Positions 1-64,000 of a stretch of 64,000 nt of DNA are shown here, in pieces. The notes under the pieces were generated by a model, which saw only the letters and a list, made by a program, of their open reading frames with translations, ran no database searches and was not told the origin of the DNA. The stretch comes from Minisyncoccota bacterium (lineage in GTDB: Bacteria > Patescibacteriota > Minisyncoccia > Phycocordibacterales > UBA2100), in NCBI GenBank assembly GCA_035708165.1, contig DASSSZ010000003.1, positions 23,954-87,953 of the forward strand, given 5' to 3'. Each line of letters starts with the position of its first letter. Positions within the stretch are counted from its first letter, which is position 1. The position numbers were made by a program, and so were the translations under genes.

Positions 1-96
1 AAACACTGCCGAGCAGCGGGTTGTACTAGTGGGGCGAGGGAATCGAGCGATTGAGTGGCCCCTCGGATGCTTAGCAGTAATCGATTCCACAGCGTT

Positions 97-816
97 ATGA
101 AATTACCACACGCGATCCCGCGGACCCTCTTTTCGGCCGGCATGGCCGTGGTTGCGGGGACAACGCTCGTCGGCGTCGCCAATGCGGCGACCCAGCTCTC
201 GCCTTCGAGCGTCGCACCGTCGGCATTCCATCAGGGGATGCGGGCGGGCAAGGGCGGATTCGGCACCGGGATCTTCGGGACGGTGCAGTCGGTGAACGGC
301 ACGACCATCATCGTCGCAGGGAAGGACGGCACGACGTATACGGTTGATGCCAGCGCGGCGACGGTCACCGCCTTCGATGCTGGCACGAAGCGCATGACCG
401 AGAGCACGCCAGGCTCGATCGCAGCCGGCGATATGGTCGCCGTGATGGGCACCGTCTCCGGTACGAGCGTCACGGCGAGCCGGATCATGGACGGCATGCC
501 GCCCGCCGGCATGGGCATGGCGATGCGCGGCAGCTTCGATCCGGCGATCACCGGCACTGTCTCGGCGATCAGCGGCACGACGATCACGCTGACCGGCAGG
601 AACGGCGGCACGTTCACCGTGAACGCGGCTTCGACGACGATCCGTTCGTTCAGCGCGGGCGGGAACGCTCCAGCCGCCGCCAGCCTCAGCGACATCGCGA
701 TCGGGGATACGATCAGCGTGCGCGGCCCGATCACGGAAGCATCGCTCACCGCTGACCGGCTCACGATCGGCACGCCATCGCGCGGCAACGGCGCGACGCC
801 GCCTGCCGGACGCTGA
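97..816 (+). CDS. secreted repeat protein (DUF5666-like beta-strand repeats), signal peptide
   Basis: ATG at 97 inside ORF 55..816. N-terminal hydrophobic signal MKLPHAIPRTLFSAGMAVVAG. Repeated G-T-V/T-x-T motifs typical of DUF5666. Confidence 0.55.
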   Translation: MKLPHAIPRTLFSAGMAVVAGTTLVGVANAATQLSPSSVAPSAFHQGMRAGKGGFGTGIFGTVQSVNGTTIIVAGKDGTTYTVDASAATVTAFDAGTKRMTESTPGSIAAGDMVAVMGTVSGTSVTASRIMDGMPPAGMGMAMRGSFDPAITGTVSAISGTTITLTGRNGGTFTVNAASTTIRSFSAGGNAPAAASLSDIAIGDTISVRGPITEASLTADRLTIGTPSRGNGATPPAGR

Positions 817-916
817 TGCCGGCGCGAGCCTCTTCGCGCATGAGCGGCAAGCCTCGCGAGCGCGAGGCTTGCGCGTATCGCGGAGGCGCTGAGAGCGGTA
901 TGATGCCAGGGCAGGT

Positions 917-1483
917 ATGACTGACGCACGGACGGACGAGGAGATCGCGCAGGCGGTGCAGGCAGGCGAGTCCGAGCTGTTCGGCGTCCTGATCGACCGG
1001 TTCGCGCCGAAGCTGCGGCGGTACGGGCAGCGCTTCCTCTCGATGCAGGAGGATGTCGAGGACGTCGTGCAGGACGCGTTCATCAAGGCATATCAGAACA
1101 TCCGCCGCTATGACCCGAAGCAGCCGTTCTCGCCCTGGATGTACCGCATCGCGCACAATACGTTCGTGAATGCCCTGCGCGCGAAGGCGCGGCGGCCCGT
1201 CCTGGTGTTCGATTTCGATACGCTGGTGTCGTTCAGCATGGCGCAGGAGGAAGCCGACGAGGGCGCGAAGCGCCGCGAGATGCGCGAGCTGATCGAGCGG
1301 GGATTGGGCGCGCTCAGTCCCAAGTACCGCGAAGTGCTCATCCTGTACTATCTCGAGGAGCAGAGCTATCAGGACATCGCGGACATCCTCCAGGTGCCGG
1401 TCGGCACGGTCGGCGTGCGCTTGCGGCGGGCGAAAGAGGCGCTCCTGCGGGCCTATGCGGATTCGGGGATAGATGCGATATAA
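917..1483 (+). CDS. ECF-type RNA polymerase sigma-70 factor
   Basis: Region 2 (DVVQDAFIKAYQNIRRYD) and region 4 (YREVLILYYLEEQSYQDIADILQVPVGTVGVRLRRAKEAL) motifs. Confidence 0.85.
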   Translation: MTDARTDEEIAQAVQAGESELFGVLIDRFAPKLRRYGQRFLSMQEDVEDVVQDAFIKAYQNIRRYDPKQPFSPWMYRIAHNTFVNALRAKARRPVLVFDFDTLVSFSMAQEEADEGAKRREMRELIERGLGALSPKYREVLILYYLEEQSYQDIADILQVPVGTVGVRLRRAKEALLRAYADSGIDAI

Positions 1484-1487
1484 GGAT

Positions 1488-2261
1488 ATGACCATGCAAG
1501 AGAACACGGACAGGCACGAGGATGCTGCGCAGCCGGCGGGCTCGACGCGCGAGCGCGTGCTCGCGAAGATCAGGACCGGGAAGGTGAAGGCGCAATCGCG
1601 CGCGCATATCGCGCTCTCGATCGCGGCCCTCATCATCACGGCGCTCGCGATCCTCGCCGTCTCGGCGCTCCTCATCAACTACATCGCCTTCGGGCTGCGC
1701 GTGACGCAGCGCGATGCCCTGCTCGGCTTCGGGCCGCGCGGGATCAGCGCGTTCCTCCGGCTCTTCCCGTGGCCGCTCGTGATCCTCGACCTCCTCCTCG
1801 TCGGGGTGGGCGAGTGGCTGCTCCGCTCGTTCAAGTTCGGCTACCGGATCCCGGTCCTGTACCTCTCGATCGGCATCCTCATCGTCGTCGCTGCGCTCGG
1901 CGTCTCGCTCGATCGCGCGACCCCGCTCAACGAGACACTCATGATGCAAGCGGACCGCCATGCGCTGCCGCAGCCGGTCGGCGCCGTGATCGAGCGGCTG
2001 CGCGCAGCGGATCGGCCGGCGCAGGGCGTGTGCCGCTGCGTCGCGCTCAGCGTAGGGACGACGACTATCACCGCGTACGATAGCGCCATGGGGACGACGA
2101 GCACCTACACGATCGTGCTCCCGCGTGACTCCCGCGCGACCACGAGCGTCCGCGCGGGCGACGTGCTCTTCGTCGCGGGCGACACTGACGATCAGGTATT
2201 CCGCGCCTACGGCATCCGCGTGATCCCGCGCGCACAGACGATCATCGAACCCCTGCGCTAG
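1488..2261 (+). CDS. putative anti-sigma factor / membrane protein with C-terminal DUF5666-like segment
   Basis: Immediately follows the ECF sigma gene (start 1473 or 1488). Multiple TM helices. C-terminus GTTTITAYDSAMGTTSTYTIVL resembles the repeats of the 97..816 protein. Confidence 0.55.
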   Translation: MTMQENTDRHEDAAQPAGSTRERVLAKIRTGKVKAQSRAHIALSIAALIITALAILAVSALLINYIAFGLRVTQRDALLGFGPRGISAFLRLFPWPLVILDLLLVGVGEWLLRSFKFGYRIPVLYLSIGILIVVAALGVSLDRATPLNETLMMQADRHALPQPVGAVIERLRAADRPAQGVCRCVALSVGTTTITAYDSAMGTTSTYTIVLPRDSRATTSVRAGDVLFVAGDTDDQVFRAYGIRVIPRAQTIIEPLR

Positions 2262-2323
2262 CGCAGCCCTGCGCAGAGCGGCTATACTGATGCCATAGCA
2301 CTAATTCCCATGCGTACCCGCAT

Positions 2324-2803
2324 ATGATGGATTCGCTCACGCGCTTCAGCAGGTTCTGCTACCGGCCGGATCTCGGTCTCCTCCTTATCAGGCTCGTCAT
2401 CGGCGGCATCTTCATCCACCACGGCTGGATGAAGCTCATGAGCATTCCGGGCACGGAGCACATGATGACCATGCTCGGCATGCCGGGCTTCATGGCGTAT
2501 GCGATCATGACGGTCGAGCTCGTCGGCGGCATCCTGCTCGTCCTCGGCGTCGTCGCGCGCGCGGCAGGCGTGGCGACTGGCATCGCGATGATCGTCGCGC
2601 TCGCGCTCGCCGTGGTGCCGTCGCGCGGGATCGCGGGCGGCGAGCTCGAGCTTACGCTCATGGTGTGCAGCTTCGCGCTCGCGCTGATCGGCGCGGGCAA
2701 GTACCGCCTCCTGCATCTCTTCGAGCATGACGCGCACGCGCAGGCGCGCGCCGTCATCATCGCGGCGGAAGCGACCGACGTCGCAGGCGAGATCGCCGGC
2801 TAG
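2324..2803 (+). CDS. DoxX family membrane protein
   Basis: LLLIRLVIGGIFIHHGWMKL motif and four TM helices, typical of DoxX. Confidence 0.7.
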   Translation: MMDSLTRFSRFCYRPDLGLLLIRLVIGGIFIHHGWMKLMSIPGTEHMMTMLGMPGFMAYAIMTVELVGGILLVLGVVARAAGVATGIAMIVALALAVVPSRGIAGGELELTLMVCSFALALIGAGKYRLLHLFEHDAHAQARAVIIAAEATDVAGEIAG

Positions 2804-2936
2804 CGCACCCTCCCGTGATCGGCGCTCTGAGCGCGGCATGCACTCGCATGCCGCGCTCTTCGCATGCGCGCCGCACAGCTGCATGGCGCGCAGCCGCATC
2901 CTCGCGGCGGGCAGCAGGAGGTGCTATCGTGGAGGC

Positions 2937-3275
2937 ATGTTCAGGACCAAGGCACAGCAGCGCGCGCACTGCGGCACCTGCCCGGTGGCGCGGGTCGCCG
3001 ACCTGGTCGGCGATTCGTGGTCCATCCTGATCCTGCGCGACCTTCTCGAAGGGCCGCGGCGCTTCGGGGATCTCGAGGAGTCGCTCCACGGGATCAGTTC
3101 CCGCACGCTCGCGAAGAAGCTGAAGTCGCTCGAGGAGCACAAGATGATCACGCGCACCGAGCACCGGGAGAAGCCGCCGCGCGTGGAGTACGAGCTCACG
3201 GACGCGGGGCACGCCTTCCATTCGATCATCGACGCGATGCGCGCGTTCGGGAGCCAGTACCTGCCGGCCGCTTAG
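2937..3275 (+). CDS. HxlR-family transcriptional regulator
   Basis: ATG at 2937 preceded by GGAGG. CGTCPVARVADLVGDSWSILILRDLLEGPRRFGDLEESLHGISSRTLAKKLKSLEE winged-helix HxlR signature. Rest of ORF 2727..3275 is upstream read-through. Confidence 0.85.
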   Translation: MFRTKAQQRAHCGTCPVARVADLVGDSWSILILRDLLEGPRRFGDLEESLHGISSRTLAKKLKSLEEHKMITRTEHREKPPRVEYELTDAGHAFHSIIDAMRAFGSQYLPAA

Positions 3276-4033
3276 GCCGTGAGCGCGCGGATGAGCGCGA
3301 GCGTCTCGCTCGGGTTCGCCACGGGCTGGCAGCGCGCCTCGGTGCGCGTCGCTGGGAAATCGTTGCCGCCTTCCGCAAGCTCGTCGCCCACGAAGAGCGC
3401 GTCGCGCTCGGGGATCCCGAGGTGCTGCGCGAGCTGCGTGATGCCGTAGGCCTTATCGATGCCGTCGGCGACCACGTCGATCGTGGTCGAGCCGCCGAAG
3501 GACGCGACGTACCCGGCCGGCAGGAGCTTCTGCATCGCGTCCGCCAGCCGGCGGCGCTTCTCCTTGCTCGGATCCCAGAGGCGCTTCTCGTCCGGCGGCG
3601 CGTGCTGGCCGAGCGCGGAGAAGCTGACCTGCGCGCCGCGGAACTCGATGCGCTCGCCGTGTGCGGGCGATGCGAGGTCGATGATGCCGGTCTCCTCGGC
3701 GGCGGCGCGCATCGCGGACTCGATTCGAGCGACATCCGCTTCGGGGATCTCGTGCGCATATACCGCGCGCCATGCGCCGTTTCCGTACTCATAGAGCGCG
3801 CCGCCCGAGGTCGGCAGGAGCGAGAGGTTGGGCAGGCTGGCATCGGCGGGAAGCGTGCCAACGACCTGCGAGAGGAACTGCGAGAGCGCGCCGCCCGAGA
3901 TGATGCCGGCGCGCGTCACCGATAGCAGCTGGGCGAACGCCACGGCCATCTCGGCAGAGAGCGGCTGCTTGCTCTCGGCAAGCGTGCCATCGAGATCGAA
4001 GATGACGAGCGGCGGGAGGTTCGGCGTTTCCAT
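3272..4033 (-). CDS. HAD-superfamily hydrolase (IIB/Cof-like)
   Basis: METPNLPPLVIFDLDGTLAE (DxDGT motif I) and C-terminal GDELAEGGNDFP motif IV. Start codon checked at 4031-4033. Only the 3' 762 nt of giant ORF 3272..6127 is real. Confidence 0.8.
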   Translation of the reverse strand: METPNLPPLVIFDLDGTLAESKQPLSAEMAVAFAQLLSVTRAGIISGGALSQFLSQVVGTLPADASLPNLSLLPTSGGALYEYGNGAWRAVYAHEIPEADVARIESAMRAAAEETGIIDLASPAHGERIEFRGAQVSFSALGQHAPPDEKRLWDPSKEKRRRLADAMQKLLPAGYVASFGGSTTIDVVADGIDKAYGITQLAQHLGIPERDALFVGDELAEGGNDFPATRTEARCQPVANPSETLALIRALTA

Positions 4034-4108
4034 ACTGGGGAGTGTACCACTTTCGCGCGGGGCGCCGTGGTATGCTGCCACTGCTTTACTACGGAACGCT
4101 TTTTGGCT

Positions 4109-4651
4109 ATGACAGCAGACGAGAAGACGATGACCCTGCATGCGGCGACGATCGCGCCTGTCGCGGCGATGCTTACCAATCTCGCGGAGATCCTCGCGAA
4201 GGCGCAGGCCCACCTCGACGCGCACGGCGGCGCGGAAAGCGCGCTCCTCGGCGAGCGGCTCATCTATGACATGCTCCCGCTCGTGCGGCAGGTGCAGATC
4301 GCGTGCGACACCGCCAAGGAGCTCGCGGCGCGCCTTGCCGGGATCGAGAACCCGGCGTACGAGGACACGGAGGCGACGATGGACGAGCTCGCGGCGCGCA
4401 TCGGGAAGACCGCGGCGTTCCTCGCGGGCGTGACGCCCGAGATGGTGAACGGCCGGGAGGCCGAGGTGATCGAGGTGCCGCATGCGGAGGGCGCGCGTCT
4501 CGCCGCGGCTGACTACGCGATGCGCCATGCGCTGCCGAATTTCTACTTCCACGTCGTGACCGCGTACGCGATCCTGCGCGAGAACGGCATCCCGCTCGGC
4601 AAGCGCGATTATCTCGCTCACTTGCCGCTCATCGAAAATGCGGCATACTAA
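4109..4651 (+). CDS. DUF1993 family protein
   Basis: NFYFHVVTAYAILRENGIPLGKRDY motif characteristic of DUF1993. Start at ATG 4109 (MTADEK). Confidence 0.65.
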   Translation: MTADEKTMTLHAATIAPVAAMLTNLAEILAKAQAHLDAHGGAESALLGERLIYDMLPLVRQVQIACDTAKELAARLAGIENPAYEDTEATMDELAARIGKTAAFLAGVTPEMVNGREAEVIEVPHAEGARLAAADYAMRHALPNFYFHVVTAYAILRENGIPLGKRDYLAHLPLIENAAY

Positions 4652-4657
4652 TCCGAC

Positions 4658-5581
4658 ATGGCGGATGATGCGCTCATCATCGAAAGCCTGCGTAAGACGT
4701 ACGCAGGAGGCACCGAGGCGCTGAAGGGCATCTCGCTGACGGTCCCGAGGGGCGATTTCTTCGCGCTCCTCGGCCCGAACGGCGCGGGCAAGTCCACGCT
4801 GATCGGCATCGCGACCGGGCTCGTGACGAAGAGCGGCGGCCGGCTCGTCGTGGACGGCATCGATGCGGACGATGCGCCCGAGCGTGCCAGGCGGCACGTG
4901 GGCGTGGTGCCGCAGGGCCTCAATATCGACTGGTTCGGCAAGGTGCTCGATACGGTCGTGAACCAGGCCGGCTACTACGGCATCTCCCGCGCGCAGGCGC
5001 TGCCGCGCGCGAAGAAGCTCCTCACCGATCTCGGCCTCGGCGATAAGATGCACGTGACCGCGCGCGAGCTCTCCGGCGGCATGCAGCGGCGGCTCATGAT
5101 CGCACGCGCGCTCATCCACGAGCCGACCATCCTCTTCCTCGATGAGCCGACCGCAGGCGTGGACGTCGAGCTGCGACGCGGCATGTGGGAGTACCTGCGC
5201 ACGCTCACCAAGGACGGCGTGACCATCCTCCTCACCACGCACTACCTCGAGGAAGCCGAACAGCTCGCCGGCCACGTGGCGATCATCAACAAGGGGACGA
5301 TCATCGAGCAGGGCCGCATGGCGGAGGTCCTCGCGAAGCTCTCCACGGAAGACCTCATCCTCGAGGTCGAGGCGCCCGCCGTCGGGGGCGCGATCGCCGC
5401 GCTCGCGGGATTCCGCCCGCTCGCCGCAGAAGGCGGCGTGCAGATCACGCTCGACGGCTCGCGCAACGTCACGGATGCCGTGAAGGCGCTCGATGCGAAG
5501 GGCATCGCCGTGCGCACGGCGCGCAGCAAGTCGGGCCGGCTCGAGGAGCTCTTCCTGCGGCTCACGCAGGATACGAAGTAA
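4658..5581 (+). CDS. ABC transporter ATP-binding protein (ABC-2 type)
   Basis: Walker A GPNGAGKST, signature LSGGMQRRL, Walker B ILFLDEPTAGVD. Confidence 0.9.
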   Translation: MADDALIIESLRKTYAGGTEALKGISLTVPRGDFFALLGPNGAGKSTLIGIATGLVTKSGGRLVVDGIDADDAPERARRHVGVVPQGLNIDWFGKVLDTVVNQAGYYGISRAQALPRAKKLLTDLGLGDKMHVTARELSGGMQRRLMIARALIHEPTILFLDEPTAGVDVELRRGMWEYLRTLTKDGVTILLTTHYLEEAEQLAGHVAIINKGTIIEQGRMAEVLAKLSTEDLILEVEAPAVGGAIAALAGFRPLAAEGGVQITLDGSRNVTDAVKALDAKGIAVRTARSKSGRLEELFLRLTQDTK

Positions 5582-5585
5582 CGCT

Positions 5586-6362
5586 ATGGACGCGAAAGGA
5601 ATACTCATCTCGTGGTACACGGTCGTCCGCAAGGACGTGGTGCGCATGCTGCGCATCTGGCCGCAGACCTTCCTGCCGGCAGCCGTCACCTCGGCGCTCA
5701 ACTTCGTCATCTTCGGCGCATTCATCGGCAGCAGGGTGGGGGAGATAGAGGGCGTGCCGTACATCATGTTCATCGTCCCGGGCATCGTGATGCTCTCGGT
5801 CGTCATGAATGCGTACTCGAACGCGGCGTTCGCGATGTTCTCCTCGAAGTTCTTCAATCGCAACATCGACGAGCTCCTGGTCTCGCCGACGCCGCCATGG
5901 GTGATCGTCGCCGGCTTCGTCACGGGCGGCGTGATCCGCGGCGTCCTCACGGGCATCATCGTGCTTCTGGTCGCGCTCTTCTTCACGCATATCCTCATCC
6001 ACAACCTCTTCGTGATCCTCGCGTTCCTGATCCTCACGAGCATCCTCTTCTCGCTCGCCGGGCTCGCGAACGGCGTGTATGCCAAATCGATCGACGGAAT
6101 CAACATCGTCCCGACGTTCATCCTCACGCCGCTCGTCTATCTTGGCGGCATCTTCTACAGCACGCAGGCGCTTCCTGGTGTCTGGGCGGCCGTGACCAAG
6201 GCCGACCCGATCTTCTACGTCATCAACGGATTCCGCTGGGGCTTCCTCGGCACGGCGGATATCCCGCTCTGGGAATCCTTCCTGGTGCTGGGCGCGCTTG
6301 CAGCCGTCTTCTTCGGCCTCACGTGGTACCTGCTCTCCACGGGCCTCGGGCTCAAGCAGTAG
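5586..6362 (+). CDS. ABC-2 type transporter permease
   Basis: ATG at 5586 five nt after ATPase stop. Six TM helices. ABC-2 permease-like. Confidence 0.85.
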   Translation: MDAKGILISWYTVVRKDVVRMLRIWPQTFLPAAVTSALNFVIFGAFIGSRVGEIEGVPYIMFIVPGIVMLSVVMNAYSNAAFAMFSSKFFNRNIDELLVSPTPPWVIVAGFVTGGVIRGVLTGIIVLLVALFFTHILIHNLFVILAFLILTSILFSLAGLANGVYAKSIDGINIVPTFILTPLVYLGGIFYSTQALPGVWAAVTKADPIFYVINGFRWGFLGTADIPLWESFLVLGALAAVFFGLTWYLLSTGLGLKQ

Positions 6363-6370
6363 GCGCAGGC

Positions 6371-7141
6371 ATGACAGGGCATGCTATCCTGACCCTATAC
6401 GCTATGAGCTACGGGACGCTCATCCTCATCGGCATCGCGGCGACGGCGGTAACCGCGCTCGGCGGCTGGCTTGCATTGCGGCTGCGCGACCGGCTGCATC
6501 TCATCATCGGCTTCTCCGCCGGTGCCGTCCTCGGCGTCGCGTTCTTCGACCTGCTGCCCGAGGCATTCAGCCTCGCGGGCGGGCGGGATCCGGCTGCGAC
6601 AGGCGCGCTCCTGGGCTGCGGCTTCCTCATCTACCTGCTCGTGGACCGCATGCTCTCGATGCATGCCGGGCACGGGCATGGGGATCCTGATGAGGCGCAT
6701 GCAGGCGCGCATCGCGGCACGCTCGGCGCTGCGGCGCTCTCGATCCACAGCTTCCTCGACGGCCTCGCCATCGGCTTCTCCTTCCAGGTATCCGCCGCCG
6801 TCGGCGCGATCGTCACGATCGCGGTCCTCACGCATGACTTCTCCGACGGGATCAACACCGTGAATCTCTCGCTCATGGGTGGCAGCGAGCGGCGCGCGCG
6901 CTGGTGGCTGCTCGCTGATGCGCTCGCGCCGCTCCTCGGCATCGGCGCGACCTTCCTCGTGCGCGTGCAGGAAACCGCGCTCGGCATCCTGATCGCGCTC
7001 TTCTGCGGCTTCTTCCTGTATATCGGCGCGGCCGAGCTCGTGCCGGAGAGCCACCATCGGCACCCGCACCTCTGGACGACCGCCATGACCGTCTTGGGAA
7101 TGGCCGTCCTCTTCGCGGCCATCCGCCTCGCATCCGCCTAG
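6371..7141 (+). CDS. ZIP family metal (zinc) transporter
   Basis: HGHGDPDEAH His-rich loop, HSFLDGLAIG and HDFSDG motifs. Start ATG at 6371 inside ORF 5612..7141. Confidence 0.85.
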   Translation: MTGHAILTLYAMSYGTLILIGIAATAVTALGGWLALRLRDRLHLIIGFSAGAVLGVAFFDLLPEAFSLAGGRDPAATGALLGCGFLIYLLVDRMLSMHAGHGHGDPDEAHAGAHRGTLGAAALSIHSFLDGLAIGFSFQVSAAVGAIVTIAVLTHDFSDGINTVNLSLMGGSERRARWWLLADALAPLLGIGATFLVRVQETALGILIALFCGFFLYIGAAELVPESHHRHPHLWTTAMTVLGMAVLFAAIRLASA

Positions 7142-7183
7142 GGGCGATAGCGCGCGGCCATGGCTGCGGTATACTTGCAGCAT

Positions 7184-7651
7184 ATGAAACTATCACGCAC
7201 TGCGATCATCTTGCTCGTCATTATCGGGATCGTGCTCATCGGGGTCGCCATATTCGGCGCCTACCAGGCCTCCAAGGGGTCGATGAACTTGGCCCTCGCG
7301 CAGTGCCTGAAGCAGAAGGGCGTGACCTTCTACGGCGCGTTCTGGTGCCCGCACTGCGCGCAGCAGGAAGCCAATTTCGGCCTTACGCGCGACCAGCTCT
7401 CCTCGATCGGGCTCTACACGGAGTGTTCGACGCCGGACGGACAGGGCCAGACGCAGGTCTGCAAGGATGCCGGCATCGTGAGCTACCCCACGTGGCAGTT
7501 CCCGGACGGCACCCGCGTCGAAGGTGTCCAGGATCTCGCAGCGCTCGCGAGCAAGGCGGGCTGCCCGTTGCCGGCAGGCGCGTCCTCCGGCAGCGCCCCG
7601 GGCGAGGGCGGTGCGTCGAGCGTGCCGGCCTCCACGGCGACCTCGTCCTAG
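7184..7651 (+). CDS. membrane-anchored thioredoxin-like protein (CPHC active site)
   Basis: N-terminal TM anchor. FYGAFWCPHCAQQ thioredoxin-fold CxxC. Confidence 0.7.
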   Translation: MKLSRTAIILLVIIGIVLIGVAIFGAYQASKGSMNLALAQCLKQKGVTFYGAFWCPHCAQQEANFGLTRDQLSSIGLYTECSTPDGQGQTQVCKDAGIVSYPTWQFPDGTRVEGVQDLAALASKAGCPLPAGASSGSAPGEGGASSVPASTATSS

Positions 7652-7652
7652 C

Positions 7653-8207
7653 ATGAGTCCTGCCGCCGAGACCTTGAGCTTCATCCTCGCGCTCGGCGCG
7701 GTTCTCTTGGAGCTCGGCACGCTCGGCATCATCGCGCTTGCGATCATCGAGCGCGGCGGGGCAGGGAAGACGCGCGCAGGCGATGCCATCGCCGCGCTCG
7801 CGATGCCCGCCGCCTTCGTGCTCGCGCTCGTCTCGAGCGCCGTCACGCTCGTGTACTCGGAGCATTTCGGCATCGTGCCGTGCGGCCTCTGCTGGCTGCA
7901 GCGGGCATTCCTTTACCCGCAGGCGTTCATCGCAGGGGCTGCGCTCGTGCTGAAGGACCGCCGCATGGCACCTTGGTACCTCATCGTGCTCTCCATCCCC
8001 GGCGCGCTCATCGCGCTCTATCAGTACTACCTGCAGATGGGCGGCTCTGAGCTCATCAGCTGCCCGGCATCGGCCGGCGACTGCGCGCGCCGCTATATCT
8101 TCGAGCTCGGCTACGTCACATTCCCGATGCTCGCGCTCTCCGTCTTCGCATTCATCATCGCGCTCGTCGCGTTCGCGCGCCTGCGCCCCGCCTCCCATGC
8201 TGCTTAA
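7653..8207 (+). CDS. disulfide bond formation protein DsbB/BdbC-like
   Basis: VPCGLCWLQRAFLYP motif (BdbC-type CxxCW), second Cys pair CPASAGDC, four TM. Starts 2 nt after the thioredoxin-like gene. Confidence 0.7.
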   Translation: MSPAAETLSFILALGAVLLELGTLGIIALAIIERGGAGKTRAGDAIAALAMPAAFVLALVSSAVTLVYSEHFGIVPCGLCWLQRAFLYPQAFIAGAALVLKDRRMAPWYLIVLSIPGALIALYQYYLQMGGSELISCPASAGDCARRYIFELGYVTFPMLALSVFAFIIALVAFARLRPASHAA

Positions 8208-8535
8208 GCTCCTCCACTGGGCGCTCTCGACGGCGGCCATCCTGCTCACGGCCTACCTCGTACCGGGGGTGCAGACGACCGTGCTCGGCGCCGTGCTGCT
8301 CGCCCTGGTGCTCGGCATCATCAATGTCACCATCAAGCCGGTCATCACCATCATCACGCTCCCGCTGACGATCCTCACGCTGGGACTCTTCTCGATCGTC
8401 GTGAACGTGGCGCTCGTCATCATCGCTGCCGCCATCGTGCCGGGATTCGTGCTCGCGAACCTCTGGGTAGCGATCGTCTTCGCGCTCGTCCTGTGGATCA
8501 TCAATCATCTCTTCCACTTCGGCCTGCCGAAATAG
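8197..8535 (+). CDS. DUF360/phage-holin-4-like small membrane protein
   Basis: 112 aa, four TM, LLTAYLVPGVQ ... LTLGLFSIVVNVALV pattern. Confidence 0.6.
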   Translation: MLLKLLHWALSTAAILLTAYLVPGVQTTVLGAVLLALVLGIINVTIKPVITIITLPLTILTLGLFSIVVNVALVIIAAAIVPGFVLANLWVAIVFALVLWIINHLFHFGLPK

Positions 8536-8634
8536 GCGGCCGCGGGCGCCTGCCGATCGCCGTGCGCGCGGGCCGTCCCTCGCGCGGAAGATATGCACTC
8601 GCGCCTCAGGGCTCAATCCCTATAATGGGCCGTA

Positions 8635-11001
8635 ATGGATATTTCTAACGAAGCGGGGCTCTCTGAGGCAGACGTCGCGGCAGCGCTCAAGCAATACGGT
8701 CCGAATACGTTACCCGAAAAGAAGAAGAACTGGTTCACGCGGCTGTGGGGGTGGGTCGCCTCGCCGATCACGGTCATGCTGCTCCTCGCGGCAGGCCTCT
8801 CCTGGTACGCCGGCAAGCATGCCGATGCCTGGATCATCCTCGCGCTCTTCGTGGTCAATATCACGATCAGCATCTGGCACGAATGGAAGACCGACGACTC
8901 CATCGCCAAGCTGCAGAAGCGCCTCGAGCTCTCCGTGCGCACCAAGCGCTCGGGGAAATGGGAATGGATCCCCTCGACGCAGCTGGTGCCGGGCGACATC
9001 ATCACCCTCTCGATCGGCGCCGTCGTGCCGGCCGACGCGACGATCCTCAAGGCAGAGAACCTCTCGATCAATGAGTCGGTGCTGACCGGCGAATCGCTCC
9101 CGAAGGAGAAGAAGGTCGACGAGACGGCATACTCCGGCTCGTTCGTCGCGACCGGCTCCGGCGTCGCGCGCGTGACGGCGACCGGCGGCAATACCAACTT
9201 CGGCAAGACGGTCGGGCTCGTGGAGCGCACGAAGCGCCGCAGCGCGCTCGAGACCGATATCCTCACCATCTCGACCGGCATCTCGATCGCGAGCATCGTC
9301 GTGGTCGTGCTGCTCTCCGGGGCGTTCATGTTCTGGCTGCATGCGCCGTGGATCGACCTCGTCACGCTCGATCTCTCGCTCCTCATCGCGGGCATCCCGG
9401 TCGCGCTGCCGACCGTGATGAGCCTCATCGTCTCCGTCGGCGTGGTGCAGCTCGCCAAGAAGCATGTCATCGTGCGGCGGCTCTCCTCGCTCGAGGACCT
9501 GGCCAACGTGGACCTGCTGCTCTCCGATAAGACCGGCACGCTCTCGGAGAACAAGCTGCACATCGAGCAGGTGATCCTCTTCAATGCCGCCTCCGATGAA
9601 GAGGTGATCCAGGAAGCGCTCGATGCGGCGTTCGATACGGAGCGCGACGACTACGGCGTCGCCGTCGCCGCGAAAGCCAAGGAGCTCGGGATCACGCAGC
9701 ACGCGCAGATCGAGGTCCTGCCGGGCGACTCCGAGCGCAAGCGCGGCACCGGCATCATCCAGGGCGAGAGCGGCGAATACGTCGTCTCCTACGGCTCGCC
9801 GCACACCATCCAGTCGCTGTGCGACATGGATGCGAAGGAGACGGAATCGTTCGGGCAGCATCTCACCGAGGCTGCGCAGCAAGGATTCCGCGTGATGGCG
9901 GTCGCCATCAACCGCGCGGGCAGGGATGAGGCGCATATGTCGCTCTCCGGGCTGATGCTCATCTCCGATCGGCTGCATCCGGATGCGCCGGCGGCGATCG
10001 CGTTCATGCGCGAGCACGGCATCGGAGTGAAGATGGTCACCGGCGACAACTTCGAGGTGAGCCGCCGCGCAGCATCCGAGCTCGCGCTCGAAGGGACGAT
10101 CTACCGCCGCGACGTGCTCGACCAGGGGAAGGAAGCGATCGCGTCGGTGCTGCCGGACGCAGCCGGCTTCGCGGAAGTCCTGCCGAAGGACAAGTTCGCT
10201 ATCGTGCAGGCGGCGCGGCTCGGGCACATCGTGGCCGTGACCGGCGACGGCATCAACGACCTGCCGGCCGTGCACGAGGCGGATGTGGGCTTCGCGGTCG
10301 CGAACGCGGTGGACGCCTTGAAGACCACGGCGGACATCGTCCTGCTCGAGAATGGCGTGTCGCGCATCCGGGACGCGATCATCGAGGCGCGCCAGATCTT
10401 CTTCCGGCTCGGCAATTATGCGCTCTACCGCATCTCGGAGAGCTTCCGCGTCATCATCACGATCGCGGTGCTCGGCATCCTCTACCGCACGTACCCGCTC
10501 GTGCCGGTGCAGCTGATCGTGCTCGCGTTCCTCAACGACGTGCCGATCATCACGCTCGCGTTCGATCGCGTGAAGCAGGCTGCGAAGCCGCAGCACGTGG
10601 ATATCATCGGGCGCTTCGCCCTGGGCGGCATGTTCGGGCTCGCGGGGATCGGCAACAGTCTCATCATGTTCTTCATCATGTTCAGCATGCTGCACCTGCC
10701 ATGGGGGCAGATCGAGACGCTGTTCTTCCTCAAGCTCGTCGTTTCCGGGCACATGCTCATCTACGTGGCGCATACGAGCGAGCGATGGTGGAAGTTCCTG
10801 CCGAGCTGGCAGGTGATCGCCGCAACGCTCACCACGCAGGCCGTCGCGACCGCCTTCGCGTACTTCGGCATCTTCACCGATCCGGTCCCGCTCTCGCTCA
10901 TTGCCCTCATCTGGGCGTGGTCGTTCCTCTGGATGCAGATCTCCGAGGGGATGAAGCCGCTCCGGCTCGCGATCATGGGACGCGCACACCCAGCGCATTA
11001 G
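8635..11001 (+). CDS. P-type ATPase (type IIIA, H+/Mg2+-ATPase-like)
   Basis: DKTGTLSEN phosphorylation motif, TGES actuator motif, VTGDGINDLPAVHEADVGFAV hinge motif, ten TM. Confidence 0.9.
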   Translation: MDISNEAGLSEADVAAALKQYGPNTLPEKKKNWFTRLWGWVASPITVMLLLAAGLSWYAGKHADAWIILALFVVNITISIWHEWKTDDSIAKLQKRLELSVRTKRSGKWEWIPSTQLVPGDIITLSIGAVVPADATILKAENLSINESVLTGESLPKEKKVDETAYSGSFVATGSGVARVTATGGNTNFGKTVGLVERTKRRSALETDILTISTGISIASIVVVVLLSGAFMFWLHAPWIDLVTLDLSLLIAGIPVALPTVMSLIVSVGVVQLAKKHVIVRRLSSLEDLANVDLLLSDKTGTLSENKLHIEQVILFNAASDEEVIQEALDAAFDTERDDYGVAVAAKAKELGITQHAQIEVLPGDSERKRGTGIIQGESGEYVVSYGSPHTIQSLCDMDAKETESFGQHLTEAAQQGFRVMAVAINRAGRDEAHMSLSGLMLISDRLHPDAPAAIAFMREHGIGVKMVTGDNFEVSRRAASELALEGTIYRRDVLDQGKEAIASVLPDAAGFAEVLPKDKFAIVQAARLGHIVAVTGDGINDLPAVHEADVGFAVANAVDALKTTADIVLLENGVSRIRDAIIEARQIFFRLGNYALYRISESFRVIITIAVLGILYRTYPLVPVQLIVLAFLNDVPIITLAFDRVKQAAKPQHVDIIGRFALGGMFGLAGIGNSLIMFFIMFSMLHLPWGQIETLFFLKLVVSGHMLIYVAHTSERWWKFLPSWQVIAATLTTQAVATAFAYFGIFTDPVPLSLIALIWAWSFLWMQISEGMKPLRLAIMGRAHPAH

Positions 11002-11031
11002 GATCCGTCCGCGCACGGTATACTTGCCGGT

Positions 11032-11322
11032 ATGGATCCCACCCGCGAATCTGAGCTCGAGCTGCGGCTCGCGCGCATGGAAGGCACGATCGACGATCTC
11101 TCGAAGGACGTCCGCCGGATGCGCATCTACTCGCAGATCACCTTCTGGGGCGGCTTGCTCCTGTTCCTCGGGCCGATGCTCATCCTGCCGTTCGCGCTCC
11201 CGTTCTTCCTCTCGAACTACCTCGGCACGCTGTCGCTCCCGGACGACTCGGGGAGCAGCGGCGCAAGCGGGCAGGTGAGCGCGCAGGACCTCGAGCAGGC
11301 CTTGGGACAGCTCGGCTTCTAG
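11032..11322 (+). CDS. hypothetical small membrane protein
   Basis: 96-aa ORF with one TM segment. No recognised domain. Confidence 0.4.
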   Translation: MDPTRESELELRLARMEGTIDDLSKDVRRMRIYSQITFWGGLLLFLGPMLILPFALPFFLSNYLGTLSLPDDSGSSGASGQVSAQDLEQALGQLGF

Positions 11323-11373
11323 TGTGGAGAGCGGCTGGCGCAGCGAGGGCGCCTGCGCTACGATAGACGCATC

Positions 11374-11880
11374 ATGAAACAGGCACTCGGCATCGCCGTA
11401 GCGCTGCTGCTCATCGGGCTCGGGTTCGTCATCTATGCGACGGGCCGCGACGTGCCTGCCGCGGACGCCTTGTCCGCGACCGCGACGCCGGAAGCATCGT
11501 TCGCGTACGCGAACGCGACTGCGGACGACATCGTCGTGGATGCGCCGCGCCCCGGCGCAGCGAGCGGCCGCACCGTCACGATCACCGGCGTGGCGCGGGG
11601 GACGTGGTACTTCGAGGCGAGCTTCCCGGCGAAGCTCGTGGCAGCCGATGGCACGACCACGCTCGCGCAGGCGGCGGCCCAGGCGCAGGGGGATTGGATG
11701 ACGACCGGCCTCGTCCCGTTCTCCGTGTCGCTCGATGCGGGAAGCTACCAGGGCCCCGCGACCATCGTGCTCTCGCGCGACAACCCGAGCGGGCTGCCGA
11801 CGTCCGATGCGAGCGTCTCGTTCCCCGTCACGATCGAAGGCGCTGCCACGGGCACCGCGACATCGAGCGCGCTGCGCTAG
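11374..11880 (+). CDS. Gmad2 immunoglobulin-like domain protein, membrane-anchored
   Basis: N-terminal TM anchor, GTWYFEASFPAKLVAADGTT pattern of the Gmad2 domain. Confidence 0.55.
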   Translation: MKQALGIAVALLLIGLGFVIYATGRDVPAADALSATATPEASFAYANATADDIVVDAPRPGAASGRTVTITGVARGTWYFEASFPAKLVAADGTTTLAQAAAQAQGDWMTTGLVPFSVSLDAGSYQGPATIVLSRDNPSGLPTSDASVSFPVTIEGAATGTATSSALR

Positions 11881-11909
11881 CTGCCTCCGGCATACGGTAT
11901 ACTAGGCCT

Positions 11910-12713
11910 ATGAGCCTGCTCGCACGCTTCTCCGCAATCGATTCGGAAGACAAGGCGCACGCGATCGAGTCGCTCGTCACGAGCTCAACGCCCGATTTCG
12001 ATTTCTTCTTCATGATGACGATGGCCGTCCTCATGACGACCCTCGGCCTCCTCGCGGATAGCGAGACGGTCGTCATCGGCAGCATGCTGATCGCTCCCTT
12101 GCTCTTCCCGCTGCTCGGCATCTCGCTCGGGCTCTCGATGGCCGACTACCGCCTCATCGCGCGCTCAGGCGTGACGCTCGTCAAGGCGGGCGTGCTCGCA
12201 ATCGCCGCGGCGGCCATCGCGACCCTGCTCTTCTCCTTCGCGTACACGGCCGACGGCGCGGGCGCGGAGAATGCGGTGGTGCTCGCGCGCACGCACCCCT
12301 CGCTTCTCTATCTCGCGGTGGGTATCATCGCGGGGCTCGCAGTCGCCTACGCGCAGGCGCGTCCGCGGCTCTCGGCGGCGCTGCCGGGGGTCGCGATCTC
12401 GGTCGCGCTCATCCCGCCCTTGGCCGTGGTCGGCGTGGGGCTCGCGCACCTCGACCTCGCGGTCGCGTTCGGCGCCCTGGTCATGTTCCTCATCAATGTG
12501 CTCGGGATCGTGGCTGCCTCGATGATCGTGTTCTCGCTCATGAACGTGCGCGAGGAGCAGCGCGCCGCGCAGAAGGCGATCGTGCGGGAAGACCGGCGCC
12601 TGGAGAAGGAAGAGGCGAAAGTCGCGGCCGCCGACGTCGAGCGCGCACTCGCGAGCGTCACCGAGGCGCCGGTGCTGCCGGCAGACGCGCCGCACGGGGA
12701 ATCCGCGGCATAG
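11910..12713 (+). CDS. DUF389 family membrane protein
   Basis: ATG at 11910 inside ORF 11604..12713. Multi-TM with VALIPPLAVVGVGLA segment typical of DUF389. Confidence 0.65.
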   Translation: MSLLARFSAIDSEDKAHAIESLVTSSTPDFDFFFMMTMAVLMTTLGLLADSETVVIGSMLIAPLLFPLLGISLGLSMADYRLIARSGVTLVKAGVLAIAAAAIATLLFSFAYTADGAGAENAVVLARTHPSLLYLAVGIIAGLAVAYAQARPRLSAALPGVAISVALIPPLAVVGVGLAHLDLAVAFGALVMFLINVLGIVAASMIVFSLMNVREEQRAAQKAIVREDRRLEKEEAKVAAADVERALASVTEAPVLPADAPHGESAA

Positions 12714-12737
12714 CCAGGGATCCCTGCCAGCACCCGC

Positions 12738-12762
12738 AGCCGCACGCCCGCAGCGTGCGGCT
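12738..12762 (+). terminator. hairpin after DUF389 gene
   Basis: AGCCGCACG-CCCGCAG-CGTGCGGCT. Confidence 0.5.
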
Positions 12763-12816
12763 TATGCCATACCGGACGTTGTGAGTCAATCAGCATGCAG
12801 GGAGTATGATGGAGGC

Positions 12817-13953
12817 ATGGAACCGCTTGCCGCGCGCATCCGCCCCGACTCGCTCGAGGCATTCGTGGGCCAGGAGCACCTCACGGGCCCGGGCAAGCCG
12901 CTGCGCGTCGCGATCGAGAAGAAGGAGCTCTTTTCGTTCATCCTCTGGGGACCGCCGGGCTGCGGCAAGACCACGCTCGCGCGCATCTACGCCAACGCCT
13001 TGGGCGCCGAGTTCCACGAGCTCTCGGCCGTGGACGCCGGCAAGGAGGACCTCAAGAAGCTCATCAAGGCCGGGCAGCTCAACTTCAGCGGCACGCCTTT
13101 GGTGATCTTCATCGATGAGATCCATCGCTTCAACAAGGCGCAGCAGGATTTCCTCCTGCCGTTCGTGGAGAACGGCACCATCACGCTGATCGGCGCGACG
13201 ACGGAGAACCCGTCCTTCGAGGTGATCTCGGCGCTCCTCTCGCGGTGCCGCGTGTTCGTGCTGCACGAGCTCACGGATGATGACATGAAGAAAGTGCTCG
13301 CGCGGGCGAACGCCCGGCTCTCGAAGGCGGCGGCCGATTGGCTGGTCGGCATGGCGCAGGGCGATGCGCGCGCGGCGCTCACGATCCTCGAGGCCGCGCA
13401 GAAGCTCTACGGGAAGGTCACGGTCGGGACGCTCACGGAAGCAGCGCAATCCGCGTACCTGCGCTACGACAAGAAAGGCGAGGAGCACTACAACGTGATC
13501 TCCGCGTTCATCAAGAGCATGCGCGCGAGCCAGGCGGATGCGGCCATCTACTACCTCGCGCGCATGGTCGAGGCAGGGGAGGATCCGAAGTTCATCGCGC
13601 GGCGGATGGTCATCTTCGCATCCGAGGATATCGGGCTCGCGGTGCCGACCGCGCTCGTGGTCGCGAACGAGGTCTTCCGCGCGGTCGAGACGATCGGCTA
13701 CCCGGAGTGTGCGATCAATCTCGCGCACGGCGTCGCGTACCTCTCGGAGTGCGCGAAGGACCGCCGCGCATACGATGCGCTGCGCGCCGCGCAAGCGGAC
13801 GTGAAGAAGCTCGGCGCCTTGCCGGTGCCGCTCAAGATCAGGAACGCGCCGACGAAGCTCATGAAGGAGCTCGAGTACGGGAAGGGATACGAGAAGTACG
13901 ATGCCGAGTCGTACCTGCCGGAGAAGCTGAAAGGGAAGAAGTACATGCCGTGA
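12817..13953 (+). CDS. rarA: replication-associated recombination protein A (AAA+ ATPase)
   Basis: Walker A GPPGCGKTT, FIDEIHRFNKAQQDFLLPFVE, C-terminal MgsA helical domains. ATG 12817 with GGAGG upstream. Confidence 0.9.
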   Translation: MEPLAARIRPDSLEAFVGQEHLTGPGKPLRVAIEKKELFSFILWGPPGCGKTTLARIYANALGAEFHELSAVDAGKEDLKKLIKAGQLNFSGTPLVIFIDEIHRFNKAQQDFLLPFVENGTITLIGATTENPSFEVISALLSRCRVFVLHELTDDDMKKVLARANARLSKAAADWLVGMAQGDARAALTILEAAQKLYGKVTVGTLTEAAQSAYLRYDKKGEEHYNVISAFIKSMRASQADAAIYYLARMVEAGEDPKFIARRMVIFASEDIGLAVPTALVVANEVFRAVETIGYPECAINLAHGVAYLSECAKDRRAYDALRAAQADVKKLGALPVPLKIRNAPTKLMKELEYGKGYEKYDAESYLPEKLKGKKYMP

Positions 13954-14202
13954 GGCGAACGAAGCCCGGCCAATGCCGTGCTTGCGGGCAGGGCGGCGCT
14001 CAGCGCCTCCCTGAGGAGGGTGTGCCTGAGAGCCGCGCGGAGCCGTCTGCCGTTCGAGCCAGACGGAGCGTCCCTTGCGCTCCATGCGCGCATTCCTGCG
14101 CTGCCGCGTGCGTGATCTGCGAGCCATCAGGTCTCTGTACCGGCGCGCAGTATGCCATGCCTCCCGCTCTGCCGGAAGCCTTCGCCGTGCTACGATGCCG
14201 GC

Positions 14203-14871
14203 ATGAAGGACCTCGAAGAGCGAGCGACGCGCGCGAAGCGGATCGTCGCCTACCTCAAGAAGGCATACCCGGAACCGAAGAGCGAGCTTGCCTTCAACGC
14301 GCGCTACCCGTTCCAGTTCCTCGTCGCGGTCATGCTTTCCGCCCAGTGCACCGATAAGGCGGTGAACAAGGTGACCGCGACGCTCTTCAAGAAATACAAG
14401 ACGCCGAAGGATTTCGCGTCTGCCGACCCGGCTGCCTTCGCCGCGGAGATCAGCGCGATCCCGTTCTACAACAACAAGGCGAAGGCAATCATCGGCGCGG
14501 CGAAGAAGATCGTGGCCGAGTACGGCGGGAAGGTCCCGGCCGATCGGGCGGCGCTCGAGAGCCTGCCCGGCGTCGCCTACAAGACCGCGAACGTCGTCAT
14601 GGGCGAGCTCTTCGATATATGGGAGGGCATCCCCACGGATACGCACGTGAAGCGCTTCGCCAAGCGCTTCGACCTCACAGACAACGATGACCTTACGAAG
14701 ATCTCGAAGGATCTCGAGAGCCTCATCCCCAAGAAGGACTGGAAGTACGTGAATAACGGCCTCGTGCTCTACGGACGCTACGTGTGCCCGGCGCGCCCGC
14801 ACCCGTGCGAAGCGCATCCCTTGACGAAGCTCTGGCCGCTGGCCGCGACGCGCTGGCCTAAGGCGAAGTAG
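14203..14871 (+). CDS. nth: endonuclease III-like DNA glycosylase (HhH-GPD)
   Basis: HhH motif LPGVAYKTANVVM, LSAQCTDKAVNKVT. Only two C-terminal Cys (CPARPHPC), so the FeS loop is atypical. Confidence 0.8.
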   Translation: MKDLEERATRAKRIVAYLKKAYPEPKSELAFNARYPFQFLVAVMLSAQCTDKAVNKVTATLFKKYKTPKDFASADPAAFAAEISAIPFYNNKAKAIIGAAKKIVAEYGGKVPADRAALESLPGVAYKTANVVMGELFDIWEGIPTDTHVKRFAKRFDLTDNDDLTKISKDLESLIPKKDWKYVNNGLVLYGRYVCPARPHPCEAHPLTKLWPLAATRWPKAK

Positions 14872-14939
14872 CCGCAGCTCATTCACGGTTCATCAGGGAA
14901 GGGTACCGTAGTGCGTATTACCCGCTCACTACACACGCT

Positions 14940-15431
14940 ATGGCGACGAAGAAGGAGACATACCTCGACTGGCTGCGCGATGCGCATGCCATGGAGGAGA
15001 CGCTCGTGAAGGTCCTCGAGAAGCAGGTCGAGGAAGTGCCGGCAGATATGGGTGCCGCGAAGCAGAAGATCGAGGAGCACCTCGAGGCGACGCGCGGGCA
15101 TGCCGAGAAGGTCGCGGCATGCCTCGAGCGCAACGGCGGCTCAGTCTCAGACGCGAAGGACCTGTTCGGGAAGCTCAATGCCGGCATCCAGGGCCTCGGG
15201 ATGAGCATGATGAGCGACAAGCTCGTGAAGAACGTGCACACCTCGTACGCTGCGGAGCACTTCGAGATCGCGACATATTCGATCATCAAGGCTGCGGCAG
15301 AAGAGGTGGGCGATGTCGAAGGCGCGGACATGTGCGATGCGATCATCGCGGATGAGGAAGATATGGCCGACTGGCTCCTCGATCAGCTGCCGGTCGTCTC
15401 GAGCGATTACATCGCGTCGCTCGAAAGCTAG
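14940..15431 (+). CDS. ferritin-like YciE/DUF892 family protein
   Basis: YAAEHFEIATYSIIKAAAEEVGD motif of DUF892. Confidence 0.7.
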   Translation: MATKKETYLDWLRDAHAMEETLVKVLEKQVEEVPADMGAAKQKIEEHLEATRGHAEKVAACLERNGGSVSDAKDLFGKLNAGIQGLGMSMMSDKLVKNVHTSYAAEHFEIATYSIIKAAAEEVGDVEGADMCDAIIADEEDMADWLLDQLPVVSSDYIASLES

Positions 15432-15459
15432 GCTGTGCCTGCGGGATCGGAATGGGAAC

Positions 15460-15481
15460 GGCCAGCACGCGCGTGCTGGCC
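15460..15481. terminator. 22-bp perfect palindrome downstream of yciE-like gene
   Basis: GGCCAGCACGC/GCGTGCTGGCC. Confidence 0.55.
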
Positions 15482-15778
15482 GTAGGGCTGGTGAGCCGTT
15501 TCATTGCGTGCCGCGGATGGCGCCTGTTTCGGCGATATCCCGGTCGCGATCGGTGTCGATCGAGCCTTGGGCGGCATCAGTGTCATGCCGTCTCGAGGCA
15601 GGCGTATCGTAGGAAAGACCTGCAGGGAACCCGTTGAGTGCCGTATGCGGGTCTTTCGGCATGTACGGCCGGCTTGCGCCCGGGCGGATACCGTCGTCGC
15701 TCGAAGTAGCCACATCATCCTCCTTCTTCCTGGATTCACTATAGGGGCTGCCGGGAGAGCCGGCAAGCGGATAGAGAC

Positions 15779-15802
15779 GGCCGCCTGCACGTGCAGGCGG
15801 CC
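15779..15802. terminator. 24-bp perfect palindrome downstream of minus-strand ORF 15817..16104
   Basis: GGCCGCCTGCAC/GTGCAGGCGGCC. Confidence 0.55.
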
Positions 15803-15816
15803 GATCTGGCGCAGGG

Positions 15817-16104
15817 CTAGGCAGTGATGCCGCGCTCCCGCAGGAAGGTGCGCCAGTACTGAGACGAACGCGCATCCTGCGAGCCGAAGGCGGCGAAGCC
15901 GATTTCCTTCATCTCGATAGTGATCACGCCGGATCTCTCAGAGAGGCTCGCGAAGGAATAGCGGCGCGGTGCGGCGAGCATCCGCCGGACGCGGCTGATC
16001 TCATCGGCATGCTGCGATTGCCAGAGGCGATTCCGGATACGGCGATCGTGGCTGTTCATCGGTACCCCCTTGTACGACTGCACATACGGTACGATGAAAC
16101 GCAT
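15817..16104 (-). CDS. hypothetical small protein
   Basis: 95-aa ORF (alternative start MNSHD at 16059), bounded by a palindromic terminator at 15779..15802. No domain recognised. Confidence 0.35.
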   Translation of the reverse strand: MRFIVPYVQSYKGVPMNSHDRRIRNRLWQSQHADEISRVRRMLAAPRRYSFASLSERSGVITIEMKEIGFAAFGSQDARSSQYWRTFLRERGITA

Positions 16105-16149
16105 GCCTGGTCAATGATGTGCCGATTCGCCGAGAGGTATCATGAACCC

Positions 16150-16839
16150 ATGGCCAAGCGGCGCGTCGCAGTGTTCGATGTGGACGGCACGATCTTCCGC
16201 TCGAGCTTCCTCGTCCAGATCGTCGAGGAGCTCATCGACGAGGGGCACTTCCCGATGGAAGCCGCATTCGAGTACGAGGAGGAGCGGCAGAAGTGGCTCG
16301 ATCGCGAGGGCGATTACGAAGCCTATATTGGCGCGATGGTGCAGACCTTCCGGACGCACCTCAAGGGCGTGCACTACAGCGCCTTCGCCGATGCGGCGAC
16401 GCACGTCACGGATGCGCAGTGGAAGCATACGTACCGCTACACGCGCGACCTCATCGCGGACCTGAAGAAGAACGGCTATTACCTGCTCGCGATCAGCCAC
16501 TCGCCGAAGACGATCCTCGACAAGTTCTGCCCCAGGCTCGGGTTCGATAAGACCTACGGCCTCATCTACGAGATCGGGCCGAACGACCGCTTCACCGGCG
16601 CCGTCGCGGATGAGCACCTCATCCTCAATAAGGCGGCCATCCTGCATCGTGCAGTCGAGAAGGAGGACCTCACGCTCGCGCACTCGGTCGGCGTGGGTGA
16701 CACGGAGAGCGATATCCCGTTCCTCGACGAGGTCGCGAAGCCGATCTGCTTCAACCCCAACGCGAAGCTCTATAAGTACGCGCGCAGGATGAAGTGGAAG
16801 GTGGTAGTGGAACGCAAGGACGTGGTCTACGAGCTCTGA
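16150..16839 (+). CDS. HAD-IB family hydrolase (phosphoserine-phosphatase-like)
   Basis: VAVFDVDGTIF motif I, SHSPK motif II, GVGDTESDIPFL motif IV. Start ATG 16150. Confidence 0.8.
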   Translation: MAKRRVAVFDVDGTIFRSSFLVQIVEELIDEGHFPMEAAFEYEEERQKWLDREGDYEAYIGAMVQTFRTHLKGVHYSAFADAATHVTDAQWKHTYRYTRDLIADLKKNGYYLLAISHSPKTILDKFCPRLGFDKTYGLIYEIGPNDRFTGAVADEHLILNKAAILHRAVEKEDLTLAHSVGVGDTESDIPFLDEVAKPICFNPNAKLYKYARRMKWKVVVERKDVVYEL

Positions 16840-16948
16840 GCGAGGGCAGCCGCACGTGTCTCGCTGCGGGCCCGAGCTGCCGCGGCGTTTGGGCTGAAGG
16901 GATCTGCGCATGTGGAAGCCCGCGCTCATTTCCCGTATACTTGCTGCC

Positions 16949-17185
16949 ATGAAGCAGCTCCGCCGTTCCCGCGACAATCGCGTCCTCGCCGGCGTCATGG
17001 GCGGCATCGGCCGGTATTTCGATATCGATCCTACGCTCGTCCGGCTCGCCTATCTCCTCATCGCGCTCGCGACAGGCCTTCTGCCGGCGATCATCGCATA
17101 CGTCGTCGCCATCTTCGTCATCCCGGACGATACGCCGACCTACCATGTCATCGACGAGGATCGCGACGACGCGCAGCGCAGCTAG
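16949..17185 (+). CDS. PspC domain-containing protein
   Basis: RSRDNRVLAGVMGGIGRYFDIDPTLVRLAYLL is the PspC N-terminal domain signature. Confidence 0.6.
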   Translation: MKQLRRSRDNRVLAGVMGGIGRYFDIDPTLVRLAYLLIALATGLLPAIIAYVVAIFVIPDDTPTYHVIDEDRDDAQRS

Positions 17186-17993
17186 CGCGGCTCGGATCCG
17201 CCGCCTGCGCGAGACGGTGCTCGCGTACTACCAGGCGCACGGCCGGCACGACCTGCCCTGGCGGCACACCGCCTCGGCGTACCGCATCATGGTCTCGGAG
17301 GTGATGCTCCAGCAGACGCAGGTGCCGCGCGTGATCGAGAAGTACCGTGCATTCACGAAGGCATTCCCGACGGTGCGCGCGCTCGCCGAGGCGCCGCTTG
17401 CGGACGTGCTGCGCGCCTGGAGCGGGCTCGGGTATAACCGGCGCGCAAAGTACCTGCACGAGGCGGCGAAGCGGGTCGTCGCCGAGCACGGCGGCAGGAT
17501 GCCCACGACGGCTGCGGCGCTCGAGGCGCTGCCCGGCATCGGCCCGTATACCGCGCGCGCAATCGCCGCGTTCGCGTACGACGCGCCCGGCACCTTCATC
17601 GAGACGAACATCCGCGCCGTCTTCATCCACCACTGCTTCCCGGGACGCGACGCGGTCGCCGACGCCGAGCTCCTGCCCTTGATCGAGCGGGCAGGGCAGG
17701 GGCTCTCGCCGCGCCTGTGGTACAGCGCCCTCATGGATTACGGCACGCACCTCAAGCAGACGAGCGGCAACGCCGCCCGCCGCAGCAAGCACCACGTGCG
17801 GCAGCAGCGGTTCGAAGGGTCGCTGCGTCAGGCGCGCGGTGCGATCCTGCGCGCGCTCGCGGACGGCCCCGTGCGCGAAGCGGCGCTCCTAGGAGCGCTC
17901 GGGCAGCCGCCGGAGCAGCTCGAGCGCGCGCTCGCGGGGCTTGCGAAAGACGGCCTCATCGCGAAGCAGGGTACCCGCTGGCAGCTCGCCTGA
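17145..17993 (+). CDS. MutY/Nth-like HhH-GPD DNA glycosylase (no FeS or NUDIX C-terminal domain seen)
   Basis: WRHTASAYRIMVSEVMLQQTQVPRV, GLGYNRRAKYLHEAAK and ALPGIGPYTARAI match MutY N-terminal catalytic domain motifs. Confidence 0.75.
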   Translation: MSSTRIATTRSAASAARIRRLRETVLAYYQAHGRHDLPWRHTASAYRIMVSEVMLQQTQVPRVIEKYRAFTKAFPTVRALAEAPLADVLRAWSGLGYNRRAKYLHEAAKRVVAEHGGRMPTTAAALEALPGIGPYTARAIAAFAYDAPGTFIETNIRAVFIHHCFPGRDAVADAELLPLIERAGQGLSPRLWYSALMDYGTHLKQTSGNAARRSKHHVRQQRFEGSLRQARGAILRALADGPVREAALLGALGQPPEQLERALAGLAKDGLIAKQGTRWQLA

Positions 17994-17996
17994 GCT

Positions 17997-18036
17997 GGTG
18001 CTCATGAGCATGCTACTGAGCATGCTCATGAGCACC
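17997..18036. terminator. 40-nt perfect hairpin between convergent mutY-like and MFS genes
   Basis: 18-bp stem GGTGCTCATGAGCATGCT/AGCATGCTCATGAGCACC, loop ACTG. Confidence 0.7.
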
Positions 18037-18044
18037 GCGCTTCA

Positions 18045-19220
18045 TCAGCGCGTGTCGTGCAGCGAGAGCGCGGCCGGGATGCCGATCAGCATGACGATGC
18101 CGAGCGCGAGGAAGACGTACTGCAGCGGGAGGAAGGCGATGAAGAGCGACCCGAGCGCCGGCGCGAGGATGCTCGCGGCCGGGTAGAGCATGCGGAACGC
18201 GCCGATCGCGCTCGTCTCCGAGCCGTCCACCTTCTTGAAGAAGTACGTCTCGCTCATGATGTCGATGAAGGATGCGCCCACGCGCGTCGCGAAGAGCGCG
18301 ATAGCCCAGAGCACGAGCGAGGCGGAGGTGACGAACGAGAGCGCGCCGGTCGCGAGCGCGACGATCACGAAGCCGAGCACGAGCATCTCCTGCTCCCCGA
18401 GCTTCAGATCCGCGATGCGGCCGGCAGGGATCTCGATGAAGATGTACGGGGAGAGCATGATCGTGAAGATGATGCCGGTCTCCTCGAGCGTGAATCCGAG
18501 GACCTGGTAGAGGTAGAGCGGCGTATAGACGGCCATGGCGGCGAAGAAGAAGCGCAGCAGGAACTGCGCGATGAAGACGCCGCGCAGGTCGCGATCCCTC
18601 GCGATCCGCGCGAGCACTCGCATCCAGCGGATCTCGCTCGGCGCCGGCGTCTCCATCTGCGCGAGCGACCCGAAGCCGATGGCAAGCAGCGGCAGGCAGA
18701 GGGCGGCCATCGTGAGGTAGAGCGAATGGAAGCCGCCCGTGGCGAGGATGAGCCCGGCGATGAATGGCGCGATCGCATTCGCGAGGTTGGCCATCGTGAG
18801 GAAGATCGAACGCACGCTGCCGGTCTTCTCCCGCTCCGGCGTCGCGTCCTCGAGGAAGAGGTCGAGGCAGTACCCGATGAGGTAGAGGACCGCGTTGCCG
18901 ATGATGAACGCGAGCACCAGGAGCCAGGGAAGCGCGACATACGCGAGCAGGAGCGACGCGATGCCGGAGACCACGACGCCCGCGATCCACGGGGCGAAGA
19001 CGCTGCGCTTCATGAGCCGGGGCGCGATGATGAAGATGAGCGCCGCGAGCGCCGCCGCTGCCGAGAACGTGAGGCCGATCTTCGCCTCGACGATGCCGCG
19101 CGAAAGCAGGAAATTCGCGTTGAAGTATGCGCCGAGCGCCCAGGAGAGGTTGAATACGAAATTGAGGAGGTAGAGCCCGCGCCGGGCATGGCTGTACGCG
19201 CGCGTCGTCATGCGCTCCAT
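18045..19220 (-). CDS. MFS transporter
   Basis: Twelve predicted TM helices. Start MERMTTRAY at 19220 (or 19211). Confidence 0.8.
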   Translation of the reverse strand: MERMTTRAYSHARRGLYLLNFVFNLSWALGAYFNANFLLSRGIVEAKIGLTFSAAAALAALIFIIAPRLMKRSVFAPWIAGVVVSGIASLLLAYVALPWLLVLAFIIGNAVLYLIGYCLDLFLEDATPEREKTGSVRSIFLTMANLANAIAPFIAGLILATGGFHSLYLTMAALCLPLLAIGFGSLAQMETPAPSEIRWMRVLARIARDRDLRGVFIAQFLLRFFFAAMAVYTPLYLYQVLGFTLEETGIIFTIMLSPYIFIEIPAGRIADLKLGEQEMLVLGFVIVALATGALSFVTSASLVLWAIALFATRVGASFIDIMSETYFFKKVDGSETSAIGAFRMLYPAASILAPALGSLFIAFLPLQYVFLALGIVMLIGIPAALSLHDTR

Positions 19221-19294
19221 CCTAGCACTCGCCGTGCGGGAGGGGAGTGGATAGAGATGCGGGCAGCACCGGTTCCGGTACTGTCCGCATGGTG

Positions 19295-19882
19295 TCACGC
19301 ATCGTTCGGGAAGAGGATATTGGAGTCAGAGGTCGTGCTGCCGTCCGGCAGGACGATCAGGTGCTCCTCGACCCAGCGGCGCTTCGCGCCGAGCGCAGCG
19401 CGATCCGCGGCGATCCGTTTCGCCACGTAGATGACGAGGTGGTCCGGCGCGCCGGGCGGCGGCTGTGTGTGGAGGAGTGTGAAGATCCCGAGCGCCGTCT
19501 TGAACAGCGCGGCGTCCACGTGCGACTCGGCGTCGATATTCTCGGGGCACCGGTCGGTCATGGCATCGCAGTAGCCTTCCGCCGACTGCTCCGTGGCGTG
19601 GTGGCGGACATAGAGCCAGCCGCTATCCACGCTGCGGTCGAACCCGCGTATCGGCTCGATGCGCGTGCGGGAGTATCCCGCGGTCGCCGTGCGATCGAGA
19701 GTATACAGGACGGGCGACGGGTGCTGGCGCGCGGCCGGCCCCGCATGCTCCGCTTCCCAGGAGAATCCCCGGAGGCGGTAGAGCTGCGGGAATCGCTGGC
19801 CGCTCGGCGCGATCACCGGCTCGGTCGGATCCGCCGCATGGATCGGGGCGGGCTCGTAGTCCAGATAGGCAAGAGTGCTCAC
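19295..19882 (-). CDS. hypothetical protein
   Basis: 195-aa ORF with AAGGAG RBS upstream. No recognised domain. Confidence 0.5.
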   Translation of the reverse strand: MSTLAYLDYEPAPIHAADPTEPVIAPSGQRFPQLYRLRGFSWEAEHAGPAARQHPSPVLYTLDRTATAGYSRTRIEPIRGFDRSVDSGWLYVRHHATEQSAEGYCDAMTDRCPENIDAESHVDAALFKTALGIFTLLHTQPPPGAPDHLVIYVAKRIAADRAALGAKRRWVEEHLIVLPDGSTTSDSNILFPNDA

Positions 19883-19957
19883 TCGAATCTCCTTGAGTCC
19901 CTAGAACATGCTCTTCTGCGAATATGCGGCATCGCTGCGATTCCGTCAATGCAGAAA

Positions 19958-19982
19958 GAAGGCTCCCCCAGGGGGAGCCTTC
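19958..19982. terminator. hairpin downstream of rnj
   Basis: GAAGGCTCCCCC-A-GGGGGAGCCTTC. Confidence 0.6.
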
Positions 19983-20007
19983 TGCCGAGCGTCTGCGGCG
20001 CAGCCTG

Positions 20008-21903
20008 CTAGACGCTCACGATGACCGGGATGACGATCGGGCGCTTCTGCGTCTTCTGCAGGAGGAAGTGCGAGACGGCCTCGGCGAGGTCCACGCGGGC
20101 GTCCTCGAGGTCTGCCGTACGCGGATTCTTCATCGAGTCCTCGACCGCCTTGCGCACGATGAGGCGCGTCTGGTCCATGAGGTCCTTGTTGTCGCGCAGG
20201 TACACGAAGCCGCGGGAGATCACGTCCGGGCTCTTGTGGAGCTTGCCGGTGCGCTTATCCACGGTGGCTACGACCACGCAGAAGCCTTCCTGCGCGAGCG
20301 CGAGGCGGTCCTTCATCAGGACGTCCTTGAGTTCGCCGATCGACTGGCCTTCGACGACGCGCAGCTCCGCCGGCGCCTTCTCCTTGCGCTTCACGATCTT
20401 GGCGCCGTCGATGATCTCGATCACCGAGCTGTTATCCGGCACGATGATGTTGTTGGCGTTGACGCCCATCGACTCGGCGAGATCCGCGTGCACGCGCAGC
20501 ATGTAGTGGTAGCCGTGCTGCGGGATGAAGAACTTCGGCTTGATCTGGCTGTGGATCCACTTGGCCTCCTCGCGGTTGCCGTGGCCCGAGGCGTGCACGT
20601 CGCTCGTCTGGTAGGTGATGATGTGCGCGCCCTGGCGGGAGAGGTTGTCCTTGAGGCGCTGGACCGCGCGCTCGTTGCCCGGGATGACCGAGCTCGAGAG
20701 CACGACCGTATCGGTCGGCTGGATGCGCACGAAGCGGTGCGTCTTGGTCGCGATGCGCATGAGGCTCGCGAACTCGTCGCCCTGCGCGCCCGTGGCGAGC
20801 AGGATGACCTTCTCCGGCGGGTAGTCGTTCACCTGGTCGACCGGGATGAGCGTGTCGTCCTTGAACTTGAGGATCCCGAGCTCGCGGGCGATCTCGATGT
20901 TCGTCTTCATGGAGCGGCCGTCGATCGCGATCTTGCGGTGGTACTTCTCCGCGAAGGAGACGATCCTGATCAGGCGCTCGAGGTGGCTCGCGAACATGCC
21001 GATGATGAGGCGTTTGCGCGAGTCCTTGATGATCTTCTCGAGCGTGTCATACACGGTGGACTCGGGGATGGACCATCCCGGGCGCTCGATGTTGGTCGAG
21101 TCCATCATGAGCAGGAGCACGTTGCGGTCCTTGAAGATGCCGTACTCGCGCTTCTCCTCCTCGGACGGGTCGCCGTTCTCGTGCGAGAGCTTGATATCGC
21201 CCGTGAAGACGACGTCGCCCCACTTCGTCTCGATGATGATGCCCATCGAGTCCGGCACGGTATGCGTCACCGAGAAGAAGCGGACGGTGAGCGCGCCCAG
21301 CTCGATGACGGTCTCCTTCTCCACGATGCGCATGTCGATCGCGGGCAGGTAGGGGAATTCCTCCTGGCGCTTCGCGATCATCGCCGCGGTGAGCTTGCGC
21401 GTATAGATCGGCGGATTGCCGATGCGGTCGATGATATACGGGATGCCGCCGATGTGGTCGAGGTGGCCATGCGTGATGACGAGGCCGCGGATCTTATCGC
21501 GACGCTCCTCGAGGTACTGCGTGTTGGGGAGGATGTAGTCGATGCCCGGGGTGTCGAGCTCGCGGAACTGGAAGCCGGCGTCCACGACGATGATGTCGTC
21601 GCCGATCTCGACGGCCGTCATGTTGCGGCCGATCTCCTCCACGCCGCCTAGGGGGATGATGCGGACAGCGTCCGCTGCCGGCTCGGGGATCGGGCGGCTC
21701 TTGGTCATCGGCGCGCTCCTAAGCGGCTTCTTGGTGCTCGTGGGGCGTGAGCGGCGCGCCTGGCCGATCTTCGGCCGGCGCTCGCGGTCTCCGTTGCGCG
21801 CGCCGCGCGAGCGGCTGCCCGCGCCGCGGCCGCGGCCGCCGCGGCTGCTGCGCGGCTCGTCCCCGCCCATGAGCGAGCGGGAGCTGTTCGGATTCTTTTC
21901 CAT
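20008..21903 (-). CDS. rnj: ribonuclease J (beta-CASP metallo-beta-lactamase RNase) with Arg/Gly-rich N-terminal extension
   Basis: HGHLDHIGG metallo-beta-lactamase motif, beta-CASP region, C-terminal RNase J domain. Start MEKNPNS verified at 21901-21903. Confidence 0.9.
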   Translation of the reverse strand: MEKNPNSSRSLMGGDEPRSSRGGRGRGAGSRSRGARNGDRERRPKIGQARRSRPTSTKKPLRSAPMTKSRPIPEPAADAVRIIPLGGVEEIGRNMTAVEIGDDIIVVDAGFQFRELDTPGIDYILPNTQYLEERRDKIRGLVITHGHLDHIGGIPYIIDRIGNPPIYTRKLTAAMIAKRQEEFPYLPAIDMRIVEKETVIELGALTVRFFSVTHTVPDSMGIIIETKWGDVVFTGDIKLSHENGDPSEEEKREYGIFKDRNVLLLMMDSTNIERPGWSIPESTVYDTLEKIIKDSRKRLIIGMFASHLERLIRIVSFAEKYHRKIAIDGRSMKTNIEIARELGILKFKDDTLIPVDQVNDYPPEKVILLATGAQGDEFASLMRIATKTHRFVRIQPTDTVVLSSSVIPGNERAVQRLKDNLSRQGAHIITYQTSDVHASGHGNREEAKWIHSQIKPKFFIPQHGYHYMLRVHADLAESMGVNANNIIVPDNSSVIEIIDGAKIVKRKEKAPAELRVVEGQSIGELKDVLMKDRLALAQEGFCVVVATVDKRTGKLHKSPDVISRGFVYLRDNKDLMDQTRLIVRKAVEDSMKNPRTADLEDARVDLAEAVSHFLLQKTQKRPIVIPVIVSV

Positions 21904-21917
21904 TGTTGTTCTGAGTG

Positions 21918-21933
21918 CGGCCGCATGCGGCCG
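21918..21933. promoter_or_regulatory. 16-bp perfect palindrome in rnj 5' leader
   Basis: CGGCCGCATGCGGCCG, 15 nt upstream of the RNase J start codon. Confidence 0.35.
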
Positions 21934-22078
21934 TATGCACATGAGTTAGTAATGCCTGGTAATGGATTCGAAAAGATGATTCTTACGAATGCCGTATGAA
22001 AATCGATTGCGGGTGCAAGAGAAGCTGCTGTCGCGCCGAGTATCCTCACGCAGGGTCCGCGATCCGTGCAGGCGGGTC

Positions 22079-23938
22079 CTAGCTGCTGAAGATATCCCAG
22101 ACGGACTTGCTCTCGATATACCAGCGGTACACGGTATCGAACCGATCCGCTGCGCTCGTGAGCGCGCCTAGCTGGACGCCCTTGAGATCCTGGGGGATGA
22201 CGTAGATGAAGTCGGGCGCGTAGAGGAACACTGCAGGATGATCTTCCTTGACCAGGCCCGCGAATTGCTCGTAGTCGGCTTCGCGGAGGGCGCGATCCGT
22301 CTGCCCGCGCGCTTCGGAGAGTAGCGTATCAGCTTTCGAGTTCGTATACAAGGCCAGGTTGAGGCCAGGGTCGTTGCGCTGCGCGGAGTCCCAGAAGGCG
22401 AACAGGTCGAGCGAACGGCCCACGACTTCGCCGAAGAGGAGCGCATCGTAGTTGCGTGAGCGGATCACGTTCACGTTGATCGAGCCGGCGGAGAAGACCT
22501 TCACCGTGACATCCGCGCCCATGGCCTTCCAGGCCGCTGCCACGGCATTCGCCGTCGCGACCAGCTCCGGCGTATCGGCCGTGGAGATCGAGAACGCGAG
22601 CGGCTGGCCCTTCTTCGCGTAGACGCTCGTGCTCGCAGTGAGCGTCCAGCCGTCCTTCTCGAGGATCTCCCGCGCTGCCAGGACCCCTGCGGAAAGGGCA
22701 GGCGAGCTCGTCGCGGCCGTGCTCGTCGCGCTGCCCATGGCGGCAGGCGAGCTCGTGGCCACGTCCGCGTAGCCGTCCTGCATCACGCCCGGCGGGATCG
22801 GGCCGTCGAGCGGCACGCCGTAGCCGGCGAGCGCCGTAGCAATCACCGATTGCTTGTCGAGCGCGACCGAGAGCGCCTCGCGCACCTTCCCGTCGAGGAA
22901 GATCGGCTGCTGGTTCTGGTTGAGGAAGACAGCGAAATCGCGCGGCAGGGTCGCCGTGAGGATGTCGTCGGCGGGCGCCTGCAGCACCGGGACCTTGGTC
23001 GCGGTGATGCCCGCGACCGCATCCACCGAGCCGGCCTGGTAGGCGCTGATCTGCGCATCCTCGCTCGCATAGAACTTGAGGTCGAGCGCGCGGATGTACG
23101 GCGCGCCCAACGCGAACGAGTCGAATGCCGTGAGCACGTACTCGGTCGGCGTGCCGCTCTGATCCGTCCGGATGCGCGAGACCGCGTACGGCCCGGAGCC
23201 GACGGGCTTCGTATTGAGCTGGTTGAAGGCGAATTCATCGGCGGTCACGTCGCCCCAGAGGTGCTTCGGAAGGATGCCGATCGTCGTATTCTCGAGGAAG
23301 GGCGCATACGCGGCCGGCAAGGTGAACTGGACGGTATGCTCATCGAGCGCCGTCACCGTGACGCCGTCCCAATTCGCGCGCTCAGGGCTCTTGATATCAG
23401 GGTCCTGCGCCTCGCTGATGGTGAAGACGACATCCTCGGCGGTCACCGGCGTGCCGTCCTGGAATACCGCATCCGGGCGGATCGTGAACGTGTACGTCTT
23501 GCCGTCATCGGAGACGGTGTAGCCGCTCGCGAGATCAGGGACATAGGAGCCGTCCGGCATGGCCCGCATGAGGCCCGAGTAGACGAGCGCCGTGAGGTCG
23601 CGGTCCGCATCCGAGCTCGCGAGGAGCGGATTGATGAAGCGCGGCGTGCCGACGATGCCCTCGGTGAGCGTGCCGCCCGGCGCCGGCTGCTCGCTCATGG
23701 CCGGCGCCGCGACGCCAGCGAGCATGCCGATCGCGCCTGCCGCGAGCAGGACTGTCAGGAACGCGAGCAGCAGGCGCTCGGCAGGGCTGAAGCGCGCTGC
23801 AGCGCGCTCGAGCTGCGCGATGCCGGGCACCGAGCGCATGTGGAGGACGCGCTGCGTGATGGAACGCACGTGCTGCGGGATAGACGCGAGGTCGTAGTAC
23901 TGCTCGCCATCCGGGGATGAAGGATCGGTTGATTCCAT
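22079..23938 (-). CDS. ABC transporter substrate-binding protein, family 5 (peptide/nickel type), membrane-anchored, orphan
   Basis: SBP_bac_5 architecture (FINPLLASSDADRDLTALVYSGL ...) with N-terminal TM anchor. No permease or ATPase genes adjacent. Confidence 0.8.
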   Translation of the reverse strand: MESTDPSSPDGEQYYDLASIPQHVRSITQRVLHMRSVPGIAQLERAAARFSPAERLLLAFLTVLLAAGAIGMLAGVAAPAMSEQPAPGGTLTEGIVGTPRFINPLLASSDADRDLTALVYSGLMRAMPDGSYVPDLASGYTVSDDGKTYTFTIRPDAVFQDGTPVTAEDVVFTISEAQDPDIKSPERANWDGVTVTALDEHTVQFTLPAAYAPFLENTTIGILPKHLWGDVTADEFAFNQLNTKPVGSGPYAVSRIRTDQSGTPTEYVLTAFDSFALGAPYIRALDLKFYASEDAQISAYQAGSVDAVAGITATKVPVLQAPADDILTATLPRDFAVFLNQNQQPIFLDGKVREALSVALDKQSVIATALAGYGVPLDGPIPPGVMQDGYADVATSSPAAMGSATSTAATSSPALSAGVLAAREILEKDGWTLTASTSVYAKKGQPLAFSISTADTPELVATANAVAAAWKAMGADVTVKVFSAGSINVNVIRSRNYDALLFGEVVGRSLDLFAFWDSAQRNDPGLNLALYTNSKADTLLSEARGQTDRALREADYEQFAGLVKEDHPAVFLYAPDFIYVIPQDLKGVQLGALTSAADRFDTVYRWYIESKSVWDIFSS

Positions 23939-23976
23939 TCGAAGGTGCGCGAAGCCGCACCAGCCGGCCGCGCGGG

Positions 23977-24189
23977 CTAGCCGATGAGCAGAGTGATGAG
24001 GGCCGAGAGCCCGAAGAGCACGCCGAGCACGATAGTCGCCCGGAAGAGCGTCTTCTCGAGACCGCGGCGCGTATGGAAGCCGGTGCTGAAGTTGTCAGCC
24101 CCGAACGCGCCGCCCAAGCTTGCGCCGGTCCGCTGCATCAGGATCGCGAGAATCAGGAGCACAGACAGGATGATCTGCGCGTACGGCAT
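23977..24189 (-). CDS. secG: preprotein translocase subunit SecG
   Basis: MPYAQIILSVLLILAILMQRTGASLGGAFGADNF matches the SecG TM1 and GGAFG loop. Alternative start at 24210. Confidence 0.7.
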   Translation of the reverse strand: MPYAQIILSVLLILAILMQRTGASLGGAFGADNFSTGFHTRRGLEKTLFRATIVLGVLFGLSALITLLIG

Positions 24190-24303
24190 GAATTGGACCA
24201 GGAAAAGCATGTGGCCCGCATGGTACCACGAGGCACGGGAAGCGGCAATGGCTTGCAGGCCGCTCCTCGCGTGATATCGTCCCCTCAGCAAAGGAGATCC
24301 GAT

Positions 24304-24888
24304 ATGAAAGCAGAGACGCAGCTGCAACTCATGCAGCGCCTCGTACGGTACGCGAATCGGCGCGAAGCGCGCTCGATCGCGATGGACCTCGTCCGCTGGG
24401 GCATCCCGCGGCCCTCGCGGACGCTCCTCGCGGTGGAGCAATCCGCCGCCTCGCTCGGACGGACGATCAAGGCGATGCCCGGGACGATCATGATCCGCCC
24501 GGGCCTCTCGCCGCAGCTCGTCGACAAGCTCTGGCGGATCCATGTATTCATGATCCACGAGCTCGCCGATCACGAGGTATCGGCCGTCCGCCGCGCGCTC
24601 GGCAGCTACCACCACCGGATGCTGCTGCGCTACCTCGCGACCCTGCCGGAAGCGCCGGAGTACCTGCGGCGGCTCGCGTTCATCCGGCGCGGCTTCCGCG
24701 AAGAGGTCGCACGCATGCTCTCGCCGGGCTTCCGTTCGCCCGAGGACCTGCTCGCGCGGCGCGAATGCGCGGATGCGCTCATCGCGCACGCGCGCAATCA
24801 GCGCGGAAGCGATTTCCATCGGACGATCGCGTTCTCGGCGCAGCTCCTGAGACGCGGCGTCTCGCGGGGCGAACTGCGGCGGCTCTGA
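24304..24888 (+). CDS. hypothetical protein
   Basis: ATG 24304 with AAAGGAG RBS. 194 aa, no recognised domain. Confidence 0.5.
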   Translation: MKAETQLQLMQRLVRYANRREARSIAMDLVRWGIPRPSRTLLAVEQSAASLGRTIKAMPGTIMIRPGLSPQLVDKLWRIHVFMIHELADHEVSAVRRALGSYHHRMLLRYLATLPEAPEYLRRLAFIRRGFREEVARMLSPGFRSPEDLLARRECADALIAHARNQRGSDFHRTIAFSAQLLRRGVSRGELRRL

Positions 24889-24909
24889 GCAGGAGCCGCC
24901 GCGTTTTTA

Positions 24910-24938
24910 TTGCGTGCGCATGGCGCGCGCTCTATAAT
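24910..24938 (+). promoter_or_regulatory. sigma-70-type promoter upstream of groES (TTGCGT-17-TATAAT)
   Basis: Exact -35/-10 hexamers with 17-nt spacer, 45 nt upstream of the groES ATG. Confidence 0.6.
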
Positions 24939-24983
24939 GCGGCCGAATTAGTAGTCATTGTAACGAGCGAGAGCTCAAACGAT

Positions 24984-25379
24984 ATGGCGAAAAAGGCGAA
25001 GAAAGCAGTGAAGAAGTCCCCGAAGAAGGCAGCGCGCAGCGCAGCGCCGAAGGCGGCGCGCGAGCGCGTGGCACCGAAGTCATCCATCGGCGTGGAGCCG
25101 TTGGGCGATCGCGTGCTGGTCCGGCCCATGGAGGCGGAGACGGTCACCGCCTCGGGCTTCGTCATCCCGGAGAACGCGAAGAAGGAGAAGCCGGAGCGCG
25201 GGGAAGTCGTCGCCGTCGGCGCAGGCCGCCGGGCGGATGACGGATCGCTCATCCCCATGCGCGTCGCGATCGGCGATATCGTCATGTTCAGCAAGTACGG
25301 CTTCGACGAGATAGAGGTCGGCGGCGTCACCTACGTGATCGTCAGCGAGCCGTCCATCCTCGCGATCCTTAGCAGCTAG
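24984..25379 (+). CDS. groES: co-chaperonin GroES with about 33-aa Lys/Ala-rich N-terminal extension
   Basis: IGVEPLGDRVLVRP...GEVVAVG GroES core. In-frame K/A-rich leader MAKKAKKAVKKSPKKAARSAAPKAA with high GC3. Confidence 0.85.
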   Translation: MAKKAKKAVKKSPKKAARSAAPKAARERVAPKSSIGVEPLGDRVLVRPMEAETVTASGFVIPENAKKEKPERGEVVAVGAGRRADDGSLIPMRVAIGDIVMFSKYGFDEIEVGGVTYVIVSEPSILAILSS

Positions 25380-25394
25380 CCTCACGAAAACCAT

Positions 25395-27032
25395 ATGGCA
25401 AAAGAAGTACGATTCGACGCGGATGTGCGCCAGGCGCTCGGCAGGGGCGTTGACACGGTAGCGAATGCCGTGCGCGTGACCCTCGGGCCGCGCGGCAGGA
25501 ACGTCGCCCTCGATAAGGGCTACGGCGGCCCCACGATCACGAATGACGGCGTCTCGATCGCCAAGGAGATCACGCTCGCCGACAAGTTCGAGAACATGGG
25601 CGCCTCGGTCATCAAGGAGGTGGCCACGAAGACGAACGACCGCGCGGGCGACGGCACCACGACGGCCGTCATCCTCACGCACGCGCTCGTCTCCGAAGGC
25701 CTCAAGCGCATCACCATGGGCGCGAATGCTACCATGGTGCGCCGCGGCATCGAGGCCGCAGCCCGGGACGCGGTCAGCGAGCTCCGGGCCATGGCGAAGC
25801 CGGTGAAGAGCAAGGAGGAGTACCGCCAGGTCGCGACCATCTCCGCGGAGTCCGAGGAGCTCGGCACCACGATCGCCGACACCATCGAGACGGTGGGGAA
25901 GGATGGCGTGGTCACCGTGGAGGAGAGCCAGTCGCTCGGGATCGAGAAGGAGGTGGTGGAAGGCATGCAGTTCGACAAGGGGTACGTCTCCGCCTACATG
26001 ATCACGAATGCGGAGCGCATGGAGGCGGAAGCCAAGGATGCGCCGATCCTCGTGACCGATAAGAAGATCTCCGCGATCGCGGACATCCTGCCTCTCCTCG
26101 AGAAGGTGGCGCAGACCGGCAAGAAGGAGCTCGTCATCATCGCAGACGACGTGGACGGCGAGGCGCTGACCGCCCTCGTGCTCAATAGGCTGAAGGGCGT
26201 CTTCGGCGTGCTTGCGATCAAGGCGCCGGGCTACGGCGACCGTAAGAAGGAGCTGCTCCAGGACATCGCGATCACGGTGGGGGCGGAGCTCATCTCCGAC
26301 GAGCTCGGCCGCTCGCTCGATACGGCGGATCTCTCGAGCCTCGGGCGCGCCGCGCGCGTCGTCGCTGCCAAGGATTCCACTGTCATCGTCGGCGGCAAGG
26401 GCGAGAAGAAGGCGATCGAGGAGCGCGCGGCGCAGCTTCGGGCGCAGCTCGCGCAGACCGACTCGAAGTTCGACAAGGAGAAGCTCGAGGAGCGCATCGC
26501 CAAGCTCACGGGCGGCGTCGCGGTCATCCGCGTCGGCGCCGCGACCGAGACGGAGATGAAGTACCTCAAGGACAAGATCGAGGATGCGGTGAACGCCACC
26601 AAGGCCGCGATCGAGGAGGGCATCGTCACGGGCGGCGGCTCGGCCCTCGCGAAGGTCGCCTCCGCGCTCTCGAAGAAGCACCTCAAGGAGAACGCGCACG
26701 ACGAGTTCTCGATCGGGTACCGCATCCTCGTCTCCGCGCTGACGGCGCCGCTCTCGCAGATCGCGATCAACGCGGGCCGTGAGGACGCGGCGGTGATCGT
26801 GCGCGACGTAACGGCGAAGGGCGGCGACTTCGGCTACGACGCCGCGTCCGATACGCTCGAGCCCACGATCGTGAACATGTACGAGGCAGGCATCATCGAC
26901 CCGGTGAAGGTCACCCGTTCCGGCGTCGAGAACGCCGCTTCGGCTGCGGCCGTCCTGCTCACCACCGAGGCCGCGATCGCCGAGATCCCGGAGGAGAAGC
27001 CGGCGCAGCAGATGCCGCCGATGGACTACTAG
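25395..27032 (+). CDS. groEL: chaperonin GroEL
   Basis: Canonical GroEL sequence (AVKAPGFGDRRK-like KAPGYGDRKK, GGGSALAKV). No C-terminal GGM tail. Confidence 0.95.
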   Translation: MAKEVRFDADVRQALGRGVDTVANAVRVTLGPRGRNVALDKGYGGPTITNDGVSIAKEITLADKFENMGASVIKEVATKTNDRAGDGTTTAVILTHALVSEGLKRITMGANATMVRRGIEAAARDAVSELRAMAKPVKSKEEYRQVATISAESEELGTTIADTIETVGKDGVVTVEESQSLGIEKEVVEGMQFDKGYVSAYMITNAERMEAEAKDAPILVTDKKISAIADILPLLEKVAQTGKKELVIIADDVDGEALTALVLNRLKGVFGVLAIKAPGYGDRKKELLQDIAITVGAELISDELGRSLDTADLSSLGRAARVVAAKDSTVIVGGKGEKKAIEERAAQLRAQLAQTDSKFDKEKLEERIAKLTGGVAVIRVGAATETEMKYLKDKIEDAVNATKAAIEEGIVTGGGSALAKVASALSKKHLKENAHDEFSIGYRILVSALTAPLSQIAINAGREDAAVIVRDVTAKGGDFGYDAASDTLEPTIVNMYEAGIIDPVKVTRSGVENAASAAAVLLTTEAAIAEIPEEKPAQQMPPMDY

Positions 27033-27049
27033 CACAGGGCTTCCTGCGC

Positions 27050-27080
27050 GCGAACGCCGCCTCCGGGCGGCGTTCGCTTT
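27050..27080 (+). terminator. Rho-independent terminator after groEL
   Basis: Perfect 12-bp stem GCGAACGCCGCC/GGCGGCGTTCGC, loop TCCG, followed by TTT. Confidence 0.75.
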
Positions 27081-27125
27081 GTGCTATACTGAGCGCACGG
27101 CATTACCGGATAACTACCGCACACC

Positions 27126-27686
27126 ATGATCCCGCTCATCATCGGCATCATCATCGCCCTCGCCATCATCTGGGCCATCTGGGAGTACAACCACTTCATC
27201 ACTCTCACGAACAGGGTGAAGGAGGCCTGGTCGGATATCACCGTCCAGCTGAAGCGCCGTTACGACCTCATCCCGAATCTCGTGGAGACGGTCAAGGGCT
27301 ACGCCGCGCACGAGGCCGGCACGCTCGAGCAGGTGACCGAGATGCGCACTCGCGCCATGAACGCTGAGGCCCCGGCGGAGAAGGCGCAGGCCGAGAATCA
27401 GCTCGCGGGCGCGCTCAAGTCCCTCTTCGCGGTCGCGGAGAACTATCCGAACCTCAAGGCCAACGAGAACTTCCTCGCGCTCCAGAACGAGCTCACCGAT
27501 ACGGAGAACAAGATCCAGGCGGCGCGCCGCTTCTACAACGGCGTCGTGATGGACCTCAACAACGGTCTGCAGTCCTTCCCGGGCAACCTGATCGGCGGCG
27601 CATTCCATTTCTCGCAGAAGGAATTCTTCCAGCTCGGCGACGCCGAGAACGCGGCCGTGCAGGAGCCGGTCAAGGTGCAGTTCTAG
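27126..27686 (+). CDS. lemA: LemA family protein
   Basis: N-terminal TM plus LemA domain (YNHFITLTNRVKEAWSDITVQLKRRYDLIPNLVETVKGYA). Confidence 0.85.
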   Translation: MIPLIIGIIIALAIIWAIWEYNHFITLTNRVKEAWSDITVQLKRRYDLIPNLVETVKGYAAHEAGTLEQVTEMRTRAMNAEAPAEKAQAENQLAGALKSLFAVAENYPNLKANENFLALQNELTDTENKIQAARRFYNGVVMDLNNGLQSFPGNLIGGAFHFSQKEFFQLGDAENAAVQEPVKVQF

Positions 27687-27690
27687 GCTT

Positions 27691-28197
27691 GTGGCGGCAG
27701 AACCGAAGTACCGGGACCTGCATCGCATCGCGGTTACCGGCATCATCTGGCGGAAGGATGACGATGGCGCTACGCGCTACCTCATCACCAAGCGCGCGCC
27801 GCATACGACGGCATGGCCGGGCAGATGGACGGTCCCTGGCGGCGGGCTGGAAGCGGACGACTACGTGCAGACCGAGGCGAGCTACGCCGATAGCGAGAGC
27901 CCGCAATGGTACAACGCCGTCGAGCAGGCCCTCCGGCGCGAGATCAGGGAGGAAACCGGCCTCGAGGTGTCCGACATCAGCTACCTCCTCGACCTCGCAT
28001 TCATCCGTCCTGACGGCATCCCGGCGATCGTGCTTTCCTTCTATTGCCGCTACGCAGGCGGCGAGGTCTCGCTCGATGAAGATGCGGTGGAGCATGCCTG
28101 GGTCACGGCCGAGGAGCTTTTGCAGTACGACCTCATCCCAGGGCTTGATCACGAGATCAGGCAGGCGGATGAGCGCATGCGCGTCGCGTACGCGTAA
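27691..28197 (+). CDS. NUDIX hydrolase
   Basis: Nudix box GGGLEADDY...ALRREIREETGLEV. Confidence 0.75.
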   Translation: MAAEPKYRDLHRIAVTGIIWRKDDDGATRYLITKRAPHTTAWPGRWTVPGGGLEADDYVQTEASYADSESPQWYNAVEQALRREIREETGLEVSDISYLLDLAFIRPDGIPAIVLSFYCRYAGGEVSLDEDAVEHAWVTAEELLQYDLIPGLDHEIRQADERMRVAYA

Positions 28198-28257
28198 GCG
28201 GATGGACAGCCAGGATCCGCGCGCGTAGAGTGGTGAGAGGAATCGAAGGAGGCGCAG

Positions 28258-28623
28258 ATGCGCGCGATACGGATCAAATACGGCAAGCTTGTACGCGACG
28301 GCGTCGTCGAGCGTATGAGGGAGCAGGGCCTCGAGCCCCGATGGCGCCTGCTCGAAGGAGGCGAGATGCGGCTCGCGATCCTCCGCAAGATCGCCGAGGA
28401 AGCCGCGGAAGCCGTCGCGGCGTTCGAATACGGCATCGATCGCGCGGCGTTCCTCTCCGAGCTCGCGGATATCAAGATCGCGCTCGATGCGGCGCTTGCG
28501 GCGCATGGGACGACGTACCGGGAGCTCCGGCTGGTCGAACGCCGGAAACGCGCCGAGAAGCGGGTGCGCGGCTTCACGAAGCGGGTCTTTCTCCTGAGCG
28601 CTCGCGCCAAGCGCTCAGAATGA
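28258..28623 (+). CDS. MazG-like / phosphoribosyl-ATP pyrophosphohydrolase-like all-alpha NTP pyrophosphatase
   Basis: KLVRDGVVERM motif and acidic helical pairs. GGAGG RBS. Confidence 0.5.
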   Translation: MRAIRIKYGKLVRDGVVERMREQGLEPRWRLLEGGEMRLAILRKIAEEAAEAVAAFEYGIDRAAFLSELADIKIALDAALAAHGTTYRELRLVERRKRAEKRVRGFTKRVFLLSARAKRSE

Positions 28624-28672
28624 GCGGCCGATCGGCCGCTCATTCCTTTTCCTGCCATTCCACGGCATACTG

Positions 28673-29578
28673 ATGGCTATGGCGACGCTCTACACGCTCC
28701 GTTCGCGCAATGTCGCCCGCACGTGGGGGCTGATGGCCGTATTCCTCGTCCTCGTCGTCGCGATCGGCTGGGCGGCATCCTACTATTACGACAGCACGGC
28801 GATCCTCTATGTCGCGCTGGCGTTCGCGCTCGTCACGAACGTCTTCGCGTACTGGAAATCGGATACGATCGCGCTCGCGTCGGCGCGGGCGCATCCCGTC
28901 TCCTTCGAGCAGGACCCGGAGCTGCACCGGATCGTGGAGAACCTGGCGATCACGGCAGGGCTCCCGAAGCCGCGGATCTACATGATCGATGACCCGTCGC
29001 CGAACGCGTTCGCGACCGGGCGCGACGCGAAGCACGCGGCGATCGCCGTCACGCGCGGCCTGCGGGCGATGCTCGCGAAGAGCGAGCTCGAAGGCGTGAT
29101 CGCGCACGAGCTCTCGCATATCGGCAACCGCGACATCCTCGTGATGACCATGGCCGTGGTCCTGGTCGGTTTCATCGCGATCCTCGCGGATATCGCGCTC
29201 AGAGTCTCATTCCTGGGCGGGGGCGGCCGCGAGCGGCAGAACGGCAATCCCGTACTGCTCGTCTTCGCGATCCTCGCGATCATCCTCGCGCCCATCGCGG
29301 CGCAGCTCATCCAGCTCGCCATCTCGCGCCGCCGCGAATTCCTGGCGGACGCATCAGGCGCTCTGCTCACGCGCTACCCGGAAGGGCTCGAGTCCGCGCT
29401 CGCGAAGATCGGGAGCTACCAGGCGCCGATGCGGCATGCGAATGCGGCCATAGCGCACCTCTTCATCGCGAACCCGTTCGGCGCGCATCCGCGCGGGCGC
29501 TTCATCCAGCGGCTCTTCTCCACGCACCCGCCGATCGAGGAGCGGATCAAGGCGCTCCAGGGGCTCGAGCTGCACTAG
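28673..29578 (+). CDS. htpX: zinc metalloprotease HtpX (M48)
   Basis: HELSHIGNRD zinc-binding motif, four TM, C-terminal FSTHPPIEERI. Confidence 0.9.
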   Translation: MAMATLYTLRSRNVARTWGLMAVFLVLVVAIGWAASYYYDSTAILYVALAFALVTNVFAYWKSDTIALASARAHPVSFEQDPELHRIVENLAITAGLPKPRIYMIDDPSPNAFATGRDAKHAAIAVTRGLRAMLAKSELEGVIAHELSHIGNRDILVMTMAVVLVGFIAILADIALRVSFLGGGGRERQNGNPVLLVFAILAIILAPIAAQLIQLAISRRREFLADASGALLTRYPEGLESALAKIGSYQAPMRHANAAIAHLFIANPFGAHPRGRFIQRLFSTHPPIEERIKALQGLELH

Positions 29579-29646
29579 CGCATGCGCTGCCGTGTGCGCA
29601 CTGGTGTGCCGCGAGGGGCCGCGAGGTGCGCTAGAATAGCGGTATC

Positions 29647-30132
29647 ATGCATTCCCATACGCCGTATGCCCGCGCGATCGCCGTCGTCACGATCTTCCTT
29701 GCCTGCGCGATCGGCTTCGGCTTCCTCATGACCTTTCTTGCCGCACAGGTGACTCCCGGGCTCGAGAATCGCGACGGCCTCACGCGCATCACGGTCGGCA
29801 GCACAGCTGTCTACGTGCGCGTCGCGACGACGAGCGCCGAATGGGCCCGCGGGCTCTCCGGCACGCTCCCGCTCCCGGCGGATCAGGGCATGCTCTTCGA
29901 GTTCGACCATGACGATTTCTGGCATATCTGGATGAAGGACATGACGTACCCGCTCGATATCCTCTGGCTCGCCGATGACGGCGCGATCATCCACATCGCG
30001 GCAGGCGTCGCGCCGGACACGTACCCGCAGCAGTTCACGTCTGAGCAGCCGGCGCGCATGGTTTTGGAGCTGCCGGCAGGCTTCGTTGAGAAGCACGGCG
30101 TCGCGGCGGGGCAGTTCGTGACAGTGTTCTAG
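29647..30132 (+). CDS. DUF192 domain protein
   Basis: MLFEFDHDDFWHIWMKDMTYPLDILWLADDGAI matches DUF192. Confidence 0.7.
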   Translation: MHSHTPYARAIAVVTIFLACAIGFGFLMTFLAAQVTPGLENRDGLTRITVGSTAVYVRVATTSAEWARGLSGTLPLPADQGMLFEFDHDDFWHIWMKDMTYPLDILWLADDGAIIHIAAGVAPDTYPQQFTSEQPARMVLELPAGFVEKHGVAAGQFVTVF

Positions 30133-30264
30133 CGCCGCGGCGCGCAGAGCGCCAAATGAGCGCACCAGGCCTCATCAGGGGGAATTATCCACTCCTGCGA
30201 GCGTGATTCGCGCGCGTGCCAGGGGGGTAGACTGTACTCATTACCTATAGACATTAGCGTGCGC

Positions 30265-32649
30265 ATGGCGACAAGAACTGCAGCGAAGAAGCCTTCGCGG
30301 AAGGATGCTTCCGCCTCAACGGCGGCCAAGACGGCCGCCCGCCCGACGGCTTCCGTACCGGCTCCGTACCGGAAATTCCTTACTAAGATCCAGAAGCGCG
30401 ACGGGCGCATCGCACCGTTCGATTTCGGCAAGATCGTGACCGCGATCGAGAAGGCGATGAAGGAGACGGGCGAAGGAGGCCCGGAGGACGCGCTCCTCGT
30501 GGCGCAGAAGGTCGCGGGCGAGACTGCCCGTATCGCGAAGACCTATAAGAATTTCATGCCGACCGTCGAGGGCCTGCAGGATGAGGTGGAGCGCCAGCTC
30601 ATCCTCAGCGACTACGTGAATACCGCCAAGTCGTACATCCTCTATCGCGCCGAGCACGCCAAGATGCGCGAGGAGCTGGGCGAAGTGCCGGCGCACGTCC
30701 AGAAGCTCGCAGAAGAGAGCGCTTCGTATTTCAAGAACAACCCCCTGGGCGAGTTCGTCTACCTGCGCACCTACTCGCGCTGGATCGAGAGCGAGCAGCG
30801 CCGCGAGACCTGGGTGGAGACGGTGCAGCGCTATATGGACTTCATGCGCGAGAACCTCGGCAAGAAGCTCACTGAGGCAGAATACGCGGAGATCCAGCAG
30901 GGCATCCTCAAGCAGGAGGCGATGCCTTCCATGCGTCTCATGCAGTTCTCGGGCGACGCCGCGCGCCGCTGCAACGTGTGCGCCTACAACTGCTCGTTCA
31001 TCGCGCCGACCAAGCTCCGCGATTTCGCCGAGATCATGTACATCTCCATGTCGGGTACCGGCGTCGGCTACTCGGCGGAGAGCCGCTTCGTCGAGCAGCT
31101 GCCGCAGATCGCGCTCCAGACCGGCGAGAAGCCGCTCGAGCATACGATCGAGGACTCGACGACGGGCTGGTGCGATGCGCTCACGGCAGGCCTCGAGGCC
31201 TGGTACGCCGGTCGCGACATCGCCTTCGATTTCTCCCTGATCCGCCCGGCCGGCGCGCGCCTCAAGACCAAGGGCGGCAAGGCCTCGGGCCCGGAGCCGC
31301 TGCGCAACCTCCTGCAGTTCACGAAGGCGAAGGTGCTCGCGCGCCAGGGCAGGCGCCTGCGCACGATCGACGTGCACGATATCATCTGCAAGATCGGCGA
31401 GAACGTGGTCGCTGGCGGCGTGCGCCGCTCCGCGCTCATCTCGCTCTCCGACCTCGATGACGAAGCCATCCGTCACGCCAAGGACGGCCAGTTCTACCTC
31501 AGCGAGCCGCAGCGCTCGCTCGCCAACAACTCGGCCGTGTACGAGCAGAAACCGACCGTCGAGGAGTTCATGGACGAGTGGTTCGCGCTCGTGAAGGGCA
31601 AGACGGGCGAGCGCGGCATCTTCAACCGCGGCGGCTTGGTGAATGCATTGCCGAAGCGCCGCATCGAGTTCTTCGAGAAGAAGGGCTATGTGGTGAACGG
31701 CCGCGTCGTCGGTCCTATCGGCACCAATCCGTGCGGCGAGATCATCCTCCAGAGCAAGCAGTTCTGCAACCTCACGGAAGTGGTCGCGCGCGCAGGGGAC
31801 ACCGAGAAGGACCTGCTGCGCAAGGCGCGCCTCGCAACCATCATCGGCACCTACCAGGCCTCGCTCACGAAGTTCGAGTACCTCTCGAAGGATTGGACCG
31901 AGAACTGCAAGGAGGAGGCGCTCCTCGGCACCTCGATCACGGGCCAGTGGGACTGCCCGACCGTGCAGAAGCCGGAGATGCTCCGCAAGATGCGCGCGGA
32001 GGCGATCAAGGTGAACAAGCAGTACGCGAAGCGCTTCGGCATCAACGAGTCTACCTGCGTGACCACCACGAAGCCCTCGGGCAACCTCTCGCAGACGGTG
32101 AACTGCGCTTCGGGCATGCACCCGCGCTACGCGCCGTACTACATCCGCCGCGTGCGCATCGCATCGACCGATTCGCTCTACAAGATGTTGCGCGACCAGG
32201 GCGTACCGTTCCAGCCGGAAGTGGGGCAGACCGAGGCAAATGCGACGACATGGGTCGCCGAATTCCCGGTCAAGGCGCCGGCCGGCACGAAGGTATTCGC
32301 CAACTCGCTCTCGGCGATCGAGCAGCTCGAGTACTGGAAGAACGTGAAGCTGAACTACACGGAGCACAATCCGTCCCAGACGATCCACGTGAGCAGCAAC
32401 GAGTGGCTCCTGGTGGCGAACTGGGTCTACGAGAACTGGGATATCGTGGGCGGCCTCTCGTTCCTGCCGCGCGATGACCATGTCTACCGGCTCGCTCCGT
32501 ACGAGGCGACCGATAAGGAGACGTACGAGCGCATGTGCAAGACCTTCGAGGGCATCGACTACTCGCGCATCATCCTCTACGAGAAGCGCGACGAGACGGA
32601 CGTGAAGAAGGAGCTGGCGTGCGCCTCTGGCGTCTGCGAGATATTGTAA
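30265..32649 (+). CDS. nrdJ: adenosylcobalamin-dependent (class II) ribonucleotide reductase with N-terminal ATP-cone
   Basis: ATP-cone IQKRDGRIAPFDFGKIVTAIEKA. YLRTYSRWIE and NPCGEIIL class II motifs. ORF-track start at 30259 is GTG. Confidence 0.85.
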   Translation: MATRTAAKKPSRKDASASTAAKTAARPTASVPAPYRKFLTKIQKRDGRIAPFDFGKIVTAIEKAMKETGEGGPEDALLVAQKVAGETARIAKTYKNFMPTVEGLQDEVERQLILSDYVNTAKSYILYRAEHAKMREELGEVPAHVQKLAEESASYFKNNPLGEFVYLRTYSRWIESEQRRETWVETVQRYMDFMRENLGKKLTEAEYAEIQQGILKQEAMPSMRLMQFSGDAARRCNVCAYNCSFIAPTKLRDFAEIMYISMSGTGVGYSAESRFVEQLPQIALQTGEKPLEHTIEDSTTGWCDALTAGLEAWYAGRDIAFDFSLIRPAGARLKTKGGKASGPEPLRNLLQFTKAKVLARQGRRLRTIDVHDIICKIGENVVAGGVRRSALISLSDLDDEAIRHAKDGQFYLSEPQRSLANNSAVYEQKPTVEEFMDEWFALVKGKTGERGIFNRGGLVNALPKRRIEFFEKKGYVVNGRVVGPIGTNPCGEIILQSKQFCNLTEVVARAGDTEKDLLRKARLATIIGTYQASLTKFEYLSKDWTENCKEEALLGTSITGQWDCPTVQKPEMLRKMRAEAIKVNKQYAKRFGINESTCVTTTKPSGNLSQTVNCASGMHPRYAPYYIRRVRIASTDSLYKMLRDQGVPFQPEVGQTEANATTWVAEFPVKAPAGTKVFANSLSAIEQLEYWKNVKLNYTEHNPSQTIHVSSNEWLLVANWVYENWDIVGGLSFLPRDDHVYRLAPYEATDKETYERMCKTFEGIDYSRIILYEKRDETDVKKELACASGVCEIL

Positions 32650-32680
32650 GAGCCGCATCCTCGACTGATAGCTGCAGGCA

Positions 32681-32702
32681 GAACCGCCCTCGGGCGGTTT
32701 TG
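32681..32702 (+). terminator. Rho-independent terminator after nrdJ
   Basis: AACCGCCC-TCG-GGCGGTT hairpin followed by TTT. Confidence 0.65.
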
Positions 32703-32728
32703 CCATTGCGGCGAAAGGATTGTATGAT
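32700..32728 (+). promoter_or_regulatory. candidate sigma-70 promoter for rnpB (TTGCCA-17-TATGAT)
   Basis: Hexamers with 17-nt spacer placed about 6 nt upstream of the predicted RNase P RNA 5' end. Confidence 0.5.
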
Positions 32729-32733
32729 GCGAA

Positions 32734-33072
32734 TGCGCTGCGCTGGGCGATCGCGCTGCAGCTTCCGCTGCGGTGAGGAAAGTCCGGACACGCGCGTCGA
32801 AAGACGCAGCAGGGTAGCGGGTAACGCCCGTCCGCCGCGAGGCGCGAGGTGCGAGCAGAGACGCCGGAGCAGAAATGCGAAGGATCCCTCCGGGGATAGC
32901 CGCTCTGGAAACAGAGCGGGTGAAACGGCTAAATCCTTACCTGCGTGCAAGGCCGTGCCCAGCCTGGCTGGGAGTGCCGCCCGAGGCGGCTGGCGACAGC
33001 CGTCCCAGACACATGGTCGCCCATCCTGCATCCGCAGGTGGACAGAATCCGGCTTACAGGCGCAGCGCGAAG
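32734..33072 (+). ncRNA. rnpB: RNase P RNA (bacterial type A)
   Basis: Conserved elements GAGGAAAGTCCGG (P4 5' strand), GGGTAACGCC, GGTGAAACGG, ACAGAATCCGGCTTA (P4 3' strand). P1 pairing GCGCTGCGCTG/CAGGCGCAGCGC. Confidence 0.8.
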
Positions 33073-33108
33073 AAATGGCTCAACCCCCGAAAGGGGGTTG
33101 AGCCATTT
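33073..33108 (+). terminator. Rho-independent terminator after rnpB
   Basis: Perfect 16-bp stem AAATGGCTCAACCCCC/GGGGGTTGAGCCATTT with GAAA loop. Confidence 0.75.
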
Positions 33109-33303
33109 CTCTATGCGTGCGCCTGGAATCCGGAGGCTTGCTCGCGAGCGAGTGAGCGGCAAGAGAGCGTGTTCGCTTGCCCGAGCGAGCTATCGGGCCG
33201 CTTGCGTGGCAGCGCGCGGGTGCAGGACCGGCGGGTTTGCACTGCGTCATGCGTGGTATCATGAAATCCATATAGTAGTAGCTCATTGTTCAGTCGTAGC
33301 CGT

Positions 33304-35664
33304 ATGAAACTCACCAGCACCTTCTTCGCTGCGCTCGCACAAGTCCTCCTCATCGCCCTTATCGCGCTCATTCCGATCCTCTTCGTGCCGATCCCGTGGA
33401 TCGCGCTCGCGCAAGCGAAGATGGTGCTGCTCTCGGCGGGCGTACTCCTGGTGGCAGCAAGCTGGATGATCGCGGCCTCGATCGCCGGGCGCGTCGTGCT
33501 CCCGAAGTCGCTCCTCATCGTTGTGGGCGCGCTCCTGCCGCTCGCGTATCTCGGGTCGGCGCTCTTCTCGCACGTACCGCTCGCGCTCGCGGGCTCAGGC
33601 ACCGAGACGGATACGGCCGCCGCGATGGCGCTGTGGTTCGGGCTCCTTGCCGGCTGCGCCGTACTGCTCTCCTCGGGCCGCGCGATCACGCGCGCGTACC
33701 GCGCCATCCTCGCTTCCGCTGCCGTGCTCGAGATCGCCGAACTCGGCAATTTCCTGCTCTCAGGGAAGCTCCTCTCGTTCTGGGCGCTCACCGGGCCGGC
33801 GGCAAGCCTCGTGGGCTCATGGCACGATTTCGGGATCTTCCTTGCGTTCGCGCTCCTGCTTGCCGTGGCCGCCCTCGAGACGCCGGTCGCTGCAGGGCGC
33901 TGGCGCTGGTGCGCCTGGGCAGTCGCCATCCTCGCGATCCCGCTCCTGTTCATCGTGAACGTACAGAGCGTGTGGATCGCCATCGCGATCCTCGGCGTGC
34001 TCGGCGCCGGGTACGCGTGGTACCTGGATTGGCAGCACCATCGTAATCGTGACGCGGCAGCGGAGCTCGGCGCCCTCGCGCACCGGCTCACGTTCGGCAT
34101 CTTCATCGCGATGCTCCTCTTGGCCGTCGCGGGATTCTTCGGCGGCTCGCCGCTTGCGAAGATGCTGCCTTCGAGCTGGCAGGTCTCGCAGACCGAGATC
34201 CGCCCGTCGTGGCAGGGGACCGCGCAGATCGCCTCGTCGGTGTATCGCGGCGGGGAGCTCCTCTTCGGCTCGGGTCCCAACACCTTCAACCGCCAGTGGG
34301 CGCTCTACAAGCCGTCCGGCGTGAATGAGACCGCGTTCTGGAACGTGGACTTCACGCAGGGCGTGGGATACATCCCGACCGCGTTCATCACGGTGGGCAT
34401 CGCGGGGGCAATCGTCTGGGTCGTCTTCCTGCTGCTCTATCTCGTGACGGCCCTGCGGCTGCTCTTCGTCCGCTCCGTCCATGACCGCGTCTGGCGCATG
34501 CCGCTCTTCGCGCTTGCGGCGTCATCCTGCTACCTGTGGGTCGTGCTCGCCATCTATGCGCCCGGGCAGGCGCTCATCGCCTTCGCATTCATGCTGACCG
34601 GCCTCCTCGTCGCCGGAGCGCGTGCCGCGGGCGCGCTCCCGACCCTCTCCTGGGAATTCGTCCGCTCGAGATTCGGCTTCGCCTATATCATCGTGCCGGC
34701 CATCGTGGTCATCGGCGTCGCGTCCGCATCTATCGGGCTGTCTCGCGCGCTTGCTGCGGATATGCTCGTGAACTACAGCATCAGCACGTATAACGCTTCC
34801 GGCGACATCACCGCCGCGCAGAGCGGCCTCACAGAGGCGCTCGCCATCGAGCCGGGGTACGACCGCGCGCTGCGCGGCGCGGTCGAGCTCAACCTGATCC
34901 GCTTTAATCAGCTCGCGCAGAGCGCCACCAGCAGCGATGCGGTGAAATCACAGCTCCAAGATGCGCTCGCAGCAGCCATCAAGAACGGCCTCTCGGCTGT
35001 CTCGGCGGATACGAGCAACTACCAGAACTGGCTCACGCTCGCAGGCGCCTACCAGCAGCTCGCAGGCGTCTCGGTGCAGGGCGCGTACGAGAACGCGAAG
35101 AAGGCCTACGAGAAGGCGATTGCGGCCGATCCTGCGGATCCGCAGCCGTACTTGGCGCTCGCACAGCTCGCAGCGCTCCAGAACGATGCGACTTCCACGC
35201 GCGCCTACCTCACCGAGGCGCTCAATAAGAAGAGCAACTACACGGACGCGCTTTACCTGCTCTCGCAGGTCGACGTATCCTCAGGCGACCTCGATAGCGC
35301 GTTCAAGGATGCTGTCTCCGCGGTGCAGTCGGATCAGACGCAGCCGCAGCTCTGGTTCCAGCTCGGTGCTGTCGCGTACGCGAAGCAGGACTATGCGGAC
35401 GCTGTCACGGCGCTCACCAGGGCGATCTCGCTCGACGCCAATTTCGCGAATGCGCTCTACGTCCTCGGGCTCGCGTACTACCAGGAGCAGGATGCCACGA
35501 ACGCGCTCGCCGCGTTCGAGAAGGTCGCAGCGCTCAATCCGGATAACCAGTCGGTGCGCACGATCGTCTCGCTGCTCTCCTCTGGCAAGCCGCTGCCGCT
35601 TTCCGGGAACGGTTCCGGCATGGAGCTAGCCTCTGGGACCTCGACTGCAGCGAGCGCGCGCTAG
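33304..35664 (+). CDS. O-antigen ligase/polymerase-like (Wzy_C) membrane protein with C-terminal TPR repeats
   Basis: About 12 TM helices. C-terminal half has repeated TPR-like units (AYQQLAGVSVQGAYENAKKAYEKAIAADP, ALYVLGLAYYQEQDATNALAAFEKVAALNP). ORF-track start at 33286 is TTG. Confidence 0.7.
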   Translation: MKLTSTFFAALAQVLLIALIALIPILFVPIPWIALAQAKMVLLSAGVLLVAASWMIAASIAGRVVLPKSLLIVVGALLPLAYLGSALFSHVPLALAGSGTETDTAAAMALWFGLLAGCAVLLSSGRAITRAYRAILASAAVLEIAELGNFLLSGKLLSFWALTGPAASLVGSWHDFGIFLAFALLLAVAALETPVAAGRWRWCAWAVAILAIPLLFIVNVQSVWIAIAILGVLGAGYAWYLDWQHHRNRDAAAELGALAHRLTFGIFIAMLLLAVAGFFGGSPLAKMLPSSWQVSQTEIRPSWQGTAQIASSVYRGGELLFGSGPNTFNRQWALYKPSGVNETAFWNVDFTQGVGYIPTAFITVGIAGAIVWVVFLLLYLVTALRLLFVRSVHDRVWRMPLFALAASSCYLWVVLAIYAPGQALIAFAFMLTGLLVAGARAAGALPTLSWEFVRSRFGFAYIIVPAIVVIGVASASIGLSRALAADMLVNYSISTYNASGDITAAQSGLTEALAIEPGYDRALRGAVELNLIRFNQLAQSATSSDAVKSQLQDALAAAIKNGLSAVSADTSNYQNWLTLAGAYQQLAGVSVQGAYENAKKAYEKAIAADPADPQPYLALAQLAALQNDATSTRAYLTEALNKKSNYTDALYLLSQVDVSSGDLDSAFKDAVSAVQSDQTQPQLWFQLGAVAYAKQDYADAVTALTRAISLDANFANALYVLGLAYYQEQDATNALAAFEKVAALNPDNQSVRTIVSLLSSGKPLPLSGNGSGMELASGTSTAASAR

Positions 35665-35678
35665 CGCTGAGGCGGCCT

Positions 35679-37358
35679 ATGATGCGCTCCGTGACGCGGC
35701 TGGTGACCGGTGAGATCCGCGGCATGCATGCGGCCGCCTATCTCCTTGCCGCGTTCACGATCCTCTCCTCGCTCCTCGGTTTCCTGCGCGATAGGCTGCT
35801 CGCGCATGCCTTCGGCGCCGGCCATGCGCTCGACCTCTACAACGCCGCATTCAGCATCCCTGATTTCATCTTCGTCACGGTCGCGTCGCTCGTCTCGGCC
35901 TACGTCCTCATCCCGGAATTCATGCGCCGGGCGGAAGGGGAGCGGACCGCCTACATCGAGACGATCATGCTCTGGTTCGCCGCCCTGATCGCGGCGGTGG
36001 GCATTGGTGCCTATATCGCCGCGCCGTTCCTGCTATCGCGCTTCTTCCCTGCGCTCTGGAACGGGCCGGACAGCGGCCTTCTGCTCGTCATGACGCGCAT
36101 CATGCTCCTGCAGCCGGTCTTTCTCGGCTGCTCGAACATCCTTGCCACGATCACGCAGTCCCGGAATCGCTACGTCATCTATGCGCTCTCGCCGCTCTTC
36201 TATAATTTCGGCATCATCCTCGGAGTCGTCGCGCTGTATCCCGTCTTCGGCCTTCCGGGGCTCGCATGGGGCGTGGTCCTCGGCGCCGTGCTGCATGTCT
36301 CGGTGCCTCTGCCGTCGATCCTCGCGGACGGCTTCTTCCTGCGGATGCGCAGGATCGGCCCGGCCCGCGAGTTCTTCCGGACCATCCTGATCTCGCTGCC
36401 GCGCACGCTCGCGCTCTCCGCGAACCAGATCGTCTACCTTGCGATGCTCTCGATCGCAAGCGGGCTCGCGGTCGGTTCCATCGCCGTCTTCCGCTTCGCG
36501 TTCAACCTGCAAGCCGCTGCCGCTTCCGTCGTCGGCGTCTCCTACTCCGTGGCCGCGTTCCCGGCGCTCGCCGGGCTCTTCTCCGCCGGCAAGCACGGCG
36601 AATTCGTACGGCAGGTGCGGCAGGCGACGCAGCACGTCATCTTCTGGACATTCCCTATGACCGCGCTCGTCATCGTGCTGCGCGCGCATGTAGTGCGCGT
36701 GATCCTCGGGTCAGGCGCGTTCGATTGGACCGCGACGCGCCTCACGGCCGCGGCGTTCGCGCTTTTCGCGCTTGCGCTCGCCGCGAATGCCTTGATGCCG
36801 CTCTTCGCCCGCGCGTACTATGCGGCCGGCCGGTCCTGGATGCCGTTTGCGGTGAATGCCGTCGCAGCGATCGGCAGCGTGGCTGCCGCGGTCTGGCTCT
36901 CGCATGCGCTCGCCTCCGGCGGCGCTGCGCGGGATGTGCTCGAGACCGTCCTGCGCGTCACAGGCGTGCCCGGCACCGAAGTGCTGGCGCTGCCGCTCTC
37001 GTACGCAGCAGGCTCGCTGGCGGCGACGATCGCCATGGCTGCCTTCATGGAGCGCGATTTCGGCGGATTCCTGCATGGGGTCGCACGGACGGCAGGGCAG
37101 GCGCTCGTGGCCTCCGCGGCGGGCGCTGCCGCCACGTACGGCATGCTTGACGCCTTAGGCGGCATCTCGGACCTCTCGACGCTCATCTCGGTGCTCGCGA
37201 CCGGCTTCATCGCGGGCCTCAGCGGCCTGCTCGTGACCGCGCTCGCTTACATGCTCCTGGGGAGCCAGGAGCTCGCCGAGGTATACCGCGCGCTCTCCAC
37301 GCGCGTCACGCCGCTGCGCTCCCGCGTGGTCGTCTCCGCCGAGGACGAGCTCGCCTAG
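35679..37358 (+). CDS. murJ: lipid II flippase MurJ
   Basis: MurJ/MviN N-terminal signature LLGFLRDRLLAHAFGAGHALDLYNAAFSIPDFIF. 14 TM. Confidence 0.85.
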   Translation: MMRSVTRLVTGEIRGMHAAAYLLAAFTILSSLLGFLRDRLLAHAFGAGHALDLYNAAFSIPDFIFVTVASLVSAYVLIPEFMRRAEGERTAYIETIMLWFAALIAAVGIGAYIAAPFLLSRFFPALWNGPDSGLLLVMTRIMLLQPVFLGCSNILATITQSRNRYVIYALSPLFYNFGIILGVVALYPVFGLPGLAWGVVLGAVLHVSVPLPSILADGFFLRMRRIGPAREFFRTILISLPRTLALSANQIVYLAMLSIASGLAVGSIAVFRFAFNLQAAAASVVGVSYSVAAFPALAGLFSAGKHGEFVRQVRQATQHVIFWTFPMTALVIVLRAHVVRVILGSGAFDWTATRLTAAAFALFALALAANALMPLFARAYYAAGRSWMPFAVNAVAAIGSVAAAVWLSHALASGGAARDVLETVLRVTGVPGTEVLALPLSYAAGSLAATIAMAAFMERDFGGFLHGVARTAGQALVASAAGAAATYGMLDALGGISDLSTLISVLATGFIAGLSGLLVTALAYMLLGSQELAEVYRALSTRVTPLRSRVVVSAEDELA

Positions 37359-37377
37359 CTTGATCGGCGCGGCCGGT

Positions 37378-37413
37378 ATCCCTCTATCTGCGCGGCCGCG
37401 CAGATAGAGGGAT
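37378..37413. terminator. 36-bp perfect palindrome after murJ
   Basis: ATCCCTCTATCTGCGCGG/CCGCGCAGATAGAGGGAT, no mismatches. Confidence 0.6.
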
Positions 37414-37471
37414 GGTTGCTGGCCGCCCGCTGGTTCATTCAGGGCGCGCACTATGCTATGCTTGCCGACGT

Positions 37472-39286
37472 ATGGCAAGCCGCATCCGCAACTTCTCCAT
37501 CATCGCGCATATCGACCATGGCAAGTCGACGCTCTCCGACCGCATGCTCGAGCGCACCGGCACGATCGAGGAGCGCCAGATGCGCGCGCAGGTCCTGGAT
37601 TCCATGGATCTCGAACGCGAGCGGGGGATCACGATCAAGATGCAGCCGGTCCGCATGCAGTACCGTCCTGCCGGCTCCGGCGACGAGTACATCCTCAACC
37701 TCATCGACACGCCGGGCCACGTGGACTTCTCGTATGAGGTCTCCCGCGCCTTGAAGGCAGTGGAGGGCGCCATCCTCCTCGTGGACGCTACGCAGGGCGT
37801 GGAAGCGCAGACGCTCTCCGTGCTCGATTCCGCCCGCAAGGCGGGCCTCGCCATCATCCCCGCGCTCTCGAAGGTGGACGCCCCGGCCGCGCGCGTGGAT
37901 GACGTACGCTTCGAGGTCGCCGAGCTCCTCGGCTGCGATATGGATGATGTGTATCTCACGTCCGGCAAGACGGGCGAGGGCGTGACCGAACTCCTTGATG
38001 CGATCATCGAGAAGGTCCCGGCTCCCGCCGACCATGCCGAGAAGCCGCTCTCCGCTCTCGTGTTCGATTTCGACTACTCCGACCACCGCGGCGTCATCGT
38101 CTACGCGCGCATCATGGAGGGGACGCTGAAGGCGCGGCAGGATCTCTCGTTCTGCTCGGCGAAGGCATCCTTCTCCGGGAATGAGATCGGCGTCCTGACG
38201 CCGAAGGAGACGCCGGCGCAGATGCTCTCGGCAGGCGAGATCGGTTACATCACGACCGGCATCAAGAAGCCGGGCGTCGTTTCCGTCGGCGATACGATCA
38301 TCCGCACGGGCAGCAATGCCGCTGCGCTTCCCGGCTATCAGAAGCCCGCGCCGGTCATCTGGGCCTCCATCTACCCTGAGGAGGCGACTTCATCGAAGAG
38401 CGGCGACGCATTCACCGATCTCAAGCAGGCGATCGAGCGGCTCGCCCTGACCGACTCCTCGCTCACATGGGAAGAGGAGCAGTCCGGCGTCCTGGGACGC
38501 GGCTTCCGCTGCGGCTTCCTCGGCATGCTGCACCTCGAGATCGTGACCGAGCGCTTGCGGCGCGAATTCGGCTTGAGCCTCATCACGACGACGCCGTCGG
38601 TCGCCTACACTGTCCGCGAGAACGGGCACGCGGATCGGCAGGTCTACACGCCCGCGCAATTCCCTGATGCGGATGCGCAGCGCTACACGGTGCTCGAGCC
38701 GTGGGTCGGGCTCGATATCCTCGTGCCGCCCGCCCTCGTAGGCGCCGTCTTGCCGCTCCTCGTCGCGCATGAGGCAGTCGTGGGCGATACGGAGCAGACG
38801 CTCGGCGAGCGCGTGAAGGTGCACGCCGAGATGCCCTTGCGCGAGCTCATGCGCAACTTCTTCGACAAGATGACGAGCGCGACTTCGGGCTACGCCTCGG
38901 TCTCCTATGAATTCATCGAGGAGCGGCCCGCGGACGTGGTGCGCCTCGATATCCTGGTAGCCGAAGAAGCGGTACCGGCGCTCACGCGCGTCGTCTCGGC
39001 CAGGCGGGCGGAAGAGGAAGGACGCGCTACGGTGGAGAAATTGAAGGAGATCCTTCCTGCGCAACTCATCGTGCTCAAGATCCAGGCACGCGCGAAGGGG
39101 CGTATCATCGCGAGCGAGCGCATCGCGGCGCGGCGCAAGGATGTGACCGGCTACCTCTACGGCGGCGATATCACGCGCAAGATGAAGCTCCTCGAGAAGC
39201 AGAAGAAAGGCAAGAAGAAGATGCAGGAGCGCGCGCAGGTGCACATCCCGCAGGAAGTGTTCCTCAAGATGATGCGGGAGCAGTAG
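37472..39286 (+). CDS. lepA: elongation factor 4 (LepA)
   Basis: IRNFSIIAHIDHGKSTLSDR G1 motif, DTPGHVDF, C-terminal LepA domain. Confidence 0.95.
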   Translation: MASRIRNFSIIAHIDHGKSTLSDRMLERTGTIEERQMRAQVLDSMDLERERGITIKMQPVRMQYRPAGSGDEYILNLIDTPGHVDFSYEVSRALKAVEGAILLVDATQGVEAQTLSVLDSARKAGLAIIPALSKVDAPAARVDDVRFEVAELLGCDMDDVYLTSGKTGEGVTELLDAIIEKVPAPADHAEKPLSALVFDFDYSDHRGVIVYARIMEGTLKARQDLSFCSAKASFSGNEIGVLTPKETPAQMLSAGEIGYITTGIKKPGVVSVGDTIIRTGSNAAALPGYQKPAPVIWASIYPEEATSSKSGDAFTDLKQAIERLALTDSSLTWEEEQSGVLGRGFRCGFLGMLHLEIVTERLRREFGLSLITTTPSVAYTVRENGHADRQVYTPAQFPDADAQRYTVLEPWVGLDILVPPALVGAVLPLLVAHEAVVGDTEQTLGERVKVHAEMPLRELMRNFFDKMTSATSGYASVSYEFIEERPADVVRLDILVAEEAVPALTRVVSARRAEEEGRATVEKLKEILPAQLIVLKIQARAKGRIIASERIAARRKDVTGYLYGGDITRKMKLLEKQKKGKKKMQERAQVHIPQEVFLKMMREQ

Positions 39287-39342
39287 AACCCTGCTTCGAG
39301 ACGAATGGAGGAGCGGCTATGCGCCGCATCACAATGAAAGAA

Positions 39343-39362
39343 GACCCGCCGGAAGGCGGGTC
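39343..39362. terminator. hairpin terminator after lepA (bidirectional)
   Basis: GACCCGCC-GGAA-GGCGGGTC. Confidence 0.6.
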
Positions 39363-39498
39363 GCGAGTCAGGGGATGCCGCGGTACCGCACGAGGAAGAT
39401 GCCGTACTGCGAATGCATGGAGCTGGGCAGGCTGCCGATCGTTCCGTCATCCGCGCCGAGGATAGCGTGGTCGCGGCGAGGGGCAAGCAGGCCGAGCG

Positions 39499-39624
39499 CT
39501 AGAACGAGCTCCAGAGGGTCGGCGGGACCAGGAGCAGGATCATGGAGAGGGCGATCAGGACCGCGAGGACGGCCCAGACCCACTTCATCACGCGCTTCGT
39601 ATTGCGATGGTAGAGGAAACTCAT
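39499..39624 (-). CDS. candidate 41-aa small membrane protein
   Basis: MSFLYHRNTKRVMKWVWAVLAVLIALSMILLLVPPTLWSSF. High GC3 codon bias, single TM. Below the ORF-track length cutoff. Confidence 0.4.
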   Translation of the reverse strand: MSFLYHRNTKRVMKWVWAVLAVLIALSMILLLVPPTLWSSF

Positions 39625-39689
39625 AGGAATTCAGGCGTTTTCTAGTGATACAATCGTACCATATGCACGACGCTCGGCAACAGCGGATC

Positions 39690-40040
39690 ATGAAGCTGTT
39701 CAGGAAACGGCTCGTGATGCTCCTCATCCTGATCGGCATCTGCCTGCTCATTCCTGCCGTCTGGAGCGCTTCGGCGAAGGACAGGGAAGCGGCTGCGGCG
39801 AAGGCCGAGTCGGAACGGCAGCTCGCCGCGCTTGAGAGCCAGCAGGCGACGCTTTCAGCCGAGGTCGCGCAATTGAAGACGCCTGAGGGTATGGAGGCCG
39901 CGCTGCGGCAGCGCTATGGCGTGGGGCATGAAGGAGAGGGGGTGATCTATATCGAGACGCCCGATGACGCCACGCAGACCCCTACCACGACGCCGCGCAG
40001 GGGGTTCTTCGGCTGGGTGCAAGGCGTGTGGCCGTTCTAG
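39690..40040 (+). CDS. FtsB/DivIC-like septum formation initiator
   Basis: N-terminal TM, coiled-coil (ERQLAALESQQATLSAEVAQL) then EAALRQRYG motif. Alternative upstream starts at 39645 (GTG) or 39660. Confidence 0.6.
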   Translation: MKLFRKRLVMLLILIGICLLIPAVWSASAKDREAAAAKAESERQLAALESQQATLSAEVAQLKTPEGMEAALRQRYGVGHEGEGVIYIETPDDATQTPTTTPRRGFFGWVQGVWPF

Positions 40041-40100
40041 CCGCAATGCGTGCATCAACGAATGCTGCCGGAAGCCGTCGCTTCCGGCCCGTTCGTTCTG

Positions 40101-40172
40101 TGCCCCGAGCAGGAATCGAACCCACATCAATCCCTTAGGACGGGACTGTTCTATCCATTGAACTATCGGGGC
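40101..40172 (-). tRNA. tRNA-Arg (anticodon CCT)
   Basis: Manual fold: acceptor GCCCCGA/TCGGGGC, D-arm GTTC/GAAC, anticodon loop GTCCTAA, T-loop TTCGATT. Confidence 0.75.
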
Positions 40173-40237
40173 GTGACGCCACTGTAGCATGAAAGCCGCC
40201 CGAGGGGCGGCTTTCATGCATGCGCACCGACGGGGGT

Positions 40238-40471
40238 CTAGAGGCCGAGCTTCTCGCGAAGCGCATCCTCATCGTAGCCGATGACCAGCTCGTCGCCGAT
40301 CGTAATGACCGGGACACCCATCTGACCGCTCTTCTGGATCATCTCCTGGCGCGCAGCGAGGTCGTCCTGCACGTTGTGATCCGTGAAGGCAACGTTGTTC
40401 TCGGTAAAGAATTCCTTCGCCGCGTGGCAGAAGTGGCAAGTCGGGGTGCTGTAGATGACGACGTCCTTCAT
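40238..40471 (-). CDS. glutaredoxin-like protein (CxxC, NrdH/YruB-like)
   Basis: VVIYSTPTCHFCHAAKEF ... GVPVITIGDELVIGYD glutaredoxin fold. Confidence 0.75.
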   Translation of the reverse strand: MKDVVIYSTPTCHFCHAAKEFFTENNVAFTDHNVQDDLAARQEMIQKSGQMGVPVITIGDELVIGYDEDALREKLGL

Positions 40472-40547
40472 ATCATGCTGCTGCTATAGGGTAATGAGTA
40501 CAGTATAGCATGCCGGTCAATGCGCCATAGTGAATCCCCGCCACACG

Positions 40548-40892
40548 CTAGCGCATGACGGGGAGAGTCGCGGCCCGTTCCGGAGAAGCGGCGGGCAAGG
40601 ATCGTATCGCGGCCAGAAGGCGCTCCAGATCAGCGATGGCGCGATCAGAGGCCAGGGCTGCATCCATGCCGCCAGTCCCGAGCGCGTCCGCTTGGATGAT
40701 CTCCTGTCGCGAGATATCCGCAAGGAGGATCGCGCGGTCATACGCGCTGAAGCACGGGAGATCGCGGCAGGCTGCTTGTCGTGCCAGAAGCGTCGCGGAG
40801 ACAGCCTTGAGGCGGAGCGGATTGGGGTCGGCAGCATGCGCCGACGAGAGTGCCAGGCCTGCCATGACGGCCGCCAGTGCAAGTACCTTCAT
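40548..40892 (-). CDS. hypothetical secreted protein
   Basis: Signal peptide MKVLALAAVMAGLALSSAHA. No domain recognised. Confidence 0.45.
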   Translation of the reverse strand: MKVLALAAVMAGLALSSAHAADPNPLRLKAVSATLLARQAACRDLPCFSAYDRAILLADISRQEIIQADALGTGGMDAALASDRAIADLERLLAAIRSLPAASPERAATLPVMR

Positions 40893-41010
40893 GAGTACCT
40901 CCAAAGAATGCTGCGGCGGATTATCTAATGACTCATGGAACTTGTCAAATCGAGCCCGACCGCACTATCCATGTGAGGAAGCCTTCTTCTCTGCTATAGT
41001 AGTGCCACTT

Positions 41011-41081
41011 GCGGGATTCGTTTAGTGGCAGGACGCGACCTTCCCAAGGTTGAGACAGGAGTTCGATTCTCCTATCCCGCA
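41011..41081 (+). tRNA. tRNA-Gly (anticodon CCC)
   Basis: Acceptor GCGGGAT/ATCCCGC, anticodon arm CGACC-TTCCCAA-GGTTG, T-arm AGGAG-TTCGATT-CTCCT. Confidence 0.8.
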
Positions 41082-41130
41082 CAAATCGGCCACTCATGAA
41101 AGCGACAGCTTTCATGAGAGCTGCCGTTCG

Positions 41131-41150
41131 TAGCGGGAGAGGAGAATCGA
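41131..41150. repeat. inverted partial copy of tRNA-Gly T-arm (GGAGAGGAGAATCGAAAGCC)
   Basis: Reverse complement CGGCTTTCGATTCTCCTCTCCC matches tRNA-Gly TTCGATTCTCCT. Confidence 0.5.
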
Positions 41151-41241
41151 AAGCCGCAGCACCGTGGAGCGGGGCGAGGCCGGGTCGGCGCGCTTGGTAT
41201 TTGAGGGCCCGCAGGGCACTCATATACGTAGCGACGGTGAC

Positions 41242-41288
41242 CGATTCTTCTATCCCGCACACATCGGCTACTCATGAAAGCGGCAGCT
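41242..41288 (+). repeat. about 47-bp imperfect direct repeat of tRNA-Gly 3' end plus 30 nt downstream flank
   Basis: CGATTCTTCTATCCCGCACACATCGGCTACTCATGAAAGCGGCAGCT versus 41064..41110 CGATTCTCCTATCCCGCACAAATCGGCCACTCATGAAAGCGACAGCT (4 mismatches). Confidence 0.6.
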
Positions 41289-41339
41289 TCCGGTGGATAG
41301 CCGTTCGCTGCCTGTGCGGGCGCACGGTATACTTCCTGC

Positions 41340-41663
41340 ATGGATCCTGAAGATCGCGACCTCCTCGAGCGCACCTTCAAGCTCGCACGCGACAACAACC
41401 GCATGCTGCAGGCGATGAACCGCGCCGCGCTCTTCAATGGCCTCTTCCGCGTGCTGGCATGGATCGCGGTGCTCGCGCTCGCGGCGTGGCTCTATTTCAA
41501 CTATCTCGGGCCGGTCCTCAATTCCGCGACGCACGCGCTCAATCAGGCGCAGACCGCGAGCAGCAACGCCAGCTCAGAGCTGCAGTCGATCCAGAATGCC
41601 ATTTCCGCCATCCAGCACGTCATCCCGAGCTTCAGCACGAGCACGGCGACGAGCACGCAGTAG
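41340..41663 (+). CDS. hypothetical membrane protein
   Basis: 107 aa, one TM. No domain recognised. Confidence 0.45.
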   Translation: MDPEDRDLLERTFKLARDNNRMLQAMNRAALFNGLFRVLAWIAVLALAAWLYFNYLGPVLNSATHALNQAQTASSNASSELQSIQNAISAIQHVIPSFSTSTATSTQ

Positions 41664-41702
41664 GCTGGAATATGGCTCCCGCTATGATAGAATGCGCCCA
41701 TC

Positions 41703-41775
41703 GCTTGGGTAGCTCAGTTGGTAGAGCATTCGCCTGAAGAGCGAAGGGTCGCCGGTTCGACCCCGGCCCCAAGCA
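41703..41775 (+). tRNA. tRNA-Phe (anticodon GAA)
   Basis: Acceptor GCTTGGG/CCCAAGC, D-arm GCTC-AGTTGGTA-GAGC, anticodon arm TTCGC-CTGAAGA-GCGAA, T-arm GCCGG-TTCGACC-CCGGC. Confidence 0.85.
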
Positions 41776-41862
41776 CCGGAAAGAGAAAACGCCGCACATG
41801 CGGCTTTTCTCATGAGCGGAATCATCGTATATTCACCCTAGGCATCAGAAAGGAGATCTTGG

Positions 41863-42321
41863 ATGCGCCCATTCATTACGTACGTCTCGATGATCCTCGT
41901 CGGCTACTACATGGTCCGGCTTGGCCAGTGGGATACGCACGATCCGCAGCATATCCTGCCCGTTGCCGCGCTCGGCGGATGGGTCGTGACCTACGCCATC
42001 GTGCTGGGGCGGACGATCAACAGCGAGCTCTCGCGCACGGCACTGCTCACGCGCGTGCTGTGGATCGCCATGGTCTCCGGCGCCACGTTCGGTGCCGTGC
42101 TCTTCGGCTGCCTGATCCCGGAGAAGGGGAGCAATCCGTTCTCATGGATCTCGAGCGATCCGGTCATGCTCATCGCGCTGGCTGCATTCAGCCCGCTGTT
42201 CTGGAGCATCATCGCCAGCCTCGGCGAGTGGATAGACGGCCTGACCTCCCTCGCGCATGCGAAGCGGCCGGCGAGGAGCGCTTCGGTGACGAATATGAGC
42301 GATTACCGAGGCAAGAACTGA
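41863..42321 (+). CDS. hypothetical membrane protein
   Basis: AAAGGAG RBS, four TM. No domain recognised. Confidence 0.5.
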   Translation: MRPFITYVSMILVGYYMVRLGQWDTHDPQHILPVAALGGWVVTYAIVLGRTINSELSRTALLTRVLWIAMVSGATFGAVLFGCLIPEKGSNPFSWISSDPVMLIALAAFSPLFWSIIASLGEWIDGLTSLAHAKRPARSASVTNMSDYRGKN

Positions 42322-42381
42322 CCATGATCGAAACGGCCCGCGAAGGATCGCGGGCCGTTCTCATTCTGTTTCTGCGGGGGC

Positions 42382-42942
42382 TCACTTGCTCCGCACTTTC
42401 AGCTTTGCCTGGCGTGCCTTGTTGATCTTCGGCAGGCGGATGATAAGGATGCCATGGCGCTCCGATGCATCCGCCATGTCCACGTCCACCTCCTCAGGAA
42501 GGAGGATGGTGCGCGAGAAGCTCCCCCAGTACAGCTCGCGCTGGAAGTAGCCGTCATCCTCCACTTCGCGCTCGTCCTCGCGCGTGCCGGAGATGGTGAG
42601 CATGTCGCGAGAGACGGAAATGTCGATATTGTTGGGCAGCACGCCGGCGACGAGCGCTTTCACGACGATCGCGTCAGGCGTCTGGTAGACGTCGACCGCG
42701 AGCTCGCCTTCGTTCTCCGTCTCAAGCTCCTGCCAGGAATGCGGCGAGGACTCATGGAACGGCTGCGGCTGCGGAGCGCGCTGCGCCGAAACCTGCGGGC
42801 GCAGCGGCTGCTCCGCATGCATGGCCGGGATCGGCTGCTCATCGAAGCTATGGACCGGCGCCTCGTCCTCGAAATAGTCATCGTATTCCTGGTCGGAACC
42901 GACGATGCCGGTAAGCCTATCGATAAGCGAAGGTTTCTTCAT
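42382..42942 (-). CDS. Hsp20/alpha-crystallin family small heat-shock protein
   Basis: ACD core VDVYQTPDAIVVKALVAGV...GILIIRLPK. Confidence 0.85.
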   Translation of the reverse strand: MKKPSLIDRLTGIVGSDQEYDDYFEDEAPVHSFDEQPIPAMHAEQPLRPQVSAQRAPQPQPFHESSPHSWQELETENEGELAVDVYQTPDAIVVKALVAGVLPNNIDISVSRDMLTISGTREDEREVEDDGYFQRELYWGSFSRTILLPEEVDVDMADASERHGILIIRLPKINKARQAKLKVRSK

Positions 42943-42960
42943 GAGAGATGGGTTGGGGGA

Positions 42961-43659
42961 TTAGCGCCTGCGGACCGGCCGTCGCATCCGCTTTACGTAT
43001 TCGAGCGCGGCCAAGAGGACGACGATGCCGATCCACACGAAGACGAACGTATGGAAGAGGTATGCATCCTTCGTGTTGATTATAAGGATGTTGAAGCCGG
43101 CGTGCAAAACGGATGCGAGGATAACTCCCGAAATGGCCCACAGCACGCGTTCGCGGCGGGGCCGGTAGAAGGATGCCGCGAGCGCGAGGCCCACGATCGA
43201 GGAGGAGAGGACGTGCAGCAGGGTCGCGCCGATCGCGCGCAGGTCGCCCGTAAGGACGGTGGCGCCTAATTGCCCCGCAACGTCAGGATTGAGAAGGAAC
43301 AGGGCGTTCTCGACAGAGGAGAAGCCGAGCGCCGCGACGACCATGTAGATCACGGAATCGACGGGCTCATCGTTCTCGCGCCTCCCGAGGACCGTGAGGC
43401 GCGCCGCCAGGTACTTGCCCGTCTCCTCGATCACGGCCCAGGCGCTGAACATGGCCGCGCCTGCAAGCGCGAAGTAGCCTGCCACGAACTTCTCGGTCGG
43501 GATCACGATCGCGATCGAAAGGGCGCCCGCAAGGAACGCGAGTGCGATCAGGCGCCGCGGCTCAGGGTGCGTGCTGTCCTCGCGCAGCCAGAACCAGAGC
43601 CAGAGGAGCGCGGGCAGGATGCCGCCGAGGATGGCGATCGCGATAGGCGGTACCGGCAT
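42961..43659 (-). CDS. PrsW-family intramembrane protease
   Basis: IEETGKY, FSSVENALF, LHAGFN motifs in TM context. Confidence 0.7.
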   Translation of the reverse strand: MPVPPIAIAILGGILPALLWLWFWLREDSTHPEPRRLIALAFLAGALSIAIVIPTEKFVAGYFALAGAAMFSAWAVIEETGKYLAARLTVLGRRENDEPVDSVIYMVVAALGFSSVENALFLLNPDVAGQLGATVLTGDLRAIGATLLHVLSSSIVGLALAASFYRPRRERVLWAISGVILASVLHAGFNILIINTKDAYLFHTFVFVWIGIVVLLAALEYVKRMRRPVRRR

Positions 43660-43686
43660 GGTACCAGTATAGCAGCGCCATGCCGC

Positions 43687-45891
43687 TTAGGCGGCGCGCA
43701 CCGGCCACGGGGCGATCATGAGGAGCTCGGCATCCTTCTGCGGCAGCGCCTGCCAGATGGCTTCCGTGACGAACGGCATGAAGGGGTGCAGGAGCTTGAG
43801 GAAGCCGGCGAGGATCGCGTAGAGCGCCTGCTGGCGGGAGCGGATCGCCTCGGCATCATCATCGGCGAGGATCGGCTTGCTCGCCTCGATGATCTCATCC
43901 GCGAAGCGGTGCCAGATATAGTGGTAGAGCATATCGCTCGCGAGGTCGATCCGGTAGCGCTCGATGTGGTCGGTCACGTCCCGTGCGAGCGCATCGAATT
44001 CGGCGATGAGCGCTCCATCATCTGCCGTATATGCCGGTGCAGCAGCGAGATCCGCGCCGGCGACCGACGTGAGCACGAAGCGCGTGATATTCCAGATCTT
44101 GTTCGCGAAATTCTTGTAGCCTTTGACGCGGGCCTCCGCGAGCTTCAGATCGGTGCCAGGCGTGTTCTGGATGAGGAGCGAGAGCCGCGTCGCGTCCGCC
44201 CCGTACTTCTCGATCATAGTGAGGGGATCGATGATGTTCCCGAGCGATTTGCTCATCTTGCGGCCCTTCTCGTCGCGCACGAGCCCGTGCAGGTACACGG
44301 TCCGGAACGGCACCGTGCCGAGATGGAAGGCGCTCATGAGGATCATGCGCGCCACCCAGAAGAAGAGGATGTCGTACCCGGTCTCGAGCATGCTCGTGGG
44401 GTGGAACGCCTCGAGGTCCGGCGTCGCATCCGGCCAGCCGAGCGTGCTGAAGGTCCAGAGGCCCGAGGAGAACCAGGTATCGAGCGTGTCGGGATCCTGC
44501 TCCCAGCCATCGCCCTCCGGCGCCTCTGTGCCGCAATAGCGCTCCTCGCCCCGGTACCATACGGGGATGCGATGGCCGAACCAGATCTGCCGGCTGATGC
44601 ACCACGGGCGCAGGTTGTCGATCCAGTGATAGTAGGTCGTATCGAAATTGTCCGGGAAGATGCGTACCGCCTTGCTCTCGACGGCGGCGCGCATCAGCTG
44701 CTTCAGCGTCACCGTGGCGCCGCTCTCGATGCCGGGGATCGCCGAGTGCGGGATCACGAAGGGCTTGGTCACGTCGATGAACCACTGGAGCTTGGGCATC
44801 GGCTCGATGATGCCGCCGGTGCGCTCCGCAGTGGCCACGTTCTGCGCGATGTCCTCCTGCTTCTCGAGCAGGCCTTCCTCCGCGAGCCACGCGACGACTG
44901 CTTCGCGCGCCGCACCCACCTTGAGGCCGCTGAGCCGGCCTTCGACCGTCATCTTCGCGTACTCATTGATGACGGACGGGCGCGGCAGGCCGTTCTTCTC
45001 GGCGATCTCCCAGTCGATATGGCTGTGCGCAGGCGTGACGCCCAAGGCGCCGGTGCCGAATGCCGGGTCCACGCCGGCATCGGCGACCACCTTGATATGG
45101 AGCGGCACGTCGCAGAAGGTGAGGTCGAATTCCTGCCCGATGTAGCGCTGATAGCGCTCATCATCAGGATTGACCGCCACGGCCGTATCGCCGACCTTCG
45201 TCTCCGGACGCGTGGTCGAGATCGGGATGGGGAAGTCCTTGGCGTAGCGGAAGGTGTAGAGCGTCGCCGTGCGCTCCTCGTGCACGATCTCATCATCCGA
45301 GATCACGGTCTGGCCCTTCGGGTCCCAGTTCACGATGCGGTCGCCGCGGTAGATGAGGCCGGCCTCGTACATGCGCACGAACGCGGTCGAGACGGCCCTC
45401 GTGCGTGCGTCATCGAGCGTGTAGGCGAGCCGGCTCCAGTCGAGCGAGCTGCCCATCGCCTTGGTCTGGCCGAGGATGGTGGCTTGGCTCTCGTGCGCGA
45501 AGGCATTCACGCGCGTGAGGAAGGCCTCGCGGCCGAGTTCGCCCCGGTTCGTGCCCTCCTTCTCGAGCTGTTTCTCCACCTTCGCCTGCGTCGCGATGGC
45601 GGCGGAATCGGTGCCGGGCAGCCAGAGCGTCTTCTTGCCGCGCATGCGCTCGAAGCGGACGAACGCATCCTCGATGGCGAGCATCGAGGCGTGGCCCATG
45701 TGGAGCGTGCCGGTCACATTGGGCGGCGGCAGCACCATCGAGAAGGTCTCGGGCCGCTCGCCCGGGAGGTTGTCAGGATCGAAGTAGCCGCTCTCTTCCC
45801 ATGCCTGGTAGATGGCAGCTTCATGCTCCTGCGGGGCGTATGCCTTCAGGAACTGCTCGGGGATCTTCGACTCGTCGGCGTTTTCAGCCAT
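43687..45891 (-). CDS. valS: valine--tRNA ligase (short form, no C-terminal coiled-coil)
   Basis: HMGHA (HIGH) and KMSKS motifs, editing domain. Start MAENADE verified at 45889-45891. Confidence 0.95.
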   Translation of the reverse strand: MAENADESKIPEQFLKAYAPQEHEAAIYQAWEESGYFDPDNLPGERPETFSMVLPPPNVTGTLHMGHASMLAIEDAFVRFERMRGKKTLWLPGTDSAAIATQAKVEKQLEKEGTNRGELGREAFLTRVNAFAHESQATILGQTKAMGSSLDWSRLAYTLDDARTRAVSTAFVRMYEAGLIYRGDRIVNWDPKGQTVISDDEIVHEERTATLYTFRYAKDFPIPISTTRPETKVGDTAVAVNPDDERYQRYIGQEFDLTFCDVPLHIKVVADAGVDPAFGTGALGVTPAHSHIDWEIAEKNGLPRPSVINEYAKMTVEGRLSGLKVGAAREAVVAWLAEEGLLEKQEDIAQNVATAERTGGIIEPMPKLQWFIDVTKPFVIPHSAIPGIESGATVTLKQLMRAAVESKAVRIFPDNFDTTYYHWIDNLRPWCISRQIWFGHRIPVWYRGEERYCGTEAPEGDGWEQDPDTLDTWFSSGLWTFSTLGWPDATPDLEAFHPTSMLETGYDILFFWVARMILMSAFHLGTVPFRTVYLHGLVRDEKGRKMSKSLGNIIDPLTMIEKYGADATRLSLLIQNTPGTDLKLAEARVKGYKNFANKIWNITRFVLTSVAGADLAAAPAYTADDGALIAEFDALARDVTDHIERYRIDLASDMLYHYIWHRFADEIIEASKPILADDDAEAIRSRQQALYAILAGFLKLLHPFMPFVTEAIWQALPQKDAELLMIAPWPVRAA

Positions 45892-46018
45892 TGCCTCGAA
45901 TAGTACCGATTTTGCGGCATTGCGGCAATCAGCGGAGGCGGGTGTCGGGCACATGATACTTTCATGCCGCCCGGGCTACCGTACAAAGAGATTGCACGCA
46001 GAGCGTTTGGAGGTACGA

Positions 46019-46657
46019 ATGCCATCACGGTCGGATACCCTTCGTCCGGGCCGGGCCGTCAGGTTCCCATCAGCCGATATCACGCTGGGCGAGATACAGT
46101 CCGTCATCAGGCGTGTCGGCGGCGCGGAAGGATTCCGCCGGCTCTCCCGCGGGCTCACGGTCCCATGCGTAGTGCCGCTCTGGCCGGCTTGGCGCACGAT
46201 CACGCACGATCATGCGGATGCAGCCGGATACTGCTCCGCGATCGAGGAGGCGGGGCTCCGCATTACGCCGGAGGCCGCGGAGCTGCTCGAAGAGGCCGGC
46301 GGCTCGTTCACTGTCGAGCCGCTCGGCATGCCGCTCGTGCGGGTTTCCGCGTACGAGCTGCTCCTGCACCTCGAGGGCGTATCGAGCTGCGGGTATACGC
46401 ACTTCTTCGAACGCGCACTCGAGTTCGGCCTCGGGGCATGCCTCTGGGAAGACGCCCCGGCGCTGCGGCTCGCATATCGGGATCAGCCGTGGATGGAGCA
46501 GTGCGTGGTCGCGACCGATCCCTCGCTGGGTGAGCGGCGGTTCGAGCTCACCGTCGGATCGTCCGATGACGTGCCTGAGCTGCGGATCAGCGCGTGGGAG
46601 AGCTGCCGCATCGCGCATGATGCGGTCTACGTCTTCCGGAAGCTCTGGGACGAATGA
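46019..46657 (+). CDS. hypothetical protein
   Basis: ATG 46019 six nt after GGAGG. Upstream part of ORF 45812..46657 overlaps the valS start. No domain recognised. Confidence 0.45.
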   Translation: MPSRSDTLRPGRAVRFPSADITLGEIQSVIRRVGGAEGFRRLSRGLTVPCVVPLWPAWRTITHDHADAAGYCSAIEEAGLRITPEAAELLEEAGGSFTVEPLGMPLVRVSAYELLLHLEGVSSCGYTHFFERALEFGLGACLWEDAPALRLAYRDQPWMEQCVVATDPSLGERRFELTVGSSDDVPELRISAWESCRIAHDAVYVFRKLWDE

Positions 46658-46687
46658 TCAGCACCCCGCGCTCGCGCGGGGTGCGTG

Positions 46688-47842
46688 CTAGAGCTGACGC
46701 GTCCCTTCGGCGCGGATCGCAGCCGGATCGGCATATTCGTGCCGCACGGCCCGGAAGTAGCCGGCGAGCGCGATCATGAGCGCGTTATCGGTCGCGCGGG
46801 AAGGCGGCGGCAGGAGGAGCGCCGTCTGCGGGAATTCGGCCCCGAGCATGCGGGCCAGCCGGTCGCGCAGGTAGGTATTGGCCGAGACGCCGCCGCCAAT
46901 GATGAGCGTCTGCGCGCCCGTCTCTTCGAGCGCGGTGCGCGTCTTCGCGGCCAGGATATCGCCCACGGCATCCTCGAAGGCGCGGGCGATGGCCGCATCC
47001 TCTGTTTCCGGATGCTTCTCCTTGTAGACGCGCACGGCAGTCTTGAGGCCCGAGAATGAGAAATCGAGGTCGCCGGAGTGCACCATCGAGCGCGGGAACG
47101 CGATCGCATCTTCCGCTCCGCGTGCGCGATGCTCTGCTGCGAGCCGGGAGAGCTCAGGGCCGCCCGGGTACGGCAGGCCGAGGAGGCGCGCCGTCTTGTC
47201 GAATGCTTCGCCGACGGCATCGTCCCGCGTCTCGCCGATCTTCTCGTACGCCATCCATGCATCCATGCGGATGAACTCGGTGTGGCCGCCTGAGACGAGA
47301 AGCGCGAGCGCGGGGAAGGCGAGCGCGGGCGCGAAGCCACCCTCGCTCATCGCGCTCACCGCGATGTGCCCTTCCATGTGGTTCGCGGAGACGAGCGGGA
47401 TGCCCCACGCCTTCCCGAGCGCGCGGGCGGCATTGATGCCGACCCAGAGCGCGGGCTCGAGGCCGGGGCCGGCTGTCACCGCGATCGCGTCGATCTCCGG
47501 CTTGCCGTGCGTCTCGAAGAATCGCGCGAGCTGCTCGAAGAGCGCGGGCTCGCGCGCGAGGAGCTCCTCCAGCTCACGCGCCTGTGCAGCCGCGAGCGGC
47601 GCCGGTTCTTCAGAGGGAAGGTTCGCTTCGGCGAGGACCGCTTCGAGGATCGGGACGAAGTTCGCGGCATGCTCGCGCTTGGCGAGGCTCGGATAGACGC
47701 CGCCGTACTGCGCATGGATCGCCTGCGTGCGGGTGAGATCGCCCAGGATGCGGAACCGGAAGCGGGCATCGAAATCGCCCTCGGCCTCGATCAGGCTGAC
47801 GGCTGTCTCGTCGCACGATGTCTCGATGCCGAGAATACGCAT
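46688..47842 (-). CDS. tsaD: tRNA N6-adenosine threonylcarbamoyltransferase TsaD (Kae1/Gcp)
   Basis: MRILGIETSCDETAVSL, HMEGHI, SGGVSAN motifs. Confidence 0.9.
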   Translation of the reverse strand: MRILGIETSCDETAVSLIEAEGDFDARFRFRILGDLTRTQAIHAQYGGVYPSLAKREHAANFVPILEAVLAEANLPSEEPAPLAAAQARELEELLAREPALFEQLARFFETHGKPEIDAIAVTAGPGLEPALWVGINAARALGKAWGIPLVSANHMEGHIAVSAMSEGGFAPALAFPALALLVSGGHTEFIRMDAWMAYEKIGETRDDAVGEAFDKTARLLGLPYPGGPELSRLAAEHRARGAEDAIAFPRSMVHSGDLDFSFSGLKTAVRVYKEKHPETEDAAIARAFEDAVGDILAAKTRTALEETGAQTLIIGGGVSANTYLRDRLARMLGAEFPQTALLLPPPSRATDNALMIALAGYFRAVRHEYADPAAIRAEGTRQL

Positions 47843-47917
47843 AGGATGATTATAGTCGGGCCCTCGGCCGCTGACGACCGCCGAGCCCCGAGCGGGATCC
47901 GGCGCGATGCAATCGGG

Positions 47918-47991
47918 TGGGCGATACAGGACTCGAACCTGTGACCCCTTTCACGTCAAGAAAGTGCTCTAGCCAACTGAGCTAATCGCCC
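47918..47991 (-). tRNA. tRNA-Val (anticodon GAC)
   Basis: Reverse complement folds: acceptor GGGCGAT/ATCGCCC, D-arm GCTC-AGTTGGCTA-GAGC, anticodon arm CTTTC-TTGACGT-GAAAG, T-arm ACAGG-TTCGAGT-CCTGT. Confidence 0.85.
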
Positions 47992-48069
47992 GACGATGCG
48001 CACTATACCAGAATCCGGGAACATGGAAAAGAAAACAGCGCTCAAATGAGCGCTGCAGTTCGGGAGTAA

Positions 48070-48249
48070 CTACCGATAGGGGGAGAAGGTGTGCCGCATG
48101 AAGGAGGCGGCGATCGGCTGCAGGCTTTCGCCGTGGCGCAGGTGATCGATGGCGCCGATCAGGTAGGGCCACAGGAAGAAGAGGGCTACTGCCGTGAGGA
48201 CGAACGCGATACCCAGTACCAATTCGCGGGCTGCCTCAGAGGTATGCAT
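48070..48249 (-). CDS. candidate 59-aa small membrane protein
   Basis: MHTSEAARELVLGIAFVLTAVALFFLWPYLIGAIDHLRHGESLQPIAASFMRHTFSPYR. GGAG RBS, high GC3. Not in ORF track (under 60 aa). Confidence 0.4.
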   Translation of the reverse strand: MHTSEAARELVLGIAFVLTAVALFFLWPYLIGAIDHLRHGESLQPIAASFMRHTFSPYR

Positions 48250-48310
48250 GACTACTCCAATCCACCAGTACGAAGGAACACTAAGAATATAATACCATAC
48301 TGGAAAAAAA

Positions 48311-48339
48311 TGTCAATATCCCTGCAGATGGGGTAGAAT
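48311..48339 (+). promoter_or_regulatory. candidate promoter TGTCAA-17-TAGAAT driving leaderless kinase-like gene
   Basis: -10 ends 7 nt before ATG 48346. AT-rich context. Confidence 0.4.
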
Positions 48340-48345
48340 AGGGGC

Positions 48346-49227
48346 ATGGGATTCGAGACTGTGCCGCATGCGCCGGAGCCAGCGCCTCGCGATTACGAGC
48401 GCGAGATCGACGCGCTGCTCGAGAGCCTTCCGGAGGAAGTGGCGGACCGGTTCTACGCCAGCCATCAGGATGACGAGCCCGAGGCGGAGTTCAAGGCGCT
48501 CTTCGAGCTCGCGCATAAGCGCAAGACGGCCCTCAGCCGATCGCCAGATTCGCGCGCGACGCCAGAGCACATCCTGCTCGATGAGACGCGGCCGCTCGCC
48601 GTCGTGCGCCTCCTCGAGCAGATCGAGCGCGGCGAGCATGAGAAGCTCGGCCAAGGCGGTGCCGGGCGTGTCATTGCCTCAATCCGCTACCCGAACCTGT
48701 GCTACAAAGTCATGTTCCCGCAAGAGCAAGTACCGCTCGGGACGAACGATATCTCGGACGAAGCCGAGATCCAGGGTGCGATCGCATCGATGGGCGAGCG
48801 CTTCGGGGTACGCGCCCCGCGCGTATTCTCGTTCGTGAGCGAGAACGGGAATCGTGCCATCCGCATGGAGCGCCTGTTCGCTGTCTCGCTGCGCGATGTC
48901 CTGCGCGGAGCGCCGCTCCCGAAGGCGTTCGAGCCAAAGCGGTTCTTCGACTCGCTCCGCAAATTCGTGAGATACATGCACGAGCAGGGATACTACCACC
49001 GCGACCTCCAGGACGGGAATATCTTGATCGACAACGAGACCGGGCAGCCGTATCTCATCGATTTCGGGCTGAGCGCGTATTCGGCCTTCCCCGAAGATGT
49101 GTATCGCGTGTCCGTCGTGAGAGGTGGACGAGAAGTCAAAAATATGTTACAAGATGATGAGGTCGGCATCGATGCGGCGGAACGCCAGCTCCTGAATCAC
49201 CTGAACAAGAATACGAAGGAGGTATGA
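48346..49227 (+). CDS. eukaryotic-like protein kinase-fold protein
   Basis: Gly-rich loop LGQGGAGRV, catalytic HRDLQDGNILID, DFGLS. Confidence 0.7.
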   Translation: MGFETVPHAPEPAPRDYEREIDALLESLPEEVADRFYASHQDDEPEAEFKALFELAHKRKTALSRSPDSRATPEHILLDETRPLAVVRLLEQIERGEHEKLGQGGAGRVIASIRYPNLCYKVMFPQEQVPLGTNDISDEAEIQGAIASMGERFGVRAPRVFSFVSENGNRAIRMERLFAVSLRDVLRGAPLPKAFEPKRFFDSLRKFVRYMHEQGYYHRDLQDGNILIDNETGQPYLIDFGLSAYSAFPEDVYRVSVVRGGREVKNMLQDDEVGIDAAERQLLNHLNKNTKEV

Positions 49228-49454
49228 TGCGCATCACATGGGATTACCGGCAGAGCGCGCTTGCTGCGGCGAAGAAGCTGCAGGCAGATGCACGCGATGG
49301 GATACCGATCCCGGAGATGGATGGCCTGTATGTGATACAGAAAGGCCGTGCGCCGGATCGCGATGCAGTCGAGGCCATCCTGCGGGATGATGACGGCATC
49401 GAATACGAAGTGTACAGCAACGGCAACGGGCATGATGAGCCCGATGCATCCTGA
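49224..49454 (+). CDS. hypothetical small acidic protein, translationally coupled to kinase-like gene
   Basis: ATGATG overlap with the kinase stop (ATGA coupling). 76 aa. Confidence 0.45.
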   Translation: MMRITWDYRQSALAAAKKLQADARDGIPIPEMDGLYVIQKGRAPDRDAVEAILRDDDGIEYEVYSNGNGHDEPDAS

Positions 49455-49487
49455 GGACGGACGGGCCAATGCGGCGCCCGCCCGTCC

Positions 49488-50153
49488 TTACTTTTTCGCT
49501 GCCGCGTTCCCTGGCAGCGTCATATCGAACTGGTCCCAGAGGTAGCGGCATGCGACCGTGCGGTAGGGCTGCCACGGGCGGGCGAGTGCTTCCATGCGCG
49601 CCGGCGATGGCGGCGTTCGCATGCCGAAGAGCACCTGGAAGCCTTTCCGGATGGCGAGGTCGCCCGTCGGGAGCACGTCCGGCCGGTGCAGGTAGAACAT
49701 AAGGAACATGTCGGCGCTCCATCGCCCGATCCCTTTGACGGCGATGAGGTGCTGGCGCACGGTCTCGTCGTCCCATTCCGCGAGGCCTTTCGCATTGATC
49801 GTGCCGTCGAGGAACTTCTCGGCGAGATCGCGCAGGTAGGCGGCTTTCGCGTGCGAGAGGCCTGCGGCGCGCAGCTCTTCCTCGGGTAACGCGAGCATCG
49901 CTTTCGGCGTCGGATGCTTCCTGGGGAAGCTCGAAAGCAGGCGCCCGAGGATGGTATCGGCCGCCTTGCCGGAAAGCTGCTGGAAGACGATGGATTCGAC
50001 GAGCGCGTAGAACGGATCGCGCGGCGTGCCGTGGCTCGTCGCGCGCGAGAAGACCGGCTTCGGGTACCGCTTGATCAATGGCGCGAGGTGCGGATCCTTG
50101 CGCAGGTGCCGCAGCGCGCTCGCAAGATCGATTTCCGTGATAAGGGCGGCCAT
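49488..50153 (-). CDS. DNA-3-methyladenine glycosylase II-like (AlkA, HhH-GPD)
   Basis: HhH-GPD core VKGIGRWSADMFLMFYLHRPDVLPTGDLAIRKG with catalytic Asp. Start MAALITE at 50153. Confidence 0.8.
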   Translation of the reverse strand: MAALITEIDLASALRHLRKDPHLAPLIKRYPKPVFSRATSHGTPRDPFYALVESIVFQQLSGKAADTILGRLLSSFPRKHPTPKAMLALPEEELRAAGLSHAKAAYLRDLAEKFLDGTINAKGLAEWDDETVRQHLIAVKGIGRWSADMFLMFYLHRPDVLPTGDLAIRKGFQVLFGMRTPPSPARMEALARPWQPYRTVACRYLWDQFDMTLPGNAAAKK

Positions 50154-50157
50154 CGTG

Positions 50158-50460
50158 CTACCGCTTGTCGGCGATAAAGACGATGATGACGATCGCGAGC
50201 ATGATGCCGATGAACCACGCGAGCGTGGTGAGGAAGAACCGCAGCGCCTCATCCGCCTTCCCGCCGAGGAGCATGCGTACCGGTTGGTAGAAGAAGAGCA
50301 TTCCCATGACCGACACCGAGCAGACGAGGAGCGACAGCACGATGATCGCGCCGAGGAGCCCGTTATCGAGCTCGAGGCCCGAGGTAAGGCCGATCAGGAG
50401 CACGATCCCGCAGATGTACGCTGCGGCGATACCGGCACTGGAGAACGGCGTAAGCTTCAT
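50158..50460 (-). CDS. hypothetical small membrane protein
   Basis: 100 aa, three TM. GGAGG RBS before ATG 50460. Confidence 0.5.
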   Translation of the reverse strand: MKLTPFSSAGIAAAYICGIVLLIGLTSGLELDNGLLGAIIVLSLLVCSVSVMGMLFFYQPVRMLLGGKADEALRFFLTTLAWFIGIMLAIVIIVFIADKR

Positions 50461-50491
50461 CCTCCCAGTATACAGGGTCGTCAGGATGATG

Positions 50492-51175
50492 CTACTGCGC
50501 CGGGACAGGGTTCTCGGTCGAGGTGGCACTCTCAGACGGCGTCTCCGGGAGGACGGGCGAGGTGCTCGCGCTCGCAGCGGCATCCGGAAGGGGAGTGGCG
50601 GCTTCGGCCGGCGCCTCGCTGGAAGTATCAGCGGACGCGGCAGCGGCTGGCGGCACGGCCGAGCTATCATGCGGGGCTGCCTGCGACGCAGTGCCTGACG
50701 CCATCTGTTCGAGCTGCGTCACGCTGAGCATGCCATGCAGCCCGAAGAGATAGTACGCGACGCCTGCGATGATCGCGGTCTCGATGAGCACGATCACGAG
50801 AAGGAGGATGATCAGCCCGCCGTGGCCCTTCGGCTGCCGCGCGCCTTCTGCGCCGCGGCGGCGTGCCCCGTGCATGCCGCGCATCGTCGTCTGATCGAAA
50901 TCCGGAAGCTCGTGCTGCCCTATGGGCGATTGCATACCTGCGAATGCTTCCGCCTGGGAATCGCGCGCAGGCATCGCGGAGATCATCGGCTGCGCGGGCT
51001 GCGCAGGGGCGGCAGGCTTCGATGCCGGAGTGGCAGGCGCCTGCGCTTCCTGGAGCGCCTCGTTGATCTTCGCCGTGTCCCAGCCGGCGCTCGTGAGGGC
51101 ACGGACCACGCCATCCTGGGAGACGCCAGCCGCGAGCTGCTGCTTGATGTATGAGACCACATTCGAATCAGCCAT
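50492..51175 (-). CDS. hypothetical membrane protein with low-complexity Ala/Pro-rich linkers
   Basis: ATG at 51175 (ORF-track start 51223 is GTG). One TM. Confidence 0.45.
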   Translation of the reverse strand: MADSNVVSYIKQQLAAGVSQDGVVRALTSAGWDTAKINEALQEAQAPATPASKPAAPAQPAQPMISAMPARDSQAEAFAGMQSPIGQHELPDFDQTTMRGMHGARRRGAEGARQPKGHGGLIILLLVIVLIETAIIAGVAYYLFGLHGMLSVTQLEQMASGTASQAAPHDSSAVPPAAAASADTSSEAPAEAATPLPDAAASASTSPVLPETPSESATSTENPVPAQ

Positions 51176-51251
51176 ATGCCTATAGTCTCTCACGGATCTG
51201 CCTCGGGGCGGCACGCTATCCACAGGAAGCGGCTCTCGCTATACTGCGCGC

Positions 51252-51881
51252 ATGCGGCGCGTACTCGGCATGGCATTCTTCGATCGCGATACCGTGACGG
51301 TCGCGCGGGAGCTCCTGGGGATGCACCTCGTGCGGCGCTTTCCTGACGGCGAAGAGCGCGCGCTCATGATCACCGAGACAGAGGCGTACGACGGCCCGCA
51401 CGATCTCGCAGCGCATTCCGCGCACGGCCGGACAGCGCGCACCGACGTGCTCTTCGGTCCGGCCGGGAACTGGTACGTCTATTTCATCTACGGGATGCAC
51501 GAGATGCTCAACATCGTGACGGGAGGCGAGGGCGCGGCCGTGCTCATCCGCGGCGCAGGCGAGATCAGCGGTCCGGGCCGGCTCACCAAGGCGCTTGCCA
51601 TCACGCGTGCGCTCAACAAGGAGGCGGCAGCGCCTGAAAGCGGGCTTTGGATCGAGGATCGCGGCGACGCCGTGCCGGATGCGTGGATCGCGGCGACGCC
51701 GAGAATCGGCGTCGCATATGCGAAGGAGTGGGCGGCGAAGCCGTGGCGCTTCGTGCGCACGCCGCCTCTCAGCGCGGATCCGCTGCTGCGGCGAGATTCG
51801 CGACGCACCAGCGATAGAGCGGCGCGTCATCCCGCGCGAACGCGAAATAGAAAGAGTAGTAGAGGCGATAGCACTCGATGA
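51252..51881 (+). CDS. mpg: DNA-3-methyladenine glycosylase (Mpg/AAG family)
   Basis: FFDRDTVTVARELLG, ITETEAYDGPHD, GPAGNWYVYFIYGMHEMLNIV motifs. Confidence 0.85.
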   Translation: MRRVLGMAFFDRDTVTVARELLGMHLVRRFPDGEERALMITETEAYDGPHDLAAHSAHGRTARTDVLFGPAGNWYVYFIYGMHEMLNIVTGGEGAAVLIRGAGEISGPGRLTKALAITRALNKEAAAPESGLWIEDRGDAVPDAWIAATPRIGVAYAKEWAAKPWRFVRTPPLSADPLLRRDSRRTSDRAARHPARTRNRKSSRGDSTR

Positions 51882-52668
51882 CGGGGAGGATCGCTTCGCC
51901 CGCACGCGCGACGATCAGCTCGCGCATGAACGCGCTATCCGCCGCCGTGGCGCCTGGCGTCACCTCGAGGAAGAGGAACGCGCCGGCGATATCCATCTGC
52001 GGGTCGCCGATGAGCGTCATGGGGCTGAAGTCGATGACGCCGGCGACGGCGAGCGACTCGTCCATGAGGACGTTGCCGGGGAAGTAATCGCCATGCACGA
52101 GCGCGTGCTCGGGCTCGGCGAGCATGGCGATCCGCTCCTGCGCCTCGCGTGCCGAGTGCGCGAGCTGCGGCACGTCTGCCCTGAGGACGGGGTCCTCGGC
52201 AGCAGTCCGGACTTTCATGGCGAGATACTCACGCCACGTGGTCGCGGTCACGGGGCGATCAGCGAGGAGCTCGCCATACGGCAGGTCCGGCCGCGTGACC
52301 GCCCGCAAGGCCAGAGCGGCATCGAGGAAGCTCCCGAAGGCGTGCCGCTTCTCTCCTGGCGAGAGCGCGGGCAGAACAGCAAGGAGCGGCGACCCGTGGA
52401 TCCGTTCCTCGATCGAGACGACCGCGCCCGCATGCTCCTCGATCGCCTGCACGCGCGGGATGGCGAACGGCAGGGCGGCACGAGGCAGGGATTCGTAGAA
52501 ATGCATGCGGTCCTCGAAATGCGGGCGCCGCGCGCTATCCTTCGCGATGCGCAGCACGCGCGCATCATCGAGCGCGTACACCCATGACTCGCTGCCTTCG
52601 CCGAGGAGCGCGCCTTGAGCGATGCCGAAGCGATCAAGGACAGCCTGCGGCGGCTCCGTCATTTTCAT
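51769..52668 (-). CDS. phosphotransferase (APH/choline-kinase-like) family protein
   Basis: HGDYFPGNVLMD and VIDFS (DFG-like) motifs. 3' end overlaps the mpg 3' end by about 113 nt. Confidence 0.7.
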   Translation of the reverse strand: MKMTEPPQAVLDRFGIAQGALLGEGSESWVYALDDARVLRIAKDSARRPHFEDRMHFYESLPRAALPFAIPRVQAIEEHAGAVVSIEERIHGSPLLAVLPALSPGEKRHAFGSFLDAALALRAVTRPDLPYGELLADRPVTATTWREYLAMKVRTAAEDPVLRADVPQLAHSAREAQERIAMLAEPEHALVHGDYFPGNVLMDESLAVAGVIDFSPMTLIGDPQMDIAGAFLFLEVTPGATAADSAFMRELIVARAGEAILPVIECYRLYYSFYFAFARDDAPLYRWCVANLAAAADPR

Positions 52669-52715
52669 GCGGGAACTGTAGCACGAAGAGCCGGGCAGCA
52701 CTGCCCGGCTCGTGC

Positions 52716-53768
52716 TCAGCGCGTAGCGCCGAGCGCATCGAGGATCTGCGGATCCATCCCGCCCACGTGCCAGAGCGCGACATTCGAGACGCCGAGATCT
52801 GCGAGCGCGAGGCGGATGCGCATGACGCTCGCCGCGTTCGGCAGCCACAGCGCAGCGGAGCCGGTATCGTAGCGCGTCGCGCCCGTTACGGGATCTTGCG
52901 TTGAGGCGAGCTTCTCTGCGCTTGCGCGTGCCGCGTATTCCTGCCAGGTGCCGGTCCCGACGCGCGCACCATCCTGCCATGCCACCCCATACACAGCGAT
53001 GCCAGCTTCGAGCTTTTCCGCAGAAATTGCTGCCGCGGCTTCTGCCATAAGGGAGTGCGCCTTCGCCGGCGTGATGAGCGGGCCAGGCGCCGTCGTCCCC
53101 GGGCCGTAGAGCATGATCTGCACCGTATCGGCAGCGGCCCCGATGCGCGCAAGCGCTCCGGTATCCGTCCCCAGCGCGGATGCTTCGAGCGCGACCGAGA
53201 GCCGCTTGCCTGATTCGTGCAGATCGCGCGCGAGCGTCTCGATGAACGAAGCGTACGCATCGAGATCTTCCGGCGAGCGGATGCCCTCGTAGTCGAGGTC
53301 GAGGCCATCGTACCCGTGCGCGACGGCGAGCGTAGCGAGCGCGTGCGCGCTCTGCGCTCGCAAGGCGGGGTCGCGAAGCGTCGCGAGGACCCGCTGCGGC
53401 TGCGAACCCGATGCGGTGACATCGGAGACGAGCGGCACGAGCGCGATCCCGTGCGCCGCGGCGATCGCGCGCAGCGCGGGATCGTCCGCGTGCGCACCCG
53501 GCACCTGCCGGGTGCCGCCGTCCTCGCCGGCTTCCCACCACAGCGGGCTCACGGTGCCGATGCGATCGGCATAGCGCTCGACAAGCGCCACCCCGGCATC
53601 CCAATCATGCTTCTGCAGCCACGCCGTGACCGGCGTACCGGGCGCGGGAGCTGCGGCATGCGCTGCGGGGACTGCCTCCGGGATGATCGCGATCAGCATG
53701 ACTGCGAGAACGAGCCCGGCTGCGGCGATGCAGGCGAGCAGGTGATTCTGATTCGTACGAATGTGCAT
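52716..53768 (-). CDS. secreted glycoside hydrolase family 18-like protein
   Basis: Signal/TM anchor, GH18 catalytic motif GYDGLDLDYE. Confidence 0.7.
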   Translation of the reverse strand: MHIRTNQNHLLACIAAAGLVLAVMLIAIIPEAVPAAHAAAPAPGTPVTAWLQKHDWDAGVALVERYADRIGTVSPLWWEAGEDGGTRQVPGAHADDPALRAIAAAHGIALVPLVSDVTASGSQPQRVLATLRDPALRAQSAHALATLAVAHGYDGLDLDYEGIRSPEDLDAYASFIETLARDLHESGKRLSVALEASALGTDTGALARIGAAADTVQIMLYGPGTTAPGPLITPAKAHSLMAEAAAAISAEKLEAGIAVYGVAWQDGARVGTGTWQEYAARASAEKLASTQDPVTGATRYDTGSAALWLPNAASVMRIRLALADLGVSNVALWHVGGMDPQILDALGATR

Positions 53769-53901
53769 GACGTGCCTCGTATCCTATGCTTCCGGCGCGG
53801 CGAGCGCCACGTCTTCCGCCAAGCATCAGGCTTCGCGCATGAAGAGCGCAGGAATGCGCTGCGCGCGCCCGCCGCGCATCCGCAGTGGTACTATTGAGCG
53901 T

Positions 53902-54423
53902 ATGGAGAAACCGATCATCAATATCGAAGAGCTGGAGCCGATGGAGAGTCCTGCACCCATGCCTGAGGAGAAGAAGGCGACCTATGGCGGCGCGACCATG
54001 GCGTTCGCGAGCCGCAGGATCGGCGCGGAGAAGCTCGGCTACAGCGTCGTGACCATCCCGGCAGGGAAGGGCAAGGCAGCGTTCCCGTACCACAATCACC
54101 GCGTGAACGAGGAAGCGTTCTTCATCCTCGAGGGCGATGGCGAGGTGCGGATCGGCGAAGGGCGTTATCCCATCCGGAAAGGCGACTTCATCGCGCATCC
54201 GGCCGGCGGCCCCGCGAGCGCGCACCAGATCACGAACGCCTCGGATGAGCACCCGCTCGTCTATCTCGGCATCAGCACGCAGCTCTCGCCGGAGATCGCG
54301 GAGTACCCCGATGCGGGAGACAAGTTCGGCGTCCTCGGGCAGTTCCCGGGAGCGGACGGCGCACCCGAGCGGTTCATGTTCCTCGGCCGCAAGGGCGATC
54401 AATCGGTCGGGTATTGGGACTAG
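53902..54423 (+). CDS. cupin domain protein
   Basis: PYHNHRVNEEAFFILEGDGEVRIG ... HPAGGPASAHQ cupin motifs. Confidence 0.7.
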   Translation: MEKPIINIEELEPMESPAPMPEEKKATYGGATMAFASRRIGAEKLGYSVVTIPAGKGKAAFPYHNHRVNEEAFFILEGDGEVRIGEGRYPIRKGDFIAHPAGGPASAHQITNASDEHPLVYLGISTQLSPEIAEYPDAGDKFGVLGQFPGADGAPERFMFLGRKGDQSVGYWD

Positions 54424-54432
54424 CCGCGAGGG

Positions 54433-54813
54433 CTATCCGGCACGCGACCGGAGCGCGGCCCGATCGTTCCAGCTCCACCATGCGAGCGCTGCTGCGGCAA
54501 GCGCGATCGCGAGGTCGCGGAAGACGATCTCGAACTGCGGGAGGTTGAAGGCGACGATGAGCACGAGCAGCACCGTCGCGATCGCGGACGGGATGAAGAT
54601 GCGCTTCCCTGAGAGGATCCAGAGCCCGATCACGGCCTCAGCGATGCCCCAGGCGGAGAGGAGCAGCTGATCGGAGACAATCCCGCGCATGAAATGCGGG
54701 AAATAGCCGATCCAATCGTACGGTGCGAAGTACGCGCTCACAGGCGGATAGAGGAACGCGAGCGCGAGCGCGAGACGCAAGAGGACCCGGACGACGTGCG
54801 GGGCATCCATCAT
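54433..54813 (-). CDS. hypothetical membrane protein (DoxX-like)
   Basis: 126 aa, four TM. Confidence 0.45.
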   Translation of the reverse strand: MMDAPHVVRVLLRLALALAFLYPPVSAYFAPYDWIGYFPHFMRGIVSDQLLLSAWGIAEAVIGLWILSGKRIFIPSAIATVLLVLIVAFNLPQFEIVFRDLAIALAAAALAWWSWNDRAALRSRAG

Positions 54814-54817
54814 GCGC

Positions 54818-55339
54818 CTATCGGACGATGACCTGGCCTGTAGCGCTCGGGTTCACGTGGTTATGGAAGGGCCACGTGCCGGCCTTGGTGAAAGTGAAGG
54901 AGTAGTTGCTGGTCGCTGCTTTGCATTCATCGAACGGCGTAGGGCCGGTATAGCCCGCGGCGCAATGCTCGGCACGGTCCGTGCCGTCATACACCGTGTG
55001 CGTGGGGTGCACGCCGGTAGCTACCCACATCGGGTCGCCGGACGCGTCCACGAACGTGACCGTATCGCCCGCGTTGATCGTGACCGTAGATGGGCTGAAC
55101 GATGAGCCGTTATACGTGATCGTCACCGTCTGCGCAGCTGGGGCAGCGGGGGTGGCAGTTGCAGCCTGCTGCTGCCCGGCTCCGGGCGTAGTGGTCGTCC
55201 CGATCGTGCCGTCCTGCACGGAGGCGGGCTGGCCGCCTGCCGCAGGCATGTTCGCATCCGGGTGCGCAGTGAAGTACCAGATGAGCCCGGCGATGATAAG
55301 GATGGCAACGATGATGCCGATGATGCTTGAGGATCGCAT
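54818..55339 (-). CDS. membrane-anchored cupredoxin-like protein
   Basis: TM anchor, Thr/Ala/Pro/Gln-rich linker (GTTTTPGAGQQQAATATPAAPAAQT), beta-sandwich region with GDTVTFV ... HPTHT ... C ... FHNH. Start MRSSS verified at 55337-55339. Confidence 0.5.
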   Translation of the reverse strand: MRSSSIIGIIVAILIIAGLIWYFTAHPDANMPAAGGQPASVQDGTIGTTTTPGAGQQQAATATPAAPAAQTVTITYNGSSFSPSTVTINAGDTVTFVDASGDPMWVATGVHPTHTVYDGTDRAEHCAAGYTGPTPFDECKAATSNYSFTFTKAGTWPFHNHVNPSATGQVIVR

Positions 55340-55590
55340 ACTACTAGATGAGTGGGGTGAGATAATTAACGCTATTCCCGATGATACCACCATTAAGGGA
55401 GCTGCACGGAGCGGCAGCGAAGCCCTGTGGATACGGGGGGTGGCCGGCGCGGCTCTGTCCGAGTCCGAAGTTTCTATCTGCGGGCTACTCGGGATTCAGA
55501 CTTTGCAGGTCAAGCCCTGTAAGGGTATTTTGGCACCTTCTCGCGGAGTTATTTGAGGTGTTCAGGTCGCAAGCATAAAATCAGTCCATC

Positions 55591-56268
55591 ATGAGTATCA
55601 TACGTTTTGCAGTGGGAACCCGAGATGATCTACGCTCTTCCGTATGGCGCTTATGGGCTAACAAGAACGACTTATATCTAGCAGCCCGTTCGCATGCAAT
55701 GATTTCAAAATTTAGTTTTCACGAGTCTGGGAAGTATCGATTCGCAGTGAATAGCGCGGTTGAACGAGAAAACGATGCGAGTGATCGGGCGTTGTATAAA
55801 TGGACACGCCCATCCGAATTCGCCCCCGGTTGGACTCGTTGTTTCGGAATACTCGTTCCACAAAGAGTTACTCGATCACCTTTCGGAATCAGCTTCGATG
55901 AGAATAAAGCAGTTGAGCTTGTTAGCCCCCCTGCCAAGGGTAAGAAGGTTATTTTCAACATCATCCTTTCCCACAAAGCGGCTAAGCCCGAGCATGTAAT
56001 CCGCGGCTCAGCTCACAAAATAAAGATTTTGGGGCGGATCGAGATGCTGCGAGAGATTGCATGGCTAGTCACTTTTGAGGATGATTTTGGTCCCACGGAG
56101 GAGGCAGTGATTCAGGACCATTTCGACAAGCTAAAAATCCATCTCAAACCAGGGAGCACTGGAGAAGGGATGCGGTACACCTTCCTTCATGCTATTGAAC
56201 AGGGCGAGACACCCTTTCTAATTGACATAGAGCTCGGCAGGGAAAATCTAGATATCTCCGCTGTCTAA
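55591..56268 (+). CDS. hypothetical protein (island orphan)
   Basis: 225-aa ORF with island codon usage. No recognised domain. Confidence 0.5.
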   Translation: MSIIRFAVGTRDDLRSSVWRLWANKNDLYLAARSHAMISKFSFHESGKYRFAVNSAVERENDASDRALYKWTRPSEFAPGWTRCFGILVPQRVTRSPFGISFDENKAVELVSPPAKGKKVIFNIILSHKAAKPEHVIRGSAHKIKILGRIEMLREIAWLVTFEDDFGPTEEAVIQDHFDKLKIHLKPGSTGEGMRYTFLHAIEQGETPFLIDIELGRENLDISAV

Positions 56269-56300
56269 GTGCCCGGGTCTGTCCGATCAAAAGTACTGAC

Positions 56301-56314
56301 TGCGGAGAGGGAGG
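56301..56314 (-). repeat. direct partial copy of tRNA-Ser 3' acceptor end (TGCGGAGAGGGAGG)
   Basis: Identical to 56485..56498, the 3' terminus of tRNA-Ser. Confidence 0.5.
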
Positions 56315-56410
56315 ATCCGTCCTGACGGTCACTAAGCTCGCTGCGCTCGCTAAGTGCCGCGGGACACGGCTCGCCGGCAAGCAGCCTCCCTACAGTCGGC
56401 TCTTGTATAC

Positions 56411-56434
56411 CGGCTCCGCCGTTCGAATCCCTCC
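56411..56434 (+). repeat. inverted partial copy of tRNA-Ser T-loop plus acceptor 3' strand
   Basis: GTTCGAATCCCTCCCTCTCTCGCA versus tRNA-Ser GTTCGAATCCCTCCCTCTCCGCA (one inserted T). Lacks 5' T-stem, so not a functional tRNA. Confidence 0.55.
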
Positions 56435-56486
56435 CTCTCTCGCAACATGCAACAAACCCGAAGCTTCGCTTCGAGTTTGGCAGTTG

Positions 56487-56573
56487 CGGAGAGGGAGGGA
56501 TTCGAACCCTCGAGACCGTTACCAGCCTGCCGCATTTCGAGTGCGGTGCCTTCGACCACTCAGCCACCTCTCC
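56487..56573 (-). tRNA. tRNA-Ser (anticodon CGA), type II long variable arm
   Basis: Reverse complement: acceptor GGAGAGG/CCTCTCC, anticodon arm CCGCA-CTCGAAA-TGCGG, long variable arm, T-arm GAGGG-TTCGAAT-CCCTC. Confidence 0.8.
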
Positions 56574-56672
56574 GTGGTATGTCGCCATCGGGGTCGAATC
56601 CGACGTGCCTCGTACGATACCATATTTATAAAAGTTTATAAAAGCCAGAAAATACGCTACTATTCGCACGGC

Positions 56673-56744
56673 GGCCCTATCGTCTAATGGTTAGGACAGC
56701 GCCCTTTCACGGCGTAAATCCGGGTTCGATTCCCGGTAGGGTCA
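56673..56744 (+). tRNA. tRNA-Glu (anticodon TTC)
   Basis: Acceptor GGCCCTA/TAGGGTC (one G-U), anticodon arm GCGCC-CTTTCAC-GGCGT, T-arm CCGGG-TTCGATT-CCCGG. Confidence 0.7.
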
Positions 56745-58129
56745 CAAGAAGCAACAAAACGGCTTTGCAGAGCTGCAAATCCTTTTTTGCACTTATAATC
56801 CAACGTATTTTCTGTCAGGGTGAGTTCGGAAAAAATCACACGAAGTATTTTGTCTTTCTCATGCGGTTCGGCCTCTGAGTAAACAACTGCGGCGTTTTTT
56901 AACAGTTCGGAAAGCAAAATTACATCTTTGATGGTTTCGCGCATCGCCACGTCCGAGGCGTTTTCATTATCTTTGAGTTGATTGAGTTCGTTTGTGAGCC
57001 GAGCTTCTTCTGCGACGTATCCTTCGGGTGTGTACACGCCAGTTTTCAGAAGCACGAGACGATTGCCGTTGAGATACGCCAGCTCCTCGCGGATTTGCTT
57101 CTTCTTGCGCTCGGCCGCATCGAGCTGACTCATACGCTTTGCCTCCAACAATGCAATGTCGGTATTCGCCCGCGCGTCAATTTCCGCAAGCTCCTCCTCG
57201 GTAAACGAAAGCTTGGTAATCAATTCCTCGGTCTTCGCTGTCAGGTAGTCGAAGTTGAAGCTCTTGAGCGAGTTGGTGCACTCGCGGGAGCAACGAGCGC
57301 CGTAGTACAAAATCCCTTTCTTTACATATGGAGTGTAGACGCGACCACAAACGGCACAGAAAGCGAATCCTCGCAGCGGATGCTCTAGCACCTCGATGTA
57401 GTGAACACTCTTGTTGCGCTTCGCAAGCCGCTCCTGCACACGATTGAAAAGCTCCTCGGGAATAATTGCCTCGTGGCTGGTGCTCGGTATCCACTCACGA
57501 TTCTCATCGAGTACCTTGCCTGTGTAATAGCGGTTCGTCAGGATTTTGTGGATGGTGTTGTACGTCGGTAGGCGGCTTATCGCTTCAATATCAACTCGTA
57601 CATCGTCTTCCTCCTCAAGCAACATCTCCTCTTTTGTTCGACGACGGCGCATCGGTGGCATAGTAAATCCCTGCTCGATAGCCCATCGCGCAAGGTCGTG
57701 CAGGCTCCATTCGCCAGTATCGGCAAGCTTCGCAAGCTGCAAAATAATAGAAGCGCGAACAGGGTCTTTAGGCTTCCAGTCCATATTGCCCTCGTTGAGG
57801 TAGCCAACAGGCGCTTTGTTAGTGGAGAGTCCGCGCGAACGGGCGTTTTGAATGGTAAGGGTGACTTTCTCGCGGGTCACGCGAGAGTGGTGCTCCGAGA
57901 ACATACCGTCTATGTCCATATGCAGTTCGCCAGAGCTGGTCTTGTCGTACTGTGCGAACGCGAAGCGGATATCCGCTCCCGACTTCATTAGTTTACGCAG
58001 AATAGTATCGTCGCCCTTGTTGCGGCTCGCTCTATCCCAGCAGAGAAATATCGCGCCCCTGAAGTAGCCCTTGCTTACAAACTCCGCGAGGCGATAAAAC
58101 TTTGGGCGCTCGACTCGGTACTGCACCAT
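56684..58129 (-). CDS. large serine recombinase, 5'-truncated (catalytic Ser-containing N-terminus absent)
   Basis: Matches distal resolvase catalytic domain (LCWDRASRNKGD, MFSEHHSRVTREKV, PVGYL), recombinase domain, zinc-ribbon (CAVCGRVY...CSRECT), coiled-coil. About 60 N-terminal aa including YxRVSTxxQ not encoded upstream in any frame. 3' end runs antisense through tRNA-Glu. Confidence 0.75.
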   Translation of the reverse strand: MVQYRVERPKFYRLAEFVSKGYFRGAIFLCWDRASRNKGDDTILRKLMKSGADIRFAFAQYDKTSSGELHMDIDGMFSEHHSRVTREKVTLTIQNARSRGLSTNKAPVGYLNEGNMDWKPKDPVRASIILQLAKLADTGEWSLHDLARWAIEQGFTMPPMRRRRTKEEMLLEEEDDVRVDIEAISRLPTYNTIHKILTNRYYTGKVLDENREWIPSTSHEAIIPEELFNRVQERLAKRNKSVHYIEVLEHPLRGFAFCAVCGRVYTPYVKKGILYYGARCSRECTNSLKSFNFDYLTAKTEELITKLSFTEEELAEIDARANTDIALLEAKRMSQLDAAERKKKQIREELAYLNGNRLVLLKTGVYTPEGYVAEEARLTNELNQLKDNENASDVAMRETIKDVILLSELLKNAAVVYSEAEPHEKDKILRVIFSELTLTENTLDYKCKKGFAALQSRFVASCDPTGNRTRIYAVKGRCPNH

Positions 58130-58197
58130 ACCTTCCTCGAAAGTGAGGGCAGTATCGGGTTATTTCAATTGTCCGCTCGGGGCTGTAAAGTTGAGCG

Positions 58198-59121
58198 ATG
58201 GCACGCCCGCTCGGTAGCATTTCCACAAACATCGAACCAAAGAGACTCAAGCGGCTTCTGGCTCTTGAAAAAGAAAGGCGCGGTGTAGCAGAGGATAAGC
58301 TAGTATTCGTGGGCATAGCGAATCTCGCCAGCTATTACTGGTGCGCCATGCACTCGGTTCTAAAAAGTAGAGCGGATGAGGCGATGTTTTTCGGCGCGTA
58401 TCTCGCAGACCGCATCCGCTACAGCAAGGAGCTTGGCCTGATTCGGTCGCTGCCAAGGACGGACGCGGAGCTGCTACGTGTCGGCGAAGAAATAACTTTC
58501 GAGGATGTTGAGAAGTTGCTCGCAAAAAGGCCTGTCGCGTCTAGCGACGTCAGTCTGGACGCGTACAGTTTCGGTGACAGCAACGGAGGGATGCAGATGG
58601 TGATAAATCCGAACGTCTCTGCCGAACGCAGAAAGTCGCTGGAGAGCGATGCGCGACGCAATAAATTGAAGATTACCGACCTGGAGAAAGTGCCCATCGT
58701 CCGCGGCAACATGATGCACTGGAATAATCCCGAGAAGTACCGCTCTATACGCTGGAACTTCCAAGCAGGTGTGTATGTCATCGTCGGCGTACCTGATGGC
58801 ATAACGGACGATAGCGTATATGAGTACAAAACAACCAAAAGCGACTTCCTCGCGGGATTCGTGAAGCCAGTCGCTTTCGCACAAGCAGACCTGTACGGGC
58901 ACTTCTTCAGACGGTCAAAAAAACGTGTGCAGATACAGGTCATCGAAACGAGCAAAACCCAAACGTGGGAAGAACCGATAGACGAGACGCGGGTAGGAAC
59001 GTTGGTACACGACTTTGCACAGGTGGATGCAGGAAAGCTTTTCCCGCACCCTCCGAAAAGCTGGAAATGCGCCAGGTGCGAGATATGCGGCTTCGGAAAA
59101 CTCTGTCAAAAACAACAATGA
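58198..59121 (+). CDS. Cas4-like PD-(D/E)XK nuclease with 4Fe-4S Cys cluster (DUF83/RecB-nuclease family)
   Basis: N-terminal Cys (YYWCAMH), motif II D (VPDGITDD), motif III EYK (VYEYKTTK), QxxxY (QADLYGHFF), C-terminal CARCEICGFGKLC. Confidence 0.65.
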   Translation: MARPLGSISTNIEPKRLKRLLALEKERRGVAEDKLVFVGIANLASYYWCAMHSVLKSRADEAMFFGAYLADRIRYSKELGLIRSLPRTDAELLRVGEEITFEDVEKLLAKRPVASSDVSLDAYSFGDSNGGMQMVINPNVSAERRKSLESDARRNKLKITDLEKVPIVRGNMMHWNNPEKYRSIRWNFQAGVYVIVGVPDGITDDSVYEYKTTKSDFLAGFVKPVAFAQADLYGHFFRRSKKRVQIQVIETSKTQTWEEPIDETRVGTLVHDFAQVDAGKLFPHPPKSWKCARCEICGFGKLCQKQQ

Positions 59122-59732
59122 GCAAGATAAAATCCCATCTCACCATCGGCAACAAGTTCCTCGGCTCGCTTCTGTACTTCAAGGATGCGAATGGGCGGGG
59201 TCATCTCAAACTGTCGTTCAAAAACAAAATTGCGGGCTTCAACAAGGGCACGGACGTGCCGACCACGTTGCCTGTGCCCGTACAGTCGCCCGACCCCGTA
59301 AGCTTGGATGTTTCCTACAAGTTTCCCGATAGCTTGCTGGAGGTGAAGAAAGTTGCGGGCGGCAAAACCGAGCGCGAGTTCTATAACGTGCCACTACCTG
59401 TCTCCAATCTTTTATTTATGATTCGCATCAAGGACTGGCATCTCCTCGACGATGACCAACCTGCGCCAAATCCGCTGGTGCTCGCGCCTCCCGATGGGAG
59501 CAAGAGCGTCGCGGTCATCTTTTCGTTTCTCGGTGCAAATGGGCTGCCATTCGTACCTACTGGATACGTCTGCCCGCAAGGGATGGGTACGATATCTGTC
59601 CCCGAAAGTCCGCTCAATACTTTTTGCATCGGCATTGCGGCTGACCCCTCGAACCAGAGCGCCAACGGCTTCCAAGTGCAAATCCCGTTTCCTAAAGCAG
59701 AACAAGACGGGTTTTTAGGTTTGAAGCAATAA
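59118..59732 (+). CDS. hypothetical protein, translationally coupled to Cas4-like gene
   Basis: ATG 59118 overlaps the upstream stop (ATGA). 204 aa. No domain recognised. Confidence 0.55.
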   Translation: MSKIKSHLTIGNKFLGSLLYFKDANGRGHLKLSFKNKIAGFNKGTDVPTTLPVPVQSPDPVSLDVSYKFPDSLLEVKKVAGGKTEREFYNVPLPVSNLLFMIRIKDWHLLDDDQPAPNPLVLAPPDGSKSVAVIFSFLGANGLPFVPTGYVCPQGMGTISVPESPLNTFCIGIAADPSNQSANGFQVQIPFPKAEQDGFLGLKQ

Positions 59733-59750
59733 AGAATCTATAATAATTAT

Positions 59751-60209
59751 ATGGACGCATTTTTCATATTCTCGGCTCAATACTTCTTTGTCTTGTCATT
59801 GATTATTCTCGGTGCGTACTTCCTCACGCGAAAATGGCCTGCACAAAAACGGATGACGTTTTTTGCAGTGCCCGCAGGCCTGCTCGCCTATGTGCTCGGG
59901 CTGCTCGGCAATTACCTCTACTATGACCCGCGTCCCTTTGTTGCAGGACACTTCATGCCGCTCATCGCACACGCGGCCGATAACGGGTTCCCCTCCGACC
60001 ATACCTTGCTCGTTTCAACGCTCGCTGCGGTGGGCATGTACTGGAACAAATGGCTTGGAGTAATACTTTGGATTATTGCTGTTCTCGTCGCGTTTTCCCG
60101 CATATATGTCGGCCTGCATCATCCGATTGATGTCCTCGGAAGCATGGCGATTGCCCTAGTCGCGGTTTCTGCATGGCGTATAGCAATGAACTATGTTTGG
60201 AAAGCATAA
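59751..60209 (+). CDS. PAP2 family phosphatase
   Basis: Motifs KxxxxxxRP-like, PSDH, SRIYVGLHHPIDV. Confidence 0.8.
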   Translation: MDAFFIFSAQYFFVLSLIILGAYFLTRKWPAQKRMTFFAVPAGLLAYVLGLLGNYLYYDPRPFVAGHFMPLIAHAADNGFPSDHTLLVSTLAAVGMYWNKWLGVILWIIAVLVAFSRIYVGLHHPIDVLGSMAIALVAVSAWRIAMNYVWKA

Positions 60210-60864
60210 GTTTTTGAAGATTGCTTCCCTCGTTGCCGTCCTTCTTGCTTTGGGTGTAATCACTTTTTTTATACTGCTTCGGCCAGGCCCGCTTTTCTCT
60301 ACACTTCCTGCTACCACAACCGCCTCTTTCGGGCATACTGGCGACCCTATCAACATCGCCGTCGTGGGAGACAAGGGTACCATCGTGTCCGCGTTTCTCG
60401 CCGCCCATTGGCTCGTACCAGACCCGATTACTGCCTCAAGCACCGTGCGGATTGCAGAAACGAGCATCGCCAATTCCGCATACCCAACCGCTCCAGTAAG
60501 CAGCCTGTATCTATTCGGTAGAGCGCAGGATTTGGCATTTGAACTGCCCACCGACTCTGTACGACAGCGACACCACGTGCGGCTATGGCAAACTACAATA
60601 ACAATCTCTGGTAAGCCACTCTGGGTAGGTTCGGCAACGTACGATTCGGACATTGAGTTGAGCGGAACAACCGCCTTGCCGACACATCATATTTCTCCGA
60701 ACGTAGACAGTGAGCGCGACTTTGTGGCGCAATCATTTATGGACGCTGGACTCATGCAGAGCGAGACATCCAACCGCATCAGTTATCCGACGCTCTGGGG
60801 ATTCAATGGCGGCGGCGATTGGTATTTTGATGATGGACTCGTGCGTATGCTCGTATTGCGATAA
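60193..60864 (+). CDS. LssY C-terminal domain-like protein (usually fused to PAP2)
   Basis: N-terminal TM, INIAVVGDKGTIVSAFLAAHWLVPDP ... HHVRLWQT ... similar to LssY_C. Overlaps the PAP2 ORF by 17 nt in another frame. Confidence 0.55.
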   Translation: MFGKHKFLKIASLVAVLLALGVITFFILLRPGPLFSTLPATTTASFGHTGDPINIAVVGDKGTIVSAFLAAHWLVPDPITASSTVRIAETSIANSAYPTAPVSSLYLFGRAQDLAFELPTDSVRQRHHVRLWQTTITISGKPLWVGSATYDSDIELSGTTALPTHHISPNVDSERDFVAQSFMDAGLMQSETSNRISYPTLWGFNGGGDWYFDDGLVRMLVLR

Positions 60865-60873
60865 TGTGAAGTT

Positions 60874-61377
60874 ATGACCCTTGCGTCTCTCAAAAACTAC
60901 CTGCTTGAAGAAAAACACATGCACCTGTTCTTCGTGGTGAGTCTCTGGGCGAAGGGTCTATTCGCCCTGTCGGAAATAATCGGAGGCATCGCCGCGTTCT
61001 TCATAACCAAGCAGTTCCTCGTAGACATCGCACTATGGATTACCAAGCACGAGTTCGCTGAAGACCCGCACGATGTTATTGCCAACTATTTCCTACATTC
61101 GGTACAGAATCTATCAATCGGTGCACAGGACTTTGCGGCCATATATCTGCTTGGGCACGGCGTCATCAAGCTCTGGCTCATCATTGGACTTCTGCGGGAG
61201 CGGCTCTGGTACTATCCAACAGCCCTCGTCGTATTCGGACTTTTCATTGTCTACCAGCTTTACCGATATACATTCACTCACTCTATCTGGCTTTTGCTCA
61301 TCACGGTCATAGACCTCATTGTCATCGGCCTCACCTGGCACGAGTGGGGATACTTACGAAAGCACAGAATCCAATAG
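60874..61377 (+). CDS. hypothetical membrane protein (DUF2127-like)
   Basis: 167 aa, four TM. Last gene before the GC rise. Confidence 0.45.
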   Translation: MTLASLKNYLLEEKHMHLFFVVSLWAKGLFALSEIIGGIAAFFITKQFLVDIALWITKHEFAEDPHDVIANYFLHSVQNLSIGAQDFAAIYLLGHGVIKLWLIIGLLRERLWYYPTALVVFGLFIVYQLYRYTFTHSIWLLLITVIDLIVIGLTWHEWGYLRKHRIQ

Positions 61378-61500
61378 CTAGACGACCACCAGCTCTCGCA
61401 ACTCTTGGATGCTCAAGCCGATGGCGGCTCGGTATTGTCCGAGTTCGGAAAGCCACGTAAACTGGTCACAAACGGCTCGCTGTGCGTCCGCGCTGGGCAG

Positions 61501-62103
61501 CTAGGCCCCGACCGTTCCAGTCTGCACGCCGCCTGCACGCGTGTAGCTTGCGAAATAGACGCCGTTGGCAGCGACGTGATGCTCGCCGAGCGTGAAGGCT
61601 GCGGGGAGCGTGCCTTCCGCGAAAAGTCGCTTGCCGGTGCCGAGCGTGATCGGGAAGGTCATGAGCCTCAGCTCGTCCACCCAATCATGCTTGAAGAGCG
61701 TCTGCGCCAGATTGCCGCTGCCGATGCTGATGAGGTCGCCGCCATCGGATTCCTTCAGCTTCCGGATGTCGTCATCGCCTTTCAGGAACACCGAATGCTG
61801 CCAGTCAGATTCGGCAAGGGTCGTGCTCGCGCAGTATTTCGTGACGTCATTGATGCTCGGCTACGGATCCGCATGGCTCGACCAGAAAGCCGCGAAGATC
61901 TCGAACGTCTTCCTGCCGAGGAGGATGTCCGCAGGCTGCATCCACTTCTGCATCAGCGCATCGGCTTCCCGATCAGCGTCCGCGAAATACGGCGCGGTCC
62001 ATCTGCCGTATGCAAAGCCGCTCGATGCGTCTTCGTCCGGTCTGCCCGGCGCCTGCACGACGCCGTCGAGGGTGATGAACTCCTGGACGATCAGCCTTCT
62101 CAT
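61501..62103 (-). pseudogene. dihydrofolate reductase family protein (RibD_C-like), frameshifted
   Basis: N-terminal half (MRRLIVQEFITLDGVVQAPG ... ADILLGRKTFEIFAAFW) in ORF 61861..62103. C-terminal half (GDDDIRKLKESDGGDLISIGSGNLAQTLFKHDWVDELRLMTFPITLGTGKRLF) in ORF 61501..61791, different frame. Confidence 0.6.
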
Positions 62104-62183
62104 GACTAATCGTGCTCCCGGTGGCGGCGGTGTCTAGCCCGATCAGGTGCTATCGAGGGCTCGTCCGCGCTTCGATGATCGGA

Positions 62184-62483
62184 TCATGAACGCTTGCGCG
62201 CAAGGATCCCGCGCACGGAGCGGCTGATCGGCTTATCGGTGCGATGAATGCAGCCGATCCAGCAGCATGGCCGGCGCATGCCATCCTTGAGCTCGGAGAC
62301 GACGCGCCGCACATGATCCTTCCTGGTCTCGGCTTTCTTCACTGAGATCGTCCAGCAGATCCACTCATTGCGGGAAAGCGGCGTGAGGTCGTTCCAGAGG
62401 TCGCGCGCCGCGGCGTCCTTCATGAGCGCCGCGCGGAGGTCGGCGGGAATCGCATGCACGACACCGCTTCCGAGTGCTGCCAT
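62184..62483 (-). CDS. YdeI/OmpD-associated family protein
   Basis: DLRAALMKDAAARDLWNDLTPLSRNEWICWTISVKKAETRKDHVRRVVSEL signature. Confidence 0.65.
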   Translation of the reverse strand: MAALGSGVVHAIPADLRAALMKDAAARDLWNDLTPLSRNEWICWTISVKKAETRKDHVRRVVSELKDGMRRPCCWIGCIHRTDKPISRSVRGILARKRS

Positions 62484-62487
62484 GGCA

Positions 62488-62961
62488 TTACGCCGCGAGG
62501 TGCGCGGCGAGCTTATCGAACTGCTGGTTGAAGCCGTACTGCATGCCTTCGATCGCAGCGCCGGCCTTCGGGCCGATCGAGGTGACCGTGATGACGAGCG
62601 TCATCTTCGTCATGCCGCCTTCCTCGGCGAGCGTGAGGAGGGCTTCCTGCTCGATCATGGTCGCATCCTCATCGCCTTCGGTCCATGCCTTCGATGAATA
62701 GCCGAGCTTCTCGTTCGGCTCGATCGCCGTGTAGGTGGCGTCCATAGGCCAGCGCGTGCCGGCATACGGGCCCATCGCTTCGGTCGCTTCCATCACGATG
62801 TAGAAGCGGCCGCCGACGCGCAGATCCACCTCGCACTCGGGAATGCGGACATTATCCGGTCCCCACCAGCGCGCAAGCTCGCCAGGATCGGTCCATGCCT
62901 GCCAGATGCGCTCTGCGGGCGCTTCGTACGTGCGCTCGAATGTGACTTCTTTCGGTTCCAT
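62488..62961 (-). CDS. SRPBCC family protein (AHSA1/activator of Hsp90 ATPase homolog-like)
   Basis: FERTYEAPAERIWQAWTDPGELARWWGP motif. Start verified at 62959-62961. Confidence 0.8.
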   Translation of the reverse strand: MEPKEVTFERTYEAPAERIWQAWTDPGELARWWGPDNVRIPECEVDLRVGGRFYIVMEATEAMGPYAGTRWPMDATYTAIEPNEKLGYSSKAWTEGDEDATMIEQEALLTLAEEGGMTKMTLVITVTSIGPKAGAAIEGMQYGFNQQFDKLAAHLAA

Positions 62962-62992
62962 ACCCTTATGTTCCGTTAGTAGCCGTACCTGC

Positions 62993-63295
62993 TCATAACC
63001 GGACCTCGAGGCGATCGAGCCTGCGCTCCCACGCCCTGCGGCAGCTCGCGAGATACGTGTCCGCATCGGCGAGCGCCTCGGGGACGAGCGACACGAGCTG
63101 CTCCTTGCCATGCCTGGTCTTCGCGACCAGGCCCGCGCGGGCGAGTACCGAAACGTGCTTCGCTACATCCGCATACGAGAGCGGATAGGGAAGCGCGATC
63201 GCGCGGATGCTCAGGTCCTCGCGCCGCAGGCGCCGGATGATATCGCGGCGCGTCTCGTCGGCGAGCGAGCGGAAGACCGTATCCAGGTCCTGCAT
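62993..63295 (-). CDS. ArsR/SmtB-family transcriptional regulator
   Basis: LADETRRDIIRRL ... LSYADVAKHVSVLARAGLV HTH. Alternative start at 63307. Classic ArsR-AHSA1 pair. Confidence 0.8.
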   Translation of the reverse strand: MQDLDTVFRSLADETRRDIIRRLRREDLSIRAIALPYPLSYADVAKHVSVLARAGLVAKTRHGKEQLVSLVPEALADADTYLASCRRAWERRLDRLEVRL

Positions 63296-63371
63296 ACATT
63301 CTACCATATAGTTGAATGATATCCGATACCGCATGCATGCGCAAGCGATGCGGACGAGGTATGCTTGATGC

Positions 63372-63725
63372 ATGAGCACGCGCCTGGCAACGCTCGTGGC
63401 AGCCGTCCTCGGGATCGGGACCGGATTCCTCACGATCCATTCGCCCTTGGCGGCCCGTTGGGAGAGCATCTTCGTGTGGGGCGCGATCGGGCTCGTATAC
63501 GGTGCCTTGATCGCGCCTCTCGCGAAGCCTATATGGCCAGGCGCCGCATACGGCTTCTTCATGTCCATGGCATTCTTCATCGCCGGGTTCGCAGGAGCAC
63601 CGGATCGGTTCTTGGCATTCCTGCTGATCGCGCTCGCGTTCAGCATCGCGGGCGCGATCGGAGGGATCGTCGTCGTATGGCTCGGCAGCTGGCTGCGGCG
63701 GAAGCTCGCGAGGCCGAGTGCCTGA
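63372..63725 (+). CDS. hypothetical membrane protein
   Basis: 117 aa, four TM. Confidence 0.45.
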   Translation: MSTRLATLVAAVLGIGTGFLTIHSPLAARWESIFVWGAIGLVYGALIAPLAKPIWPGAAYGFFMSMAFFIAGFAGAPDRFLAFLLIALAFSIAGAIGGIVVVWLGSWLRRKLARPSA

Positions 63726-63768
63726 CCCTTCATGGTACCTTCTATACGCTAAGCGATACTTTGATCAT

Positions 63769-64000
63769 ATGAATACGTACTTCGTAGTCTTCTGCATCCC
63801 GGCGGACCTGATGGCGGATTGGGTGGAACATACGCCTGAGGATGAGCGCGCTGCGCAGAGCGATCAGATGATGCAGGCATGGGCTGCGTGGCGGGATGCG
63901 CACGCTGCCATGATCAAGGATGACGGGCAGCCCTTGGGAAAGACCAAGCGCGTGACGGCGAACGGGATCGAGGATGCGCGCAACGACCTCAATTACTACC
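63769..64000 (+). CDS. hypothetical protein (3'-partial at window edge)
   Basis: ATG at 63769. ORF runs off the window. Confidence 0.3.
   Translation, partial: MNTYFVVFCIPADLMADWVEHTPEDERAAQSDQMMQAWAAWRDAHAAMIKDDGQPLGKTKRVTANGIEDARNDLNYY

Follow-up and report, generated by a model that had tools for sequence, protein, structure and literature searches.

The window, by which we mean the whole stretch of 64,000 nucleotides analysed here, belongs to a high-GC contig of a Paceibacteria lineage of the CPR. Within it lies an island of low GC content, which the sequence-only reading of this DNA had noted and which composition profiles delimit as shown in the table below. The island carries an orphan ORF, two tRNA genes, a large serine recombinase gene, two overlapping genes that we call A and B, and three further genes encoding PAP2 phosphatase, LssY_C and DUF2127 proteins. 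Genes A and B exactly match the NCBI proteins VFL98_02260 and VFL98_02265 of a metagenome-assembled genome (99,472-bp contig). A chimeric contig was considered as the source of the GC shift and rejected, since the DNA is high-GC on both sides of the island and the LepA encoded in the high-GC flank is of Patescibacteria type, its best named matches being Kaiserbacteria, Patescibacteria and Paceibacterota.

Table. Features of the low-GC island and its surroundings (positions in the window)
Feature	Positions	Strand	Basis and remarks
Low-GC island	55450-61400 (about)		GC 0.45-0.56 vs 0.60-0.68 in flanks; composition profiles
Orphan 225-aa ORF, left island edge	55591-56268	+	ORF list; faces tRNA-Ser 3' end
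tRNA-Ser 3'-end fragments	56301-56314 (14-nt direct), 56421-56439 (19-nt inverted)		blastn-short of tRNA vs window
tRNA-Ser (CGA)	56486-56573	-	ARAGORN
tRNA-Glu (TTC)	56673-56745	+	ARAGORN
Large serine recombinase, 5'-truncated	56684-58129	-	Pfam Resolvase from profile position 48 of 145; Recombinase, Zn_ribbon_recom
Gene A (ORF A)	58198-59121	+	307 aa; putative solo Cas4-like 4Fe-4S PD-(D/E)XK nuclease
Gene B (ORF B)	59118-59732	+	204 aa; uncharacterised all-beta protein, ATG start 59118
PAP2 phosphatase	59751-60209	+	Pfam E 4.8e-14
LssY_C	60193-60864	+	Pfam E 6.5e-52
DUF2127	60874-61377	+	Pfam E 2.1e-31

The orphan ORF at the left edge has no match in Pfam, PHROGs, PADLOC or NCBIfam. The two tRNA-Ser fragments are probably scars of earlier integrations, and the tRNA-Glu gene was probably the site at which the element integrated; the recombinase ORF reaches into the 3' end of this tRNA. 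The 3' end of tRNA-Glu was not found a second time in the window and no att repeat delimits the element, the right boundary of which is set by GC content alone. The PAP2, LssY_C and DUF2127 genes are tightly packed, encode membrane-associated proteins and fill the rest of the island; none of them stands beside B at the other B loci.

A serine recombinase had been claimed to adjoin genes A and B. The ORF is indeed next door, but it is N-terminally truncated. Aligned with nine recombinases from B loci, the window enzyme is missing about 80 residues at its N-terminus, among them the YxRxS motif with the catalytic serine, and no remnant of this N-terminus was found by tblastn upstream of position 58129. 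Judged by this alignment the recombinase is probably inactive and, the catalytic serine being lost, the island looks immobilised. The recombinase and tRNA context thus bears out the proposal that the locus lies within a mobile element, in the form of a remnant of one.

Genes A and B overlap by the four nucleotides ATGA, as originally described. The TGA stop codon of A occupies positions 59119-59121 and the ATG start codon of B positions 59118-59120, the sequence being CAACAATGAGC. The longest ORF that can be drawn mechanically for B begins further upstream, at a GTG at 58965; the ATG at 59118 is preferred because all 63 aligned B homologs begin at the position of the sequence MSKIKSH. Co-directional prokaryotic genes meet most commonly in just such a 4-nt ATGA overlap, and neighbouring island genes are packed equally tightly (the PAP2 and LssY_C genes share 17 nt), so that the overlap alone is no evidence of a functional pair. 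It is a case of tight packing and not a demonstrated co-functional pair.

All the motifs of the Cas4 set that had been ascribed to the product of gene A are literally present: C49 (in YYWC), D200 (in GVPDG), E209-Y-K211, Q229-ADL-Y233 and a C-terminal cysteine motif, C291-xx-C294-xx-C297-x5-C303. In an alignment of 41 sequences of the family, residues W48, C49, G197, P199, G201, E209, K211, Q229 and Y233 are invariant, and D200, D231, C291, C294 and C303 are conserved in at least 90% of the sequences. The catalytic motifs of RecB-type PD-(D/E)XK nucleases (D and ExK) and QxxxY are therefore found in A and across these 41 homologs, and C49, C291, C294 and C303 make up a predicted four-cysteine [4Fe-4S] motif, to which C297 would be an extra residue. 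Among the aligned rows listed, C297 lies in a three-residue insert present in the window protein only, the other rows listed having the spacing C-x2-C-x5-C. Compared with a canonical Cas4 of about 200 aa, A carries an insert of some 100 residues (roughly 60-165), and it has a conserved LEKERRG helix at its N-terminus.

Profile searches relate A to Cas4 at a distance. Pfam gives no match at E<0.1, the PADLOC Cas4 models match residues 165-304 weakly (E 1e-5 to 1.6e-2), and the NCBIfam model TIGR00372 scores 20 bits, under its curated cut-off of 65. In PHROGs, NCBIfam and Pfam, A has no matches other than sub-threshold ones to Cas4. A phmmer search of PDB sequences with A gave only noise, and the profile of the A family gave a weak, motif-level match to EXO5 (E 0.08). 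With the AF2 model of A (pLDDT 90.9), the best Foldseek match is Cas4 SSO0001 (PDB 4ic1; E 1.6e-6, probability 1.0), and the top matches are its four chains (E 1.6e-6 to 2.9e-6), pointing to a Cas4/lambda-exonuclease-like fold; they are followed by lambda-exonuclease-like nucleases, ACE1 (E about 1e-3), type I-C Cas4, MGME1 and AdnAB. The query-normalised TM-score of A against SSO0001 and the type I-C Cas4 (PDB 8d3l) is 0.35, held down by the extra domain of A, at a sequence identity of about 15%.

More than 140 clusters of homologs, similar in length, make up the A family. The homologs listed are mostly of about 250-370 aa, with two of about 450 aa, and several are named 'Cas4 (RecB family)' by JGI. 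Relatives of A occur in DPANN, in other archaea and in Chloroflexi. A tblastn search of 50,697 phage records found no match, and the same search of 72,556 plasmid records found only 29.5%-identical matches, on two Thermoanaerobacterium megaplasmids. The claim that the window holds no CRISPR array agrees with our repeat search, in which no direct-repeat family reached three copies in the 64 kb, and the scanned island genes have no Pfam match to Cas families. The neighbours of A are the recombinase, the tRNA genes, B and PAP2, and not cas1, cas2 and an array. There is no SF1 helicase domain in A or in most of the homologs listed, nor a helicase gene in five A contexts. The earlier concern that the nuclease might be a C-terminal piece of AddB or RecB can be set aside, as A is a complete member of a stand-alone family. 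By motif and predicted fold, A is a putative solo Cas4-like Fe-S PD-(D/E)XK nuclease, and motifs, fold and HMM matches together support the original description of a Cas4-like 4Fe-4S nuclease outside a CRISPR context.

Hudaiberdiev et al. 2017 (PMC5704561) report an over-representation of solo Cas4 genes among CPR and DPANN genomes, and in the sense of that study, a Cas4 motif set outside CRISPR-cas loci and with no conserved neighbour, A is a stand-alone solo Cas4. The archaeal Solo-Cas4 of M. mazei is reported to bind a [4Fe-4S] cluster and to cut dsDNA with Mn2+ or Mg2+, and its overexpression to reduce growth (PMC12501428). Like the proteins of these two reports, A stands alone without cas neighbours, has the D...ExK and QxxxY motifs with one N-terminal and three C-terminal cysteines and a predicted Cas4-like fold, and occurs in a genome of the CPR. 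Unlike them, it exceeds a canonical Cas4 by about 100 residues, owing to the insert and the LEKERRG helix, falls far below Cas4 HMM cut-offs and is placed within the remnant of a mobile island; its nuclease activity is predicted. A shares its catalytic and Fe-S motifs with SSO0001 and with type I-C Cas4, but has neither a CRISPR array nor an adaptation module. Cas4-family or Fe-S PD-(D/E)XK nucleases outside CRISPR are also known in ACE1 (PMC12094033) and EXO5 (PDB 7lw7). ACE1, an Argonaute-associated Cas4 family enzyme, shows that a Cas4-like nuclease can function with a partner protein (PMC12094033); in contrast to it, A has no Argonaute in its vicinity, B bears no relation to pAgo, and the adjacency of A and B is not conserved.

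Gene B had been described as lacking a recognisable domain, and it has no match in any of the four HMM libraries Pfam, PHROGs, PADLOC and NCBIfam. Its product is an all-beta protein of two domains, the N-terminal one basic and the C-terminal one weakly Calx-beta-like. In hhalign, the C-terminal half aligns with Calx-beta (PF03160) at a probability of 76% and E 2e-5, and positions of about 100-191 of the B profile match four to seven repeats per protein in giant Calx-beta repeat proteins. B has no convincing match among solved structures, Foldseek against viral structures found nothing at E<0.1, and tblastn found no match to B in the phage and plasmid records searched with A. A role for B as an SSB or single-strand annealing partner of an exonuclease, on the model of lambda Exo/Beta, was considered and rejected; the fold gives it no support, and the partners of B are mostly not exonucleases. 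The dN/dS ratio of B is 0.04-0.14 in seven pairs, and B is thus a real gene under selection. There is no conserved motif 5' of its start codon; conservation starts at the ATG, and homology limited by the start codon of B is also found in five other locus pairs. These comparisons indicate that B moves as a single-ORF unit under strong purifying selection.

The central proposal of the sequence-only reading, a two-gene defence or mobile-element module made up of A and B, finds no support in comparison across genomes. None of the five homolog loci sampled for A (L017-L021) contains B, nor do these loci have any neighbour in common. One A homolog, 79% identical, is followed by 235 nt without B, and the genes downstream of A homologs, several of which encode about 200 aa, are unrelated to B and to each other. 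Among the 31-33 non-redundant B loci sampled, in which ORFs were called by a crude script and some small neighbours may be spurious, a Cas4-like gene upstream of B occurs in the window only. The gene beside B changes from one locus to another, and no module is common to the partners. Furthermore, blastn homology to the closest relative of A (L021) stops at 59118, and that to the closest relative of B (L001, 85% nucleotide identity) covers 59119-59686 only; A and B therefore have separate histories, which meet at the ATGA. Among the defence models of PADLOC, A matches generic Cas4 models only and B none. Taken together, the comparisons argue for two independently travelling genes, and a conserved two-gene system is not supported.

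We think it probable that a small integrative element once entered a tRNA-Ser/tRNA-Glu hotspot of a high-GC Paceibacteria genome and that the locus is what remains of it. The recombinase having lost its N-terminal catalytic part, the island would probably be fixed in place, and A and B would be cargo of independent origin that abut by chance at the ATGA. On this explanation B would usually be the last gene of the operon that it enters or stand straight after a tRNA gene, the identity of the upstream gene being irrelevant to it.

The neighbours of B invite a different reading, which we regard as possible though rather unlikely, namely that B is the invariant sensor, regulator or self-protection part of an undescribed modular two-gene conflict system with a swappable effector, the effector in the window being A. 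In 20 of the 31 loci the upstream ORF is co-directional and tightly placed (overlap or gap of at most 80 nt), and B is often followed by a terminator-like hairpin, so that it closes the operon. The adjacent gene varies and includes Mrr (L001), DUF2726 (L005), DUF4209/HEPN (DUF4209 in L003), HNH, trypsin-like protease, Schlafen, radical SAM, PIN and PDC-S18, the last of which matches a defence candidate with E 2e-100. The partners are mostly nucleases, RNases and other defence-type proteins, with enrichment for conflict-type effectors (PD-(D/E)XK, HNH, HEPN/DUF4209, PIN, Schlafen and PDC-S18), and two distant B homologs, P0200 and P0223, also follow a close variable gene (DUF4238 or an unknown ORF). 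B could thus be cooperating generically with such effectors rather than merely sharing a hotspot with them. However, a phmmer comparison of 29 upstream partners found no common docking, adaptor or sensor module, and some partners are secreted or membrane proteins, such as a PG_binding_1 protein with a signal peptide and TM-anchored trypsin-like proteases, which would be improbable effectors for a partner in the cytoplasm. About one third of the loci have B by itself, preceded by a tRNA or by a gene on the opposite strand (L011, L025, L027, L045 and L046). The A family, for its part, is widespread without B, and PADLOC, as noted, has no model that matches B.

It is also conceivable, at longer odds, that B serves the maintenance of the large serine recombinase, for instance as a recombination directionality factor, and that A is unrelated cargo. 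The known directionality factors of serine integrases are mutually unrelated and often lack known domains. At least 10 of 33 loci have a large serine recombinase at a distance of four genes or fewer from B, B often lies at the edge of an element beside a tRNA att site, and the interval between tRNA-Arg and the contig end in L027 contains only B and a recombinase. Yet the recombinases near B come from divergent subfamilies, the window enzyme being about 25% identical to the others where B is 65-88% identical; no serine recombinase lies within 6 kb of B in L001, L002, L003 and L055; and in the window B is intact beside a recombinase that appears dead.

That A and B are a toxin-immunity pair, similar to a toxin-antitoxin system, with B neutralising the nuclease, seems to us very improbable. 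The arrangement of overlapping genes with the nuclease first and a small partner downstream would suit such a pair, as would the lowered growth reported on overexpression of an archaeal solo Cas4 (PMC12501428). But the protein adjacent to B switches fold, from PD-(D/E)XK to HNH, HEPN or protease, while B stays conserved at 60-88% identity, which makes a specific neutralisation implausible, and A homologs have no B-like neighbour. A and B therefore do not behave as a nuclease with a cognate, co-evolving antitoxin of type II. Finally, despite its Cas4 motif set and Cas4-like fold, it is scarcely credible that A is a CRISPR-adaptation Cas4 or a piece of a housekeeping AddB or RecB nuclease, given the window without an array, the scanned island genes without a Cas family, the low TIGR00372 score and the membership of A in a family of full-length, stand-alone proteins of about 300 aa that have neither a helicase domain nor a helicase gene beside them.

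If A and B are independent cargo of an element remnant, as we favour, each may be considered separately. From the motifs of A, residues D200, E209 and K211 would bind Mg2+ or Mn2+ and cut DNA, Q229 and Y233 would position the substrate, and C49 with C291, C294 and C303 (or C297) would hold a structural [4Fe-4S] cluster. The protein would most likely degrade or resect DNA ends or nicked DNA, and could act in innate defence against incoming DNA or in end-processing; stand-alone Cas4 is common in its lineage. We regard A as an ordinary solo Cas4-like cargo nuclease, one more of those known from CPR and DPANN; the subfamily of long forms (about 300 aa) to which it belongs has an additional domain, is covered by no curated model and could be added to family databases. 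B is in our judgement the more interesting gene, an uncharacterised cargo gene that deserves follow-up. It is small, strongly conserved and without a known fold, and it is found beside nucleases and conflict genes in hosts whose mobile elements and immunity are poorly known; our best guess is a ligand- or nucleic-acid-binding beta protein acting in conflicts between element and host or element and phage. Should B turn out to act in defence, anti-defence or element maintenance, it would offer a handle on the biology of CPR mobile elements; should it be none of these, a spurious 'Cas4 two-gene system' would still have been kept out of defence catalogues.

B is a recurrent cargo gene of serine-recombinase elements that target tRNA genes. 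In their layout these elements recall PICI and P4-like satellites and tycheposons (bioRxiv 10.1101/2020.12.28.424599), which likewise are small islands sited at the 3' end of a tRNA, carrying a recombinase on one side and a changing set of accessory or defence-type genes; the comparison is one of architecture and not a homology test. The B elements differ in that a large serine recombinase overlaps the tRNA by its 3' end and in their CPR host, and the window element in that it is truncated and has no replication or packaging genes. Recombinases are intact in L005, L007, L011, L027 and L031, and the element of L031 is bounded, like those islands, by a direct repeat of a tRNA 3' end (19 bp, tRNA-Val). 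An overlap between the 3' ends of tRNA and recombinase, as in the window, recurs in L025 and L031. About 15 loci have tRNA genes flanking B or the operon that contains it: a convergent tRNA-Ser lies some 110 nt downstream of B in L005, L007, L008, L014 and L024, and in L012 a homolog of the tRNA-Glu gene lies upstream of the B operon.

Two independent cargo genes that adjoin each other in an integrative element now dead, gene A (the Cas4-like nuclease) a DNA nuclease and gene B (its 204-aa partner) an autonomous accessory protein, are the reading that we favour, with moderate confidence; throughout, the functions of A and B are those we infer. The sequence-only reading had proposed a translationally coupled two-gene module. 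The ATGA overlap of stop and start on which it relied is present in the sequence. The longest mechanical ORF for B runs from GTG 58965 to 59732, and ATG 59118 is taken as the true start because all aligned B homologs begin at the equivalent MSKIKSH position. A 4-nt overlap is the default junction for co-directional genes, and the PAP2 and LssY_C genes, also in the low-GC island (~55,450-61,400), overlap by 17 nt.

The coupled module itself found no support in related loci. B loci were collected from species genomes (12), metagenomes (31) and identity look-ups, leaving 31-33 non-redundant loci, and five contexts of A homologs were sampled (L017-L021), with the ORFs of related loci called by a simple greedy script. 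B is absent from all five A contexts, whose neighbours are unrelated among themselves (OTCase genes, a Y1 transposase, other transposases, metabolic genes), and no B lies in the 235 nt after the 79%-identical A on L021. Conservation of the pair was checked across genomes, and a Cas4-like gene adjoins B in the window only among the 31-33 B loci. Furthermore, DNA homology of the window to L021 covers 58231-59118, and the stretch 59119-59686 is homologous to L001 (85%), the nearest B locus; to judge from these alignments, the histories of A and B meet at the ATGA.

Features of the island and genes found beside B at homologous loci (L numbers)
Feature	Locus	Position	Strand	Remarks
Orphan 225-aa ORF	Window	55591-56268	+	Left of tRNA-Ser, low-GC; no match in Pfam, PHROGs, PADLOC, NCBIfam
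tRNA-Ser 3'-end fragment	Window	56301-56314		14 nt, direct; between 225-aa ORF and tRNA-Ser
tRNA-Ser 3'-end fragment	Window	56421-56439		19 nt, inverted; between 225-aa ORF and tRNA-Ser
tRNA-Glu	Window	56673-56745	+	Entered by recombinase 3' end by 62 nt, opposite strand
Large serine recombinase	Window	56684-58129	-	~80 N-terminal residues missing, including catalytic serine motif
ORF A	Window	58198-59121	+	307 aa
ORF B	Window	59118-59732	+	204 aa; ATG at 59118, in frame
PAP2 phosphatase, LssY_C, DUF2127 membrane protein	Window	59751-61377	+	Tightly packed; fill right half of island
RibD_C (dihydrofolate-reductase-like), two ORFs	Window	61501-61791, 61861-62103	-	Profile positions 124-195 and 3-55, middle missing
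Mrr_cat, TM-anchored	L001			Beside B
DUF2726, TM-anchored	L005, L007, L008, L009, L024, L056			Beside B
DUF4209/HEPN	L003, L033, L016			Near B; at +2 in L016
HEPN, weak match	L048			Beside B
HNH_5	L012, L034			Directly downstream of B
Trypsin_2, TM-anchored	L006, L044			Beside B
PG_binding_1, signal peptide	L002			Beside B
Schlafen AlbA_2	L025			Beside B
Radical-SAM protein	L050			Beside B
PDC-S18	L045	1441-2358		Next to B; E 2e-100, PADLOC candidate defence system
PDC-S18	L008	2852-3763		Next to B; E 2e-100, PADLOC candidate defence system
DUF4238	L053			Beside B
PIN protein	L055			Near B

Every element of the Cas4 motif set claimed for A was found as described (C49, D200, E209-Y-K211, Q229-xxx-Y233, C291-xx-C294-xx-C297-x5-C303), and a family alignment (n=41) shows each of them to be invariant or conserved at 90% or above, except for C297, which lies within a 3-residue insert peculiar to the window protein, the family spacing being C-x2-C-x5-C. 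A has no match in Pfam or PHROGs; residues 165-304 match PADLOC Cas4 models (E 1e-5 to 3e-3), and the score against TIGR00372 is 20 bits, under the cut-off of 65. In the PDB, its confident AlphaFold model (pLDDT 90.9) matches Cas4 SSO0001 best, with four chains at E about 2e-6 and probability 1.0; next in order are LHK-Exo and lambda exonuclease, RecE, ACE1, type I-C Cas4, MGME1 and AdnAB. The WC and WKCxxC motifs are where the family profile weakly matches human EXO5. The Cas4-like identity of A thus holds at the level of motifs and fold, from which we infer a nuclease activity; A is predicted to be a metal-dependent, Fe-S-stabilised DNA nuclease for defence or end processing. An archaeal solo Cas4 binds a [4Fe-4S] cluster and cuts dsDNA with Mn2+/Mg2+ (PMC12501428), and ACE1 shows that Cas4-family nucleases are able to work with partner proteins (PMC12094033).

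Compared with canonical Cas4, A is about 100 residues longer, owing to an insert at about residues 60-165 together with an N-terminal helix that is conserved. Homologs of A form more than 140 clusters, one 79% identical and the remainder 40-53%, scattered among Methanosuratincola, Micrarchaeota, Bathyarchaeia, Chloroflexus, Pirellulales, Bacteroidota and Sedimentisphaerales, with distant relatives (29.5% identity) on Thermoanaerobacterium megaplasmids. Solo Cas4 genes are patchy in bacteria and over-represented in candidate-phyla-radiation (CPR) and DPANN genomes, and defence or repair roles have been proposed for them (PMC5704561), a picture that the scattered distribution and CPR host of A fit. 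A is an ordinary though long-form solo Cas4-like gene, of an already known kind.

B had been described as lacking a recognisable domain, and indeed it matches nothing in four HMM libraries (Pfam, PHROGs, PADLOC, NCBIfam). Its C-terminal 70-90 residues are similar to Calx-beta repeats; the B profile matches giant Calx-beta proteins, and hhalign gave this part a probability of 76% in a test that is circular. The confident AlphaFold model (pLDDT 88.6, pTM 0.85) is all-beta, with 13 strands, a basic N-terminal half (net +8) and an acidic C-terminal half (net -6). Homologs fall into 70 clusters (47-88% identity, almost all ~195 aa), an exhaustive HMM search over 1.84 billion representatives added more distant relatives of 200-226 aa, and none was found in 50,697 phage or 72,556 plasmid records. 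The low dN/dS (0.04-0.14, seven pairs) indicates that B is a functional protein-coding gene, and it belongs to an uncharacterised, mobile, strongly conserved family. A copy 86% identical to the window B occurs in L055 (ENA contig_75085, 6001-6606) among genes typical of Alphaproteobacteria (Ros/MucR, phasin, OMP beta-barrel, Phage_AlpA, PIN-domain), which points to recent cross-phylum transfer of B.

The neighbours of B are varied, several further ones being unknown proteins. In one alternative, B would be the constant component of a modular conflict system whose effectors are swapped. Its operons are tight, with a close co-directional ORF upstream in 20 of 31 loci, and its partners are rich in nucleases; however, comparison revealed no module and no adaptor common to the partners, some partners are secreted, B stands alone at some loci, directly following a tRNA gene or an opposite-strand gene in about one third, and A occurs independently of B. 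We consider such a system unlikely. Between loci of differing context, nucleotide homology begins within 1 base of the B ATG and stops 10-37 nt short of its stop codon; no conserved motif was found upstream of B, and terminator-like hairpins follow it in several loci. As an autonomous accessory protein, B would be carried at the distal end of operons. The repeated placement of this family beside conflict genes in CPR elements merits a systematic survey. The commonest partner is the TM-anchored DUF2726 nuclease (175-176 aa), which overlaps B by 41 nt, and a block (~530 nt upstream of B) of DUF2726, B, a terminator-like hairpin and a convergent tRNA-Ser ~110 nt downstream is shared by six or more loci drawn from different MAGs of Paceibacteria type. 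The two loci carrying PDC-S18 are unrelated.

The mobile-element setting proposed for the two genes proved right, with a truncated serine recombinase, tRNA genes and tRNA fragments adjoining, as did the low-GC island (GC 0.45-0.56, against 0.60-0.68 in the flanks). Neither an upstream remnant of the missing recombinase N-terminus nor a second tRNA-Glu fragment marking the far end was found. The tRNA-Ser fragments look like scars of earlier integrations at that tRNA, the split RibD_C at the right border is a probable pseudogene, and the PAP2/LssY_C/DUF2127 trio, beside B at no other locus, may be separate cargo. On our reading the locus is an element that has decayed and become immobilised, at an integration hotspot comprising two tRNA genes. 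The 225-aa ORF faces the tRNA-Ser 3' end, the position held by B in L005, L007 and L008.

At least 10 of 33 loci encode a large serine recombinase no more than four genes away from B. About 15 loci have tRNA genes bordering B or its operon, among them a convergent tRNA-Ser ~110 nt downstream in five and a tRNA upstream in L011, L012, L025, L027, L035, L045, L046 and L050. The recombinase ORF and tRNA overlap at their 3' ends in the window, L025 and L031 (tRNA-Val in both), which suggests that in elements of this family the att site falls inside the coding end of the recombinase. L031 is the family's cleanest intact example: there the 3' end of tRNA-Val recurs as a perfect 19-bp direct repeat (1234-1252, 6676-6694) on either side of a 5.4-kb element, in which B is accompanied by a 598-aa serine recombinase and by four or five small unknown ORFs; L027 holds only B and a recombinase between tRNA-Arg and the contig end. 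B might on this account be a recombination directionality or maintenance factor, co-occurring with the recombinase at the element edge, but the recombinases beside it are divergent and B loci without one exist, so that we hold this improbable. A toxin-immunity pair made of A and B is very improbable, and there is next to no likelihood of A being either a fragment of AddB or the Cas4 of a CRISPR system, the 64-kb window holding no CRISPR-like repeat array, as the sequence-only reading had stated.

A and B are identical to MAG proteins VFL98_02260 and VFL98_02265 ('Candidatus Paceibacterota bacterium'), and the best named relatives of LepA from the high-GC flank are from Kaiserbacteria, Patescibacteria, Wolfebacteria and Paceibacterota, which together indicate a CPR host of unusually high GC in which the island is embedded. 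An assembly chimera as the origin of the island was rejected, the flank LepA being of Patescibacteria type. For a MAG of the Patescibacteria/Paceibacteria, the host's GC of ~65% (window 1-55000 and 61500-64000) is unusually high.
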